Source: Promethearchaeota archaeon (GTDB taxonomy: Archaea; Asgardarchaeota; Hermodarchaeia; Hermodarchaeales; Hermodarchaeaceae). From it: a stretch of 44,275 nt of DNA. Positions 1 to 44,275 of this stretch are shown one piece after another (positions within the stretch are counted from its first letter, which is position 1; each line of letters starts with the position of its first letter). The position numbers and the translations under genes were made by a program. The notes under the pieces were generated by a model. The model made no database searches and was not told the DNA's origin. It was given only the letters and a program-made list of their open reading frames with translations. The stretch lies in the NCBI GenBank assembly GCA_048938385.1, contig JBHLMG010000021.1, positions 1-44,275 on the forward strand, given 5' to 3'.

Positions 1-510
1 AACTTTCCCTCACGGTACTAGTGCACTATCGGTCTTGGGACGTATTTAGGGTTGGGAATCGATGCTTCCCAGCTTCCCACGGGATTTCCGACCCATGGTA
101 CTCAGGGACTCCAGCCCAAGCCTGTTGTGTTACGCCTACGGGGCTATCACCCTCTATGGCGAAACTTCCCAGGATCCTTCGGCTTCGACAACGAGGCAGC
201 GGCCGGGCCCTGCAACACCACATCTCCGCGTGGTTTCTCACACGGATTCAGTTTGCCCTTTTCCCTTTTCGCTCGCCGTTACTCAGGGAATCTCATTTGA
301 TTTCTTTTCCAGCCCCTACTAAGATGTTTCAGTTCGGGGCGTTCCCACTCCTCGAAAGGAGCGGCGCACATTATTAGCGTACGCCAGGAAGTCCTATTCG
401 GCGATCTGCGGATAAGGCTACATGCACCACCCCGCAGCTTATCGCAGCTTGTCACGGCCTTCGTCGGCGCCCAAGCCTAGTCATCCACCAAGTGGCGTTG
501 TTGTGTTGGC
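1..510 (-). rRNA. rrl: 23S rRNA, 5' portion (runs off the window start)
   Basis: Reverse complement reads ...GCCACUUGGUGGAUGACUAGGCUUGGGCGCCGACGAAGGCCGUGACAAGCUGCGAUAAGC..., the archaeal 23S 5' end, and ends in GACCGAUAGUGCACUAGUACCGUGAGGGAAAGUU, conserved domain I. The 5' boundary is approximate. Confidence 0.97.
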
Positions 511-678
511 ACTACTTGGAACCCACACTGATTCTGACTGGCGTTATCCAGGGTATGCGACCTATGCATAGCCATCATCGTGAAGACCAAGGAGAGGACG
601 GGTCCTCCTAGGCTCGACACCCATATGCACGGCACATGGGCTGAAAGTGTTGGTAAAAAGGAGGGACGCACATTGAGC

Positions 679-694
679 TACTTAAGGCTTTCGC
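679..694 (-). promoter_or_regulatory. BRE-TATA promoter for 23S rRNA (proximal)
   Basis: Minus strand reads GCGAAAGCCTTAAGTA (purine-rich BRE plus CTTAAG TATA), about 170 nt upstream of the 23S 5' end. The same motif precedes other genes in the window. Confidence 0.7.
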
Positions 695-746
695 AGCCTT
701 TGGTTGCTCTTCACGGCTCCAGTCTTCGCTTTCGGGTAATCGTGCT

Positions 747-761
747 AAATTAAGGTTTCGG
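747..761 (-). promoter_or_regulatory. Second BRE-TATA promoter for 23S rRNA
   Basis: Minus strand reads CCGAAACCTTAATTT. Tandem promoters are common for archaeal rRNA genes. Confidence 0.5.
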
Positions 762-864
762 TTCTCGCTAGACCCGAAGGCTACTTAGCCTCGATCTAGG
801 GAGTATTGAGTACCGACACCTTTCCTTTTTAAAAGTTGTAAGTGCTGGGATGTGAAGGATCGAC

Positions 865-1968
865 ATGATTTCCACAGAACGAAAACGTGCACGGGACCTT
901 GGGCTCGTTATCGGATCGCTGCCTCCTGGACCACAGAATGCCATTTCAGATGTGCCGGGGGTGCGAGTGGGACACGCCACGCTCATTCAAGGAGACGGCC
1001 CTCTGATACCGGGAAAGGGACCTGTCCGTACCGGCGTCACGGCGATTTTGCCCCATGATGAGAACCTCTATACGCAGCCTGTAGTGGGAACGGTGCACGT
1101 GATTAACGGGTTTGGGAAAGCGGTGGGGCTTGCCCAGCTCCTGGAACTGGGACGCATTGAAACTCCGATTCTCCTCACCAGTACCTTGAATGTGGGCTTG
1201 GTGGAAGATGCGGTGACCCAGTACATGGTTGAGCAGAATCCTCAAGCAGGTATCACCGGTCCCACTCCAAATGCGGTGGTAGCCGAGTGCCATGACGGCT
1301 ACCTCAACGATGCGCAAGGAAGGCATGTCCGGAAACCTCATGTTTATGCCGCCATCCAGTCAGCTTCCCCTACCGTTGAGGAAGGGTGTGTCGGGGCCGG
1401 AACCGGTCTGATGGCCTTTGGATATAAAAGCGGGATTGGCACCGCGTCACGCATTCTACCCAAGACATTAGGCGCGTTCGTCATAGGCTGCTTGGCTATC
1501 CCTAACTTCGGTCGGCGAGGAGATTTGATTCTCAATGGCATTCCCAGTAGCCAGATCTTCGATTCATTAAACACCCAAACTCCAGATCCTACATTGCGAC
1601 CTGAAGGAGGGTCCATTGTTGTCGTGTTGGCTACAAATGCGCCCTTGACATCACGCCAATTATTACGCTTAGCACGGCGTGCGGTCATTGGAATAGGACG
1701 AACCGGGAGCGTGGTATCCCATGGGAGCGGGGACTTCGTCATTGCGTTTAGTACCGCATTTCGTGACTCAACTACTAACGAGGAGCTGCTGGTTCAGCGA
1801 ATGCAGATACGAGAATCCAAACTCACTGCCTTCTTTGGAGCGGTGGTTGAGGTCACAGAAGAAGCAATCCTAAATGGGCTTACAATGGCTGTTCCTATGA
1901 TTGGCCGAGATAACCATGAAGTAGATGCAGTGCCTAGCGAACGGATCGCCCGGTTCTTTGAGCGTTAA
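865..1968 (+). CDS. dmpA: DmpA-like L-aminopeptidase/D-esterase (peptidase family P1/S58)
   Basis: N-terminal GPQNAISDVPGVRVGH and RTGVTAILP; autocleavage G|S in EGGSIVVVLATNAPL; HGSGDFVIAFST. Confidence 0.92.
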   Translation: MISTERKRARDLGLVIGSLPPGPQNAISDVPGVRVGHATLIQGDGPLIPGKGPVRTGVTAILPHDENLYTQPVVGTVHVINGFGKAVGLAQLLELGRIETPILLTSTLNVGLVEDAVTQYMVEQNPQAGITGPTPNAVVAECHDGYLNDAQGRHVRKPHVYAAIQSASPTVEEGCVGAGTGLMAFGYKSGIGTASRILPKTLGAFVIGCLAIPNFGRRGDLILNGIPSSQIFDSLNTQTPDPTLRPEGGSIVVVLATNAPLTSRQLLRLARRAVIGIGRTGSVVSHGSGDFVIAFSTAFRDSTTNEELLVQRMQIRESKLTAFFGAVVEVTEEAILNGLTMAVPMIGRDNHEVDAVPSERIARFFER

Positions 1969-2056
1969 GAGAGGAGCCTTCTACAAAGTGTGAACTGTTG
2001 TACTCAGTAGATTGGGATTGGGGCTGTTCCACTTGATGCTTCATATATAATTTTTC

Positions 2057-2068
2057 GTAGAAATCTAC
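2057..2068. promoter_or_regulatory. Inverted repeat GTAGA-AA-TCTAC upstream of phoU (possible operator)
   Basis: Perfect 5-bp inverted repeat next to an AT-rich TATATAA element (2043-2050), about 55 nt before the phoU ATG. Confidence 0.35.
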
Positions 2069-2122
2069 ATAAACTGGGGAGATTCTATAACCGAGAGAGC
2101 ATTTTGCGAGGATCGGTGTTCT

Positions 2123-3151
2123 ATGTCGTCGGAAACTCGAAAAGTACAGGTTACTGGTGGCAGTAAGGAGGATGGAACCTACATAGTCTCACTTCCCAAG
2201 AATTGGGCAAAGACTGCAGGGTTGAAACCTAAGAGCGAGATACAGCTTGTGCCCTTAGACCGATACTCGCTTTTGCTGTACACCTCTGCCTCACCAGAGG
2301 CGGCGAGGCTTTCTGAAAGTATTGTTGAGACCGCCAAGGGTGCCCTGACTGAAGATGTTGTACGGAATTTTATCACTCAGTATCTTGCAGGGTTTGATAT
2401 TATTCACCTAGATTTGAAACAGATGGATGCCGAACGGCGGGTGGCGTTGAAGGAGTCGATCCGGCGATTTTTGATTGGAGCAGAAATCATCTCGGAAACG
2501 ACTGATAAGATCGTAGTGCAGTGTTTTTTAGGGCAAGCGAATTTGCCATTGTTAAACGCCTTAGAACGAATGGAGGCACTGGTATGTTCCATGCAACAAG
2601 ATGCCGTGGTTGCCTTGTTAGAGAGAAATATGCGGTTAGCTGAAGATGTGGTGCAACGCGACCTTGAAGTCGACCGGTTCTATTTTTACATTGTTCGACA
2701 ATTAACTGCAGCTGTTGGTCGGACGGACCGGATTCACCAGCTTGGTTTATCAAGCCCGCAAGCGTGTTTGGGGTATCGGTTAGTCGTAAAGAGCATTGAA
2801 CGAGCTGGTGACCACGCTTCCCGATTAGCTGCAATTGCTGCAGTAACAAAGCTCCCTGAGGGTTCTCCCCTGGCGAGTATATTTACGAAGATGCATCAGC
2901 TCTCTGACACTGTGTTCAAAGATTCGTTGAAAACACTACGCGCCCTTGATGTGTCTTTAGCCCACGAGACTATTCGCCGTGTTGAAAAAGTTGTGCAACT
3001 TGAAGACAAAGGAATCCGGAACTTGCTAAGTGGGAAATATCCTGTCGAATCCGTACTCAATCTTCGGTTAGCCTTAGAGAGCCTACGACGAATTTCCGAA
3101 TATGGCGCTGACATCGCTGAGACATCAATAAATTTGTCCGTCGAGCGGTAA
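2123..3151 (+). CDS. phoU: Archaeal phosphate uptake regulator PhoU with N-terminal AbrB/MazE-like DNA-binding domain
   Basis: RKVQVTGG..TYIVSLPKNW (AbrB-like); PhoU repeats RDLEVDRFY, IERAGDHA, LRRISEYGADIAE. Confidence 0.9.
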   Translation: MSSETRKVQVTGGSKEDGTYIVSLPKNWAKTAGLKPKSEIQLVPLDRYSLLLYTSASPEAARLSESIVETAKGALTEDVVRNFITQYLAGFDIIHLDLKQMDAERRVALKESIRRFLIGAEIISETTDKIVVQCFLGQANLPLLNALERMEALVCSMQQDAVVALLERNMRLAEDVVQRDLEVDRFYFYIVRQLTAAVGRTDRIHQLGLSSPQACLGYRLVVKSIERAGDHASRLAAIAAVTKLPEGSPLASIFTKMHQLSDTVFKDSLKTLRALDVSLAHETIRRVEKVVQLEDKGIRNLLSGKYPVESVLNLRLALESLRRISEYGADIAETSINLSVER

Positions 3152-3164
3152 GGCGTACCAAGTT

Positions 3165-3698
3165 TTATAGATCGAATTGGGCTCCGCAATATGCACAGAA
3201 GCGCGCATCTTCATCATTTTCTGTTTTGCAGTGGGGGCAAATTAGAGTGGTAGAAGTAGCATCTGTGTCTTCGAAGATGTCTTCTAAAATGGAGGTTTCA
3301 GTGAGCTGAATTTCATTGACAGCCTTTGCTGAAGTGTAAATTGGCGTCCAAAGAATTCGTTTGTTATCTTGGACGCCGTGTACTGGACAGTTCAGTAGCA
3401 CCACGGTGAAATGGCCTTTAGTTGCAGCCTTCTTTGGTTGGGCAGGTTCTCCACAAATGTTGCAGCGGAAAAGCCGATCACTTACTGCGCCTATCCATTC
3501 AGTGAGACGGTTGTAAGGAAGAAATAGACGACGAACGCGTCGATGGATTGGGCACCGGACATACGCGGCTAAGGGCTGTAATTCTTTCTGTTTAGAAACA
3601 GGAACTTCATCAGCTTTCAGAAGAATGTAGGGACGCCCACAAGCGCAAGTTAGAGCACCTTTCCAGGCTACTTCGCTTTCAGAGTTTTCAGTGGAAAT
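3165..3698 (-). CDS. Multi-zinc-finger/zinc-ribbon protein, about 177 aa, probable non-canonical ATT start
   Basis: The track ORF 3165..3404 stays open upstream to a TAA at 3738-3740 and adds CACG..CPIH and CNIC..CPVH pairs before the C-terminal CPHC..CAYC ribbon. There is no upstream in-frame ATG/GTG/TTG. SD AAGGAGGA lies 7 nt before ATT(3698). Confidence 0.75.
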   Translation of the reverse strand: MSTENSESEVAWKGALTCACGRPYILLKADEVPVSKQKELQPLAAYVRCPIHRRVRRLFLPYNRLTEWIGAVSDRLFRCNICGEPAQPKKAATKGHFTVVLLNCPVHGVQDNKRILWTPIYTSAKAVNEIQLTETSILEDIFEDTDATSTTLICPHCKTENDEDARFCAYCGAQFDL

Positions 3699-3734
3699 GA
3701 TATAGTCCTCCTTGCTAACCCCGACGAGTGGAGA

Positions 3735-3747
3735 TACTTAAGGTTTG
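3735..3747 (-). promoter_or_regulatory. BRE-TATA promoter of the zinc-finger gene
   Basis: Minus strand reads CAAACCTTAAGTA, the same motif as the rRNA promoter, placed to start transcription just before the SD at 3706-3713. Confidence 0.6.
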
Positions 3748-3819
3748 GTGACTTGACCTACATAGTACTAAATCAAGCATATAGCTCCTCAGAGATGGCA
3801 TTTTGGGTACAAGAGCTAC

Positions 3820-4398
3820 TTAGGTGGTAAAGCTAGTTTTTTTACTTGAAGAAGTAAGAGCTTTACTAAGAACTTGCCGTGAAAGGCTTGTAAAAGCCTT
3901 CTCGACATTTTTTCCGGTTAGTGAAGATGTTTCAAAAAAGTAGGCGTTCAGTCGTCGAGCAAGCCGGTCTCCGGAGGTAGTGCTCACGACGCGTTGATCT
4001 ACCAAGTCCACTTTAGTTGCCCATATGGTGGGTATGTAATCCTCGATTACTTCAGTGACTTCTGGTATCCAGCGTTTTTCAATGGCGCGAAAGGTTTCTG
4101 GTCGGGTGACATCAAAGGCGTAGATTACTCCTTGGGCTCCTTTGTAGTAGCGTTTTCGAAGGTGGCTAAAGCGTTCCTGGCCTCCTGTGTCCCACATCAT
4201 TAATTCGACAAAAAAGCCGTCAATTACGGCTTCTTTTGTTACGATGTTGACAGCGATTGTGGTGAGGTAATCGTTGGTGAAGGTATTGGTGGAATAGCGC
4301 TTTATTAGCGAGGTTTTTCCGACTGCCCAGTCGCCACAGACTATGATTTTAAACCGGAACTTTTCTTGATTGCCTGTACTCAAAATGGTCCCCGCCAA
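3820..4398 (-). CDS. Rab-like small GTPase (Ras superfamily)
   Basis: G1 GDWAVGKT, G3 WDTGGQERF, YYKGA, G4 variant TKVD, G5 ETSS; no C-terminal Cys for prenylation. Confidence 0.93.
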   Translation of the reverse strand: MAGTILSTGNQEKFRFKIIVCGDWAVGKTSLIKRYSTNTFTNDYLTTIAVNIVTKEAVIDGFFVELMMWDTGGQERFSHLRKRYYKGAQGVIYAFDVTRPETFRAIEKRWIPEVTEVIEDYIPTIWATKVDLVDQRVVSTTSGDRLARRLNAYFFETSSLTGKNVEKAFTSLSRQVLSKALTSSSKKTSFTT

Positions 4399-4464
4399 GG
4401 CTATTTTCTTAACAGGAGCTTTAAAGCTGTCGTCAATAGTGAAGTGGATGGTTACACCTAAAGA

Positions 4465-5136
4465 TTACGAGACTGGATGTTGAGTGGCAGCATACGGGCA
4501 GAGCGTTTTAAGAGGGCAAGTATGGCATTTGGGGTTTCGGGCTGTGCACCGTGTGCGGCCATGAGCAATGAAAAGTTGGTTAACTCGATTCCACTGCTTT
4601 CGGGGTAGTATAACCATTAGGTCTTGCTCTACTTGGTTGGGGGTTTTCCCGTTACTGAGACCAAGGCGTTTAGATATTCGGAACACATGGGTGTCAACGG
4701 CAATCCCTTCAACGATGCCAAATGCGCGATGGAGCACTATGTTAGCAGTTTTTCGTCCCACTCCGGGTAATCGAACAAGTTCCTCCATAGTGCGAGGGAC
4801 TTCTCCGTTGAATTCTTCAATGATTACTTGACACGCCTTTTGTAGATGTCTAGTTTTTTGCCGATAGTACCCCACCTGGAAAATGTCTTGTTGAAGTTGT
4901 AGTGGATCTGCAAGGACATAATCTTCGGGGGTTCGATATTTTTGGAACAAGTTAGTTGTAACTCGGTTAACTTGAACATCTGTAGACTGAGCAGAGAGTA
5001 TGGTGGCAACTAAATATTGCAGGGGACTTCGGGCTTTCAACATCAAAGGTTTTTGAGGATAATGATGCTCAAGCAAGTCTATGATTTGGCTAATTCGTGT
5101 CCGATCAGGAGTTTTTGTCACTGTCCTTACCATCAA
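4465..5136 (-). CDS. nth: Endonuclease III (HhH-GPD DNA glycosylase/AP lyase)
   Basis: ILSAQSTD, HhH LPGVGRKTAN, VDTHV, 4Fe-4S C-x6-C-x2-C-x5-C. Confidence 0.97.
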   Translation of the reverse strand: MMVRTVTKTPDRTRISQIIDLLEHHYPQKPLMLKARSPLQYLVATILSAQSTDVQVNRVTTNLFQKYRTPEDYVLADPLQLQQDIFQVGYYRQKTRHLQKACQVIIEEFNGEVPRTMEELVRLPGVGRKTANIVLHRAFGIVEGIAVDTHVFRISKRLGLSNGKTPNQVEQDLMVILPRKQWNRVNQLFIAHGRTRCTARNPKCHTCPLKTLCPYAATQHPVS

Positions 5137-5244
5137 TGATATTCTGTGATGAGTAAATTCAATTTTTTCTTTTACCTACTGTGTCCACTTGGGTGAGAGG
5201 GGACAGACAAAAACAGTCATATATCACGCAGCAGAAAAACCGAT

Positions 5245-5638
5245 TGTGGCCCAGAGATGAAGGACGGCTGCCGGTAGTTCCCTCGGGAACAGCTGAGGAA
5301 GCTCCAACCTCCCATTAGGCAGCGGTACGGCGCGAGTCGTAGAATGAGAATTCTGCTCTGGGAACAGCAACGACACGACCAATGTTGATATGACGATGAT
5401 GCAGTCGAGGGTTATCCTTAACCCGAGCAACATGTTGGTGACAATATGTTTGATAACCTGCTGAGGACAGCGTTGGAACCGATGAAACGGCCTATCACCG
5501 TGGGAGCAAGCCCAAATAGGTCGCTAATGAGGCGCCTTCTGAAGCGACGGGTAGGGTGCTTAGCTAGATGCCGTCAAGCCGCTCGAGGCAACTTGTGTGG
5601 CTGAACAAAAGATGGGCTACTCTTATCACTGGGCCACA
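5245..5638 (+). ncRNA. rnpB: RNase P RNA (archaeal, likely type A)
   Basis: P1 TGTGGCCCAG/CTGGGCCACA; CR-I GAGGAAGCTCC; CR-V AACAAAAGATGGGCTACT; P8-like TACGGC-GCGA-GTCGTA and P9-like GAAT-GAGA-ATTC hairpins; K-turn-like GATGA../CTGA pairs; followed by a T-tract. Confidence 0.93.
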
Positions 5639-5640
5639 CC

Positions 5641-5649
5641 TTTTTCTTT
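5641..5649 (+). terminator. Oligo-T terminator after RNase P RNA
   Basis: TTTTTCTTT directly after P1. Confidence 0.5.
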
Positions 5650-5663
5650 ACAGGTGAAAAATC

Positions 5664-6182
5664 ATGAACGAACCCCAAGTGTTGGTTCTTCGAGTGCCGG
5701 GATGCGATCCTAAAAAGTGTAGTGCCCTTAAACTTTCACGGCACAATTTGGTTCGACTAATTCGGAGTCCACGGCAAATTCGGGGGCGCCCTGTTATTCT
5801 GAATCCCTTTTCAGCTAAAGCGTTTTCACCTGCTGATCGTATTTACGCAGAAAAATCTGGAATTGTAGTTTTGGATTGTTCATGGAAGGAAGCAGAGGAA
5901 ATGTTTCAAAGGCGTATTCGTGGTGAATCACGATGCCTACCCTACTTGGTGGCAGCGAATCCTGTTAACTACGGTAAGGTTGGGAAATTATGTTCAGCTG
6001 AAGCCGCAGCTAGCGCACTGTTCATTTTAGGTTTTGCTGAGCAAGCGCATGCAATATTAGCACCATTCAAGTGGGGTCCTCATTTCCTTGAATTAAATGC
6101 AGACCCACTTTCTGACTATCAAAGGGCGATTGATAGCAGTGATGTTGTTAGACTGCAACAACAATACTTGGGGCGCCCTTAG
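5664..6182 (+). CDS. tsr3: 16S rRNA aminocarboxypropyltransferase Tsr3
   Basis: CDPKKCS, LDCSW, LPYLVAANPVNYG, FKWGPHFLELN; SD AGGTGA upstream. Confidence 0.95.
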   Translation: MNEPQVLVLRVPGCDPKKCSALKLSRHNLVRLIRSPRQIRGRPVILNPFSAKAFSPADRIYAEKSGIVVLDCSWKEAEEMFQRRIRGESRCLPYLVAANPVNYGKVGKLCSAEAAASALFILGFAEQAHAILAPFKWGPHFLELNADPLSDYQRAIDSSDVVRLQQQYLGRP

Positions 6183-6192
6183 CCAACGGAGT

Positions 6193-7743
6193 TCAGTCCA
6201 TTTCGTTATCTATCGGGATACGAAGGTTGTAAGCGATTGGACTTGCCATCGGATTGGCAAGAATTCTTGGGATGTATTCACCGAGGTCGAGAGCAACCAG
6301 ACCAGGACCTTTATCTTGAACAGCAAGGAGACCAGCGGCTCCATTGACAAAACTGGCAGCACATGCACTATGAAAAGCGTCGACCCCTTGGGCTCGAAAT
6401 CCAGCAACAAGCCCTGCTAGAACATCACCAGTGCCACCAACACTCATGGCTGGATGCCCAGTCCAATTTAACCGCGTTTCATTAGGAGTAGATATGATAT
6501 CCACAGGACCCTTCAAGAGGACGAGGGATTTTAGGGTTTTTGCTAGATCCCGCACTTGCTGTGCGCGTTGTAGTAAGGGAATAGCAGCTTCGAAGCCGGC
6601 TATGCGTTTGAATTCCCCTGCATGCGGTGTGATAATCGCGTTCGCCCCAATGTTCATCACCCGAGATACCACCTTCAATGCGTCCGCGTCAATCACTAAG
6701 GGTTTTTTCATTTTATTTGTGATAGTCAATATTTTCCCAATTGTATCGAGTGTTTCATGGTGACTGCCAAGTCCTGGGCCTATAAGAACTGCCTGAGTAT
6801 CGATTAAGACTTCTTCAATAACCAGAAGATCCTCGTTCACCAGTTTTTCATGTTTAAGGGATACTGGGATTATATCAGGAGATTGGCTAGTAGCCGCTGT
6901 GATTACATGGCGAGGAGCCGCGAGATAGACTAAATCAACACCGCTCCGCAGTGCCCCTATGGATGCTAGAATAGGTGCTCCGATATACTGCGGACTTCCG
7001 CCTATTATCAGTAAACGACCAAAGTCCCCTTTCTTGGTAAAAATCGATCGGGGTTGTATTGCATAAAGTACATCACCCGGACCAACATACAGTTCTGCCT
7101 CAGGTGGTATTCCAATATCAGCTACTACTAGCTTCCCAACTCGTTCCTTGTTTTTCACTAACCCAATTTTTGGTCGGTGAAATGTAATAGTTAGATCAGG
7201 TTGAAAGGCTTCAGCAAGGATTGGTTCGCCTGTATTTGGATGAATGCCCGTTGGAACATCGATTGCAACTTTGAAGCCTTCCATTTGGTTCATCATCTTA
7301 ATAGCCTTCTCAAAGAGTTGGCTGGGTTTGCCTTTAACACCAGTTCCCAATAAGGCATCCACTATTACAGTGGCTCTTACAGTAGGTAACTCCGACGAAT
7401 CCTTGGTGATATGGAGATCGACTGAATGCCGCATTTTCTGGATTATCTGCCAATTAGCGGCAGCTGGAGCATTTTGAATAGTCGTAGGATTCCCCAAGAT
7501 AATCAAGCGTACTTGACGACAGCTAGGAGCGAGGTGACGGGCTGCAACAAAGCCATCACCCCCGTTTCCTCCTAAACCTGCAAAGATAGCAACACTAGGG
7601 AGTTTTTTGAACCGGCGAAGGATTTCTGTGGCTACTGCTCGACCGGCATTTTCCATCAGAAGTAGGCGTGATAGACCCAAATATTGAGCGTTTCTCTCGA
7701 TGACTGACATCTCTTCTGCTGAGAGCGCTTGTGTGGTGGGCAT
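6193..7743 (-). CDS. nnr: Bifunctional NAD(P)H-hydrate epimerase/dehydratase (YjeF)
   Basis: LMENAG, GNGGDG, DALLGTG, DVPTG; C-domain KGDFG, IGPGLG, DADAL, TPHAGEF, GGTGDVLAG. Confidence 0.96.
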   Translation of the reverse strand: MPTTQALSAEEMSVIERNAQYLGLSRLLLMENAGRAVATEILRRFKKLPSVAIFAGLGGNGGDGFVAARHLAPSCRQVRLIILGNPTTIQNAPAAANWQIIQKMRHSVDLHITKDSSELPTVRATVIVDALLGTGVKGKPSQLFEKAIKMMNQMEGFKVAIDVPTGIHPNTGEPILAEAFQPDLTITFHRPKIGLVKNKERVGKLVVADIGIPPEAELYVGPGDVLYAIQPRSIFTKKGDFGRLLIIGGSPQYIGAPILASIGALRSGVDLVYLAAPRHVITAATSQSPDIIPVSLKHEKLVNEDLLVIEEVLIDTQAVLIGPGLGSHHETLDTIGKILTITNKMKKPLVIDADALKVVSRVMNIGANAIITPHAGEFKRIAGFEAAIPLLQRAQQVRDLAKTLKSLVLLKGPVDIISTPNETRLNWTGHPAMSVGGTGDVLAGLVAGFRAQGVDAFHSACAASFVNGAAGLLAVQDKGPGLVALDLGEYIPRILANPMASPIAYNLRIPIDNEMD

Positions 7744-7828
7744 GGTGAATCAGTCCTATTCATTAATGAAGATTGGTGTACGATAAGCCTTTTGACCTGT
7801 TGTGAATAATAGCTAATTGGGGTCAACA

Positions 7829-8059
7829 ATGCCAAAGGCGTATGTACTTATCGTTGCGAAAAAGGGTGTTAAAAAGGAGCAATTGCTCAAACCCTTAATG
7901 GAGATAGAGGAAGTCAAAGAGACCTATCAGGTCCTATGGAATTATGATATCGTTGCAAAAATCATTGTTAAAGATGTAACTCAGCTCAAGCACACGATTT
8001 TTTCCAAGATTCGAGAACTACCTGAAGTAGAGAAAACGGTTACGCTTATTGCGGCTTAG
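7829..8059 (+). CDS. Lrp/AsnC ligand-binding (RAM) domain protein
   Basis: MPKAYVLI...YDIVAKI...KIRELPEVEKTVTLI pattern; ATG 7829 preferred over TTG 7817. Confidence 0.85.
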   Translation: MPKAYVLIVAKKGVKKEQLLKPLMEIEEVKETYQVLWNYDIVAKIIVKDVTQLKHTIFSKIRELPEVEKTVTLIAA

Positions 8060-8079
8060 TAACGCTGAGTAAAGGAAAC

Positions 8080-8364
8080 CTACCGCCGTTGACTCCCCAG
8101 GAGGTACCTTAGTTCATCCAATTCTATATCTCTAGGTGGTAGTACTATGTGTGCACGATAAGGATAACGATGCACCGTTTCTCCAAATTGATCTAGCCAA
8201 AGGAATAATTGGTCATACATTTCCTTTGCCTGTTCAATGGACCCCCATCGTGCCTCTTCGAAGAGATGATCCCATCTCTCAGTGAGCTCCTGAAGGACTT
8301 TTACCCATTCAGGATGCTCGATGAGGCGATAGCCTTCGTTTGTAATTCGGATGACGAGTACCAC
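8080..8364 (-). CDS. Hypothetical protein, 94 aa
   Basis: SD GGAG before GTG, protein-like composition, fills the intergenic gap; no motif recognised. Confidence 0.6.
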   Translation of the reverse strand: MVLVIRITNEGYRLIEHPEWVKVLQELTERWDHLFEEARWGSIEQAKEMYDQLFLWLDQFGETVHRYPYRAHIVLPPRDIELDELRYLLGSQRR

Positions 8365-8469
8365 GCCAATCTCCTACTATGGTCACTAGGATGTAACTCT
8401 GCATCTTTGTTCAAAAGTTTTATAGCAAAGTGCTGTTGACTGAACAGCCAGTAGACTTTGAAGTAAATT

Positions 8470-8609
8470 GGGCTCGTAGCTTAGCTAGTCACACTCGGAC
8501 TTCCGTTGTGGGTAAGGTTAGAGCATCGGGCTTTTAAGGAGGCGTATGAGACGAAGTGCCCTCCAAAGAAACCCGAGGGTCGCGGGTTCAAGTCCCGCCG
8601 AGCCCGCCA
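8470..8609 (+). tRNA. tRNA-Lys(UUU) with two introns (D-loop ~8489-8516; canonical 37/38 at 8537-8570), CCA encoded
   Basis: Acceptor GGGCTCG/CGAGCCC, anticodon stem TCGGG/CCCGA with CT-TTT-AA, T arm GCGGG-TTCAAGT-CCCGC. The 37/38 BHB is perfect (CTTT/AAAG); the D-loop BHB is relaxed. Confidence 0.93.
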
Positions 8610-8653
8610 CTAATTTTTAACTACTTCGTGCATTGATTGCTACAGACTTTAAA

Positions 8654-8786
8654 TGGTGCAGGGGACGGGATTTGAACCCGCGCAGGCCTACGCCACTGGG
8701 ACCTGAACCCAGCCCGTGTAGTCCCTGAAATGGTCCAAAATAAAAGGGAGCCCAGTTCAGGTTTGACCAAACTCCGGCACCCCTGC
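8654..8786 (-). tRNA. tRNA-Leu(CAG) with 45-nt intron at ~21/22 (8718-8762), CCA encoded
   Basis: GCAGGGG/CCCCTGC acceptor, CTGGG-TTCAGGT-CCCAG anticodon arm, long variable arm; BHB central helix GGTC/GACT and intron helix CCTGAA/TTCAGG. Confidence 0.93.
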
Positions 8787-8861
8787 ATGACCGTTCTATA
8801 CAGGATTGCTAAACTAGGGTACGAGATAACTTTTTCTCTTATATAGGGGACACGATTAGTT

Positions 8862-9704
8862 GTGCCAGCAGCTCTGTTTGAACCGGTTCAACGATTCTGG
8901 ATGCGACACCTTCAAAACGCTGCAGCGTTAGCTCGGCTTCGAGTGTTATCTTGTTTAAAAACCCGTAATAATCGCGATATCATTGGAACAGGTGCAGGTG
9001 GAGATACAACGAGGCAATTTGATTTCGTTGCCGAGCAAACAATGGTGAATTACCTTCGGCAGTATTCATCCTTCACCTTGATAAGTGAGGAGGCAGGAAT
9101 TCAGCAAATTGGTACCGACCCAAGCGGTTTTGTAATCATGGACCCAATCGATGGAAGTACGAATGTCAGTCATGGCATCTCTGTTGCGTGTATCGCACTT
9201 GCGTTTGCTCGAAAGGCGCACTTCGAATCCATCGAAGTTGCCGTGATACAAGACTTGTTTTCAAGAAATGTATACCATGCCATGAAAGGGAAAGGCGCTT
9301 GGAAAAATTATCAACCAATTCACGCCCCCGTTGAGGACCATTTGGAACCTCATCTGATCGGAGTTGATGATGAGTTTCCCTCCTTACATTACGCTAGTGA
9401 AAAAAACAGACCGAGTGAGTCTAGAATTCAATTTACAAGGCATTTCGGCGCGAATGCACTCGAGTTGTGTTTTGTAGCTGACGGTTCAATCGATGGATTC
9501 ATTGATTTGCGTAAGGTGTTTCGTGGCACTGACCTTGCAGCGCCCGCATTGATACTAAGAGAAGCAGGTGCCGCTTTAATTGATGAAACGGGTAAGGTTC
9601 TGACAGGCAGGTGTACGAATGATGAAAAGTATGCCCTTGTTGCAGCATGGAATGAGCAAATGGCAAAAAGACTCCTTGATTTAGCGCATGGTACAACAAG
9701 TTAA
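8862..9704 (+). CDS. suhB: Inositol monophosphatase/FBPase family protein
   Basis: GAGGDTTRQFD, LISEE, MDPIDGSTN, GANALELCFVADG, DLAA. Confidence 0.9.
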   Translation: MPAALFEPVQRFWMRHLQNAAALARLRVLSCLKTRNNRDIIGTGAGGDTTRQFDFVAEQTMVNYLRQYSSFTLISEEAGIQQIGTDPSGFVIMDPIDGSTNVSHGISVACIALAFARKAHFESIEVAVIQDLFSRNVYHAMKGKGAWKNYQPIHAPVEDHLEPHLIGVDDEFPSLHYASEKNRPSESRIQFTRHFGANALELCFVADGSIDGFIDLRKVFRGTDLAAPALILREAGAALIDETGKVLTGRCTNDEKYALVAAWNEQMAKRLLDLAHGTTS

Positions 9705-9726
9705 GAATTGCTCATTGATGCGCAGG

Positions 9727-10017
9727 TTAATCGTTTATCGTTTCAAGAATTGAGACGGCGTTCCAGATTCCCGTTCGTGCATGGCTTGGGCAGTTTGGAT
9801 CTAGCGTAGCATCACCAAGACGGGAAATAGCATTCGATGCTCTAACAGCAGCGGAACCCAGCTCACTGTGTAGAAGTTCAATCGCTTCGTTAGCGGCTCG
9901 GCGTATATTCCGAGGGACCGTACTGTCTTCGCCAATTTGGGAGAGGATCATCGTGGCTTGATCGATTTTCTTCATAGTCTCCTCTGACACTTCGTTGGGT
10001 TCGGTAGGTTCAACCAT
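9727..10017 (-). CDS. UPF0147 family protein
   Basis: [12 protein letters not shown]...[13 protein letters not shown] signature. Confidence 0.9.
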
Positions 10018-10108
10018 AGTTAAGCCCCCTCGGCGTACTGCTAATGGGATTGGCTGTTGGAGGTAGTAAGATTACTTAAAAGCTTTTTTCACTGATAATA
10101 AGCTTAGT

Positions 10109-10465
10109 ATGTCAGATGAGAATATCACCAAACACATGGGTCAGTTACTTCGAAAAGGCGCTGCCCTCCTCAATGTCGCTTGCCCTAAATGTAATACTCC
10201 GCTTCTCCGGCTAAAGGATGCAACGATGTATTGTGCGAAATGTGACAAACAAGTGGTAGAACAAAAAGCTACTACAGCAGGAGTGGATCGTGAAGTCGTT
10301 CGCGAGAATATATTAAACGCCTTGGCCACCCGCACGCTTTCCAGTTTAGAAAATTTATTGCAATCACTTCCTGAGCAGCCTCATCCTGAGGAGATTCGAG
10401 CTTTTGCAAGTGTTGCCAAGGATTTAATAGAAATTCTACGCGGAATTCAAAAGCTTCAAAGATAA
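10109..10465 (+). CDS. UPF0148 / SSSCA1-like zinc-ribbon protein
   Basis: MGQLLRKGAALL..CPKCNTPL..YCAKC; divergent from UPF0147 as commonly seen in archaea. Confidence 0.88.
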   Translation: MSDENITKHMGQLLRKGAALLNVACPKCNTPLLRLKDATMYCAKCDKQVVEQKATTAGVDREVVRENILNALATRTLSSLENLLQSLPEQPHPEEIRAFASVAKDLIEILRGIQKLQR

Positions 10466-10471
10466 GATGCT

Positions 10472-12751
10472 TCACTCTTCAGGTTCGTAATGTGCATCCA
10501 AGGCTTCTCGGATTTTTTGGGCCTTTATTTTACCAATTCCATGGATTTCGCTGAGCTGATCAGTTGTAGCGTTTATGATGGCGGTTATGTTACCAAACTG
10601 GTTGAGTAGTCGCTTTGCTAAAGTGGTGTTGATTCCAGGAAGCCCGGCTATGATGTATTCTTGAAGCGTTGACATGCGCAAAACAGGCTTCTTCCCTCGG
10701 AAACTAATGACCTGTTTTCTTTCAGTCTGTTCCTGTCGGGCGATTGCATACATGAGTGCGGCGGCTTCTTGGGGGTTTTTAGCATTTACAACAGGAATCT
10801 GAAAATCGATGATAGCTGACGAGAGGGCGCCTCTTACTGCTGCAGGATTGATGGCGCTTGATCCATACAGGCTTGCGCCCGTTATTAGAAGTAGCGGTAT
10901 TGGAAAATTGTCTTTCAGATCACTGAGCTGCGAGAATAATCGTCGATCGATTATTGACTGAGCAAAGTCGTCTGCAGTTTTTGCTTCGACAGCGACGCGA
11001 CTTGAGAGGAGATAATCTCCGACTTCTAGGGTTTCAACTTGGATTTCAACATTGAATTCTTTCAAGGCTTTCGTAATTGGAGAACGAAGCTCCCGGCTGT
11101 CGACAATTATGCAAATAGAACCTTCGTTCTGAGAGGGTGTTGAGTTCATGAAGTCCTTCAATGTAGATTGTTTTCTTGTTCGAGCTAGTTCTTGGGACAT
11201 GTTTTGCATCTCCTTCAATGAAGCACGCATTCTTGCTTCGCGGTGAATTGCAGCCCAGTAATAACTTTGATCACGGGTTCCCAGTGCAACTAATACGATT
11301 ACACGCCCTGGGTGCGTTCGTCCTGTTCGCCCTCTTCGTTGAATGAGTCGAACCGCACTTGGTACCGCTTCGTAGAAAATCACGAGGTCACATTCTTGGA
11401 TATCTAGACCTTCTTCACCAACGCTAGTCGCCACCAGCACATTATAAGTGCCTTCACGGAACAACTGGAGAATCTGTCCTTGTTCCTTTTGGCTTAAGCC
11501 ACGATCCGCTCCTCGAGTGGCTTGCCCCACAAAGCGAATAGGTCGAGTGCTGGGGAGCTCAGAGAGCTTGGTTTCCAAGAGTTTAGCTGTGTCACGGAAT
11601 CGAGTAAACAGCATAATTCGTGAGTTGGGGATGTTAGAGAACTGTTGCGTCACGATACGTATTAATTCATTTAATTTCGGGTGTTCAATATTGGACTCGA
11701 CTAGTTCTTCAATTAGTGTCAAGGCGCCTAATAGGTTGACATCTTGAGCCAGCTCTCGTACAGCTTTGGATGTTTTTCGCTTCGTTGACTCTTGCTGGAT
11801 GCTTTTTAGGTATCGATGAAGAGCTGATACTCCTTGGGTTTCTAATAGTTCGATACAATGGTAGAGGCGAAGTAGTGCCGCGCAGTGAGAAACGAGTTGA
11901 AATAAGTGACTGGCAGGAGACGGTTCCGAGCTGATTTTTTGTTGAATTTGTCGTTGTATCTCCAATATTTGTCGAACAGAGATGTTCTGAGGTGAACTTG
12001 TATTGGTAAATCCTGTTTCTTTCAATTGAGCCAATCGGCGTTTGATGGCCTCTCTGATTTTTTGACCTACGAGGTGAAATTTTTCTGGCAGTACAATTTC
12101 TTGCCATTCAAAGTCTACTGGTGGTAGATAAGGAGCAACATCAGGACTTTTGCGTGTGCGTAATTCGATGCTATTGATGCCAAGGTTTGCAACAATTTCA
12201 CGGACTTTTTCAATTTCTGAACCCGGAGAAGCAGTCAAAGCTAAAAGCAGAGGATTTTTCGCGTTTTTGAGATACTGCTTGGCAATGAACACATAAGCGT
12301 AATCGCCTATAGCTCGGTGAGCTTCATCTACCACAAGGAGCGAGACATTCCCTAACGTATAGCGGCTCGAGAGCAAATCGTTCTGTAGAACTTGTGGAGT
12401 CATGAAGGAAATTTGGATCTGTTCCCACAGCTTCTGCCGTTTTTCTGGATTTATTTCACCGGTCAGTTCTGCTAATTGGTCTGCTGTTAGGTTCATGAAC
12501 TCTTGAAAGGTTTTCAGGTGCTGGAGAACGAGAGGTTTCGTTGGAGCAAGAATTACACATTTTGAGTTAGGATGTTTTTTAAGTTGGTAAGCGGCAGCTA
12601 GAACCGCGATAACTGTTTTTCCAACCCCCGTCGGAAGTACAACTAAGGTGTTCCACTTGACAGCGGTACCAATTATGGTTTCTTGGTACAATCTTTTCGC
12701 GATTGTGTTTGGTTTGATGAGAGGATGTTGTACATATTCCGTTTCAGGCAT
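10472..12751 (-). CDS. hef: Hef helicase/ERCC4 nuclease (FANCM-like)
   Basis: PTGVGKT, DEAH, TASPG, EEGLDI, QRRGRTGR; ERCC4 domain VDSRE..GDY..E(A)K; tandem HhH at the C-terminus; PIP-like QSTLKDFM in the linker. Confidence 0.96.
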   Translation of the reverse strand: MPETEYVQHPLIKPNTIAKRLYQETIIGTAVKWNTLVVLPTGVGKTVIAVLAAAYQLKKHPNSKCVILAPTKPLVLQHLKTFQEFMNLTADQLAELTGEINPEKRQKLWEQIQISFMTPQVLQNDLLSSRYTLGNVSLLVVDEAHRAIGDYAYVFIAKQYLKNAKNPLLLALTASPGSEIEKVREIVANLGINSIELRTRKSPDVAPYLPPVDFEWQEIVLPEKFHLVGQKIREAIKRRLAQLKETGFTNTSSPQNISVRQILEIQRQIQQKISSEPSPASHLFQLVSHCAALLRLYHCIELLETQGVSALHRYLKSIQQESTKRKTSKAVRELAQDVNLLGALTLIEELVESNIEHPKLNELIRIVTQQFSNIPNSRIMLFTRFRDTAKLLETKLSELPSTRPIRFVGQATRGADRGLSQKEQGQILQLFREGTYNVLVATSVGEEGLDIQECDLVIFYEAVPSAVRLIQRRGRTGRTHPGRVIVLVALGTRDQSYYWAAIHREARMRASLKEMQNMSQELARTRKQSTLKDFMNSTPSQNEGSICIIVDSRELRSPITKALKEFNVEIQVETLEVGDYLLSSRVAVEAKTADDFAQSIIDRRLFSQLSDLKDNFPIPLLLITGASLYGSSAINPAAVRGALSSAIIDFQIPVVNAKNPQEAAALMYAIARQEQTERKQVISFRGKKPVLRMSTLQEYIIAGLPGINTTLAKRLLNQFGNITAIINATTDQLSEIHGIGKIKAQKIREALDAHYEPEE

Positions 12752-12865
12752 GCAAATCGCAGCATTCTTGTGTTAATCGGTGTAAAGCCTTGTCTGAAAT
12801 CCTTTTATTACCCGCATTTATATTGAACTATATTCCACAAATTATTAGTTTGGAGCGTAACCGTA

Positions 12866-13198
12866 ATGTCGAAATCAAGTGTTCCTTCAATGGTTGAAGC
12901 TGAAGTATATGAACTTAACATGCCCGGAAGTATCGTAGGCAAGGAAGTAATTGACGGAAGCGCACGCCGTATTGGTATTGTTCGTAGCCTTCGAATCACG
13001 CTGCCCCCGGGAAAGGTTGAATTACAAGTCAAGGGTTTGGGTGTAGAACTTCCGATAGATGTCTCCAACATCACCGCAGTGGGTAATGTGATTCAACTAT
13101 CAAACACCGTCAAAGAAGCAGAAGAGATTTCCATTGCGGATGTTCAACGCCTCCGAGAAGAGACATGGAAAGAAGTCCAAGGACTTGTTATTCGTTAG
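12866..13198 (+). CDS. PRC-barrel domain protein
   Basis: IVGKEVIDGSARRIGIV...ITAVGNVIQL pattern. Confidence 0.75.
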   Translation: MSKSSVPSMVEAEVYELNMPGSIVGKEVIDGSARRIGIVRSLRITLPPGKVELQVKGLGVELPIDVSNITAVGNVIQLSNTVKEAEEISIADVQRLREETWKEVQGLVIR

Positions 13199-13271
13199 AA
13201 AACTCTTATTATTGAAAGATAAGAGCGTTTATTTCTACTTGCCCAATCTTGAACGATAAGGTACGATTAGA

Positions 13272-15212
13272 GTGAAGAAGAAAAAGCCATACCTCGGTCC
13301 GCTGTTACTTGCATGGTGTGATACCTGCAATGTACCCCTCATAAGAAAAGCAAGATGCGGACGATGCGGAAATCAAACCCGCGATGTTCCGATTACACCA
13401 CCGGGAGATGTTCGCCCTGCCTTTACCGCTGATCGAGAACAAATTATCAACTCCCTCTCCAAGCTATTCTCCCAAGATGTAGCACAGAAGCTAATTCCTT
13501 CTGACAAAATCGTACTTCTTAATGCTATTCCCGACATCGATTGTTGTGAAGAAGTAATCGTTGATGGACAAATAATTGGGCTCCACCGGTATCGCGTAGA
13601 AACTCTATCTTGGGAATTTATCCCTAAAATTGAGGGCGCTCGTCGGCTGGTTAAGCTTACTAAAGCAAAACAAGTGGTTATCGAGGATACTGCAGTAAGG
13701 TTCATTGTTGGTGGCGCCAATCTCTTACGACCCGGAATAAAAACCGCTGATTCAACAATAAGCCAAGGAGACTATGTCATTGGTGTTACAGAAGAAGGAA
13801 AAGCAATCTTCGTGGGTATTGCTATGATGACAGGAGCGGAAATGCGTACCAAGGAACGCGGTGTGGCTGTGAAGAAACGATACAAAGCTGAGCCCTCTGA
13901 ACATCAAATTTTACCTAGTGGTCAAACCATGGAGCAGGTACTAGAAGCCAACGCAAAGCTTCTCCAACGAATCGAGCAGGAAGCAATCACCTTCATTCAA
14001 CAGACTTCTGAAAAATATCATCTTCCAATCGCTGTCGCATTTTCGGGAGGAAAAGACAGTCTGGCCGTTCTTTTGCTAACCCAAAAAGCGCTTCTAGACC
14101 GTTCCTTTAATGTCATGTTCGTTGATACCGGAATAGAGTTCCCTGAAACTGTCAAGAATGTGTACTCGACGGCTTCTAAGCTTGGCGTAGAAAATCACCT
14201 TTTAGTAACACAGGTTAGCAAAGACCAGTTCTTCCAGGTTTTGAATCTGTACGGATTTGTCGCACGCGATTACCGTGTTTGTTGCAAGTCAGTCAAGCTG
14301 GGTCCAACAAGTCAATTAATTGAAAAGCATTTCCCAAAGGGGTGTTTGAGTTTCATTGGACAACGGCGATATGAATCGATTCGTCGTTCGGGGAGTGGGA
14401 GAATTTGGCGAAACCCATGGGTACCAAAGCAAGTCGGAGCAAGCCCAATCCACAATTGGACAGCGTTAATGATCTGGTTATATCTTTTCCAAGAAAAAGC
14501 CCCATACAATCCACTCTATGAAGCGGGATTTGAACGAATTGGCTGCATGTTTTGTCCCGCCTCAAACATGAATGAATTCGAGATCATCGCTTCTCGATAT
14601 CCCAATGAATGGGAGCAGTGGATTAGCACTGCTAAGCAGATAGCCAAAAAGCAAGGATATGATCCAAAATGGGTACACCACGGGTTTTGGCGATGGAAAA
14701 AGCCACCACCTAAAGTCGTTGAACTCGCTTTGAAGATGGGCCTTGACCTCGAACCTTCAGTCGCGGACTCTTCTGAGGCTTTGATTTCCTATGATTACTC
14801 CATAGAACAGAGAGGAGAACCTTCCGGGGTTCTAATTAATGGTCGGTTTAGCAAGCCGATTAATCTTGTTAGAGCCGCGGCATTTCTTTATGCCTTGGGC
14901 GATGTCGTCTTAGATCTTGAACGAAGCATGCTCGAAATTAGTCTAACAGGTAACAACGGTTCAGGTCACGGCTTTATTTTTGAAACGGGATATTTCGTGA
15001 TTTCGGGCGAACCCGTTAAGGAGACAGCAGAGTTAATTCTCAAGACCGTTCTCCGTGGACTCTTGTGTACTTCGTGCGGTACTTGTGCCACGCTCTGTTC
15101 AAGCGGAGCTATTGTGCTTGAGGAGAGACAGGCCCACATTAACAACGAGAAATGTATTCGATGTGGAAAGTGTCTAAGAGGTAAATGCCCCAGTTTGTAT
15201 GCTACCAATTAA
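13272..15212 (+). CDS. PAPS-reductase-family (PP-loop) protein with Zn ribbon, PUA and C-terminal 4Fe-4S domains
   Basis: WCDTCNVP..CGRC, PPGDVRP, PUA GANLLRPGI, SGGKDS, CCKSVK, RIGCMFCP, C-terminal ferredoxin-type Cys motifs. Confidence 0.9.
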   Translation: MKKKKPYLGPLLLAWCDTCNVPLIRKARCGRCGNQTRDVPITPPGDVRPAFTADREQIINSLSKLFSQDVAQKLIPSDKIVLLNAIPDIDCCEEVIVDGQIIGLHRYRVETLSWEFIPKIEGARRLVKLTKAKQVVIEDTAVRFIVGGANLLRPGIKTADSTISQGDYVIGVTEEGKAIFVGIAMMTGAEMRTKERGVAVKKRYKAEPSEHQILPSGQTMEQVLEANAKLLQRIEQEAITFIQQTSEKYHLPIAVAFSGGKDSLAVLLLTQKALLDRSFNVMFVDTGIEFPETVKNVYSTASKLGVENHLLVTQVSKDQFFQVLNLYGFVARDYRVCCKSVKLGPTSQLIEKHFPKGCLSFIGQRRYESIRRSGSGRIWRNPWVPKQVGASPIHNWTALMIWLYLFQEKAPYNPLYEAGFERIGCMFCPASNMNEFEIIASRYPNEWEQWISTAKQIAKKQGYDPKWVHHGFWRWKKPPPKVVELALKMGLDLEPSVADSSEALISYDYSIEQRGEPSGVLINGRFSKPINLVRAAAFLYALGDVVLDLERSMLEISLTGNNGSGHGFIFETGYFVISGEPVKETAELILKTVLRGLLCTSCGTCATLCSSGAIVLEERQAHINNEKCIRCGKCLRGKCPSLYATN

Positions 15213-15332
15213 GCCAATTTGTGGCTTAGAAATCCTGCCGATCTATACTTCAGATGCGCTGCTCCTCTCTGGAACCTACAGATATACGATGAACCACTAA
15301 CTTTTTCAGTGTTGACTGAGGGAGCGGCTTCT

Positions 15333-17225
15333 ATGAGCGAGAATGTAAAGAGCACAATCTCGCTGTACAGATCGCTCTTCAAAATTCCGAGTAGCCATGT
15401 TCTTCTTTTAATTACCATAGCGTTAGCAATCATTGTAGGTGGATTAACTGAAGTTTTACGAAATTTTGCTGGGCACCTCTTCGCCCCTGTGTTTGTGATT
15501 GGCGCATTACGAGGAATGATAATTATATTGCCAGCAGCCATTTTAGCCGTGCTAACCCTCCGGATAGTCATTCGAAATCACGGATTTTTGACTGTGAACA
15601 GGCTTCTTGGTGTCGTAACAACCGCAGCAGGTATGTTTTTAGCAGTTTGGTTTTTGTCTACCCTTCTTGGGTGGAGCATAGAGCTTTTTTTCAAACTCAA
15701 TTATGGACCGCTTGCAGGAGCAGGTATTACTACCATCTTCTACTCACGTAGTCTCATTTTAGCCGCGGCTATTATTTCAGCAATTATCCTCCTTGTAGTG
15801 CTGAGTGTTAGTAGAGTAGGTGTTGTTATCGGAGCTTTTCTTACTCTAGTTTTCCCAACTCTGTGTGTTATATCGTATATATTCACTGAGCCCTTGTTAT
15901 GGGTTGGTGGTTGGGTAATTTTTCTTGGAGTATACCTAGCCAGTGCCTTCCTTTTTATTAGTGCGTCTTGGATTCTTGTTTCCCTGGTTGGGCAGCCATT
16001 GAAAAAAGTCTTCAATATTAACGGAATTCAACTGTTCCGTGGTTTTCTTGAAGTCTGGATGGAGGGGAAGGCAGATCTCATGGAAGAAAGCCTCACTCAA
16101 ATTGGGCAGGAGAAAACCCTCCCACTATCAGTGGTGAAGTTTAAAACGGAGTCATTAGACCCGCGGCTTGTTTATGTGGTAGCCGGTGTTCATCCGGGTC
16201 CTTTCAAGAAAACCGGAAGCAGTGCATTACCCAGTTATATTGCCAAGTGGGGTCATGATGAATTGGGTTCAATCGCTTGTGCACCGCACGGCACTGCAAC
16301 TCACGATCTTAACTTGGTTTCAAAAATTGAAGTTAATCGCTTTATAGAAAGTTTACGACGCGCCTACGCACAGACTGCTTCTGTTGGAGAAGTATCTCAG
16401 TTTGTTAGATCCACCTCTCGAACTATCCAAGTGGGTTGCCAGATTTTTGGTGACACCGCTTTTCTTACCGTCACTCGATCACCTTATGAAATGGACGACA
16501 TTAGCTTGAAGGTAGCTAATCGCGTCTGTGAAGAAGTGAAGAAGCTGGTTAAGCGTTGTGTTATCGTTGACAGCCATAATTGCATGACAGCACTAAAAGA
16601 ATCAGTTTATGAAGATTCAGAACTCGTCCCCGATCTCATTAGCGCTGCAGTAACAGCTACACGCCAAGCCATAAAAACTCCCCGTGCCACAGCACATATT
16701 GGAGTGGTAACACAAAAGAAAACAGGATTTTCCGCCGACAAGGGTATGGGCCCTGAAGGCATCACTGTACTAGTCGTTGAGGTTGCAGGGCAAAAAACTG
16801 CCTATGTCCTCATCGATGGAAACAACATGGTTGTGGGACTTCGAGAGAAACTCCTCCAAGACCTGGTACCTGTAATAGTAGATGCCGCAGAAATAATGAC
16901 GACCGATACCCATGAAACCTCTGCCATATCAACACGCAACGGATATAGCCCAATAGGAGAAGCAATATCGCACCCCGCTCTGAGCAAGCTAATAGTTAAT
17001 CTGGTTAAGGAAGCAAATAGTACTCTTGAACCCGCCACCATTGAAATCTTTCAAGGCGACACAGACCCCTTGGTAATCATGGGCGAAGGGAATGTGGAAA
17101 AACTCACTAGCCTAATATCTGTCTCCGCACGCGTTGCACAACGCGTGGGAATAATCGCTTATGGAATCGCGTTATTGATTACCCTCTTTCTTCTTTCTAT
17201 TCTTCCAATTTTCCTCCTAATGTAG
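15333..17225 (+). CDS. DUF2070 family membrane protein
   Basis: Multiple N-terminal TM segments; HPGPF, HGTATHD, DSHN, DGNN, TTDTH motifs; ATG 15333 after GGGAG preferred over TTG 15219. Confidence 0.85.
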   Translation: MSENVKSTISLYRSLFKIPSSHVLLLITIALAIIVGGLTEVLRNFAGHLFAPVFVIGALRGMIIILPAAILAVLTLRIVIRNHGFLTVNRLLGVVTTAAGMFLAVWFLSTLLGWSIELFFKLNYGPLAGAGITTIFYSRSLILAAAIISAIILLVVLSVSRVGVVIGAFLTLVFPTLCVISYIFTEPLLWVGGWVIFLGVYLASAFLFISASWILVSLVGQPLKKVFNINGIQLFRGFLEVWMEGKADLMEESLTQIGQEKTLPLSVVKFKTESLDPRLVYVVAGVHPGPFKKTGSSALPSYIAKWGHDELGSIACAPHGTATHDLNLVSKIEVNRFIESLRRAYAQTASVGEVSQFVRSTSRTIQVGCQIFGDTAFLTVTRSPYEMDDISLKVANRVCEEVKKLVKRCVIVDSHNCMTALKESVYEDSELVPDLISAAVTATRQAIKTPRATAHIGVVTQKKTGFSADKGMGPEGITVLVVEVAGQKTAYVLIDGNNMVVGLREKLLQDLVPVIVDAAEIMTTDTHETSAISTRNGYSPIGEAISHPALSKLIVNLVKEANSTLEPATIEIFQGDTDPLVIMGEGNVEKLTSLISVSARVAQRVGIIAYGIALLITLFLLSILPIFLLM

Positions 17226-17290
17226 CTGTTCATAACTTTTTTTAGAGGAAGGTATGTTTGGTTACGCTATCCACACTGGGCGGATTCAAC

Positions 17291-17863
17291 ATGAAACTCT
17301 TTGAAATTCGTTTCCATGGGCGTGGCGGTCAAGGTGCTGTCACGGGTGCAAAAATCCTGGGCGACGCAACGCGGATGGAGGATAAGCACTTTCAGGCCTT
17401 CGCACACTATGGCGCTGAGCGACGAGGCGCTCCCGTAATGGCGTTCACACGAGTAGCAGATGAGCCCATTCGAATACATAGTTATATCTACGAGCCAGAA
17501 GCTGTTGTCATTCTCGATGAAACACTGCTTGAAAACCCTATTGTGCAGAATGGCATTAAAGAGGGAATTTTTGTAATTGTCAATACGCCACGATCACCTA
17601 AAGAGATCAAGCTTAAGGTGAAAACGAAGGTTTCGACTGTCGATGCGACCAAGATCGCCTTAGAAAAAGGAATTCTAGTAGCAGGCATTGCAGTAGTCAA
17701 CACCATCATGTTAGGAGCCGTTGCCCGCGCCACAAACATCGTTTCTATTGAAAGTGTAAAGAACGCAATTCGCAAGACGCTAGCTGACCTTCCCGAGAAA
17801 GTAGTCGAAACGAATGTTGAAGCTGCCCAACGCGCATACGATGAACTAAGAACGGAGAATTAA
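17291..17863 (+). CDS. porC: Pyruvate/2-ketoisovalerate:ferredoxin oxidoreductase gamma subunit
   Basis: EIRFHGRGGQGAVT, YGAERRGAPV, NTIMLGA. Confidence 0.95.
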   Translation: MKLFEIRFHGRGGQGAVTGAKILGDATRMEDKHFQAFAHYGAERRGAPVMAFTRVADEPIRIHSYIYEPEAVVILDETLLENPIVQNGIKEGIFVIVNTPRSPKEIKLKVKTKVSTVDATKIALEKGILVAGIAVVNTIMLGAVARATNIVSIESVKNAIRKTLADLPEKVVETNVEAAQRAYDELRTEN

Positions 17864-17865
17864 CC

Positions 17866-18171
17866 ATGACCCCCCTCAAGCGAGAACTACCAGAAAGACG
17901 CATCACCTGTATTACTTACCCAGAGCCCGGAGCAATGGGTCGAACAGGTGATTGGCGTATATTTCGTCCAGTCGTAGATAAGGAAAAGTGTACTGGTTGC
18001 CAAATCTGCTGGATGTATTGTCCAGATGCCGCAATTACCATGGATGAAGATAACAAACCTATCATTAATCTTGAATACTGTAAAGGTTGTATGATTTGTG
18101 AAACTAATTGCCCGGTAAAAGCCATTAGTCGTATTCGTGAAACAGAGGCAGACATTAATCTAAATGAATAA
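17866..18171 (+). CDS. porD: 2-oxoacid:ferredoxin oxidoreductase delta subunit
   Basis: TGDWRIFRP and two CxxCxxCxxxCP clusters. Confidence 0.95.
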   Translation: MTPLKRELPERRITCITYPEPGAMGRTGDWRIFRPVVDKEKCTGCQICWMYCPDAAITMDEDNKPIINLEYCKGCMICETNCPVKAISRIRETEADINLNE

Positions 18172-19363
18172 TGAGGTAAAAGAAATGTCTAAAATTATAT
18201 CAGTTACAGGGAACCATTCAGCCTCATGGGCGGCACGGACAGCTATTCCTGCAGTAATTGCGGCTTATCCCATTACTCCGCAAACTACTATCGTAGAGAA
18301 GATAGCAGAATTTGTTGAAAGCGGTGAACTAAAATCAGAATATGTTCGTGTAGAATCTGAACACAGTGCCATGGCTGCATGTATCGGGGCATCTGCGTTA
18401 GGACTCCGAACCTTCACAGCAACATCTTCTCATGGATTAGCTTTAATGCACGAAATGCTTCATTGGGCTGGACGTGCACGGTTACCTGTGGTTATGCCAG
18501 TCGTTAACAGAGCCCTTGGTCCGCCCTGGAACATCTGGGTTGACCATACAGATACGATGGCACAACGTGATACTGGATGGATTCAATTTTATGCTTCAAA
18601 TAATCAGGAAGTCTATGACACAGTCCTCATGCTGTTCCGCCTATGCGAAGACCCCAATGTCCTGCTTCCAGGAATGGTGGCATTAGATGCGTATATCCTC
18701 AGTCATACATTTACTTCCATTGAAGTTTATGATCACGAAGAAATCACCGATTTTCTCCCCACATACGAAGCCGGACATTGGAAAATGGATCCAAAGGATC
18801 CGATGGCAATGGGAAATATTGCTGGGCCTGAATATTACTACGAACTAAGTTATGCTATCCATGAAGGTTTTGAAGCGGCACGAAAAATAATCCCCGAAGT
18901 GGAAGCTGATTTTAAGAAGCAATTTGGTCGATCCCATGGCGGTTTCATCGACACGTACCAGTGTGACGACGCCGAAGTCATCTTCATCGCCTCAGGGACC
19001 ATGGGCGAAGAAGCTCAGCTTGCGGTCGAAGAACTTCGAGAAGAAGGAATTCGTGCAGGATCAGCGCGACTCCGTATCTTTCGCCCATTCCCTGCTGAAC
19101 AAATTCAAACCCTAGCAAACAAAGCTAAGGCGTTTGTTGTGGTTGACCGGAGTCTTTCATATGGACATCTTGGCGGGGTCGTCACCGAAATTCGGTCCGC
19201 CCTCTATCGTGGAAGGCAAACCATACCCGTTCAAGGCGTGATTGCGGGGCTTGGTGGTCGAGATGTTAGCCACATTGACATTAAAAAGCTAATAAAAATC
19301 GGTTTTGACGCGGCCGATAAGGGTGAAGCAAGACCAGACATCTTCTATGGATTAAAAAGGTGA
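18164..19363 (+). CDS. porA: 2-oxoacid:ferredoxin oxidoreductase alpha subunit
   Basis: AYPITPQT, VESEHSAM, TATSSHGL, RDTGWIQ, GLGGRD. Confidence 0.95.
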   Translation: MNNEVKEMSKIISVTGNHSASWAARTAIPAVIAAYPITPQTTIVEKIAEFVESGELKSEYVRVESEHSAMAACIGASALGLRTFTATSSHGLALMHEMLHWAGRARLPVVMPVVNRALGPPWNIWVDHTDTMAQRDTGWIQFYASNNQEVYDTVLMLFRLCEDPNVLLPGMVALDAYILSHTFTSIEVYDHEEITDFLPTYEAGHWKMDPKDPMAMGNIAGPEYYYELSYAIHEGFEAARKIIPEVEADFKKQFGRSHGGFIDTYQCDDAEVIFIASGTMGEEAQLAVEELREEGIRAGSARLRIFRPFPAEQIQTLANKAKAFVVVDRSLSYGHLGGVVTEIRSALYRGRQTIPVQGVIAGLGGRDVSHIDIKKLIKIGFDAADKGEARPDIFYGLKR

Positions 19364-19369
19364 ACAAAA

Positions 19370-20278
19370 ATGGTAGCGATTAAAGAAATACCACGGGACG
19401 AATACATTGAACTGGGTCATGCGGCCTGCGCAGGTTGTGGTGCCACCATCGCAATTCGCCACGCCCTTAAAGCCCTTGGAGATAACACAATCCTCACCGT
19501 CCCCGCTTGCTGCATGTCTGTTATCCAGGGTCTCTATCCTAAGAACGGGCTCCATATACCCGTCTTAAATACAGCCTTCGAGACCGCAGGGGCCGCAGCT
19601 TCCGGTTTAGTCGCCGGTCTCAAATTTCTCGGCAAAGACAAGGACATAAATGTCATGGCGTGGGCAGGCGACGGGGGTACCTATGACATAGGTATCCAAG
19701 CCCTCAGTGGCGCTGCTGAACGCCAAACCAACTTCATCTACACCTGCTACAATAACGAAAGCTACGGGAACACCGGACAACAACGTTCTGGTGCAACGCC
19801 TTATGGTGCCTTTAGTACAACAACGCCAATCCTCGGAAAACAGGAACACCGGAAACCAATGGCGCGCATTATGGCAGAACATGGTATTCCGTATACAGCC
19901 TCCATCTCAGCGGCATATCCTCGATTAGTTTTTGACACTTATTCCAAAGCAAAGCAGATTGTAGGAACCCGTTTTATCGAAGTTCATGCGATGTGCCCAA
20001 CAGGTTGGCGATGTGTAACTTGGGATAGTGTCAAATTTGGGAAACTAGCAGTTGAAACTGGCGTGTGGATTATGTGGGAGAAGGAGGGGGAAGAATGGCG
20101 CTTTTTGGGTCATAGTAAACGGATTGGAGAAGGAAAGGTGGAACGAAAGCCGTTAATGGAATACTTGAAGCCACAAGGGCGATTCCGGACCCTCATTAAA
20201 GACCCTAACCGAGTGAAAGAGTTTGAGCGGGGTATTAATCGAGAGTGGGAGATTCTTAAGAAGCGAGTAGGATGTTAA
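19370..20278 (+). CDS. porB: 2-oxoacid:ferredoxin oxidoreductase beta subunit
   Basis: GHAACAGCG, TPP-binding GDGG...NNESYGNTG, CPTGW. Confidence 0.95.
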   Translation: MVAIKEIPRDEYIELGHAACAGCGATIAIRHALKALGDNTILTVPACCMSVIQGLYPKNGLHIPVLNTAFETAGAAASGLVAGLKFLGKDKDINVMAWAGDGGTYDIGIQALSGAAERQTNFIYTCYNNESYGNTGQQRSGATPYGAFSTTTPILGKQEHRKPMARIMAEHGIPYTASISAAYPRLVFDTYSKAKQIVGTRFIEVHAMCPTGWRCVTWDSVKFGKLAVETGVWIMWEKEGEEWRFLGHSKRIGEGKVERKPLMEYLKPQGRFRTLIKDPNRVKEFERGINREWEILKKRVGC

Positions 20279-20313
20279 TATCTCAGCAGGACCTACGGTA
20301 ACAACAGCGTGTT

Positions 20314-20706
20314 GTGTGTTACTGCGTGGTGAATAAGTTGACATTGGAGTTTTTAGAAGAAACCCTCGAGGTTGACGATCTTCTGATTAGAGTAGCGATA
20401 AGTCCGCTAGCGAATGGGCTGTTATTGTTGATAAGCGACCGGGAACACCGGTTTGGTACAATTGCAGTGGGAGTACCGAGCCCATTTAGTGAGGTGTCAC
20501 CTGTCGCAACATCGTGTCTGGTCGGGACGCGGTTTCAATCAGAGGTGCGTGCGATCGCAGATATTGCCGCACAGAAAGTAGAAGGGATCGTTGTTGTAAA
20601 CTTGTTTTTATCACCTGAAAAGGCACCGAAGATTTCGGCGGTTTTAACGGCAGTCCGGCAATCGCTGCTAAAGTTTGAAGCCAAGCAACGGGAAAATCCT
20701 TTGTAG
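20314..20706 (+). CDS. Putative proteasome assembly chaperone 4 (PAC4/PSMG4)-like protein; start uncertain
   Basis: GTIAVGVPS..PVATSCLVG..RAIADIAAQK..VVVNL resembles recalled PSMG4 LAVAM..PVSTSLLG..GLAQRLARK..VFVSYNL. Confidence 0.55.
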   Translation: MCYCVVNKLTLEFLEETLEVDDLLIRVAISPLANGLLLLISDREHRFGTIAVGVPSPFSEVSPVATSCLVGTRFQSEVRAIADIAAQKVEGIVVVNLFLSPEKAPKISAVLTAVRQSLLKFEAKQRENPL

Positions 20707-20779
20707 ACCAGGTGACTCGCGTGGAAGAGCAGTAGAGTTATTTGTGATTGAGGAAGTGTTTCTAATCGTGGAGGTTTGA

Positions 20780-22045
20780 ATGTTGGTCTCCGAAAGATGG
20801 GGGTTCATTAAAGACCCCTTGTATGGATTTGTGGCGGTCACGCCATTGGAGAAGCGAATCATTGATACTCGAGTGGTTCAACGGCTTCGTCGTTTACGCC
20901 AATTATCGGGGGCGGAGTTTGTATATCCGGGCGCGAATCATACCCGGTTTGAACATTGTTTAGGTGCGATGCATCTTGCAGGCTTGCTAGCAGAAAGCAT
21001 CACAGAAGATGAACAGGAGGTGCAAGCCCTCCGATTGGCGGCGCTATTACATGATGTGGGGCATGGTCCGTTCAGCCATATCTTCGAAGAAGTGCTAGCA
21101 AAGCGTGGACAGAACCATGAAGATATTACAACCTGGTTAATACAGAAGACAGAGTTAGCTGATATCTTGAATGATGCCGGTCTGCGCTCCAATGAAATGA
21201 GTACGCTTGCTATTGGAAAATTACGCAATAAGAAGCGGGAATTTTTGAATCAAGTTATTCGAAGCTCAGTAGATGTGGATAAGCTTGATTATGTGGTACG
21301 AGATTCATTTCATACCGGGGCAGAATATGGGAGCGTCGATGTGTTCCGACTTATTTACACAATTGAGCTTTTCGAAGGCAATCTTGCCGTAAATACTACC
21401 GCGATCACCACTCTTGAGGCGTTTCTAATTGCTCGAGTGCTCAGCTTTAGGAGCATTTACTACCATCGTGTCTGCCGGGCAGTTCAACGCATGCTAGCAG
21501 ATGCCTTGATGTTAGCTGATGAAGAGCTGGGATTATCTAGCTTTACTGAACCGGAAGAGTATCTTGATATGGACGACTATACCATGTGGACGCATCTTAA
21601 GCAGTGTAAGACCTCTCATCCCATCCTGGAACAACTGGAAAGACGAGAGTTGCTGAAGTGCGCTTATACGGTGGAATCTTTTGTTCAGGAGCACCCAACT
21701 ATTGATTTGTTGGATAAGGAGGGAGTTCGCAAGCAGATTGAGGCCGAGATTGCAGTTAAGGCAAAAGTGGATGTAACGGAGGTTCACCTTGATTCACCAC
21801 TTCTCCCCTCAGTTCCTTACCGCCATTCTTCACAGCTGGATCCGATGAAGATTCCTGGATTTGCTTATATTGGTAAGAAGAAAGTAGCCGTTGATATCGT
21901 CGAACTATCTCGAGTCATTTCGTCTCTGAGAGGCTATCTTGACATCATCCGCGTTTATTCAACGGCAAAAATTCGTGATCGAGTCGGAAAAGCCGCTCAG
22001 GCGGTTCTAGGTGGAATTCCGTATGTCTCCGGAATTTCCATGTGA
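20780..22045 (+). CDS. HD-domain dNTP triphosphohydrolase (SAMHD1/COG1078-like)
   Basis: QRLRRLRQL, GANHTRFEHCLG, LLHDVGHGPFSH, DVDKLDYVVRD, IYYH. Confidence 0.92.
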   Translation: MLVSERWGFIKDPLYGFVAVTPLEKRIIDTRVVQRLRRLRQLSGAEFVYPGANHTRFEHCLGAMHLAGLLAESITEDEQEVQALRLAALLHDVGHGPFSHIFEEVLAKRGQNHEDITTWLIQKTELADILNDAGLRSNEMSTLAIGKLRNKKREFLNQVIRSSVDVDKLDYVVRDSFHTGAEYGSVDVFRLIYTIELFEGNLAVNTTAITTLEAFLIARVLSFRSIYYHRVCRAVQRMLADALMLADEELGLSSFTEPEEYLDMDDYTMWTHLKQCKTSHPILEQLERRELLKCAYTVESFVQEHPTIDLLDKEGVRKQIEAEIAVKAKVDVTEVHLDSPLLPSVPYRHSSQLDPMKIPGFAYIGKKKVAVDIVELSRVISSLRGYLDIIRVYSTAKIRDRVGKAAQAVLGGIPYVSGISM

Positions 22046-22053
22046 GAAGATCT

Positions 22054-23103
22054 TCAGATAAAATCAGAAAGATCGAGCTGCCGTCGGCGTTGAGGGATGA
22101 TTTGTTTTATGTTGAGTTTTTCAAGAACCGCTCCAAAGGTGACTCTGTCCCCGCAGGTTATGAATACAGCATGTGGTTGGGCTTCATTCAGATACTCTAC
22201 TAATTGGTGAAAATCTGCATGCGCAGATAAAACAAAGGATTTATTGACATTTTTCATCGGAAAGAGCTTTGCCCATCCTGTTGTCACAGCACGCGTGTAT
22301 TTGTGCCCAGAGAATGTGCGGGGTTGTTGAATTTTTTTTGAGGTTAAATACGCATGCCCACCCTGTTTTATTACCTCGCGGCCTTCTGGAGTGTTTTCGT
22401 CTAGGAACTCGAGGGGAATTTTGTGGTTTTGATACACTTTTCCAATTTTAGCAATGGTTGAATCCACCACGACCGGTATGGTCAGTAAGGTGTTGAGGAT
22501 TCGGATAACTTCTTGGGCTTTCCCCGCAGCATAAACCTGGAATGCAGGTATCCTTCTGGCTTTCAGTTCTTGACTGGTCCATTCGGCGATTTCTGAATAC
22601 ACTTTTTCACGCGGAGGAAACACAGCGTCAGGGCGCCCATAGGTAGCCTCCATTAAGAGGACATCGCAAGGAATAGGAATAGCGCCTTCGATAGTCAATG
22701 ATGATGAAAGATTGAAATCTCCGGTATAAACAAGGCGTGCTTCTTTTCTTTCCAAAACAAATTGGGCTGCACCGAGCATATGACCTGCAGGCTTGATGTG
22801 AAGCGAACCACCATCCATGAGAGAAATAGAGTCACCTGGAAAAATCGGTTGAACATTGTGTGAATGTCCCCTTAGAGCCTGATAAATATCTAATGTTGCA
22901 GGAGTAGCAATTTTGGGGAGCGCGCTTTGAAATCCTACTGTATGATCTGAATGAGCATGTGAAATACAGGCAAGGGTTCTTTCTGAGCGCCACCGACTAT
23001 GAACTTTGTTGGGATCAAATATAATGCGCTGTGAGCCCGCTTTAACGACAATGTTACGGGATTCGATGAGCTGGAAATCAGGTAGGGAGCCTTGCATTCT
23101 CAA
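22054..23103 (-). CDS. Metallo-beta-lactamase/beta-CASP nuclease with C-terminal PIP-box-like motif
   Basis: SHAHSDH, GHMLG, YTGDF, EATYG, GKAQE, SAHAD; ends in QLDLSDFI. Confidence 0.9.
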   Translation of the reverse strand: MRMQGSLPDFQLIESRNIVVKAGSQRIIFDPNKVHSRWRSERTLACISHAHSDHTVGFQSALPKIATPATLDIYQALRGHSHNVQPIFPGDSISLMDGGSLHIKPAGHMLGAAQFVLERKEARLVYTGDFNLSSSLTIEGAIPIPCDVLLMEATYGRPDAVFPPREKVYSEIAEWTSQELKARRIPAFQVYAAGKAQEVIRILNTLLTIPVVVDSTIAKIGKVYQNHKIPLEFLDENTPEGREVIKQGGHAYLTSKKIQQPRTFSGHKYTRAVTTGWAKLFPMKNVNKSFVLSAHADFHQLVEYLNEAQPHAVFITCGDRVTFGAVLEKLNIKQIIPQRRRQLDLSDFI

Positions 23104-23199
23104 GTCCCACGATTATATGGAGTCTGGTTTTACCGATGGAATAGGTCTTTTCCCGAATTTAAGCCTACTAGATGTTCACTCCGCTGCAAAGAGAGTATC

Positions 23200-23409
23200 T
23201 TAGAATTGAGGGAAGAACAGGTTAAAGACGCCAAGTTGGGCTAAAAGGACAACGATAAGCAGTACAACTGAAAAGACGAGAACTGTAACAGGACCGATTT
23301 TTATGCCTTCGCTGGTGTCTGCAAAGAACCGAATTAGGCCGGCACCTGCTGCTGGCATAGGACCCTCAGTGGATCGTTTCCGTTTTGATTTTGGCATAGA
23401 AGACCTCAC
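23200..23409 (-). CDS. secG: Preprotein translocase subunit Sec61beta
   Basis: Basic N-terminus, AGLIRFF..IKIGP, single C-terminal TM; the true start may be the internal ATG (MPKSKR). Confidence 0.92.
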   Translation of the reverse strand: MRSSMPKSKRKRSTEGPMPAAGAGLIRFFADTSEGIKIGPVTVLVFSVVLLIVVLLAQLGVFNLFFPQF

Positions 23410-23498
23410 TATTGGTGTATTCAGAAATCCTTAGAAGCCCAACCGTTTTTAAGGTTTCTTGAATTAACAATCATTCCGCTCTACCTCTTCAAAGAGCT

Positions 23499-24845
23499 AT
23501 GGCAGAGATGGATAAAATGACACCAAATGATATCCGTGCTACCTATGATGAAATTTTTTCTTTGCTTGAGAAACATCATTCATGGATGCGCGAAACTATC
23601 AACCTCATTGCATCCGAAAATGTGCATTCACCTGCTGTACGAGAAGCAATGCAAGTAGATTTTAGCGATCGTTATGCTGAAGGATGGCCTGGTGAACGCG
23701 TATATGCTGGCACCAAGTACATTGACGAGGTCGAAATCATCGGAAATGAACTTACAAAGGAGCTGTTTCGCGCGGATTTTGCTGATGTGAGACCAATCAG
23801 TGGAGTGCTAGCGAATCTTAGCATTCTCACGGCTTTTACCGAACCTGGCGATCGGATGATGTGCTTGTCAATCCCAACGGGAGGTCATATTTCATCAGCG
23901 CGACATCGGTTATGGGGAACCGCCGGACGTGTACGAGGATTAAAGGTTCAATATTTCAAGTATGACGAATACGAATTGAACATCGATGTAGATGCCTCTG
24001 TACGCAAAATTGAAAGACTGCGTAAGAAGGGGAAGCATATCGATTTCTATATGTTTGGTGCCTCAGTGTTTCCCTTTCCTCATCCTGTCCAAGAAATCGC
24101 AGATATCGTGAAGGGGTATGGGGCTTATGTTAACTACGATGGAGCTCATGTTGCAGGATTAGTGGGAACCAACACTTTCCAAGACCCGCTCCGTGAAGGC
24201 GCGGACAGTCTAACTTTTAGTACTCATAAAACACTGCCGGGTCCTCAGGGTGGGTGCATCGTTGCACATGAACCGTTTGCGGACCGTATAAAAAGAGGAG
24301 TCTTCCCAGCGCTCCATAGTAATCATCACCTTCATCATGTAGCGGCAAAGGCTGTTGCCATGGCTGAAATGCTTGCCTTCGGAAAACCTTACAGTCAGCA
24401 AATTATCGAAAACGCGCAGGCGCTTGGACAGGCTCTAGTTGAAGAAGGATTCAAAGTCTTAGCAGAACACAAAGGGTTCACCAAGTCTCATGTGTTACTA
24501 ATCGAAGTGGCTAATACCCCCTTGAGAAACGGACGAGTAGTAGAGGAAAAACTAGAAGCGGCAAACATCATCATCAACAGGAACCTGCTTCCTTGGGATA
24601 AACGGTTCGGGCGTGATTATATACGCCCAGGCGGAATCCGGTTAGGAACTAGCGAAGTGACTCGCCTTGGCATGAAAACAGACGAAATGTCTCAGATAGC
24701 GAAGTTCATGCGACGAATTGTATTTGATCAAGAAGAGACCAAGAAGGTTGCCAAGGATGTAACTGAATTCCGGAAAGACTATCAAAAGGTTCATTATGCC
24801 TTTGATACGGCACGAGATGCTTATGATTACATCAAAATGAGATAG
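23499..24845 (+). CDS. glyA: Serine hydroxymethyltransferase (archaeal type)
   Basis: NLIASEN, RYAEG, GGHIS, YDGAHV, PLP-Lys STHKTLPGPQGG, GIRLGT. Confidence 0.97.
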   Translation: MAEMDKMTPNDIRATYDEIFSLLEKHHSWMRETINLIASENVHSPAVREAMQVDFSDRYAEGWPGERVYAGTKYIDEVEIIGNELTKELFRADFADVRPISGVLANLSILTAFTEPGDRMMCLSIPTGGHISSARHRLWGTAGRVRGLKVQYFKYDEYELNIDVDASVRKIERLRKKGKHIDFYMFGASVFPFPHPVQEIADIVKGYGAYVNYDGAHVAGLVGTNTFQDPLREGADSLTFSTHKTLPGPQGGCIVAHEPFADRIKRGVFPALHSNHHLHHVAAKAVAMAEMLAFGKPYSQQIIENAQALGQALVEEGFKVLAEHKGFTKSHVLLIEVANTPLRNGRVVEEKLEAANIIINRNLLPWDKRFGRDYIRPGGIRLGTSEVTRLGMKTDEMSQIAKFMRRIVFDQEETKKVAKDVTEFRKDYQKVHYAFDTARDAYDYIKMR

Positions 24846-24950
24846 AACCCCGGATAAGGAACCCTTTTTAACCGTCTTTGCCCAATTAAATTAGGGTTTT
24901 CTACACCGAACTATTTCCCCAGTTGGTATGCTCCTCTAGAGGCGTTTATT

Positions 24951-25793
24951 GTGAAAGTTATAGATGTAATGAAAACGGAGTTTGCTCGTATCTCAGTTCC
25001 TGGAACACGCGATACTGTACTAAAGATTATGTCAGAATCTGGTACGACTGCAATCCCTTTAGTCAAGGGAGATACCGAGGAGCTCGCTGGAATCGTCTCC
25101 CGATTAGATCTGATGCGCAAACCCGAAGAAGACCAGTTAGCAATTCTAATGGACAGAGACCCCCCAGTTGTTTCTGAAAACGACGAATTAGAGGATGCTG
25201 TACGAATTTTACTTGAACGTGGAATTCGTAGGTTACCGGTCGTTAATTCTAAGCGTCGATTAAAAGGAATGATCACTGTTCACGAGGTAATTCGCAAGGT
25301 CGTGAGCGTACAATTTCCTGATGAACTCATTACACCATTTGTAGAAAGAAAAATCACTACGGTTTGGGAAAAAACACCTCTCAAAGCAGCTTACACGATT
25401 ATGCGGTTAGCTGGAACAGATGTTCTTCCAGTGATTTCAGAAAAAGGTGATCTTGTGGGTATCATCTCGGTAAGCGATATCATTAATCTTAGCAAAATTG
25501 TGCGTGAAAGCCGATCAACTTCTGTGTCGGCGGCAAGTGAGGGCACAGATTGGTCGTGGGATGCTACAACGGTGTTATATATTGCGACGAACGAGTTGCA
25601 ACTTCCTAACAAGTCGGTCTCTGATGTGATGGTTGGAGGTATCGTCACAGCTTATGAGCAAGAAACAATTGGTGCAGCTATCAAGAGTATGAGACGCCAT
25701 GACATTGATCAGCTTCCAGTAACCAATGCTAGTGGCGAACTCTGCGGTATAGTTCGGGATAGCAGCCTCCTGCGGATACTTTTACCAAAATAA
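24951..25793 (+). CDS. Tandem CBS-domain protein
   Basis: Four CBS repeats (IRRLPVV, DVLPV, IDQLPV). Confidence 0.9.
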   Translation: MKVIDVMKTEFARISVPGTRDTVLKIMSESGTTAIPLVKGDTEELAGIVSRLDLMRKPEEDQLAILMDRDPPVVSENDELEDAVRILLERGIRRLPVVNSKRRLKGMITVHEVIRKVVSVQFPDELITPFVERKITTVWEKTPLKAAYTIMRLAGTDVLPVISEKGDLVGIISVSDIINLSKIVRESRSTSVSAASEGTDWSWDATTVLYIATNELQLPNKSVSDVMVGGIVTAYEQETIGAAIKSMRRHDIDQLPVTNASGELCGIVRDSSLLRILLPK

Positions 25794-25806
25794 TCCATGT
25801 GTTCTA

Positions 25807-28800
25807 CTATTTAGAAGCGGGAGAAAACTGCTTCAGTGTGATTTGTTTCTTGGTCTCTTCAGGGGGAAATAGTGAATCTATTACTTTTGTTGCAAGGTCT
25901 AGACGCTGCTGGTAATAGTGTGGTAACTGGAAGTCTTGAACTATTCTTGCAGCCAGATCTATGTATTTAGTAATTCCTGCTTTTGTTACAGTTAAAACGA
26001 GTTTTCCTGAACATTCAGGGCAAACACCTAGTAGAGGTATGCGACGGAACTTCTCATTACATCCTGTACACCGAAACTTTTGAGTTGAAAAGGCTCGAAT
26101 GTTTCCGAAAATATCCGGTAGAAAGTGCGAGTCTAGTAGACGTTGTGCCATATCCTGCACATCTACCGCAGCGATAAGACGCCCAAGAGCAAGCTGTCGT
26201 TCTACCTTCTCCTCCATCGTTTTTAGTTTCGTATAGGTCGTCACGCGGGGTCCATTGTTAATCCCACTGGTATCATGAGAAAACCGTAACCCATACGATT
26301 CAGCTGTTGGTTCAATTCGATGATCGACCACTCGATGTGCCACCAAATCAAAAATGTCCTCAACATCTTTGGGATCAACGAACTGCATCGTTCGCTGATA
26401 AAACTCAAGGGGGTACAAGCCGCTCCCATCAATGTTGTGTGCCTCATCATCAATCTCCTTCGGCGAAATTGTCACACTCAATACCAAGGGCGTATCCATC
26501 GTTCCTCCCCGTGATGCTGGAAGATATGCGCGTGAAAAATTAATCATAGGATCTAGTGCTAACAACACAGAATCTTCATCTCCATCGGCGTTACGGCGCT
26601 TAGCTGCATGCCAGAAGGGGTGGGCGTAACAAACCCGGAGCGGAGTGAACCCAATGATGCGCCCAATAATGCCTGCAGAGGTGTGGGGTGCTAAACCGAC
26701 GATGAGTTGTCCAACGAGATTTTCAGGGGATTTGAGTTGGTAGAAGGGCTCTAGGAGGTAAACTTGGACAAGGAGGTCGTCGATGAACTTTGAGATCCTG
26801 TACAGGTATTTTGCGCAGTCATAAGGAATTACGATGTCTTGAGTTTTGAGTTCCAGAATTTGGCTCCCATTGCGAAGGGGTGCCCCGTCGATGTCAAAGT
26901 GGTAGCCTAGGGCTTTTAACTGGTCAGGAGAAACCTGGATTTCTGAGGGTTTGAAGTGCGTGAGAGGTGCATCCGTCATATCAAACCGGACCGTACCGTC
27001 TTTATAGACGAAGAGGTCGTAACGGGCGCGAAGAATAGCTTTTTCAAGAATTTCAGGAACTTTATCCTGGCTCATCAACCCCTTGACGCCTTTGACTCTT
27101 CCGGGTAATCGGCCCCCCAATTGGTTTCTTGCCTTATCCAGATAGGATTTAATTGGTAGTTTAATTGGAGCATATGTGTTAGTCTCAGTCTCACAAACCT
27201 CGCACTTGTAGGATTTCTTTTGTTGATTGCAAACTGGACACCAGAAAATCTGCTCGGTTTCTTGATCACACTCGGGGCATTTTCTGAGAAATTGAAGTTC
27301 GTTACATTGGGGGCAAAGGCGGACATTGGCTTCAATGGGCACTCGGATTCTGTTTCCTGCTTTTCGAATATCCCGCATAGGACCTCCAGCGGTTCCTATC
27401 GGGAAGATCCCATGGGGAGGTGGCGACATGGTTCTTCTTCTGGCTTTTTCGGGACGCCCAATACGTGCGCCGATGTAGAAGGTGCCCTTAGGGTGGAGGA
27501 ACACTGGCCAGTGTTTTTGTAAATAATTGATTACATCTTCTGTATCATCAATCAGGGAAGTAAAATCACATTGACTTTCACCCAAGAACAACGCAAAGAG
27601 AATTGGTGCTGATTCTGTAAAACGAATATGTGTATTGTTCAAATGACAAGGAATACATAGGGTTTCGAGAATGGGAGTAATATCATCGGTGACCGTGCCG
27701 TGCAGAGCTGTGACTCTATCTCCTTCGTATTCGGGTTCTAACTGTCTAACCCACTGACAAAATAACCGTAGCTGGGATGGGGAAAGATCTTCCCAAAAGT
27801 AAAGATAGCGGGGATGAAGAGGAACACCTAGGAGTTCTGAAATCATTAGAGCTTGCCAGGAGTCAGGATAGAATTGAAGCGGAAGATGGAGTAGGCGGGA
27901 GAGGGTTTGATTATCAATCGAGGCAAATAGTTTTTTTCGTTTATCAGGGGTCACGGAACGCAGATCAAGTAGTGCTTCTTGAGCCCACCATTCTGGACAA
28001 TAACCCGCGGGAACTAGTAGATGATTGTTTTCTCGGAATTCACCATATCCAACCAGTAGATCGCCTAAAAAGAGGATTTTTTCGACAGACTGGCGGATTT
28101 TTTTCGCTTCATTAACTGAATTGACTCGAAGAATACTACCATTTTTCAGTTTCACTATCGGGCCGTGGATGGAATCCACGGGCAAAGCTACACAAGCTTT
28201 TCCAGGTCTTTCTATGATCAGTTGTGTTCCACAAGCAATGAAATTGTCCAAAAGGATCATAGTTGCTGGGTGAACCCCAAGCGCAGCTAGCCCCGTGTTC
28301 CTTGATCGACCATATCGAATCCGGAATCCTCCTCTGCGAGAAGGATATGCTAAAACGGGGCGACCTGCAATTATATCTTCAAGGTATTTTTCCTTAGGTT
28401 GTATTCGTTGTTCGACTTCTGTTTCGTCTGATTCTCGGGGCGCTAAATTATCAAGCCATTCCCAACCCGGAAGATTGAGTTGTTCTACAAGATTGGCTAA
28501 TTTATGAGCTTTACCAAGCACGCTGTCGTTGAGAACTAGAATCGCGCCACCACGAAGCCTATTGGTTTCTACTCCTGGGATATCCCGGTATCCAGTAACC
28601 TCTACTTCAGCTGTAGGCTCTCCAGTGACTTCGACAGGAATACTTCGCGCAGCAAGCCGTACTTCTTCTGGTTTTGACGGATATTGCAGGTGAGATACTC
28701 GATTATACAAATCGATTTCTTCGACATACCGCTCAATGTTTTCTAATGAGGGTTTGTACCGGTCTAAGTCGAGTTGTTGTCGAACTGCGTCTGCGATTAC

Positions 28801-29262
28801 CACCGTTTGGGCTGCTTCCGTTCCGCCTGCAGCCCGTATGGGACCTGCAAAAAAGACAGCGAGGTATCGACTTCCATCAACATTTGTTTTGATTTTTACA
28901 TTAGCAATGCCTTCGATTGGTCCCGCGGTAATTCCTTCTGTCAGTATTGCCAAAGCGGTACGTATTGCCTGTTCAGCGGCCTTTTCAGGATTCCATCCTT
29001 CTACAGTAGCACTCTGAACTATTTCGCGAGCAATTTCAAGCGCAACAGAGTGCGTGGGCTCTGTTTCACTCAGTTCGCGGATTCGTTCCGCTACCCCTTC
29101 TGGTCCAACTAACCCTTCGACACGCCCAGCTACATCTTCAGCGGGACGCATTTCCACATCACGCGTTGGGTCTAGACCCTTGCTTCGGGCGGCTTTAGCT
29201 ACCTCTTCTAAGGCGTGGGCTTGTTCTCGAAGCGATGCTAGGTAGGCTTCTTGGTATTTCAA
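25807..29262 (-). CDS. polC: DNA polymerase D large subunit DP2
   Basis: AGPIRAAGGT, GGFRIRYGRSRNTG, KDGTVRFD, LAPHTSAG, catalytic RRNADGDED, Zn fingers, C-terminal PIP QITLKQF. Confidence 0.98.
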   Translation of the reverse strand: MKYQEAYLASLREQAHALEEVAKAARSKGLDPTRDVEMRPAEDVAGRVEGLVGPEGVAERIRELSETEPTHSVALEIAREIVQSATVEGWNPEKAAEQAIRTALAILTEGITAGPIEGIANVKIKTNVDGSRYLAVFFAGPIRAAGGTEAAQTVVIADAVRQQLDLDRYKPSLENIERYVEEIDLYNRVSHLQYPSKPEEVRLAARSIPVEVTGEPTAEVEVTGYRDIPGVETNRLRGGAILVLNDSVLGKAHKLANLVEQLNLPGWEWLDNLAPRESDETEVEQRIQPKEKYLEDIIAGRPVLAYPSRRGGFRIRYGRSRNTGLAALGVHPATMILLDNFIACGTQLIIERPGKACVALPVDSIHGPIVKLKNGSILRVNSVNEAKKIRQSVEKILFLGDLLVGYGEFRENNHLLVPAGYCPEWWAQEALLDLRSVTPDKRKKLFASIDNQTLSRLLHLPLQFYPDSWQALMISELLGVPLHPRYLYFWEDLSPSQLRLFCQWVRQLEPEYEGDRVTALHGTVTDDITPILETLCIPCHLNNTHIRFTESAPILFALFLGESQCDFTSLIDDTEDVINYLQKHWPVFLHPKGTFYIGARIGRPEKARRRTMSPPPHGIFPIGTAGGPMRDIRKAGNRIRVPIEANVRLCPQCNELQFLRKCPECDQETEQIFWCPVCNQQKKSYKCEVCETETNTYAPIKLPIKSYLDKARNQLGGRLPGRVKGVKGLMSQDKVPEILEKAILRARYDLFVYKDGTVRFDMTDAPLTHFKPSEIQVSPDQLKALGYHFDIDGAPLRNGSQILELKTQDIVIPYDCAKYLYRISKFIDDLLVQVYLLEPFYQLKSPENLVGQLIVGLAPHTSAGIIGRIIGFTPLRVCYAHPFWHAAKRRNADGDEDSVLLALDPMINFSRAYLPASRGGTMDTPLVLSVTISPKEIDDEAHNIDGSGLYPLEFYQRTMQFVDPKDVEDIFDLVAHRVVDHRIEPTAESYGLRFSHDTSGINNGPRVTTYTKLKTMEEKVERQLALGRLIAAVDVQDMAQRLLDSHFLPDIFGNIRAFSTQKFRCTGCNEKFRRIPLLGVCPECSGKLVLTVTKAGITKYIDLAARIVQDFQLPHYYQQRLDLATKVIDSLFPPEETKKQITLKQFSPASK

Positions 29263-29964
29263 TTAGCCCACCCTCACAGTCAGGAATATCAGTGAGACAA
29301 TTTCAAAGATTGCTAAAGCGAATCCTATTGCGACAGGATTGACGAGGTTGTCATTAATGGAAGGTGATACCAAATCTACCAAAAATAATACACTTGCAGC
29401 GATCAACCCGTAAATCCAAGGGATACCAATGAAATACCAAAGGGGAAGAAAAGCGAGGAAGCCAAAAACGAAGCCACCAATAGCACCCTCAAGAGTTCGG
29501 TTTCCTTTAAGCCGTCGTCTACCAAATTTTAATCCAATAATGGCTGCAGCACCATCACCAATCGCTGATACAAGAACAGCACTAACAGCTAACCATCCTG
29601 TGAGCATCCAAGCACATGAAAAATTAAACCAGATTAGGAGAAAATTACTGGTCAAATAGAGTGACAAAAAGATAAGTAGTGCGCCAACTGCGAAGTATAC
29701 CGAAGCCCCAAGCTTTGTTCTTTCTGTTGGGCGCATAACCCGATCGGTAATATGTCTAAACGGAAAATATCCGTATACTCGAACCCGAGTAAAGTCAAAT
29801 CCTATGAAAAATACAAGGCAAATTCCAGTAAAGCCTATAGAGAGCAGAGGCCCATGAATGGGGAGCATAATTTGAGTGCCAACCCAGTTTACGATAACAA
29901 CTAAAATCATTAACGAGTGGAAAAACTTCCGTTGGAACTCCATTGTAAGTTTTGGCTTTGCCAT
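29263..29964 (-). CDS. CTP-dependent polyprenol/diacylglycerol kinase family (SEC59/DGK1/VTE5-like)
   Basis: RKFFH, multiple TMs, GDGAAAIIG..G...RTLEG, DNL motifs. Confidence 0.85.
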   Translation of the reverse strand: MAKPKLTMEFQRKFFHSLMILVVIVNWVGTQIMLPIHGPLLSIGFTGICLVFFIGFDFTRVRVYGYFPFRHITDRVMRPTERTKLGASVYFAVGALLIFLSLYLTSNFLLIWFNFSCAWMLTGWLAVSAVLVSAIGDGAAAIIGLKFGRRRLKGNRTLEGAIGGFVFGFLAFLPLWYFIGIPWIYGLIAASVLFLVDLVSPSINDNLVNPVAIGFALAIFEIVSLIFLTVRVG

Positions 29965-30136
29965 TATCCCACACGACGATTATTCTACTCTTGTGAGTAA
30001 GGGAAGTACCATCGGCTATCAATTTTTCTAGGTACTGAACCTACCGGAGGATTATTGTGAACTTCCTGCCTTTGGGAAAAGGCTTTAAAGTTAAATACTG
30101 GTCAAATCTGCCTATCACAATAGGTGAAGCTCGAAG

Positions 30137-31114
30137 ATGGAACGCTTGTTCCGCCAAATACTCGTTTGTGGCGTAATTTCAATGCTCCTTATCGCAATCA
30201 CCCCACAGATGAGGGCTCTAGCTCAGCAAGATGAAGGACAGATAACTATTGTCTTTGATTTTAGCCATGATCAGCTATTTAGTCCTTTAAAGCGAAATTT
30301 CACAGAAGCAATCGATTTCCTGATTACACAGCCTGAGTATTTTGTACGAATTCTTGAAAGAGGAGAGCTTACAACAGAAAATCTGACCAGATCGCATATT
30401 CTTGTTATTTCGAACCCGGGCGAGAATTATACTAGTACCGAGCTTGAGGTTATCTCAAGTTATGTAGCCCAAGGGGGATCCTTGTTCTTATTAGGTGATT
30501 ATCAAGTCGAAGATAGAGCCATTGGAAATCCTATTGCGTTAAATGATATCCTTCAAGCGTTACATGTTGCTGGTATCCGATTTACGACAATCTCTGCAGA
30601 TAACGAGACCCAAGGAGATGCAATAATTGATCCAGTTAACTCTCAAACTCTTTCCTACTACATTATGGTGAACACAACCTATATCAACCTTGATCTACCT
30701 CGAGCAGTTATTGGCGCGGGTATTACTTCACTTATCATCGCAGGAGGATCTTTGACTTCTTCTAGTGGGGATTTGATTATTTCAACAGGAGCAGAAACCT
30801 CACAAGCCGTATCTGTTACTGGAGTAACGATTCAAAACCAGCCAGGGTGGTTAGCGGCTTTTCAAAATCAAAACGCTCACATCGTTTTATGCACTTCAAC
30901 AACGATGTTTACTAATACTCTTTGTGCTGCAACTAATGCAAGTTGGTTTGAGTCATACGATAATGCGCTTTTATGGTCGAATATCTTCCGTTGGATGGCA
31001 ATCCCTCTTATCCAAGATCCTACCCCAATCATGATTTTCTTTGTTGGAATCGTGTTGTTTGTCGGGATAGTGTTATTTGGTTACTCTCTTTTGCTTAAAA
31101 GGCGTGGGCGGTAG
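30137..31114 (+). CDS. Secreted type-I membrane protein with GIFT/DUF4350-like (Wbp1/IFT52-related) domain
   Basis: N-terminal signal peptide, IVFDFSH, YVAQGGSLFLLGD, LNDIL, DNALLWSNIFRW, C-terminal TM plus KRRGR; several N-X-S/T sequons. Confidence 0.65.
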   Translation: MERLFRQILVCGVISMLLIAITPQMRALAQQDEGQITIVFDFSHDQLFSPLKRNFTEAIDFLITQPEYFVRILERGELTTENLTRSHILVISNPGENYTSTELEVISSYVAQGGSLFLLGDYQVEDRAIGNPIALNDILQALHVAGIRFTTISADNETQGDAIIDPVNSQTLSYYIMVNTTYINLDLPRAVIGAGITSLIIAGGSLTSSSGDLIISTGAETSQAVSVTGVTIQNQPGWLAAFQNQNAHIVLCTSTTMFTNTLCAATNASWFESYDNALLWSNIFRWMAIPLIQDPTPIMIFFVGIVLFVGIVLFGYSLLLKRRGR

Positions 31115-31770
31115 AATAAGTTACGGGTGAAGGTTTTAATCCAGCGAAGTGTGTCGCGACGAGCGCGAATCTTTGATTCCTCATCCCCATAATTAGTGGC
31201 AATTGGAACCTCTCCAATTCTGAATCCGGCTCGTTGAGCATCAATTAGGATTTCGGTTTCAGCAGAGAACCCATCGTCTCGGATGGGTATTAGTTCCAGG
31301 ACGCTTTTCTTAAAAGCACGATAACCAGATTGCGAATCTGTCACTGGAATTTTAAAAAAAAGTCTTAGGGCCTGTGTCGTGAGTAGATTACTCAATTTTC
31401 GGATAAACGGCATTTCCTCTGATTGCGTTGAATATCGTGAACCAACAACGATATCGTAATCGTCTTGTATTTTGTTCAGAAAGCGAGGAATCGAATGGGG
31501 ATTGTGTTGAAGATCTCCATCGATTGTAACGATTACATCAAAATTCTGTTTAAGTGCATACTCGAACCCTGTGCGTAATGCTGCACCTTTACCTTTATTT
31601 GAAGGATGAGTGAGGACTGTAGCTCCACCTTCTTGTGCAATCTTACCTGTGCCATCTGTACTACCATCATCTACCACAATAACGCGATTACAATATTTCT
31701 GAGCAAGCGTTACAACACGGTTAATTGCCCGCGATTCTTGATATGCAGGAATGATGCAACATACTTTCAT
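31081..31770 (-). CDS. Glycosyltransferase family 2, DPM1-like (polyprenol-phosphate hexosyltransferase)
   Basis: IPAYQE, VVDDGSTDGT, NKGKGAA, IDGDLQH, DSQSGYR. Confidence 0.92.
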   Translation of the reverse strand: MKVCCIIPAYQESRAINRVVTLAQKYCNRVIVVDDGSTDGTGKIAQEGGATVLTHPSNKGKGAALRTGFEYALKQNFDVIVTIDGDLQHNPHSIPRFLNKIQDDYDIVVGSRYSTQSEEMPFIRKLSNLLTTQALRLFFKIPVTDSQSGYRAFKKSVLELIPIRDDGFSAETEILIDAQRAGFRIGEVPIATNYGDEESKIRARRDTLRWIKTFTRNLFYRPRLLSKRE

Positions 31771-31830
31771 CTTTTACCAGCGAAATTTACCAGTTAGGAT
31801 GTTGCGTTATGTGAGAGAAAATGAAAAACT

Positions 31831-32112
31831 TTACTGTTCTTGTGGTAGCTGAGAATTCGTGGGTTTCGAAGTGGTTACTCGGCTGCGGGCACAGATATCA
31901 ACAAATTCACCATACACATCAACTGGTTCAGTTAGAGGAGAAATCGAGAGAGTAGCTTGAACATCACAATTACTACAATGAATCTCAGCCTGGCCAATGT
32001 TTCGGTTTAACTCCACGCGTACTGCAGCACGCCCACACTTTGGACAATTGAAGATGGAGGGGATTGTGCGAGTTGGACGCCGGGGGGCAGTTTTTCTTCT
32101 TCGTCGACCCAT
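31831..32112 (-). CDS. elf1: Transcription elongation factor Elf1
   Basis: MGRRRRK, FNCPKC, CSNC, EPVDVYGEFVD. Confidence 0.92.
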   Translation of the reverse strand: MGRRRRKTAPRRPTRTIPSIFNCPKCGRAAVRVELNRNIGQAEIHCSNCDVQATLSISPLTEPVDVYGEFVDICARSRVTTSKPTNSQLPQEQ

Positions 32113-32175
32113 TAGATTAACCTTCAGTGTATAGTGTTGAGTATCCTATGTAACCTCGGGCATATTAATACAGCA

Positions 32176-33918
32176 CTACCTTGAACCTTTTCTTTCGAGG
32201 GCAGTCGTCAGCTGATCAGCTACTTCAATAGCTTCAGCATCGGAGAGCTGATTGACTGAAATTTCTAGCTCATTGGAGAAGTTGTTGAGGTTAATTCTAC
32301 CTGATACAATGATTTCCTTCCCAAGCAAGGTTTCTTCTACGCTTCGAACTGGTTCATCCTCGTTACCAGATTGCTCAATTAAAGCCCTAGCATCAGCACT
32401 ACTCATTCCAAAAAGCTTCTCTGCTGTGGAACCAATTAAACTTGCACGGATATTTTCTGTTCCGTCATCTACCACGATTTTCGCGATTAAGCGTGGTTCG
32501 AGTTGCTTAATGGTCCCACATTTTGGACATGTTATTGTAGAATCGCTAACCGAGACCTTCTTGAAGCATTTTGGACAAGAGTCGTAGACAGACTTTTGGT
32601 GAAAAACCTGAACGATAGTTCCTCGAATTGTTACATAATTGCCTTCAGTAACATCTGCTAAAATCTGGTGGGTTGAGGTCGGTAAAGAAGAAGCCAGTTG
32701 CAGAGTGGATGGATCTTTAATCTTAATATTAGGTGGATTTTGTGTTACTCGTGTTGATTCGTTGATATGGAGTTCTAGATCTTGTTGAAGACCAGATCGG
32801 CAACTAACTCCTTCTAAAAGGAGTTGAGTTCCAGGTTTTACTTCTACAAGTCGATCTGCTGCAGCACCCCACGCCACAGCGCGAACGCGCCCTGTGTCAT
32901 CCGCTAAAGTGAAGACCAACCGTTTGCCTTCTGTACCATCCCGGCGTGTAAAGGTCCTTACACCTTGATTTTCAACTACAACGACACCAACGGCTGCAAC
33001 GATTTCGCCCGGATTTAAATTCTTCAAAGCCTCAGGCTTTGAAGGTTCTATCTTGGAGGGACGATCTGAAGCAGAGCTAATTTGCTGAATACGACCGCGG
33101 CGCCCTAAATGCAGTTCGGGTTCGTTATTACGATCCAACTTTACATATCCACTTTCAATCCGGATGGTATCATTAACCACCAGTCTGTTGAACCATTCGC
33201 TTTGCTCATCCCATAAGACTAACCGGGTTTGACCAGTTGCATCCTGGATTGCTAGACTTGCGACGGTTCCTTCTGAGTCACCTCGGCTAAAAGTTGAAAT
33301 TCGGTATTTAGCAACGATCTCGCCCTGAATGTAAACATCGTCCAATCCCTCTTTGAGAGCCTTAATTTCCGTTAGAACCCTAGTTGCTTCAGGGAATTCT
33401 TTCGGATCAACATCGGGGGGGTTTATCATAATTCGACTTCCGCTTCCAAGATGGATTTCGAGTTGGTCTCGAAGACCTGTTCTCACACGACCATTAATAA
33501 CCCGAATTATGTCGCCTTCATCGAATTCCTGATCCTCTATGGGTTGTGTATGGTTATTCCAAAAAGTAACTCGAATGGAACCGGTTGAATCGCTTCCAAC
33601 GATACTGGCGACTTTTCCTTCTCCGCCTTGCTTACGCTGAAAGCTTCGCACAGGATAAATCCGAAGTACCTTCAAGTTCAATGATACTCCCGTCATCCCT
33701 GCCACGAGATCGCGTACGGTAAGTTTAAGCTCGGGAGTTGGTTGTCTTTCAAATAGGTCTAAATTTAACTCACGCGCTACCAAGGAGGCCGCGCCCTCAT
33801 CGGTCACATAGCCATTCAGTTCTTTCTTCTTTGCTTCAATTAATCGGAGCACTTCCTCTTTGGATTTCCCGGATTTGCTGACAATTAAATCCACAACTTC
33901 ACCAAGTTTAAGTGGCAC
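32176..33918 (-). CDS. rpa: Replication protein A large subunit (four OB folds plus Zn finger)
   Basis: N-terminal helical domain, repeated DxTGxxxxxxW OB motifs, CPKC..CPKC, VDDGTENIR. Confidence 0.92.
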   Translation of the reverse strand: MPLKLGEVVDLIVSKSGKSKEEVLRLIEAKKKELNGYVTDEGAASLVARELNLDLFERQPTPELKLTVRDLVAGMTGVSLNLKVLRIYPVRSFQRKQGGEGKVASIVGSDSTGSIRVTFWNNHTQPIEDQEFDEGDIIRVINGRVRTGLRDQLEIHLGSGSRIMINPPDVDPKEFPEATRVLTEIKALKEGLDDVYIQGEIVAKYRISTFSRGDSEGTVASLAIQDATGQTRLVLWDEQSEWFNRLVVNDTIRIESGYVKLDRNNEPELHLGRRGRIQQISSASDRPSKIEPSKPEALKNLNPGEIVAAVGVVVVENQGVRTFTRRDGTEGKRLVFTLADDTGRVRAVAWGAAADRLVEVKPGTQLLLEGVSCRSGLQQDLELHINESTRVTQNPPNIKIKDPSTLQLASSLPTSTHQILADVTEGNYVTIRGTIVQVFHQKSVYDSCPKCFKKVSVSDSTITCPKCGTIKQLEPRLIAKIVVDDGTENIRASLIGSTAEKLFGMSSADARALIEQSGNEDEPVRSVEETLLGKEIIVSGRINLNNFSNELEISVNQLSDAEAIEVADQLTTALERKGSR

Positions 33919-34007
33919 GCGTTAAAACAACTCCCTAGCATGATTTGATTACATCACAGGCTTTTTGCAGCCTTCGTATTAAAACATGCCTTTAGAATGT
34001 TTATCTC

Positions 34008-36830
34008 GTGGGGCGAAAAGTGGTCGACAATGTCTTTCAATCGTTGGATCAGCGGCTTATTCGAGAGCTAGTGAGGCTTGGGTTTGATCAACCAACACCT
34101 ATTCAGACCCACAGCATTCCTCAGATACTGAACGGTAAATCGGTATTACTCATCGCGCCCACTGGTCATGGAAAGACAGAAGCCGCGTTCTTTCCCCTCA
34201 TCCATCGACTCCTGAATACCGAACCTCAAGTAGAGGGAGTACAAATTCTATGGATAACGCCTCTACGTGCTTTAAACCGCGATATTTTAAGGCGTCTTGT
34301 TTCAATTGCCCAGCAACTTGAGGTTAGCGTTGAAGTACGCCACGGTGATACAAAGCCCTCTGTACGGCGCCAACAAACCTTGAAGCCACCTAAAATGTTT
34401 ATTTCAACACCTGAAACGCTACAAGCGCTCTTAACAGGAAAAAGGATACGGGAGCATCTGCGAAGCGTACAGAGCGTAGTCATTGATGAAGTTCATGAAG
34501 TAGCCGCAAGTAAGCGAGGCGTTCAGCTAATGGTGGCCTTGGAACGCCTTCGAGAGATTACTGGCAGTCCCTTTCAACGGATTGGGCTATCGGCGACCGT
34601 GGGAAACGCTGAAGAAATTTGTGCCTTTATGAGTGGACCTGAAACCACGGAAATAATCGAATCCCCTGAAACCAAGGAATTTAATTTTCGTCTTGAATAC
34701 CAGCCTTTCAAATACGACGGTGTCCATGAATCCCCGTTAGATGGTCCTGCAACACGAGTTTTAGAGCTTGTTGATAGCCACACTTCTACCTTAATATTTT
34801 GTAATGAACGGCAAACAGCTGAAGCGCTAGCACTCAGGCTAGCTAAGCTTCGGGGTTCTGAAGCTGGAGTTCATCATGGCTCGCTTTCGCGAACAGCGCG
34901 AATTGAAGCAGAGAAGAACTTCAAGGACGGCAGGATTCCATACTTAGTGTGTACTTCATCTCTCGAATTGGGTTTGGATATTGGCTCAGTGGATTTAGTC
35001 ATCCAATTTGGCTCACCACGCCAAGTGATTAGATTACTCCAGCGCGTAGGCCGATCAGGTCATAAACTTGAGCAGGAATCTAAGGGCGTTATATTGACTA
35101 GTAGGTTTGACGATCTCTGTGAGAGCTTAGCAGTGGTAAATCGAGCACTAGGAGGATATCTAGAAAGACCACCAGTCCACTATGACGCCCTTGATGTGTG
35201 TGCTCATCAACTAGTCGGTTTAGCGATTGAATACAAGACTTTGACTTTTGAACACGCCCAAAAGATCATAACACGCGCCACACCTTTTCGCAACCTTGAC
35301 AGCGATTCATTCAATCGTATAATTCTCTCACTACAAAAAGAGGGCCTATTGGCGAAGGACGATATGTTGCTTCGCCCTCGCCGCAAAGCCTATGCATATT
35401 ATTTCGAAAACTTATCCGTGATCCCTGATATCCCACATCATAAAGTCGTAAATCTTGCTTCCAACCGACTGATCGGACGACTTGACACGGGATTTGCGGA
35501 GGAGTATGGACAAACTGGCAGTATTTTGGTGTTGCGTGGTCGACCCTGGGAAGTTGTCAAACAGGATGATGAAAAAGTGTATGTGACTCCAGTAAATGAA
35601 ACGAAGGGAAGGATCCCGAGATGGAGCGGAGAACTCATTCCTGTTTCAAGCGAGGTGGTTGCCAAAGTAAGTGAAATGTGGGATGAAATAGCTAAACGCT
35701 TAGAAACCCCTCATCAATTGTCCTTTGAGATTGATGTGCAGCCTGAAGCTATTGAGACTTTGTTGGATGTTGTCAAAAAACAACAAGAAGCATTCATACC
35801 AACATTATCTAAACTCTATGTAGAAATTGGTCATGAACTAGTAGTAATTCATTCATGTAATGGAACGCGTGTGAACGAAACTCTTGGTCGAATTCTTGCA
35901 GCTCTTTTAACCTCTCAACTTGGAATTGAAATTGCATTTCATGCGGATCAGTTCAGAATTCTTTTCAGATTTGAGCGTGGAGAAGGAATAACTGTAGGAG
36001 AAGCAGTTTGTGATGGATTACAGACTGTTGAACCCGAAAGAATTGTCGATTTACTTGAGCTGATTCTTCTTCGTTCTCCCTATTTTGCTCGGCGATTCCT
36101 TCACATTGCACGAAGATTTGGTGCAATCTCGCGAAGTGCGAAGCTTCGAAGTTCTCAGCTTCTGCGCATAATGCAATATTTCACAGATACTCCGATGATT
36201 GAGGAAGCCCTTCGAGAGTTTTACACAGATAAATTAGATATCAAGAAGACAAGGTCTCTTTTGTATTCAATTAAAGCGGGAAACGTTGTCGTCGAACGCA
36301 TTTACCGAAACCGTCCATCACCCTTTGCTAGACAAATCCTAGCACGATTTGGTGAATTCCTTGAACCGGAAATCCCAGAGGCATACATCCTTGAACAAAC
36401 CAAGAAGCGTTTACTGAACCGGAAAGTCAAATTAGTCTGTTTACATTGTGGCCAATGGTCTAGCGTTCGAACGATTAAACATGTTGATGATCATCCTCAG
36501 TGCAAGAAATGTAATTCACGGTTAGTTGCTGGAATTTTTCCAACCGATGATCTTTTGGAAAGGGCAATTCGGCGTCACCGAGCTGGGCAAAAATTGAATC
36601 CTGAAGAGAAAAAGGCGCTGAGAAAGGGAAGAGAAAATGCCAATGTAGTGTTGGATCATGGAAAGGCAGCCTTAATCGCTATGGCAGGTCGAGGGGTTGG
36701 ACCTACGGTGGCGAAGCGTATCTTAGCTGGGAGTCACGAGCGTACAGAGAAGGATTTCTATCGGCTTATTTTAGAAAACGAAAAGCAATTCATAAGGACC
36801 AGGGAATGGTGGACGGAAACCACAACTTGA
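34008..36830 (+). CDS. lhr: Lhr-like SF2 helicase with C-terminal Zn finger
   Basis: APTGHGKT, TPLRALNRD, DEVH, LSAT, HHGSLS, TSSLELGLDIG, QRVGRSGH, IPRWSGE, CLHC..CKKC. Confidence 0.95.
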   Translation: MGRKVVDNVFQSLDQRLIRELVRLGFDQPTPIQTHSIPQILNGKSVLLIAPTGHGKTEAAFFPLIHRLLNTEPQVEGVQILWITPLRALNRDILRRLVSIAQQLEVSVEVRHGDTKPSVRRQQTLKPPKMFISTPETLQALLTGKRIREHLRSVQSVVIDEVHEVAASKRGVQLMVALERLREITGSPFQRIGLSATVGNAEEICAFMSGPETTEIIESPETKEFNFRLEYQPFKYDGVHESPLDGPATRVLELVDSHTSTLIFCNERQTAEALALRLAKLRGSEAGVHHGSLSRTARIEAEKNFKDGRIPYLVCTSSLELGLDIGSVDLVIQFGSPRQVIRLLQRVGRSGHKLEQESKGVILTSRFDDLCESLAVVNRALGGYLERPPVHYDALDVCAHQLVGLAIEYKTLTFEHAQKIITRATPFRNLDSDSFNRIILSLQKEGLLAKDDMLLRPRRKAYAYYFENLSVIPDIPHHKVVNLASNRLIGRLDTGFAEEYGQTGSILVLRGRPWEVVKQDDEKVYVTPVNETKGRIPRWSGELIPVSSEVVAKVSEMWDEIAKRLETPHQLSFEIDVQPEAIETLLDVVKKQQEAFIPTLSKLYVEIGHELVVIHSCNGTRVNETLGRILAALLTSQLGIEIAFHADQFRILFRFERGEGITVGEAVCDGLQTVEPERIVDLLELILLRSPYFARRFLHIARRFGAISRSAKLRSSQLLRIMQYFTDTPMIEEALREFYTDKLDIKKTRSLLYSIKAGNVVVERIYRNRPSPFARQILARFGEFLEPEIPEAYILEQTKKRLLNRKVKLVCLHCGQWSSVRTIKHVDDHPQCKKCNSRLVAGIFPTDDLLERAIRRHRAGQKLNPEEKKALRKGRENANVVLDHGKAALIAMAGRGVGPTVAKRILAGSHERTEKDFYRLILENEKQFIRTREWWTETTT

Positions 36831-36848
36831 CAAGCCTTAAGGGTGCAA

Positions 36849-36956
36849 CTACTCTTCTTGACGACCGCTAAGAATATGGAACCCTAAAATTAGCAAGCCT
36901 GCTAGAATAGCTAGACCGAGGGCAACAAGATAGTAGATTTGGTATAACAAACTCAT
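36849..36956 (-). CDS. Unannotated 35-aa single-pass membrane microprotein, OST4-like (42 aa if TTG 36977 is used)
   Basis: Manual translation MSLLYQIYYLVALGLAILAGLLILGFHILSGRQEE*; fills the lhr-SWIM gap; below the ORF-track cutoff. Confidence 0.6.
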   Translation of the reverse strand: MSLLYQIYYLVALGLAILAGLLILGFHILSGRQEE

Positions 36957-36999
36957 CGGCAGTACCGTCCTGCTCAATCCATCAGCTTGTTTTTAACTT

Positions 37000-37431
37000 T
37001 TACTCACTACCCCTCTTCTTCTTGGAGGATAATTGAGATTGCTCTAAGGCTTCCCATTCGTTGCGTAGTGTTTCATACATCATATCATCTACCCGTAACT
37101 CAGAAAAAATACCAAGCGCATCTGCGAGTATCTTTGCTAAGATATGGTAACAGAGATCTGCATCCCGTTTTACAATGACATTGATATAGAAATCTTCACA
37201 GTCGCAATAGATTTGTGAGAGAACCCGGTAATCGCGTGACTTCCCAACAACAATCCAAGCTTCTCTTCCACTTGGTTCAAAGATGTATTTTTTTACCAAA
37301 TCAGAAACAACAGCATGTAGAGCCTTCCAAAACCGTTCACCACATAACTGGCTCAGCGTAACAAGGTCTGACCCAGAGAGGCTTTGGGTTTTTGCGATCT
37401 CTTCAAAGATGCTACTAAGTTCGTCTTTCAT
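37000..37431 (-). CDS. SWIM zinc-finger protein, ZSWIM7/SWS1-like
   Basis: PSGR..W.V.G, YCDCEDF...LCYHILA (CxC-Xn-CxH); length and N-terminal helices match recalled human ZSWIM7. Confidence 0.85.
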   Translation of the reverse strand: MKDELSSIFEEIAKTQSLSGSDLVTLSQLCGERFWKALHAVVSDLVKKYIFEPSGREAWIVVGKSRDYRVLSQIYCDCEDFYINVIVKRDADLCYHILAKILADALGIFSELRVDDMMYETLRNEWEALEQSQLSSKKKRGSE

Positions 37432-37494
37432 TAATCCTACCGTCTAGCATCACAAAGAAAAAAATACCTATCACATTAATATCTTTGAGAAAAT

Positions 37495-38313
37495 ATGCAT
37501 TTGGAACTCATAAGAAACGAGCCTGCTGTTCTTCTTCGTGGTAGTCGGCGTAAGGTTCTCATTGTTGCTGATTTGCATATAGGATATGAGCGAACACTGG
37601 TTCAACAAGAAAATTATTCGAGCAAGATAACAGAACAGGTTCTCCAACACCTGGATGGCATTGTGGAGCGCGTAAAACCTACCGAAATCATCATATTAGG
37701 CGATTTGAAGCACACGATTCGTACCTTTTCGAAGCAAGAGTTCCGAAGTATAGCATTAGGCTTAGCTCGGCTTCAACAACGGGCAACTCTAACTGTAGTC
37801 CGTGGAAATCATGATGCCGATCTTGAGTTAGTTGTTCCGGATGGTGCAGCAATCATTCCATCATCAGGATTTAAACTGAGCTTTGGTAAGCATCGTATCT
37901 ACCTTTTACATGGTCATGCCCAACCCACTGAAGAAATTCTATCATGCCAGCATTTGCTCATGGCACATGTTCATCCAGTAATAACCACTACCACTCTAAA
38001 AGGGCGAAAATCTAAACACCGCGTCTGGGTAAAAACTGGATGGCAGCCAACCGTTATTGAAGCATTTACTCAGTGGTTTGGTAATCGAGTAGTGGAAAAA
38101 CACCCAGAAACCATCTCAAGTGTGCTTGATATGAAAATACTTGTAATCCCCGCATTTCTTGATTTATTACATGGACATGTTCTCAATAACTCAGCTTCGA
38201 AACGGTTTCAAGGAAACCCCATATACCGTCATTTAAATTTAAACCAAGCAGAGATCGTGATGCTCGATCACACCTACCTTGGTACAGTTCAGCAACTTCA
38301 TGAAACAGAATAA
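37495..38313 (+). CDS. Lhr-associated metallophosphoesterase (MPE/PdeM-like)
   Basis: ADLHIG, LGDLKH, RGNHD, HGH, HVHP, IPAF. Confidence 0.9.
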   Translation: MHLELIRNEPAVLLRGSRRKVLIVADLHIGYERTLVQQENYSSKITEQVLQHLDGIVERVKPTEIIILGDLKHTIRTFSKQEFRSIALGLARLQQRATLTVVRGNHDADLELVVPDGAAIIPSSGFKLSFGKHRIYLLHGHAQPTEEILSCQHLLMAHVHPVITTTTLKGRKSKHRVWVKTGWQPTVIEAFTQWFGNRVVEKHPETISSVLDMKILVIPAFLDLLHGHVLNNSASKRFQGNPIYRHLNLNQAEIVMLDHTYLGTVQQLHETE

Positions 38314-38360
38314 AGGCTAAGGAAAATATTTAACTCCAATTTACTTTATCCTGCATCGCT

Positions 38361-38530
38361 GGGCCGGTGGTCTAGCTTGGTATAGGCAAGAAGACTGCTT
38401 TCTTCAGACCGCTAACGATTCGCGGTTCGGGACCATGAAAGCTCAAATCTTCATGGCGAGATTCCGTGAGATCTGGGGTTCAAAGCCAGATGGGAACTTC
38501 CATCTGGAGAAACTCCCCATCGGCCCACCA
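38361..38530 (+). tRNA. tRNA-Pro(CGG) with three introns (22/23: 38384-38416; 37/38: 38432-38462; 59/60: 38485-38513), CCA encoded
   Basis: Removing the three BHB-flanked segments gives GGGCCGGTGGTCTAGCTTGGTATGATTCGCGGTTCGGGTCCGTGAGATCTGGGGTTCAAATCCCCATCGGCCCACCA, a complete cloverleaf; a T-tract follows. Confidence 0.92.
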
Positions 38531-38622
38531 TTTTCATTGTTTTTTGCTCGTAACCCAAGTTTTAATTTCGGCAATCCCCGTAATTTTGGTGAATTTGCGT
38601 AAAGCACTTAAAGAATAGTTGG

Positions 38623-39411
38623 ATGCGTGTAGCTATGCCTGTCTCAGCGCAGGTCAGACAGCGTCTTGCAAGACGAATCGCAGGGGAGATATCGCTATCG
38701 GATAACCCGGGGCGTGTTATGCGAAAATGGCGAGAAATGTTTCATATCCCTCAAATCCAATTAGCAGAGAATTTCGTACCAATTGACGAAAAAACCCCCA
38801 CCCCCGGCGTATCACCCTCAGTAATTAGTGACTATGAAAGTGGACGCCGTCAATCACCTGGAACAAAAACTATCAAACGCTTCGTTGAAACCATAATCGC
38901 TTTAGATGAACAAAATGGCGGACAGATCATTAATGCTTTCCAGCGACTGATGGGTGTAGAGATCCCTACTAACATCATTATTGATGTTAGCGAATTCGCT
39001 CAAGGAATAACAGCAAAAGAGTTTCTTGAAACACTTCGAGGGCAGGTGGTGGCCTGTGAAGAGCTACTCAATCGTGAAATTCTTGGCTATTTGGCTATTG
39101 ATACAGCAGAGGCACTTGATGGTCTTTCTAGTAATGGATTTCTGAAATTATTTGAGGCTTCCACGGATCGCGCTTTGGTTCTTATCAATGCATCAACCGG
39201 TCGATCCCCATTAGTCGCAGCAAAAGGTGATGTTAAACCAAGTCTTTTTGTACTACATGGAGTAGAACAAATCGACTATTTAGCAATCGAACTTGCAGAA
39301 CGCGAGCGTTTTCCGCTAGCAATCTCTCGACCAGAATCAGTGGAAAACATGTTAAGGCGATTACAAACCCTACGAAAACATACAGTGACAGAAACCCAAG
39401 GAAGAAAGTGA
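38623..39411 (+). CDS. Archaeal HTH (XRE-like) transcriptional regulator, COG1709-like
   Basis: RIAGEISLSDNPG..RKWREMF, GVSPSVISDYESGRR.SPG, STGRSPLVA. Confidence 0.88.
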   Translation: MRVAMPVSAQVRQRLARRIAGEISLSDNPGRVMRKWREMFHIPQIQLAENFVPIDEKTPTPGVSPSVISDYESGRRQSPGTKTIKRFVETIIALDEQNGGQIINAFQRLMGVEIPTNIIIDVSEFAQGITAKEFLETLRGQVVACEELLNREILGYLAIDTAEALDGLSSNGFLKLFEASTDRALVLINASTGRSPLVAAKGDVKPSLFVLHGVEQIDYLAIELAERERFPLAISRPESVENMLRRLQTLRKHTVTETQGRK

Positions 39412-39737
39412 ATATGACGGAAAAAATCGCGATAATTGGTGATATCGATACAGTTGTCGGGTTCCGCTTAGCAGGTATTCTGAAGGCCCAATCGCCTACC
39501 GAGGCAACAGTAACTCGAAAAGCGTTACTTGATTTCTCAAAAGACCCCACTGTATCAATAATTATAATTACTGAACAATTGGCGGAGGCAGTTCGCGACA
39601 CCATCGAAGAAATATCCCAACAACCTTACCCCGTTATTGTGGAAATTCCAGATAAGAGTGGCCATCTGTTAGAGAAGGAAAGCCCAATCCGACGCCTAGT
39701 CAAGCGTGCTATTGGAGTGGAACTTGAGGGATTTTGA
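39408..39737 (+). CDS. atpF: A/V-type ATP synthase subunit F
   Basis: KIAIIGDIDTVVGFRLAG, PVIVEIP, VKRAIG. Confidence 0.95.
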   Translation: MNMTEKIAIIGDIDTVVGFRLAGILKAQSPTEATVTRKALLDFSKDPTVSIIIITEQLAEAVRDTIEEISQQPYPVIVEIPDKSGHLLEKESPIRRLVKRAIGVELEGF

Positions 39738-39824
39738 AACTTCGGTATCACCATAAGATTTTTGACAATTGAATATAGCTGATAGAGAAACCGAAATGCC
39801 GCGTATCATTAAGGGCGATTAAGT

Positions 39825-41600
39825 ATGACTTCACGAATTGGAAACATCCAACGAATAGCCGGACCTCTAATTGAGGCAGATGGACTCCTTGGAGTCACCA
39901 TGTTTGAGGTATGCAGAGTCGGTAAAGAAGAACTAATTGGCGAAGTTAATCGTGTCGTCGAGGATCGGGCATACATCCAAGTCTATGAAGAGACCTCTGG
40001 ATTGAAACCTGGTGAAAAAGTTGTTGCTACTGGAACTTCACTTGATGTGGAACTTGGACCAGGACTCATTGGGTCAATCTTTGACGGAATCCAACGACCA
40101 CTTCCAAGCATCAAAGAACAATCCGGAGACTTCATTACCCGTGGTGTCACAGCCCCACCACTCCCCGTAGATAAAAAATGGCCATTAAAACCCACAGTCG
40201 AGAAAGGCATTACCGTAAAGCCCGGCGATATCATCGGAACCGTACAGGAAACCAGCGTATTTCTTCACCGCATACTTGTACCTCCAGGCGTTGAAGGAAA
40301 ACTCACCCACATTGTAGCTGATGGTGAGTACACTATTCGAGAGAAAATCGCCCAAGTTCAAACCGCATCAGGAACCCGCGACCTTACACTCACTCAAAGA
40401 TGGCCCGTACGCATAGCACGACCTCATAACGGAAAGATCGGAACCGAAGTCCCCCTATACACCGGTCAACGCGTCATCGACACCTTCTTCCCAGTCGCAA
40501 AAGGTGGAACTGGCGCCATCCCTGGCGGGTTCGGCACTGGTAAAACAGTAACCCTCCACCAGCTTGCCAAATGGGCTGATGCGGATATCATCGTTTATGT
40601 TGGTTGTGGTGAACGCGGCAATGAAATGACGGAAGTCCTCGAAGACTTTCCCAAACTAAAGGATCCTAAAAGCGGTAAATCCTTGATGGAACGGACGATA
40701 CTAGTTGCCAACACAAGCAACATGCCGGTAGCTGCACGCGAAGCCTCAATTTATACCGGGATCACGCTAGCGGAGTATTTCAGAGATCAGGGGTACGATG
40801 TAGCCTTGATGGCTGATAGTACTTCTCGTTGGGCTGAAGCGTTACGAGAAATTTCAGGGCGCCTAGAAGAGATGCCTGGCGAAGAAGGTTATCCTGCTTA
40901 TCTTGGAAGCCGCTTAGCTGAGTTTTATGAACGCGCTGGGCGAGTTAGAACCCTCGGTCAAGAGCCACGACTTGGAAGCGTTACAGTTACTGGAGCGGTT
41001 TCTCCTGCCGGTGGAGACTTCTCAGAACCGGTGACGCAATCCACACTTCGGATTACTAAGGTATTCTGGGCTCTTGACAAGGATATGGCTTCAAGAAGGT
41101 TCTTCCCAGCGATCAATTACTTGCAGAGCTATTCGTTGTACAAAGATGAACTCACACAGTGGTACCAAGAAAAAATGGGGTCAGATTGGCCAGAAATTAC
41201 TGAAGAAGCACTTTCTATTCTTCAACGAGATAAGGAGCTGCGTGAGATTGTCCAGCTCGTCGGACCAGACGCTTTACCTGAACGAGAGCGGGCTATCCTA
41301 GAAGCCGCTCGAATGGTAAAGGAAGACTATCTCATGCAATCAGCATTGCATCCGATTGATACCTATTGCCCAGAAGAAAAGGGCTACTGGATGCTAAAGA
41401 TCATCATGTACTTTTGGAAACGAATGCGACAAGCCATTGATGAGGGGATGGCCCTTCGAAACATAGTTGCACTTCCAGTGGTTAGCAAAATCGCACGAAT
41501 GAAAGTTCAACCCCATGAGGACAAGAAAGCAATGGTACAGTATTTCAAAGAACTTGAAACAGATATTAACAACGAATTTATGTCAATTGAAACGAATTAG
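39825..41600 (+). CDS. atpA: A/V-type ATP synthase subunit A
   Basis: [56 protein letters not shown]; no intein. Confidence 0.98.
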
Positions 41601-41669
41601 TTATACTATATTCCAATCAAGTTAATGGCACTTGATTAAAGCCGCCCTAACGGGGAAAGGCGTATTAGA

Positions 41670-42662
41670 ATGATTGATGAAACTCGGAAAGCAATTCGAT
41701 GGGGGAGAAGCAAAACCTTAGTAGTTAGCCTACCTCGGCGTTGGATAACGAAGCATGCTATTGAGCCAGACTCACAACTTCATATCCAAGAAGGACCTGA
41801 AGGGGCGCTCCGAATTACGCCTCTACAGATTTCTGGAGCACCTTCTGATAAAACGGCTACACTCCGTCTTTTAGACCAAGATGAATTAACCTTAACCACC
41901 ATCTTAGAAACACATTATGTTGTAGGCTATGATCAATTAGCAATCGAGAGTAGCCGGCGGATTAATGAACTCGTTAAGAAAACCTTGTCAAATATTGTTA
42001 ACAATCTCCCTGGATACGAGATTTTAGAGAGCACGGATCGCCGTGTTGTAATCAAATGTGTTACTGCACTTCTTGGTCATGACATCATGGAATTTGTCAA
42101 AATGAGTAGCCGTATCACAATGGAAATGATCGACCGCCTTATCTCGGGTTTACGAGCCGGACAAGATGAAACAGAGCGTGTAGCGAACGAAATTATATTG
42201 GATAGCTGGCGACAGCGCGGTAACTATTTGCGCGCTCAACGAGTATTAAGAAAAGCCCTTATCACTCGCCCAACGGGACTAACTCTTGAGCCTGCGGATA
42301 TCTTTGACACCGCCTACTTTGCGTTACAGCTAAGCAGCATACATGAAAACATCCAACATATCGCCGAAGCGCTTACCCGTCGTCAACCACCAAGCGATCA
42401 AAATAAACTTGCTGTCGCTGCACTCAGTAAAGTTTATGGCAATCTGAAAAAGGCTGTTGCCGCCTTTCTTCAACGAAACCGGGAAATGGCTCGTCAGGTA
42501 TTAGGTGAAATTCCCTTGCTTCGACAATGGAAACGCCAGACAGAGACTATCGTCGATGTCATGAAGGATTCAGTGATTACGCAAATCATTCTTGATCGGA
42601 TGGAGGAAATGCTATCATATAACGGCGGAATTGCAAAAACTGCTTTGTTGCTAAAAACCTGA
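41670..42662 (+). CDS. Divergent AbrB-PhoU family regulator inserted between atpA and atpB
   Basis: ETRK..WG.SKTLVVSLPRRW, YVVGYD, LPGYEILE as in archaeal PhoU; acidic PhoU motifs are degenerate. Confidence 0.75.
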   Translation: MIDETRKAIRWGRSKTLVVSLPRRWITKHAIEPDSQLHIQEGPEGALRITPLQISGAPSDKTATLRLLDQDELTLTTILETHYVVGYDQLAIESSRRINELVKKTLSNIVNNLPGYEILESTDRRVVIKCVTALLGHDIMEFVKMSSRITMEMIDRLISGLRAGQDETERVANEIILDSWRQRGNYLRAQRVLRKALITRPTGLTLEPADIFDTAYFALQLSSIHENIQHIAEALTRRQPPSDQNKLAVAALSKVYGNLKKAVAAFLQRNREMARQVLGEIPLLRQWKRQTETIVDVMKDSVITQIILDRMEEMLSYNGGIAKTALLLKT

Positions 42663-42809
42663 TCAAGCCCAACAGCTTCTCTGTTTAACCCTATACAAAG
42701 AAAGTTCAAATTTCTTGTTTTAAAGTAATGCTTAAAAGTTGCAGAGCCTAGTCACCGAACCCAGCTGATTCCACAGATAACTGAAATTAGACTGCTTGAG
42801 GCTGTAATT

Positions 42810-44225
42810 ATGACAGGCAGAGAAGCTGCAATGTTGAAACCGACTTATCAAACGGTAACTACTGTATCAGGACCTCTTCTGATTTTAGATAAAGTAGCAG
42901 ATGTTGCATACAACGAACTGGTTGAAGTTACTGCCCCAGATGGTAGCCTTCGTCGTGGGACCGTCTTAGAAGCCATGCGAGGACGAGCAATTGTCCAAGT
43001 GTTTGAGGGGACCCGGGGACTAGATACAAGTGAAACACGAGTTCGACTAACAGGAGAAACCATGCGAACACCAGTAACTATCGATTTACTTGGACGCGTC
43101 CTAAACGGATCAGGTATACCTATCGATAAGGGACCACCTATTGTCCCAGACGATGAACTAGACCTTAATGGCGCCCCAATGAACCCTGATGCACGTCAAT
43201 ACCCCCGAGAATTTATTCAAACCGGATTGAGCGTGATCGACGGACTCAATACGCTAGTCCGAGGGCAAAAACTCCCCATTTTCAGTGGCTCCGGTCTTCC
43301 ACACGATCGAGTTGCAGCTCAAATTACACGCCAAGCAAAAATTCCTGGAAAAGAAGAACAATTCGCAGTTATCCTTTGTGCAATTGGAATTACCGCTGAA
43401 ACCGCGCAATTTTACATAAAAACCCTCGAAGAAACTGGCGCTTTAGCAAGTAGCGTACTTGTCCTCAACCTCGCAGATGACCCACCCATTGAACGAATCA
43501 TTACACCACGAACAGCACTAACAATTGCTGAGTATCTGGCCTTTGAGCAAAACATGCATGTTCTAGTTATTCTAACTGACATGCTTAATTATGCCAATGC
43601 GTTACGTGAAATCTCAGCAGCACGCGAAGAAGTTCCAGGACGACGAGGATATCCGGGCTACTTGTACACTGACCTTTCGTCAATCTATGAACGAGCTGGT
43701 CGTATCATCGGGAGAAAAGGAACTATTACCCAAATGCCTATTCTCACTATGCCTGGAGACGACATCACTCACCCTGTCGCAGACCTTACAGGTTACATCA
43801 CGGAAGGTCAATTAATAACGAGCCGATCTCTCCATAACAAGGGAATCTACCCACCTGTTGATCCTGCTCCAAGCCTAAGCCGATTAATGAAGGAAGGAAT
43901 AGGCGAGGGACACACAAGAGCGGATCATAACGAGGTTCAAGCCCAGTTGTATTATGCTGCCAGTGAGGGGTCAGATCTCCGAGATCTCGTCGCAGTTGTC
44001 GGAGAAGGCGCACTATCTGACCGGGACCGAGTTTACCTTCAGTTTATCGAAACATTTGAAGAAGAATTCATTAACCAAGGTGAGTTCGAAGAGCGAACTA
44101 TTGAACAAACCCTTGACCTTGGATGGGAAATGCTTTCCAAGTTTCCCGAACGAGAACTCAAACGAATTGACCCTGAAACAATTGAAAAAGCCAAAACCCA
44201 AGGAAAGTATCGCTATTTATCATAG
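42810..44225 (+). CDS. atpB: A/V-type ATP synthase subunit B
   Basis: [50 protein letters not shown]. Confidence 0.98.
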
Positions 44226-44275
44226 AGAAACAAACCAGAAAATTTCTTCACGGACAACGCAGGAGAAACCGTTAT

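Follow-up and report, generated by a model that had tools for sequence, protein, structure and literature searches.

Triple-intron tRNAs were described from the Thermoproteales, for which three introns are given as the maximum (Sugahara 2008, reviewed in PMC4033280), and heavily interrupted tRNA genes are also known from Asgard archaea: 92-95% of the tRNA genes in three complete genomes are interrupted, over half multiply (PMC11291895), and the accessible part of a preprint gives, for the tRNAs of three families, 2.2 inserts per gene with up to five, and two paralogues of the tRNA endonuclease EndA in most Asgard genomes surveyed (bioRxiv 10.64898/2026.10.13.758758). Hermodarchaeia tRNAs are discussed neither in the text of PMC11291895 nor in the main text of that preprint. 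As for archaeal mRNA, just two spliced cases, cbf5 and Haloferax HVO_1309, are listed in a 2023 review (PMC10485636); splicing of the cbf5 intron was demonstrated experimentally in Sulfolobales/Desulfurococcales, and other mRNA introns had been predicted (PMC2738675).

Within the window (the whole 44,275-nt stretch of DNA analysed here), a 170-nt tRNA-Pro(CGG) gene at 38361-38530 on the forward strand is cut by three bulge-helix-bulge (BHB) introns. Its parts and immediate surroundings are:

37495..38313, forward: upstream neighbour, a metallophosphoesterase gene (Pfam PF00149)
38321..38334, forward: probable archaeal BRE/TATA element, an A-rich run then TTTAA, about 30-40 nt upstream; a presumed promoter
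38361..38383, forward: exon 1, tRNA positions 1-22, acceptor 5' strand and D-arm; matches the intron-free orthologue in genome G016
38384..38416, forward: intron 22/23, 33 nt, a relaxed BHB with a 4/4 central helix and weak outer helices (ARAGORN on the spliced gene, shuffles, orthologues)
38417..38431, forward: exon 2, positions 23-37, with the anticodon CGG at 38428-38430 (ARAGORN, orthologues)
38432..38462, forward: intron at the canonical position 37/38, 31 nt, full hBHBh' (ARAGORN on the spliced gene, shuffles, orthologues)
38463..38484, forward: exon 3, positions 38-59 (ARAGORN, orthologues)
38485..38513, forward: 29-nt intron 59/60, with a strong intron hairpin and a 3/4 central helix whose purine-purine mismatch faces A57
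38514..38530, forward: exon 4, positions 60-76, CCA encoded (ARAGORN, orthologues)
38531..38545, forward: T-rich tail, a probable terminator judging from its sequence and from archaeal oligo-T terminators
38623..39411, forward: downstream neighbour, a helix-turn-helix protein gene that serves as synteny anchor

With the introns removed, the gene yields a 77-nt product that ARAGORN calls as tRNA-Pro(cgg), complete in its four stems and with CCA encoded. Its syntenic orthologue in G016 is naturally intron-free and likewise 77 nt long, so that the exon borders are fixed independently of the BHB motif; point changes aside, the spliced sequence and this orthologue are the same. The central helices are TGGT/GCTA (4/4) at 22/23, TTCG/CGAG (4/4) at 37/38, and TTCA/AGAA (3/4, with one A-A) at 59/60, each bounded by 3-nt bulges. 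When the introns are shuffled in place, the observed BHB class comes up with p = 0.0075, 0.0032 and 0.018, respectively. Two unsupervised splice searches with differing scores, which tried BHB-compatible deletions without being supplied with the answer, both returned exactly these three introns as the best solution. The coordinates, lengths, helices and bulges in the original prediction, and the clean cloverleaf that it expected after splicing, are thus borne out by the splice searches, shuffles and orthologues. Its remark that standard scanners often miss or miscall such genes also held in the window scan, where neither Rfam nor ARAGORN without intron search reported it. In a comparison of nine family members, the A-rich run and TTTAA lie at an equal upstream distance in all of them. 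According to ViennaRNA, the central helices pair with probabilities of about 0.1 or less, and about 0 for 22/23, so that the motifs would not be expected to form without help. A split or permuted tRNA was considered and ruled out, the four exons lying in order within 170 nt; the anticodon arm of the spliced tRNA-Pro is absent from viral contigs, which gives no hint of an attachment site.

Among named relatives, the downstream gene is closest (72-78% identity) to those of Hermodarchaeota assemblies, which places the host among the Asgard archaea, as had been surmised, and there in the Hermodarchaeia. An intron-less CGG gene elsewhere, named in the original prediction as the mark of a pseudogene, was not found: the host assembly (2.48 Mb, 89.8% complete) holds no second CGG gene, intron-free or otherwise, and at that completeness a further one could be missing. 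Its other proline tRNA genes are an intron-free Pro(TGG) at C23:185660-185736 and a Pro(GGG) with two introns. Roughly 33 of the 46 tRNA loci contain introns, with apparently three or four inserts each in the genes for Gln(TTG) and His(GTG) and in one for Leu; this census is approximate, since automated splicing of the remaining tRNAs worked for about two thirds and left several multi-intron genes unsettled to the base. The host also encodes RtcB and two EndA genes, the latter in the C23:325049 and C23:190407 regions. The product of one, EndA alpha, aligns to Aeropyrum EndA alpha (E 6e-46), the nearest among solved structures, with the catalytic Tyr-His-Lys triad Y124/H132/K163 and the two substrate-binding residues R156 and W183 corresponding to Aeropyrum Y125/H133/K164, R157 and W183, and with loop residues K41/K43 aligned to the conserved Lys K44 and to R46 of the Crenarchaea-specific loop; the second subunit has no catalytic His. 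That loop gives EndA broad specificity and allows cleavage in the D-loop (PMC3241643). The best explanation of the pair is an (alpha-beta)2 enzyme of the broad-specificity type, with one subunit predicted to be catalytic and one structural, which agrees with the relaxed endonuclease that the prediction had called for. The further suggestion that the gene bears on the evolution of the eukaryotic TSEN is not shown by tRNA-Pro(CGG); the catalytic EndA is nearest to that of Aeropyrum among solved structures.

As far as the text of PMC11291895 and the accessible part of the preprint (bioRxiv 10.64898/2026.10.13.758758) describe them, the multi-intron tRNAs of Atabeyarchaeia and Freyarchaeia/Jordarchaeia likewise contain several short BHB introns at D-arm and T-arm sites, are missed by scanners, occur with two EndA paralogues, and show no copying between tRNA genes. 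The host, a member of the Hermodarchaeia, differs from them in a lower burden (about 33 of 46 loci by our own approximate census) and in that losses as well as gains are visible; the Pro(CGG) genes published for Atabeyarchaeia contain a single intron, against three in the host. The likeness to Thermoproteales lies in three cis-spliced BHB introns, non-canonical sites and an (alpha-beta)2 EndA with the Crenarchaea-specific loop; in contrast to that order, the host has no sign of intron transposition, and its congeners reach four introns. Copying of introns between tRNA genes, the Thermoproteales type of transposition, was rejected for want of near-identical second copies: each of the three introns is found once in the host genome (blastn-short), the other matches being 13-14 nt long with E >= 0.14. 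With the tRNA-Pro(CGG) gene, Hermodarchaeia join the Asgard groups whose tRNAs are heavily interrupted. The rarity that the prediction had attached to such genes does not stand; multi-intron Asgard tRNAs are published in the two sources just named, and the triple-intron state of tRNA-Pro(CGG) is ordinary for Asgard archaea.

Conservation and covariation at the locus can be observed directly. In 19/19 genomes of the family the same helix-turn-helix gene follows immediately downstream of the tRNA, and all 19 tRNA genes give the same 77-nt product, with a mean exon identity of 98.3% and an intron identity of 56-67%; intron length and BHB pairing are kept across the family despite this drift. Among close strains from two other studies, all five listed differences in the gene are intronic. 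Intron 22/23 is present in all 15 genomes of the host's own genus and absent from the four of the sister genus, whose genes show exactly the predicted junction. In each of the 15 its central helix pairs 4/4 and has swapped only between G-C and G-U and between U-A and U-G, and it is paired in 10/10 aligned sequences; covariation there is weak, with 118/500 shuffles reaching the paired fraction. Intron 37/38 occurs in 17 of the 19 family genomes. At 59/60 the purine-purine mismatch opposite A57 is kept in 14/15 orthologues, and six pairs of the hairpin have changed on both sides, a covariation score reached by 0/500 shuffles. No contigs skipping a tRNA-Pro(CGG) intron were found in four DNA runs.

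Within the own genus, 12/15 genomes have four introns, the extra one at 17/17a, and 3/15, the host included, have three; of the four sister-genus genomes, one has no intron, one only 17/17a and two only 37/38. In a tree of RpoB and the neighbour gene, two of the three-intron genomes, G001 and G008, fall inside a four-intron clade (support 100 and 85), implying that both lost the 17/17a intron, and the host comes out as the earliest branch of the genus, though weakly supported (68 and 47). Its three-intron state is likely to reflect loss of the fourth intron, at 17/17a, that most congeners keep. The 17/17a and 37/38 introns of the sister genus are closer to their own-genus counterparts than are introns of other positions, and the comparison favors their presence in the family ancestor, followed by repeated loss. 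Since the 17/17a and 22/23 motifs overlap, an order of splicing is implied. A single gene with 0, 1, 3 and 4 introns offers a clean series in which to study how introns are lost and in what order they are spliced. A palindromic CTAG helix underlies the 17/17a intron, which hence has direct repeat flanks (L004-L018, first 50 nt of the gene). Positions 16-17 are AT in 13/13 genes with this intron and CT, CT, CA and AT in the four intron-free lineages, where they resemble the last two bases of the intron. Gain or loss at 17/17a through duplication or slippage is possible, and the fourth intron may have been lost either by slippage between the CTAG repeats or by precise loss and a point change.

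BHB inserts of 28-41 nt also interrupt five protein genes of the host (loci L177, L240, L241, L326 and L329), all outside the window; no mRNA introns were found within the window itself.

C23:40400-40430, reverse: aEF-2 paralogue (aEF-2p) gene, 31-nt insert, full BHB
C23:180501-180528, reverse: dnaG, 28-nt insert (BHB, homology)
C4:12651-12691, forward: cbf5, 41-nt insert (BHB, homology)
C23:131117-131145, reverse: Roadblock/LC7 gene, 29-nt insert (BHB, homology)
C25:75791-75825, forward: CoA-transferase gene, 35-nt insert (BHB, homology)

All five inserts have a complete (4/4) central helix (shuffle p 0.0003-0.005 for each), and precise removal of the insert restores the conserved reading frame and motifs exactly. 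The aEF-2p insert was first spotted in a marker-gene search, through an EF-2 motif in a 68-codon frame; the aEF-2 profile covers 4-67 and then 67-496 across the insert. A canonical EF-2 copy is present on C16, and the split gene has no diphthamide loop, which identifies it as the paralogue aEF-2p of PMC6143161. The insert occurs in 13/13 family genomes with the gene, at 31 nt or at 30 nt with an in-frame stop, and a central-helix pair that is half exon and half intron compensates across them (7 A-U, 4 G-C, 1 G-U). The dnaG insert is in 15/15 family genomes, with the DnaG model matching 1-30 before and 32-419 after it, and in ten further independent metagenome contigs; no spliced dnaG junction was seen against these 10 unspliced ones in a contig collection that is mostly DNA and hence uninformative on splicing. 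The cbf5 insert is found in 12/12 own-genus genomes, at 40-43 nt, and the gene is intact in three sister-genus genomes. The CoA-transferase insert has a patchy distribution (host and three congeners, same codon), and the Roadblock insert is in the host alone among 16 genomes. Intron-free relatives are known for the cbf5, Roadblock and CoA-transferase genes.

A genome-wide scan for frame-joining BHB motifs ranked dnaG, aEF-2p and cbf5 at the top. A homology search that made no use of the motif recovered all five inserts and none further, their relatives having been fetched on purpose; the reverse search over 499 orthologous genes, a two-genome comparison that misses inserts common to both, gave one new case, the MoxR AAA ATPase gene of G018, whose Walker A region contains an insert of 26 nt bounded by a full BHB (L366, C10:39546-39571, forward). 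That the motif-free searches add so little indicates that such inserts are few per genome. Two other mRNA candidates, C31:41426-41454 and C3:8637-8664, were rejected as ordinary gene junctions in which the downstream part is a whole domain.

Inserts of this kind are present in at least seven Asgard families besides the host's. In cbf5 (L297, L299, L301, L304, L316-L323, L325) a 26-41-nt BHB insert occurs in 13 genomes of five families, including Freyarchaeia/Jordarchaeia and Atabeyarchaeia, and splits the codon of the catalytic Asp after its first base, which is the crenarchaeal site (PMC2738675); the Hermodarchaeia insert lies elsewhere, some 28 codons further upstream. In dnaG (L306-L315) the insert of three other families precedes the Hermodarchaeia site by three to four codons. 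In aEF-2p (L226-L232) two other families have one, in one case at the Hermodarchaeia site and in the other in the G3 motif, with an intron-free congener. Carriers of the cbf5 insert include two complete genomes with published wetland-soil metatranscriptomes (PMC11291895), those of Freyarchaeia (G053, insert on C1 near 1483500) and Atabeyarchaeia-1 (G029, on C1 near 383750). In two further EF-2 homologues, L231 (G041) and L233 (G044), the G3 motif is disrupted, whether by a short duplication or by a long stretch of unrelated sequence; these breaks are not BHB-like at first sight and are possibly assembly artefacts. Known archaeal pre-mRNA BHB introns measure 16-44 nt and the Asgard inserts 26-43 nt, and both break the frame. 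Differences are the five genes in one genome, the distinct cbf5 site in Hermodarchaeia, and the basis of the argument for splicing, which here is sequence.

The reading that we consider best, at roughly nine chances in ten, is that tRNA-Pro(CGG) is a functional gene whose product would be spliced in cis by the (alpha-beta)2 EndA and RtcB, an enzyme system in which the endonuclease most likely also serves at least five mRNAs. As a working single-copy gene it would be transcribed as one precursor, in which the two-subunit endonuclease would cut each bulge-helix-bulge and RtcB would ligate the four exons to a normal 77-nt tRNA. The 37/38 and 59/60 introns should be cleavable with the acceptor, anticodon and T stems formed; removal of 22/23 would require refolding of the D-arm and probably the broad-specificity loop of EndA. 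The same endonuclease would most likely excise the 28-41-nt introns from the host mRNAs. We infer transcription, cleavage, ligation, the order of these steps and the losses of introns from the anatomy of the gene, its conservation and covariation, and the enzyme genes, all of which are directly observed. Such joining of mRNA exons by RtcB would be comparable to eukaryotic splicing of the XBP1/HAC1 type.

Could the gene instead be a pseudogene, or dispensable, with the intron-free Pro(UGG) tRNA reading CCG and the inserts no more than scars of decay or integration? An intron-free Pro(TGG) gene is indeed present and the host assembly is incomplete, yet the locus is kept throughout the family with nearly identical exons, BHB pairing persists as the insert sequence drifts, strain differences are confined to the introns, and no integrase is found among the neighboring genes; we regard this explanation as extremely improbable. 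A scheme in which only two introns are efficiently removed, 22/23 being retained as an enlarged D-arm or cut at a shifted position, would fit with that motif being the weakest of the three (an outer exon helix of 1 bp, a hairpin z of -0.9 and a central helix that ViennaRNA disfavors) and with the near-equal alternative solutions from one of the two splice searches. It is harder to reconcile with a central helix that stays complete through pair-preserving swaps alone, with the exact junction in sister-genus genes lacking the insert, and with an EndA that has the loop shown to permit D-loop cleavage (PMC3241643), and it seems very unlikely.

For the five coding-gene inserts, the alternative is that they are not spliced at all and represent programmed frameshifts, ribosome bypass sites, pseudogene lesions or assembly errors. 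Recoding can be stimulated by hairpins too; against it, orthologous inserts at the same site differ in frame class (28/29, 30/31, 40-43 and 32-35 nt), and versions of 30 and 42 nt contain in-frame stops, neither of which a frameshift of constant offset could accommodate. The single-genome Roadblock insert and the patchy CoA-transferase insert are what lesions or errors might look like, but the exon proteins are 84-98% identical in single-copy core genes, and inserts recur in 12-15 genomes and, for dnaG, in the ten independent metagenome contigs. The five-family cbf5 insert, moreover, shares its codon position with the crenarchaeal intron for which splicing has been demonstrated experimentally (PMC2738675), and the sixth case, in G018, came from a search blind to the motif and has ends that form a full BHB. 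We therefore hold this alternative to be unlikely; splicing of the coding-gene inserts out of the mRNA is highly probable.

No report of introns in dnaG or in Asgard mRNAs was found in the open-access literature searched, a body that mostly excludes subscription papers, and mRNA introns are unmentioned in the accessible part of the Asgard tRNA preprint (bioRxiv 10.64898/2026.10.13.758758); the mRNA inserts have probably not been described before. A broader proposal, which we favor with some reserve, is that Asgard archaea routinely splice mRNA with their tRNA endonuclease, in several housekeeping genes per genome, among them dnaG, the aEF-2 paralogue, cbf5, a eukaryotic-signature gene of the Roadblock type and metabolic genes, the introns being gained and lost within a genus and recurring at a few hot spots in at least eight families, and the proteins being truncated by standard annotation, all of it so far unreported. 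Under the same proposal the triple-intron tRNA would be one substrate of a wider Asgard BHB-splicing system. If the inserts are spliced, the closest prokaryotic relatives of eukaryotes had protein-catalyzed splicing of several mRNAs before the spliceosome, and in Asgard gene catalogues DnaG, Cbf5, the EF-2 paralogue and signature proteins are truncated or absent.

Several further features of the host tRNA set and of the window may be recorded. In the host genome (G000), an apparent two-intron tRNA-Ile with anticodon TAT, unusual in archaea, lies at C23:120739-120884 (forward), and two Leu tRNA genes have an intron at 8/9 (C46:10185-10373 and C23:187436-187546, both reverse), the first with four inserts. 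A tRNA-Trp(CCA) at C22:80551-80726 (forward) has an intron at 59/60 and one of 68 nt at 37/38; the latter, as in euryarchaeal guide introns, contains words resembling C/D boxes and a segment complementary to the anticodon arm. A near-identical tRNA-Cys pair on different contigs (C9:1565-1639, forward; C44:5425-5499, reverse), one member near a contig end, is possibly an integration site or a binning overlap. In the window, 8470-8609 (forward) is a two-intron tRNA-Lys(TTT) miscalled as Leu by ARAGORN, with a D-loop intron of about 28 nt whose border is not pinned and a 34-nt intron at 37/38 (8537-8570); 8654-8786 (reverse) is a tRNA-Leu(CAG) with a D-arm insert of about 47 nt, one or two introns, missed by both ARAGORN and Rfam. 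Positions 1-512 (reverse) are the 5' part of a 23S rRNA gene, with no 16S gene upstream within the window. Between the A and B subunit genes of an A/V-type ATP synthase is a 330-aa ORF (41670-42662, forward) with no Pfam/NCBIfam match, and the RNase P RNA at 5252-5631 (forward) has long inserts relative to the Rfam model.

What the first reader, a model, noticed from the sequence alone, without database searches (positions are those of the whole stretch)
38361..38530. tRNA-Pro(CGG) interrupted by three BHB introns (22/23, 37/38, 59/60)
Seen: 33-, 31- and 29-nt inserts, each with an intron hairpin and a 4-nt central helix (TGGT/GCTA, TTCG/CGAG, TTCA/AGAA with one A-A) flanked by 3-nt bulges. 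Splicing yields a clean cloverleaf. Established: triple-intron tRNAs are rare, best known from Thermoproteales, and need a relaxed-specificity splicing endonuclease. Standard tRNA scanners often miss or miscall them. Finding one in a probable Asgard genome bears on the evolution of eukaryotic TSEN.
Basis: partly seen in the sequence, partly recalled or inferred. Interest (0 to 1): 0.7.

Follow-up and report, generated by a model that had tools for sequence, protein, structure and literature searches.

The report
Three-intron tRNA-Pro gene in Hermodarchaeum
This is a real proline tRNA gene of an Asgard archaeon (genus Hermodarchaeum) broken by three short introns that fold into the shape the archaeal splicing enzyme cuts; such heavily interrupted tRNA genes have already been described in other Asgard lineages, so it is a well-supported new example, not a new kind of thing.

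Summary
Window 38361-38530 (+) is a tRNA-Pro(CGG) gene with introns of 33, 31 and 29 nt at positions 22/23, 37/38 and 59/60. Each intron has a 4-bp central helix, two 3-nt bulges and an intron hairpin. Splicing gives a 77-nt canonical tRNA that is colinear with an intron-less orthologue at the same locus in a sister-genus genome. ARAGORN and the Rfam tRNA model both miss the gene.

Fourteen congeneric genomes carry the orthologue. Their spliced products are nearly identical, while the introns have diverged with compensatory changes (19 pairs changed on both sides; 94.6% of cells paired against 38-50% when the pairing is slid). Twelve of the 14 carry a fourth intron in the D-loop.

Record titles place the genome in Candidatus Hermodarchaeum (Asgard). 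It encodes a catalytic EndA alpha subunit with a crenarchaeal-type specificity loop, a beta subunit lacking the catalytic histidine, and RtcB. No RNA data were available, so splicing is inferred.

Multi-intron tRNA genes in Asgard archaea, with up to five introns per gene, are already published (2024 paper, 2026 preprint). This is a new member of a known kind, of moderate interest.

The parts
38321..38334 (+). Putative archaeal promoter: purine-rich BRE-like stretch plus TATA-like box (ATATTTAA at 38326-38333), about 31 nt upstream of the mature 5' end
   Evidence: The same element (GAAAcATTTTAAG type) lies at the same distance in all 14 congeners. Its function is inferred.
38361..38383 (+). 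Exon 1: acceptor 5' strand, U8, G9, D-stem 5' strand, D-loop, position 22 (23 nt, includes 17a)
   Evidence: Colinear with the intron-less orthologue L056.
38384..38416 (+). Intron 1, 33 nt, position 22/23. H is TGGT (38378-38381) with GCTA (38411-38414); bulges ATA and ACG; the intron helix is GG/CC plus a 5-bp stem
   Evidence: H is paired in 15 of 15 orthologues, with G-U to G-C and U-G to U-A changes. The inner helices have changes on both sides (helices 4-6).
38417..38431 (+). Exon 2: positions 23-37, with anticodon CGG at 38428-38430 and G37 at 38431
   Evidence: Invariant in all 15 orthologues.
38432..38462 (+). Intron 2, 31 nt, canonical position 37/38. H is TTCG (positions 32-35) with CGAG; bulges GGA and ATT; 7-bp intron hairpin; full hBHBh' motif
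   Evidence: (helices 8, 9). It is the top-scoring BHB candidate in the gene. T38 is confirmed by intron-less L056.
38463..38484 (+). Exon 3: positions 38-59 (anticodon stem 3' strand, variable loop, T-stem 5' strand, T-loop TTCAAA)
38485..38513 (+). Intron 3, 29 nt, position 59/60 in the T-loop. H is TTCA (positions 54-57) with AGAA (3 pairs plus A-A); bulges AAG and ACT; 9-bp intron hairpin; the outer helix is the T-stem
   Evidence: (helices 11, 12; 6 of 8 hairpin pairs changed on both sides).
38514..38530 (+). Exon 4: position 60, T-stem 3' strand, acceptor 3' strand, discriminator A73, encoded CCA
   Evidence: All 22 other detected tRNA genes of the genome also encode CCA.
38531..38546 (+). 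T-runs (TTTT at 38531-38534, TTTTTT at 38541-38546), the likely transcription stop
   Evidence: Read directly from the sequence. Function is inferred from the known oligo-T termination of archaeal RNA polymerase.

Best explanation
Window 38361-38530 (+) is the functional, single-copy tRNA-Pro(CGG) gene of a Candidatus Hermodarchaeum genome (Asgard archaea). It is transcribed as a precursor of about 170-180 nt from a conserved TATA/BRE-type promoter.

In the precursor, each of the three inserts forms a bulge-helix-bulge motif with the adjoining exon nucleotides. In each case four nucleotides of the D-loop, anticodon loop or T-loop pair with the four nucleotides just before the last two of the intron. 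The genome's heterotetrameric (alpha-beta)2 EndA cuts after the second nucleotide of each 3-nt bulge. Its catalytic subunit carries a crenarchaeal-type specificity loop. RtcB joins the four exons into a canonical 77-nt tRNA that already carries CCA.

The gene structure, the motif, its conservation and the presence of the enzymes are shown. Transcription, cleavage and ligation are inferred.

History at this locus: the 22/23 and 59/60 introns are present in all 15 genomes of the genus and absent from the 4 sister-genus genomes. The 37/38 intron and a D-loop intron (17/17a) are shared patchily with the sister genus. This genome lacks the D-loop intron that 12 of 14 congeners have, most simply by loss.
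For: - **Motif and cloverleaf:**
- **Motif-free junction check:** the G016 orthologue (L056) at the syntenic locus has no introns. It is colinear with the predicted mature RNA, including GGTAT|GATTC, G37|T38 and TTCAAA|TCCCC.
- **Selection:** the 15 spliced products are all 77 nt and occur in only four variants, differing at positions 4, 7, 16 and the pair 49:65 (a compensatory change). The introns differ widely.
- **Covariation:** RNAalifold predicts the intron hairpins, two of the H helices and the tRNA stems unaided, with 18 pairs changed on both sides. On my explicit BHB structure 94.6% of cells pair, against 38-50% when the pairing is slid. Nineteen pairs have double changes and 0 of 500 shuffles reach these values.
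- **Bulges:** the third nucleotide of each 3' bulge, which is exonic (G23, T38, T60), is invariant, while the two intronic bulge nucleotides vary.
- **Strain variation:** in a roughly 96%-identical strain seen in two other studies, all five differences within the gene lie in introns.
- **Promoter:** the element is conserved in 15 of 15 genomes.
- **Enzymes:** the EndA alpha subunit (186 aa) has Tyr/His/Lys. It is closest to the A. pernix alpha subunit 3p1z_B (E 6e-46) and has K41 and K43 aligned to K44 and R46 of the specificity loop. The EndA beta subunit has Ala in place of the catalytic His. RtcB is present.
- **Single copy:** no second tRNA-Pro(CGG) was found.
Against: No RNA evidence of any kind was available. 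Intron 1 has a weak motif: two G-U pairs in H, almost no exon-exon helix, and an interrupted intron helix. The single-sequence minimum-free-energy fold pairs that region differently. tRNA-Pro(UGG) is present and intron-less and could read CCG by wobble, so the gene is not strictly required for decoding. The assembly is 89.8% complete, so a second copy cannot be fully excluded.
Confidence: 0.9

Rival explanations
1. A decaying tRNA pseudogene: the inserts are junk insertions that are not removed, and decoding of CCG is left to tRNA-Pro(UGG).
For: An intron-less tRNA-Pro(UGG) exists at G000 C23:185660-185736. There are no RNA data. Standard scanners do not recognise the gene.
Against: The exons are almost invariant across 15 species while the inserts diverge. 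Helices are maintained by compensatory changes. The promoter is conserved. The one exon stem change is compensatory (49:65). No other tRNA-Pro(CGG) copy was found.
Confidence: 0.03
2. The gene is functional, but the D-arm insert (22/23) is handled differently from a standard BHB intron. It could be cut at shifted sites through a relaxed HBh' motif, or only after another intron has been removed (ordered splicing).
For: It has the weakest motif of the three. The minimum-free-energy fold of the whole precursor does not form its H helix. The 2026 preprint finds that D-arm insertions form canonical motifs least often.
Against: H is 4 of 4 paired in all 15 orthologues. The boundaries given by the BHB rule are exactly those required by the intron-less orthologue, and no shift gives the same product. 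A CSL-type EndA cuts D-loop BHB introns in vitro in A. pernix (PMC3241643).
Confidence: 0.06
3. Assembly artefact: the inserts come from chimeric or misassembled metagenome contigs.
For: The genome is a metagenome-assembled draft of 51 contigs.
Against: Contigs from independent runs carry the same gene. One X4 record covers 38317-38700 with no differences. X5 and X6, from two other studies, carry a roughly 96% variant with the same architecture. Fourteen other species have the same introns at the same sites.
Confidence: 0.01

Closest known systems
Multi-intron tRNA genes of Asgard archaea (Atabeyarchaeia and Freyarchaeia, Valentin-Alvarado et al. 2024, PMC11291895; census preprint 10.64898/2026.10.13.758758)
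   Same: Same phylum. Several short introns per tRNA gene (medians of about 22-23 nt there). Noncanonical D-arm and T-arm positions in addition to 37/38. BHB boundaries. D-arm introns overlooked by standard software. A two-paralogue EndA. Repeated lineage-specific gains and losses.
   Different: A different class, Hermodarchaeia, which the main text of those papers does not mention in connection with tRNA introns. The overall burden here is lower, about 1 intron per gene in my partial census, against 2.2 in their focal families.
Three-intron tRNA genes of Thermoproteales, e.g. Pyrobaculum islandicum tRNA-Pro(UGG) with introns at 25/26, 37/38 and 56/57 (Sugahara et al. 2007, as cited in PMC4090602)
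   Same: A proline tRNA with one canonical and two noncanonical BHB introns, one in the D-arm and one in the T-arm. It depends on an (alpha-beta)2 EndA with the crenarchaeal specificity loop. Positions 22/23 and 59/60 are on the list of known noncanonical sites.
   Different: A different phylum, a different isoacceptor and different exact positions. I found no sign here of near-identical introns shared between tRNA genes: only one 11-nt match among 36 introns. That kind of sharing was the evidence for intron transposition in Thermoproteales.
Aeropyrum pernix (alpha-beta)2 EndA with the Crenarchaea-specific loop (PDB 3P1Z; PMC3241643)
   Same: The catalytic subunit of this genome aligns end to end (E 6e-46). 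It keeps Tyr/His/Lys and both basic loop residues. A second paralogue lacks the catalytic His.
   Different: Here the beta subunit is closer in sequence to the M. jannaschii homotetramer subunit (E 2e-21) than to A. pernix beta (E 1e-5). Neither activity nor assembly was tested.

Membership tests
Archaeal BHB (EndA-dependent) tRNA intron | [quoted passage not shown] | tested here: met
   All three introns meet it. H is 4/4 (two G-U), 4/4 and 3/4 paired, with bulges of exactly 3 nt. The same holds in 15 orthologues.
Archaeal BHB (EndA-dependent) tRNA intron | Flanking helices h (exon-exon) and h' (within the intron) | tested here: met
   h' is present in all three and covaries (helices 5, 6, 9, 12). 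h is the anticodon stem for intron 2 and the T-stem for intron 3. For intron 1, h is nearly absent, so that intron is of the relaxed HBh' type.
Archaeal BHB (EndA-dependent) tRNA intron | Removal at the bulge sites restores a canonical tRNA | tested here: met
   ARAGORN calls the 77-mer tRNA-Pro(cgg). It is colinear with the intron-less orthologue L056.
Archaeal BHB (EndA-dependent) tRNA intron | The intron is actually excised and the exons ligated in the cell | not testable with these tools
   No RNA run holds the locus.
tRNA-Pro(CGG) | Anticodon CGG at positions 34-36 in a 7-nt loop with U33 and G37; 7/4/5/5-bp stems; conserved G18 G19 and T54 T55 C56 | tested here: met
   Cloverleaf. The same anticodon arm is found in all orthologues.
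(alpha-beta)2 broad-specificity EndA | Two distinct paralogues, one catalytic (Tyr, His, Lys) and one structural | tested here: met
   Two loci, each with the N-terminal and catalytic domains. Alpha keeps the triad. Beta has Ala at the His position.
(alpha-beta)2 broad-specificity EndA | Specificity loop with the conserved Lys (A. pernix K44) in the catalytic subunit | tested here: met
   An ungapped alignment across the loop puts K41 at K44 and K43 at R46. The role of K44 is taken from PMC3241643.
(alpha-beta)2 broad-specificity EndA | Heterotetramer assembly and cleavage of noncanonical introns | not tested
   No complex prediction or assay was run.

The most novel reading that the evidence does not exclude
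The Hermodarchaeaceae tRNA-Pro(CGG) locus is a natural series of 0, 1, 1, 3 and 4 introns at one syntenic gene. It dates two noncanonical gains (22/23 and 59/60) to the stem of one genus and shows repeated loss of a D-loop intron. In the four-intron congeners the two D-arm motifs are interlocked. The last bulge nucleotide of the D-loop intron is the first paired nucleotide of the 22/23 central helix, and the outer helix of the first competes with the central helix of the second. The two introns would therefore have to be removed in a fixed order. If true, this would be a case of obligatorily ordered splicing within one archaeal pre-tRNA.
Probability: 0.3. Interest if true: 0.5.

Novelty: new member of a known kind. 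Interest (0 to 1): 0.4.

Why it matters
It adds a well-documented case, from a class of Asgard archaea not highlighted so far, to the recent finding that Asgard tRNA genes are heavily interrupted.

The comparative support is unusually clean. An intron-less orthologue fixes all six splice sites without using the motif. Fifteen species show invariant exons alongside covarying introns.

The locus varies from zero to four introns within one family. That makes it a compact system for asking how tRNA introns are gained and lost, and what the Asgard EndA can cut.

It is also a practical warning. ARAGORN and the Rfam model miss this gene and many others in this genome, so tRNA complements of such genomes are under-annotated. 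It does not by itself change the picture of how eukaryotic TSEN evolved.

Tried and rejected
- **Wrong first split:** my first naive split, with exon 1 of 22 nt, gave a tRNA with T37 and a poorer D-stem. It was corrected by applying the bulge rule and counting 17a.
- **BHB ranking by energy:** ranking candidates by hairpin energy failed because long segments dominate. I replaced it with a modular cloverleaf parser.
- **Parser limits:** the parser mis-registers some four-intron orthologues and failed on one. For the relatives I defined introns by exon anchors instead. Two of its genome-wide calls, at C5:25180 and C35:23852, conflict with ARAGORN's own reading, so the census is approximate and incomplete.
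- **RNA evidence:** no RNA holder was listed for the locus. Only DNA contigs could be laid.
- **Intron similarity within the genome:** there was only one 11-nt match among 36 introns, so no support for recent transposition between tRNA genes.
- **How the D-loop intron was lost:** deletion between the CTAG repeats and precise cDNA-type loss each need one extra substitution to give the observed AGCTTGG. This is left undecided.
- **Alternative register for the relatives' D-loop intron:** a TAGA/TCTA central helix was rejected because its fourth pair is absent in half of the species. It would also give variable mature D-loops, whereas CTAG/CTAG is invariant and gives the sister genus's D-loop.
- **Supplements:** the supplementary tables of the 2026 preprint are not held, so I could not check whether Hermodarchaeia genomes are in its panel.

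Full report
**What is there.** The stretch 38361-38530 lies between two ORFs that end at 38313 and start at 38623. Neither ARAGORN nor the Rfam tRNA model reports a gene there. I read it with the archaeal bulge-helix-bulge rule: a 4-bp central helix H, a 3-nt bulge 3' of each H strand, and cleavage after the second bulge nucleotide. This divides the stretch into four exons (38361-38383, 38417-38431, 38463-38484, 38514-38530) and three introns (38384-38416, 33 nt; 38432-38462, 31 nt; 38485-38513, 29 nt).

The joined exons give a 77-nt tRNA-Pro(CGG). It has a 7-bp acceptor stem, G10-U25, G18 G19, U33, G37, a TTCAAAT T-loop, discriminator A and an encoded CCA. With nucleotide 17a counted, the intron positions are 22/23, 37/38 and 59/60.

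**Is it more than chance?** I wrote a cloverleaf parser that allows jumps wherever a relaxed BHB is possible. For this gene its best solution is exactly the three-intron one. I then ran it on all 234 places in the genome where a 7-bp acceptor stem brackets 60-340 nt and is followed by N-CCA. It gave 34 solutions scoring 20 or more, and ARAGORN accepts every one as a full-length tRNA. It also gave 13 low-scoring parses (below 12), none of which ARAGORN accepts. The precursor folds more stably than shuffles (z = -4.4), although the single-sequence fold does not form the central helix of intron 1.

**Relatives.** All 14 genomes of the same genus hold an orthologue between the same two flanking genes. 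Record titles of identical loci name them Hermodarchaeota, including Candidatus Hermodarchaeum yapensis.

I split each orthologue at conserved exon anchors. All 15 spliced products are 77 nt and fall into four variants. They differ only at positions 4, 7 and 16 and at the pair 49:65, which changes U-A to C-G. The introns are far more diverged.

RNAalifold, given no hint, predicts the intron hairpins, the central helices of introns 1 and 2 and the tRNA stems, with 18 pairs changed on both sides. On my explicit structure 94.6% of cells pair, against 38-50% when the 3' partners are slid by 1-3 columns. Nineteen pairs have double changes, and none of 500 shuffles reaches these values. The exonic third nucleotide of each 3' bulge (G23, U38, U60) never varies, while the two intronic bulge nucleotides do.

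**A motif-free check of the junctions.** I followed the downstream neighbour gene through 150 genomes of the phylum and parsed the DNA beside it. In the sister genus one genome (G016, L056) has an intron-less tRNA-Pro(CGG) at this locus. It is colinear with the predicted mature RNA across all three junctions, including U38. Another sister-genus genome (G015) has only a D-loop intron, and two (G017, G018) have only the 37/38 intron. Other Asgard families carry a single D-loop intron at about 15/16 or 16/17. One carries introns near 22 and 39 in tRNA-Pro(UGG).

**Evolution of the locus.** Twelve of the 14 congeners have a fourth intron of 29-30 nt in the D-loop, after GGTCTAGAT. Its central helix is the palindrome CTAG paired with an intronic CTAG. 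The intron of G015 in the sister genus sits at the same site and looks similar. In this genome tRNA-Pro(GGG) and tRNA-Val(UAC) have introns of the same design.

On a tree of the two flanking proteins this genome branches first in the genus (support 87/90). The other two three-intron genomes (G008, G001) are nested among four-intron ones (99/99), so at least one loss is required. Because the D-loop intron is also in the sister genus, loss in this genome is the simpler reading, but this is an inference.

The 22/23 and 59/60 introns are in 15 of 15 genomes of the genus and 0 of 4 of the sister genus. That points to gain on the stem of the genus.

**Machinery.** The genome has two EndA paralogues, each with both Pfam domains.
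- **Alpha subunit (186 aa):** it aligns end to end with the A. pernix catalytic subunit (3p1z_B, E 6e-46). It keeps Tyr, His and Lys, and it has Lys and Lys where A. pernix has K44 and R46 in the Crenarchaea-specific loop. That loop, and K44 in particular, confers cleavage of D-loop and relaxed motifs (PMC3241643).
- **Beta subunit (204 aa):** it has Ala at the catalytic His position.
- **Ligase:** RtcB is present.

This is the (alpha-beta)2 architecture that the 2026 preprint reports for 44 of 60 Asgard genomes. Assembly and activity were not tested.

**Expression signals.** A purine-rich stretch plus a TATA-like box lies about 31 nt upstream of the mature 5' end in all 15 genomes of the genus. 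T-runs follow the CCA. No RNA run holds the locus. DNA contigs of other runs confirm the gene. In a roughly 96%-identical strain from two other studies, all five differences inside the gene fall in introns.

**Context in this genome.** In my partial census, 10 tRNA genes have no intron, 13 have one, 10 have two, and only this gene has three, about one intron per gene. D-arm sites near 22-24 and T-loop sites near 59/60 recur in several tRNAs. The census misses some genes that ARAGORN finds and probably others, so these counts are lower bounds.

**Comparison with what is known.** Positions 22/23 and 59/60 and three-intron tRNA genes are classical in Thermoproteales, for example P. islandicum tRNA-Pro(UGG) (PMC4090602). 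In Asgard archaea, 92-95% of tRNA genes of Atabeyarchaeia and Freyarchaeia carry introns and over half carry several (PMC11291895). A 2026 preprint reports up to five per gene, frequent D-arm introns missed by tRNAscan-SE, BHB enrichment and many lineage-specific gains. I found no paper in the library that describes tRNA introns in Hermodarchaeia.

**Verdict.** It is a new member of a known kind.

Noticed in passing
L002-L004, L006-L008, L010-L015 (e.g. L003:1501-1699:-): Twelve of 14 congeneric genomes carry a four-intron version of the same gene. The extra 29-30-nt intron is in the D-loop (17/17a), and its central helix is exon CTAG paired with intron CTAG. Its 3' bulge shares one nucleotide with the central helix of the 22/23 intron.
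   Followed up: yes
L056 (G016, minus strand, about 874-950); L055:1216-1321; L057, L058: At the same syntenic locus in the sister genus, the gene has no intron (G016), only the D-loop intron (G015) or only the 37/38 intron (G017, G018). One family therefore spans 0 to 4 introns at this locus.
   Followed up: yes
window 8470-8609 (+): tRNA-Lys(UUU) with two introns (8489-8516 in the D-loop, 8537-8570 near 37/38). Default ARAGORN misses it; with the intron option ARAGORN miscalls it as Leu(gag). It scores below the Rfam threshold.
   Followed up: partly
window 8654-8786 (-): tRNA-Leu(CAG) with one 45-nt noncanonical intron in the D-arm (8718-8762). ARAGORN and Rfam do not report it.
   Followed up: partly
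window 1-512 (-) and 5252-5631 (+): The 5' end of the archaeal 23S rRNA, cut by the contig end, and a complete archaeal RNase P RNA.
   Followed up: no
G000 C23:189153-191854: The gene for the non-catalytic EndA beta subunit (190407-190892, minus strand) sits inside a cluster of six tRNA genes. Five of them are interrupted (Met, Arg-CCU, Tyr, Asp and others).
   Followed up: no
G000 C22:80551-80726 (+): tRNA-Trp(CCA) has a 68-nt 37/38 intron containing C-box-like (GATGA) and D-box-like (CTGA) motifs. This recalls the box C/D guide RNA in the tRNA-Trp intron of other archaea. It also has a 31-nt 59/60 intron.
   Followed up: no
window 38347-38356: A second conserved upstream block (GTATCCTGCA type, -14 to -5 from the mature 5' end) is present in nearly all 15 genomes of the genus. 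It may be the initiator or leader region.
   Followed up: no
window 38399, 38437, 38442, 38446, 38486: A roughly 96%-identical strain in runs from two other studies differs from the window at five places inside the gene. All five are in introns, and the change at 38486 turns a C-G pair into U-G.
   Followed up: partly

What the first reader, a model, noticed from the sequence alone, without database searches (positions are those of the whole stretch)
38361..38530. tRNA-Pro(CGG) interrupted by three BHB introns (22/23, 37/38, 59/60)
Seen: 33-, 31- and 29-nt inserts, each with an intron hairpin and a 4-nt central helix (TGGT/GCTA, TTCG/CGAG, TTCA/AGAA with one A-A) flanked by 3-nt bulges. Splicing yields a clean cloverleaf. 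Established: triple-intron tRNAs are rare, best known from Thermoproteales, and need a relaxed-specificity splicing endonuclease. Standard tRNA scanners often miss or miscall them. Finding one in a probable Asgard genome bears on the evolution of eukaryotic TSEN.
Basis: partly seen in the sequence, partly recalled or inferred. Interest (0 to 1): 0.7.

Follow-up and report, generated by a model that had tools for sequence, protein, structure and literature searches.

The report
Three-intron proline tRNA gene, Hermodarchaeum
This is a real proline tRNA gene (anticodon CGG) cut into four pieces by three short protein-spliced introns in an Asgard archaeon of the genus Hermodarchaeum, a well-supported new example of a gene layout already described for other Asgard archaea.

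Summary
Removing 38384-38416 (33 nt), 38432-38462 (31 nt) and 38485-38513 (29 nt) from 38361-38530 leaves 77 nt. ARAGORN calls this tRNA-Pro(CGG), with its CCA encoded. All three junctions fall in exact bulge-helix-bulge (BHB) register. The 37/38 motif is canonical, the 59/60 motif has 3 bp plus an A-A, and the 22/23 motif is relaxed, with almost no exon-side helix.

All 14 other species genomes of the genus (Ca. Hermodarchaeum) carry the same three introns. Of 77 exon columns 68 are invariant, against 15 of 93 intron columns, and the intron helices covary. Sister-genus orthologues have no intron or one, and are colinear with the predicted spliced product. Contigs from two other studies differ from the window only inside the introns.

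The genome encodes an alpha/beta EndA pair (the alpha has the catalytic triad and the specificity-loop lysine) and RtcB. No second Pro(CGG) gene was found. No RNA data exist, so splicing is inferred.

It is not rare here: about two thirds of this genome's detected tRNA genes are interrupted. Heavily interrupted Asgard tRNA genes (up to five introns) and Asgard (alpha-beta)2 EndA are already published. Verdict: new member of a known kind.

The parts
38324..38334 (+). A/T-rich TATA-like box (AAATATTTAAC) about 27-37 nt upstream of the mature 5' end; presumed archaeal promoter
   Evidence: Read from the sequence. An equivalent A/T-rich box (ACATTTTAAG, AAATTTTAAT) sits at the same distance in all 14 congeneric loci. 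Promoter function is inferred.
38361..38383 (+). Exon 1: acceptor 5' strand, U8 G9, D-stem 5' strand, D-loop, position 22
   Evidence: The exon 1 columns that are invariant across the 15 species are listed. The encoded D-arm GTCT-AGCTTGGTA-TGAT parallels the intronless paralogue Pro(TGG), GTCT-AGTTCGGTA-TGAT.
38384..38416 (+). Intron 1 (33 nt) at 22/23, with a relaxed BHB: central helix 38378-81/38411-14, intron-side GG/CC, an inner 5-bp hairpin, exon-side helix only 1 bp
   Evidence: The central helix is paired in 15/15 species, and the GG/CC pairs show G-C to A-U double changes. A stronger-looking alternative BHB (38383-38409) is not conserved.
38417..38431 (+). Exon 2: D-stem 3' strand, position 26, anticodon stem 5' strand, loop positions 32-37 including anticodon CGG (38428-38430)
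   Evidence: Every column is invariant in the 15 species.
38432..38462 (+). Intron 2 (31 nt) at the canonical 37/38 position, with a full BHB: anticodon stem (5 bp), 3-nt bulge, 4-bp helix, 3-nt bulge, 7-bp intron helix
   Evidence: Four of the 7 intron-helix pairs carry compensatory changes. This intron is shared with sister-genus genomes G017 and G018.
38463..38484 (+). Exon 3: position 38, anticodon stem 3' strand, variable loop, T-stem 5' strand, T-loop positions 54-59
38485..38513 (+). Intron 3 (29 nt) at 59/60 in the T-loop, BHB: T-stem (5 bp), bulge, 3 bp plus A-A, bulge, 8-bp intron helix
   Evidence: Six of the 8 intron-helix pairs carry compensatory changes, and the fourth central pair is unpaired in 14/15 species. 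Ten tRNA genes of this genome carry an intron at this same position.
38514..38530 (+). Exon 4: position 60, T-stem 3' strand, acceptor 3' strand, A73, encoded CCA (38528-38530)
   Evidence: CCA is encoded in nearly all tRNA genes of this genome.
38531..38547 (+). T-rich tract (TTTT...TTTTTT) directly after CCA; presumed archaeal transcription stop
   Evidence: Read from the sequence. Function is inferred; the bacterial-type terminator scan found nothing.

Best explanation
This is the functional, and in this assembly the only, tRNA-Pro(CGG) gene of a Ca. Hermodarchaeum species (Asgard archaea). It is split into four exons by three protein-spliced (BHB) introns.

Likely mechanism:
- The gene is transcribed from an A/T-rich box about 30 nt upstream into a precursor of 170 nt or more. 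RNase P, whose RNA lies in the same window, trims the 5' leader.
- The heterotetrameric (alpha-beta)2 splicing endonuclease recognises three BHB motifs. It cuts after the second nucleotide of each 3-nt bulge, at 38383|38384 and 38416|38417, at 38431|38432 and 38462|38463, and at 38484|38485 and 38513|38514.
- RtcB joins the four exons into a 77-nt tRNA whose CCA is already encoded.

Shown: the gene anatomy, the BHB register, conservation and covariation across species, and the presence of the enzymes. Inferred: transcription, the cleavage sites in vivo, the order of intron removal, and cleavage of the relaxed D-arm motif.
For:
- That finder gave 40 loci on the real genome and 2 weak loci on a reversed null genome.
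- All 14 congeneric species genomes have the orthologue with the same three introns.
- Of 77 exon columns 68 are invariant, against 15 of 93 intron columns. Identity to the window is 92% in exons and 59% in introns.
- On the proposed structure 90.6% of cells are paired, against 43-51% when the 3' partners are slid by 1-3 columns. Fourteen pairs carry double changes, mostly in the helices of introns 2 and 3.
- Sister-genus orthologues are intronless (G016, Rfam tRNA 55.9 bits) or have one intron (G017 and G018 at 37/38, G015 in the D-loop). They are colinear with the predicted spliced product.
- Contigs from two other studies (X5, X7) differ from the window at 5 and 10 places within the gene, all inside introns.
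- EndA alpha is 186 aa, and its best PDB match is the A. pernix alpha subunit 3p1z_B at E = 6e-46. By my residue count on that ungapped alignment it has Y124, H132 and K163, and K41 aligns with the specificity-loop K44.
- A second EndA paralogue of 204 aa lacks the catalytic His. RtcB is present.
- No other Pro(CGG)-like gene is in the assembly.
Against: - There is no RNA evidence at all, because no RNA run holds this DNA. Splicing and the exact junctions are therefore inferred.
- The BHB of intron 1 is weak. Two of its four central pairs are G-U, the intron-side helix is 2 bp and the exon-side helix is 1 bp. No Asgard EndA has been tested on such a substrate.
- The assembly is 89.8% complete, so an intronless second copy cannot be excluded.
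- The mature tRNA would have a U13-U22 mismatch and U38. Both are also present in the orthologues; the intronless paralogue Pro(TGG) shares only the U13-U22 mismatch and has A at position 38.
Confidence: 0.9

Rival explanations
1. The gene is real, but intron 1 is cut at other positions. One option is a 34-nt intron (38383-38416), which gives a perfect 4-bp D-stem with an 8-nt D-loop that lacks A21. Another is the stronger-looking BHB at 38383-38409.
For: The 38383-38409 candidate scores better as a BHB (4 central, 3 intron-side and 4 exon-side pairs) than the chosen one (4, 2, 1). Dropping U22 would turn the U13-U22 mismatch into a U13-A22 pair, as read from the sequence.
Against: Removing 38383-38409 leaves a 15-nt D-loop and no acceptable cloverleaf (reasoned; it is not among the finder's solutions). 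Its pairs are not conserved: 73.9% are paired, no better than shuffles (315/500), with no covariation. The intronless and single-intron orthologues and the paralogue Pro(TGG) all have a 9-nt D-loop ending in GGTA followed by N22-GAT. This matches the 38383|38417 junction and a 77-nt product.
Confidence: 0.07
2. The locus is a decaying tRNA pseudogene whose insertions are never removed. Proline CCG codons would be read by tRNA-Pro(UGG) or by an unassembled intronless copy.
For: There is no RNA evidence. The assembly is 89.8% complete. An intronless Pro(UGG) gene exists at C23:185660-185736.
Against: The exons are almost invariant across 15 species while the introns diverge yet keep their helices through compensatory changes. 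Strain-level variants avoid the exons. An upstream A/T-rich box and the encoded CCA are conserved. No second copy is in the assembly. About two thirds of this genome's detected tRNA genes are interrupted in the same way, so interruption is the normal state here.
Confidence: 0.02
3. The interrupted structure is an assembly or binning artefact.
For: The source is a metagenome-assembled draft of 51 contigs.
Against: The same 170-nt architecture is present in 14 other species genomes. Run X1, which may be this DNA's own source, spans the stretch in one contig, and run X4 of the same study holds it in overlapping contigs. Contigs from two other studies (X5, X7) cover most of the stretch and the whole gene at roughly 93-96% identity.
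Confidence: 0.01

Closest known systems
[quoted passage not shown] 2024, PMC11291895; census preprint bioRxiv 10.64898/2026.10.13.758758)
   Same: It is from an Asgard lineage. It has several short introns per tRNA gene, at the canonical 37/38 site and in the D-arm and T-arm. Its D-arm intron has a weak motif and is missed by annotators. Two EndA paralogues are present, and introns come and go between close relatives.
   Different: The lineage is Hermodarchaeia, which the main text of neither paper treats ('Hermod' occurs 0 times in the preprint; no paper in the library links Hermodarchaeia with tRNA introns beyond a passing mention). My rough count for this genome is about 1.2 introns per detected tRNA gene. 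That is below the 2.2 of the preprint's focal families and above its 0.91 for other Asgard families.
Multi-intron tRNA genes of Thermoproteales (Sugahara et al. 2008 and Fujishima et al. 2010, as cited in the preprint and in PMC11291895)
   Same: Up to three BHB introns per gene occur at non-canonical positions (recalled from memory for the three-intron maximum and for T-loop sites). Processing depends on an (alpha-beta)2 EndA with a specificity loop.
   Different: It is a different phylum. I did not test whether intron sequences recur between genes, the transposition signature of Thermoproteales. The ten 59/60 introns listed share only the splice-site motif by eye.
Aeropyrum pernix (alpha-beta)2 splicing endonuclease (PDB 3P1Z, 3AJV), with the Crenarchaea-specific loop (L1) and its K44
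   Same: The alpha subunit here aligns end to end at E = 6e-46. The catalytic Tyr, His and Lys are conserved, and a Lys sits at the K44 position. A second, His-less paralogue is present. Kaneta et al. 2018 (PMC5829648) already report this architecture and the L1 loop for Asgard archaea.
   Different: The second paralogue matches the M. jannaschii homotetramer subunit (79.9 bits) better than the A. pernix beta subunit (28.5 bits). Neither heteromer formation nor substrate range has been tested.

Membership tests
Archaeal tRNA gene with EndA-spliced (BHB) introns | Removing the inserts restores a canonical cloverleaf with a defined anticodon | tested here: met
   The 77-nt product is called tRNA-Pro(CGG) by ARAGORN. 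It differs at 6 of 77 positions (my count from the two sequences) from the intronless G016 orthologue, which Rfam scores as tRNA at 55.9 bits.
Archaeal tRNA gene with EndA-spliced (BHB) introns | Each exon-intron boundary lies in a 3-nt bulge, with the two bulges separated by a 4-bp helix (hBHBh' or a relaxed form) | tested here: met
   All three junctions are in exact register. Intron 2 has the full motif, intron 3 has the full motif with one A-A in the central helix, and intron 1 has a relaxed form with a 1-bp exon-side helix. The central helices are paired in 100%, 95% and 77% of cells across the 15 species.
Archaeal tRNA gene with EndA-spliced (BHB) introns | Exons are under purifying selection while introns are free to vary but keep their helices | tested here: met
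   68 of 77 exon columns are invariant against 15 of 93 intron columns. Fourteen pairs carry double changes. Strain variants occur only in introns.
Archaeal tRNA gene with EndA-spliced (BHB) introns | The genome encodes a splicing endonuclease able to cut non-canonical sites, and an RNA ligase | tested here: met
   There are two PF01974/PF02778 genes. The alpha has the catalytic triad and the loop lysine, and the other paralogue lacks the His. RtcB scores 579 bits.
Archaeal tRNA gene with EndA-spliced (BHB) introns | Spliced mature tRNA, and excised introns, are detectable in RNA | not testable with these tools
   No RNA run holding this DNA was listed.
Split or permuted tRNA gene (Nanoarchaeum or Caldivirga type) | tRNA pieces are encoded at separate loci or in permuted order and joined in trans | tested here: not met
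   All four exons are colinear within 170 nt. In congeners where the 5' acceptor strand seemed missing, it lies 30 nt upstream, behind a fourth cis intron.
tRNA pseudogene | Relaxed constraint on the tRNA-coding parts | tested here: not met
   Exon identity to the window is 92% against 59% for introns across the 14 other species. No exon variant occurs in contigs from other studies.

The most novel reading that the evidence does not exclude
One orthologous tRNA gene carries 0, 1, 3 or 4 introns within a single family, Hermodarchaeaceae, with at least two separate gain-or-loss events for the D-loop intron inside the genus. All 15 species also keep a D-arm (22/23) intron whose BHB has essentially no exon-side helix. 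If those introns are really spliced, Hermodarchaeum would be a compact natural series for dating intron gain and precise loss. Its EndA would also have to accept a more relaxed substrate than those tested biochemically so far.
Probability: 0.35. Interest if true: 0.45.

Novelty: new member of a known kind. Interest (0 to 1): 0.3.

Why it matters
This is a clean, comparatively validated case of a multi-intron tRNA gene in an Asgard class for which no such description was found in the literature searched. It shows again that ARAGORN and the Rfam tRNA model leave such genes unannotated. As a result, tRNA complements of Asgard draft genomes look incomplete when they are not. The locus, with its relatives carrying 0 to 4 introns, offers ready substrates for a first biochemical test of an Asgard splicing endonuclease. 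It does not by itself change the picture of how the eukaryotic enzyme evolved, because the enzyme architecture and the intron richness of Asgard archaea are already published.

Tried and rejected
- **Standard scanners.** ARAGORN in default mode and in intron mode, and the Rfam tRNA model at gathering score and at E <= 1 on the locus, all miss the gene. tRNAscan-SE was not available.
- **RNA evidence.** No RNA holder was listed for 38200-38700, so expression and junctions could not be examined. Only DNA contigs could be laid on the stretch.
- **Alternative BHB at 38383-38409.** Rejected, because it gives a bad cloverleaf and has no comparative support.
- **Split tRNA in congeners.** I considered this when BLAST matches began at position 8-9. 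It was rejected once the 5' exon was found 30 nt upstream, behind a fourth intron.
- **Pro(CGG) in other Asgard families.** A 13-mer pattern search over 201 genomes was as noisy as its control. My finder found no CGG solution in the 12 loci returned from other families. This says nothing either way, because those lineages may not encode CCA, which my finder requires.
- **Second Pro(CGG) copy in this genome.** Near-matches to exon 2 lie in non-tRNA context, and no further Pro-type gene ends exist.
- **Limits of my finder.** It needs a perfect 7-bp acceptor stem, U8, an encoded CCA and at most 3-4 introns. Its census is therefore a lower bound, and some of its multi-intron solutions are wrong. 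Examples are C35:23852-23958, which by eye is Val(CAC) with one 37/38 intron, and C5:25180-25321.
- **Bacterial promoter and terminator scan.** It found nothing and does not apply to archaea.

Full report
**1. The observation.**
- Taking out 38384-38416 (33 nt), 38432-38462 (31 nt) and 38485-38513 (29 nt) leaves exons of 23, 15, 22 and 17 nt.
- Joined, they give a 77-nt sequence that ARAGORN calls tRNA-Pro(CGG). It has a 7-bp acceptor stem (one G-U), A73 and an encoded CCA.
- Plain ARAGORN finds no tRNA in the whole window, and its intron mode also misses this gene.
- The Rfam tRNA model misses it at gathering score and even at E <= 1 on the 3-kb locus.

**2. BHB register.** I defined the motif strictly. 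The cut falls after the second base of a 3-nt bulge, and a 4-bp central helix lies between the two bulges. An exon-side helix lies beyond one bulge and an intron-side helix beyond the other. All three junctions, which were chosen only to restore the cloverleaf, fall in this exact register.

| Intron | Position | Central helix | Intron-side helix | Exon-side helix |
|---|---|---|---|---|
| 2 | 37/38 | TTCG/CGAG, 4 bp | 7 bp | anticodon stem, 5 bp |
| 3 | 59/60 | TTCA/AGAA, 3 bp plus A-A | 8 bp | T-stem, 5 bp |
| 1 | 22/23 | TGGT/GCTA, 4 bp (two G-U) | GG/CC, 2 bp, then an inner 5-bp hairpin | 1 bp |

Intron 2 is the textbook motif. Intron 3 is the same geometry moved to the T-arm. Intron 1 is a relaxed motif.

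**3. More than chance.** I wrote a finder that needs a perfect acceptor stem, U8 and CCA. It then enumerates relaxed BHB candidates and accepts only spliced products with D, anticodon and T arms.
- Over the whole 2.48-Mb assembly it gave 40 loci, 37 of which ARAGORN confirms after splicing, with distinct anticodons.
- On the reversed, non-complemented genome it gave 2 loci of the lowest grade out of 6,295 anchored windows.
- The precursor folds at -71.9 kcal/mol, z = -4.4.

**4. Whose genome.**
- The window is contig C18 of a 51-contig assembly that is 89.8% complete.
- The neighbouring phosphoesterase gene recovers named records. By 100% DNA identity, these are the same loci as several same-genus genomes returned by the relatives search.
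- One of them is Ca. Hermodarchaeum yapensis Yap4.bin9.105.
- NCBI places that genus in Hermodarchaeia, kingdom Promethearchaeati.

**5. Comparative evidence.**
- All 14 other species genomes of the genus have a full-length orthologue at 73-80% identity.
- In the 15-sequence alignment the exons are nearly frozen and the introns are not. Of 77 exon columns 68 are invariant, against 15 of 93 intron columns. Identity to the window is 92% in exons and 59% in introns.
- On the proposed structure 90.6% of cells pair, against 43-51% when the 3' partners are slid by 1-3 columns. Fourteen pairs show changes on both sides, and no shuffle of 500 reaches the observed values.
- The double changes sit in the intron-2 helix (4 of 7 pairs), the intron-3 helix (6 of 8) and the GG/CC helix of intron 1 (2 of 2).
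- The central helix of intron 1 pairs in 15/15 species and is a perfect TGGT/ACCA in seven of them.
- The A-A in the central helix of intron 3 is conserved as a non-pair in 14/15.
- The stronger-looking alternative BHB at 38383-38409 has no comparative support.

**6. Natural controls for the junctions.** The sister genus of the same family holds the orthologue in several states:
- G016 has no intron, and Rfam scores it as tRNA at 55.9 bits.
- G017 and G018 have only the 37/38 intron (42.3 bits for G017).
- G015 has only a D-loop intron.

Their sequences are colinear with the predicted spliced product of the window. This includes U38, the UUCAAAU T-loop and the 9-nt D-loop followed by N22-GAU. 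The intronless paralogue Pro(UGG) of this genome has the same D-arm layout. This fixes the intron 1 junction at 38383|38417 rather than one base upstream.

**7. Population evidence.**
- One contig of run X1, which may be this DNA's own source, spans the stretch whole, and run X4 of the same study holds it in overlapping contigs.
- Contigs from two other studies, a mangrove and a sediment metagenome (X5 and X7), carry the gene. They differ from the window at 5 and 10 places within 38361-38530.
- Every one of those differences lies in an intron, mostly in hairpin loops, and none lies in an exon. This also excludes an assembly artefact.
- No RNA run was listed, so splicing itself remains inferred.

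**8. The machinery.** The genome has two genes with both endonuclease domains.
- The 186-aa protein aligns end to end with the catalytic alpha subunit of the A. pernix (alpha-beta)2 enzyme (3p1z_B, E = 6e-46).
- By my residue count on that ungapped alignment, it keeps Tyr124, His132 and Lys163. It also has the inserted loop with Lys41 at the place of A. pernix Lys44.
- Kaneta et al. 2018 (PMC5829648) describe that lysine as responsible for broad substrate specificity.
- The 204-aa protein has Thr where the M. jannaschii enzyme has the catalytic His, as expected of a structural beta subunit.
- RtcB is present at 579 bits, and the RNase P RNA lies in the same window at 5252-5631.
- No second Pro(CGG) gene is in the assembly.

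**9. Mechanism.** The most likely course has four steps:
- transcription from the conserved A/T-rich box about 30 nt upstream;
- 5' trimming by RNase P;
- six cuts by the (alpha-beta)2 endonuclease, one in each bulge;
- three ligations by RtcB.

The anatomy, the conservation and the enzyme genes are shown. Transcription, the in vivo cut sites, the order of removal and the cleavage of the relaxed D-arm motif are inferred.

**10. What is known already.**
- Valentin-Alvarado et al. 2024 (PMC11291895) reported that 92-95% of tRNA genes in three complete Asgard genomes have introns. Over half have several, often at non-canonical sites.
- A 2026 preprint (10.64898/2026.10.13.758758) counts up to five per gene. 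It finds that D-arm insertions are the ones annotators miss, and reports two EndA paralogues in 44 of 60 Asgard genomes.
- Kaneta et al. 2018 (PMC5829648) reported (alpha-beta)2 EndA with the L1 loop in Asgard archaea.
- Hermodarchaeia are not discussed in either tRNA study's main text.
- Within this genome the gene is not exceptional. About 27 of 37 confirmed tRNA genes are interrupted and about 14 have two or more introns.
- His(GUG) also has three introns, and ten genes have a 59/60 intron.

The finding is therefore a sound new member of a known kind.

**11. The most interesting side result.**
- Twelve of the 14 congeners carry a fourth intron of about 28-30 nt in the D-loop. It has its own covarying 8-bp helix.
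- This intron is absent in the window's genome and in G008 and G001.
- On a single-gene tree G008 and G001 nest inside an intron-bearing clade, apart from the window's genome.
- The absences therefore probably reflect more than one gain or loss event. This needs a proper species tree.

Noticed in passing
L004-L007, L009, L011-L017 (for example L005:1501-1699:-): In 12 of 14 congeneric species the orthologous tRNA-Pro(CGG) gene has a fourth intron of about 28-30 nt in the D-loop (around 17/18). Its central helix is built on the palindrome TCTAGA and its 8-bp helix covaries (5 pairs with double changes). The exact junction is ambiguous, giving a 9-nt or an 11-nt D-loop. It is absent in the window's genome, G008 and G001.
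   Followed up: partly
L023 (G016), L018 and L019 (G017, G018), L021 (G015): Sister-genus orthologues carry no intron, only the 37/38 intron, or only a D-loop intron. One tRNA gene therefore ranges from 0 to 4 introns within a family. A single-gene tree suggests more than one gain or loss event for the D-loop intron within the genus.
   Followed up: partly
window 8470-8609 (+) and 8654-8786 (-): There are two more interrupted tRNA genes in the window. One is tRNA-Lys(UUU) with a 28-nt D-loop intron and a 34-nt 37/38 intron. The other is tRNA-Leu(CAG) with about 47 nt of D-arm insertion whose junctions my finder did not resolve. Both are missed by default ARAGORN and by Rfam at gathering score, and ARAGORN in intron mode miscalls the first as Leu(GAG).
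   Followed up: partly
window 1-512 (-) and 5252-5631 (+): The 5' end of the archaeal 23S rRNA runs off the window start (421 bits). A complete archaeal RNase P RNA (164 bits) lies nearby.
   Followed up: no
G000 contigs C5, C7, C18, C22, C23 (listed): Ten tRNA genes of this genome have an intron at exactly 59/60 (after GGTTCRAA). Each is 25-33 nt, and by eye most end in a purine-rich motif (GAAA-, GAGA- or GGAA-like) that can pair with T54-C56. tRNA-His(GUG) at C23:261807-261962 (-) also has three predicted introns. Roughly 1.2 introns per detected tRNA gene overall.
   Followed up: partly
G000 C23:189153-191854 (L002): The His-less EndA paralogue (C23:190407-190667 region) sits inside a cluster of tRNA genes: Met, Thr(GGU), Arg(CCU), Tyr and Asp. 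Four of these five are themselves interrupted.
   Followed up: no
G002:C16:5649-5664: One congener has a second exact match to exon 2 on another contig. It may be a second Pro(CGG) copy or a duplicate contig.
   Followed up: no
L033 (JBHLQC010000001.1) and L035 (JBHLSA010000004.1): Two records labelled 'Candidatus Odinarchaeota archaeon' and 'Candidatus Thorarchaeota archaeon' are 100% identical, over the 2.9 kb compared, to the loci of two genomes (G002, G009) that the relatives search places in the same genus as Ca. Hermodarchaeum yapensis. Their public labels look wrong.
   Followed up: no
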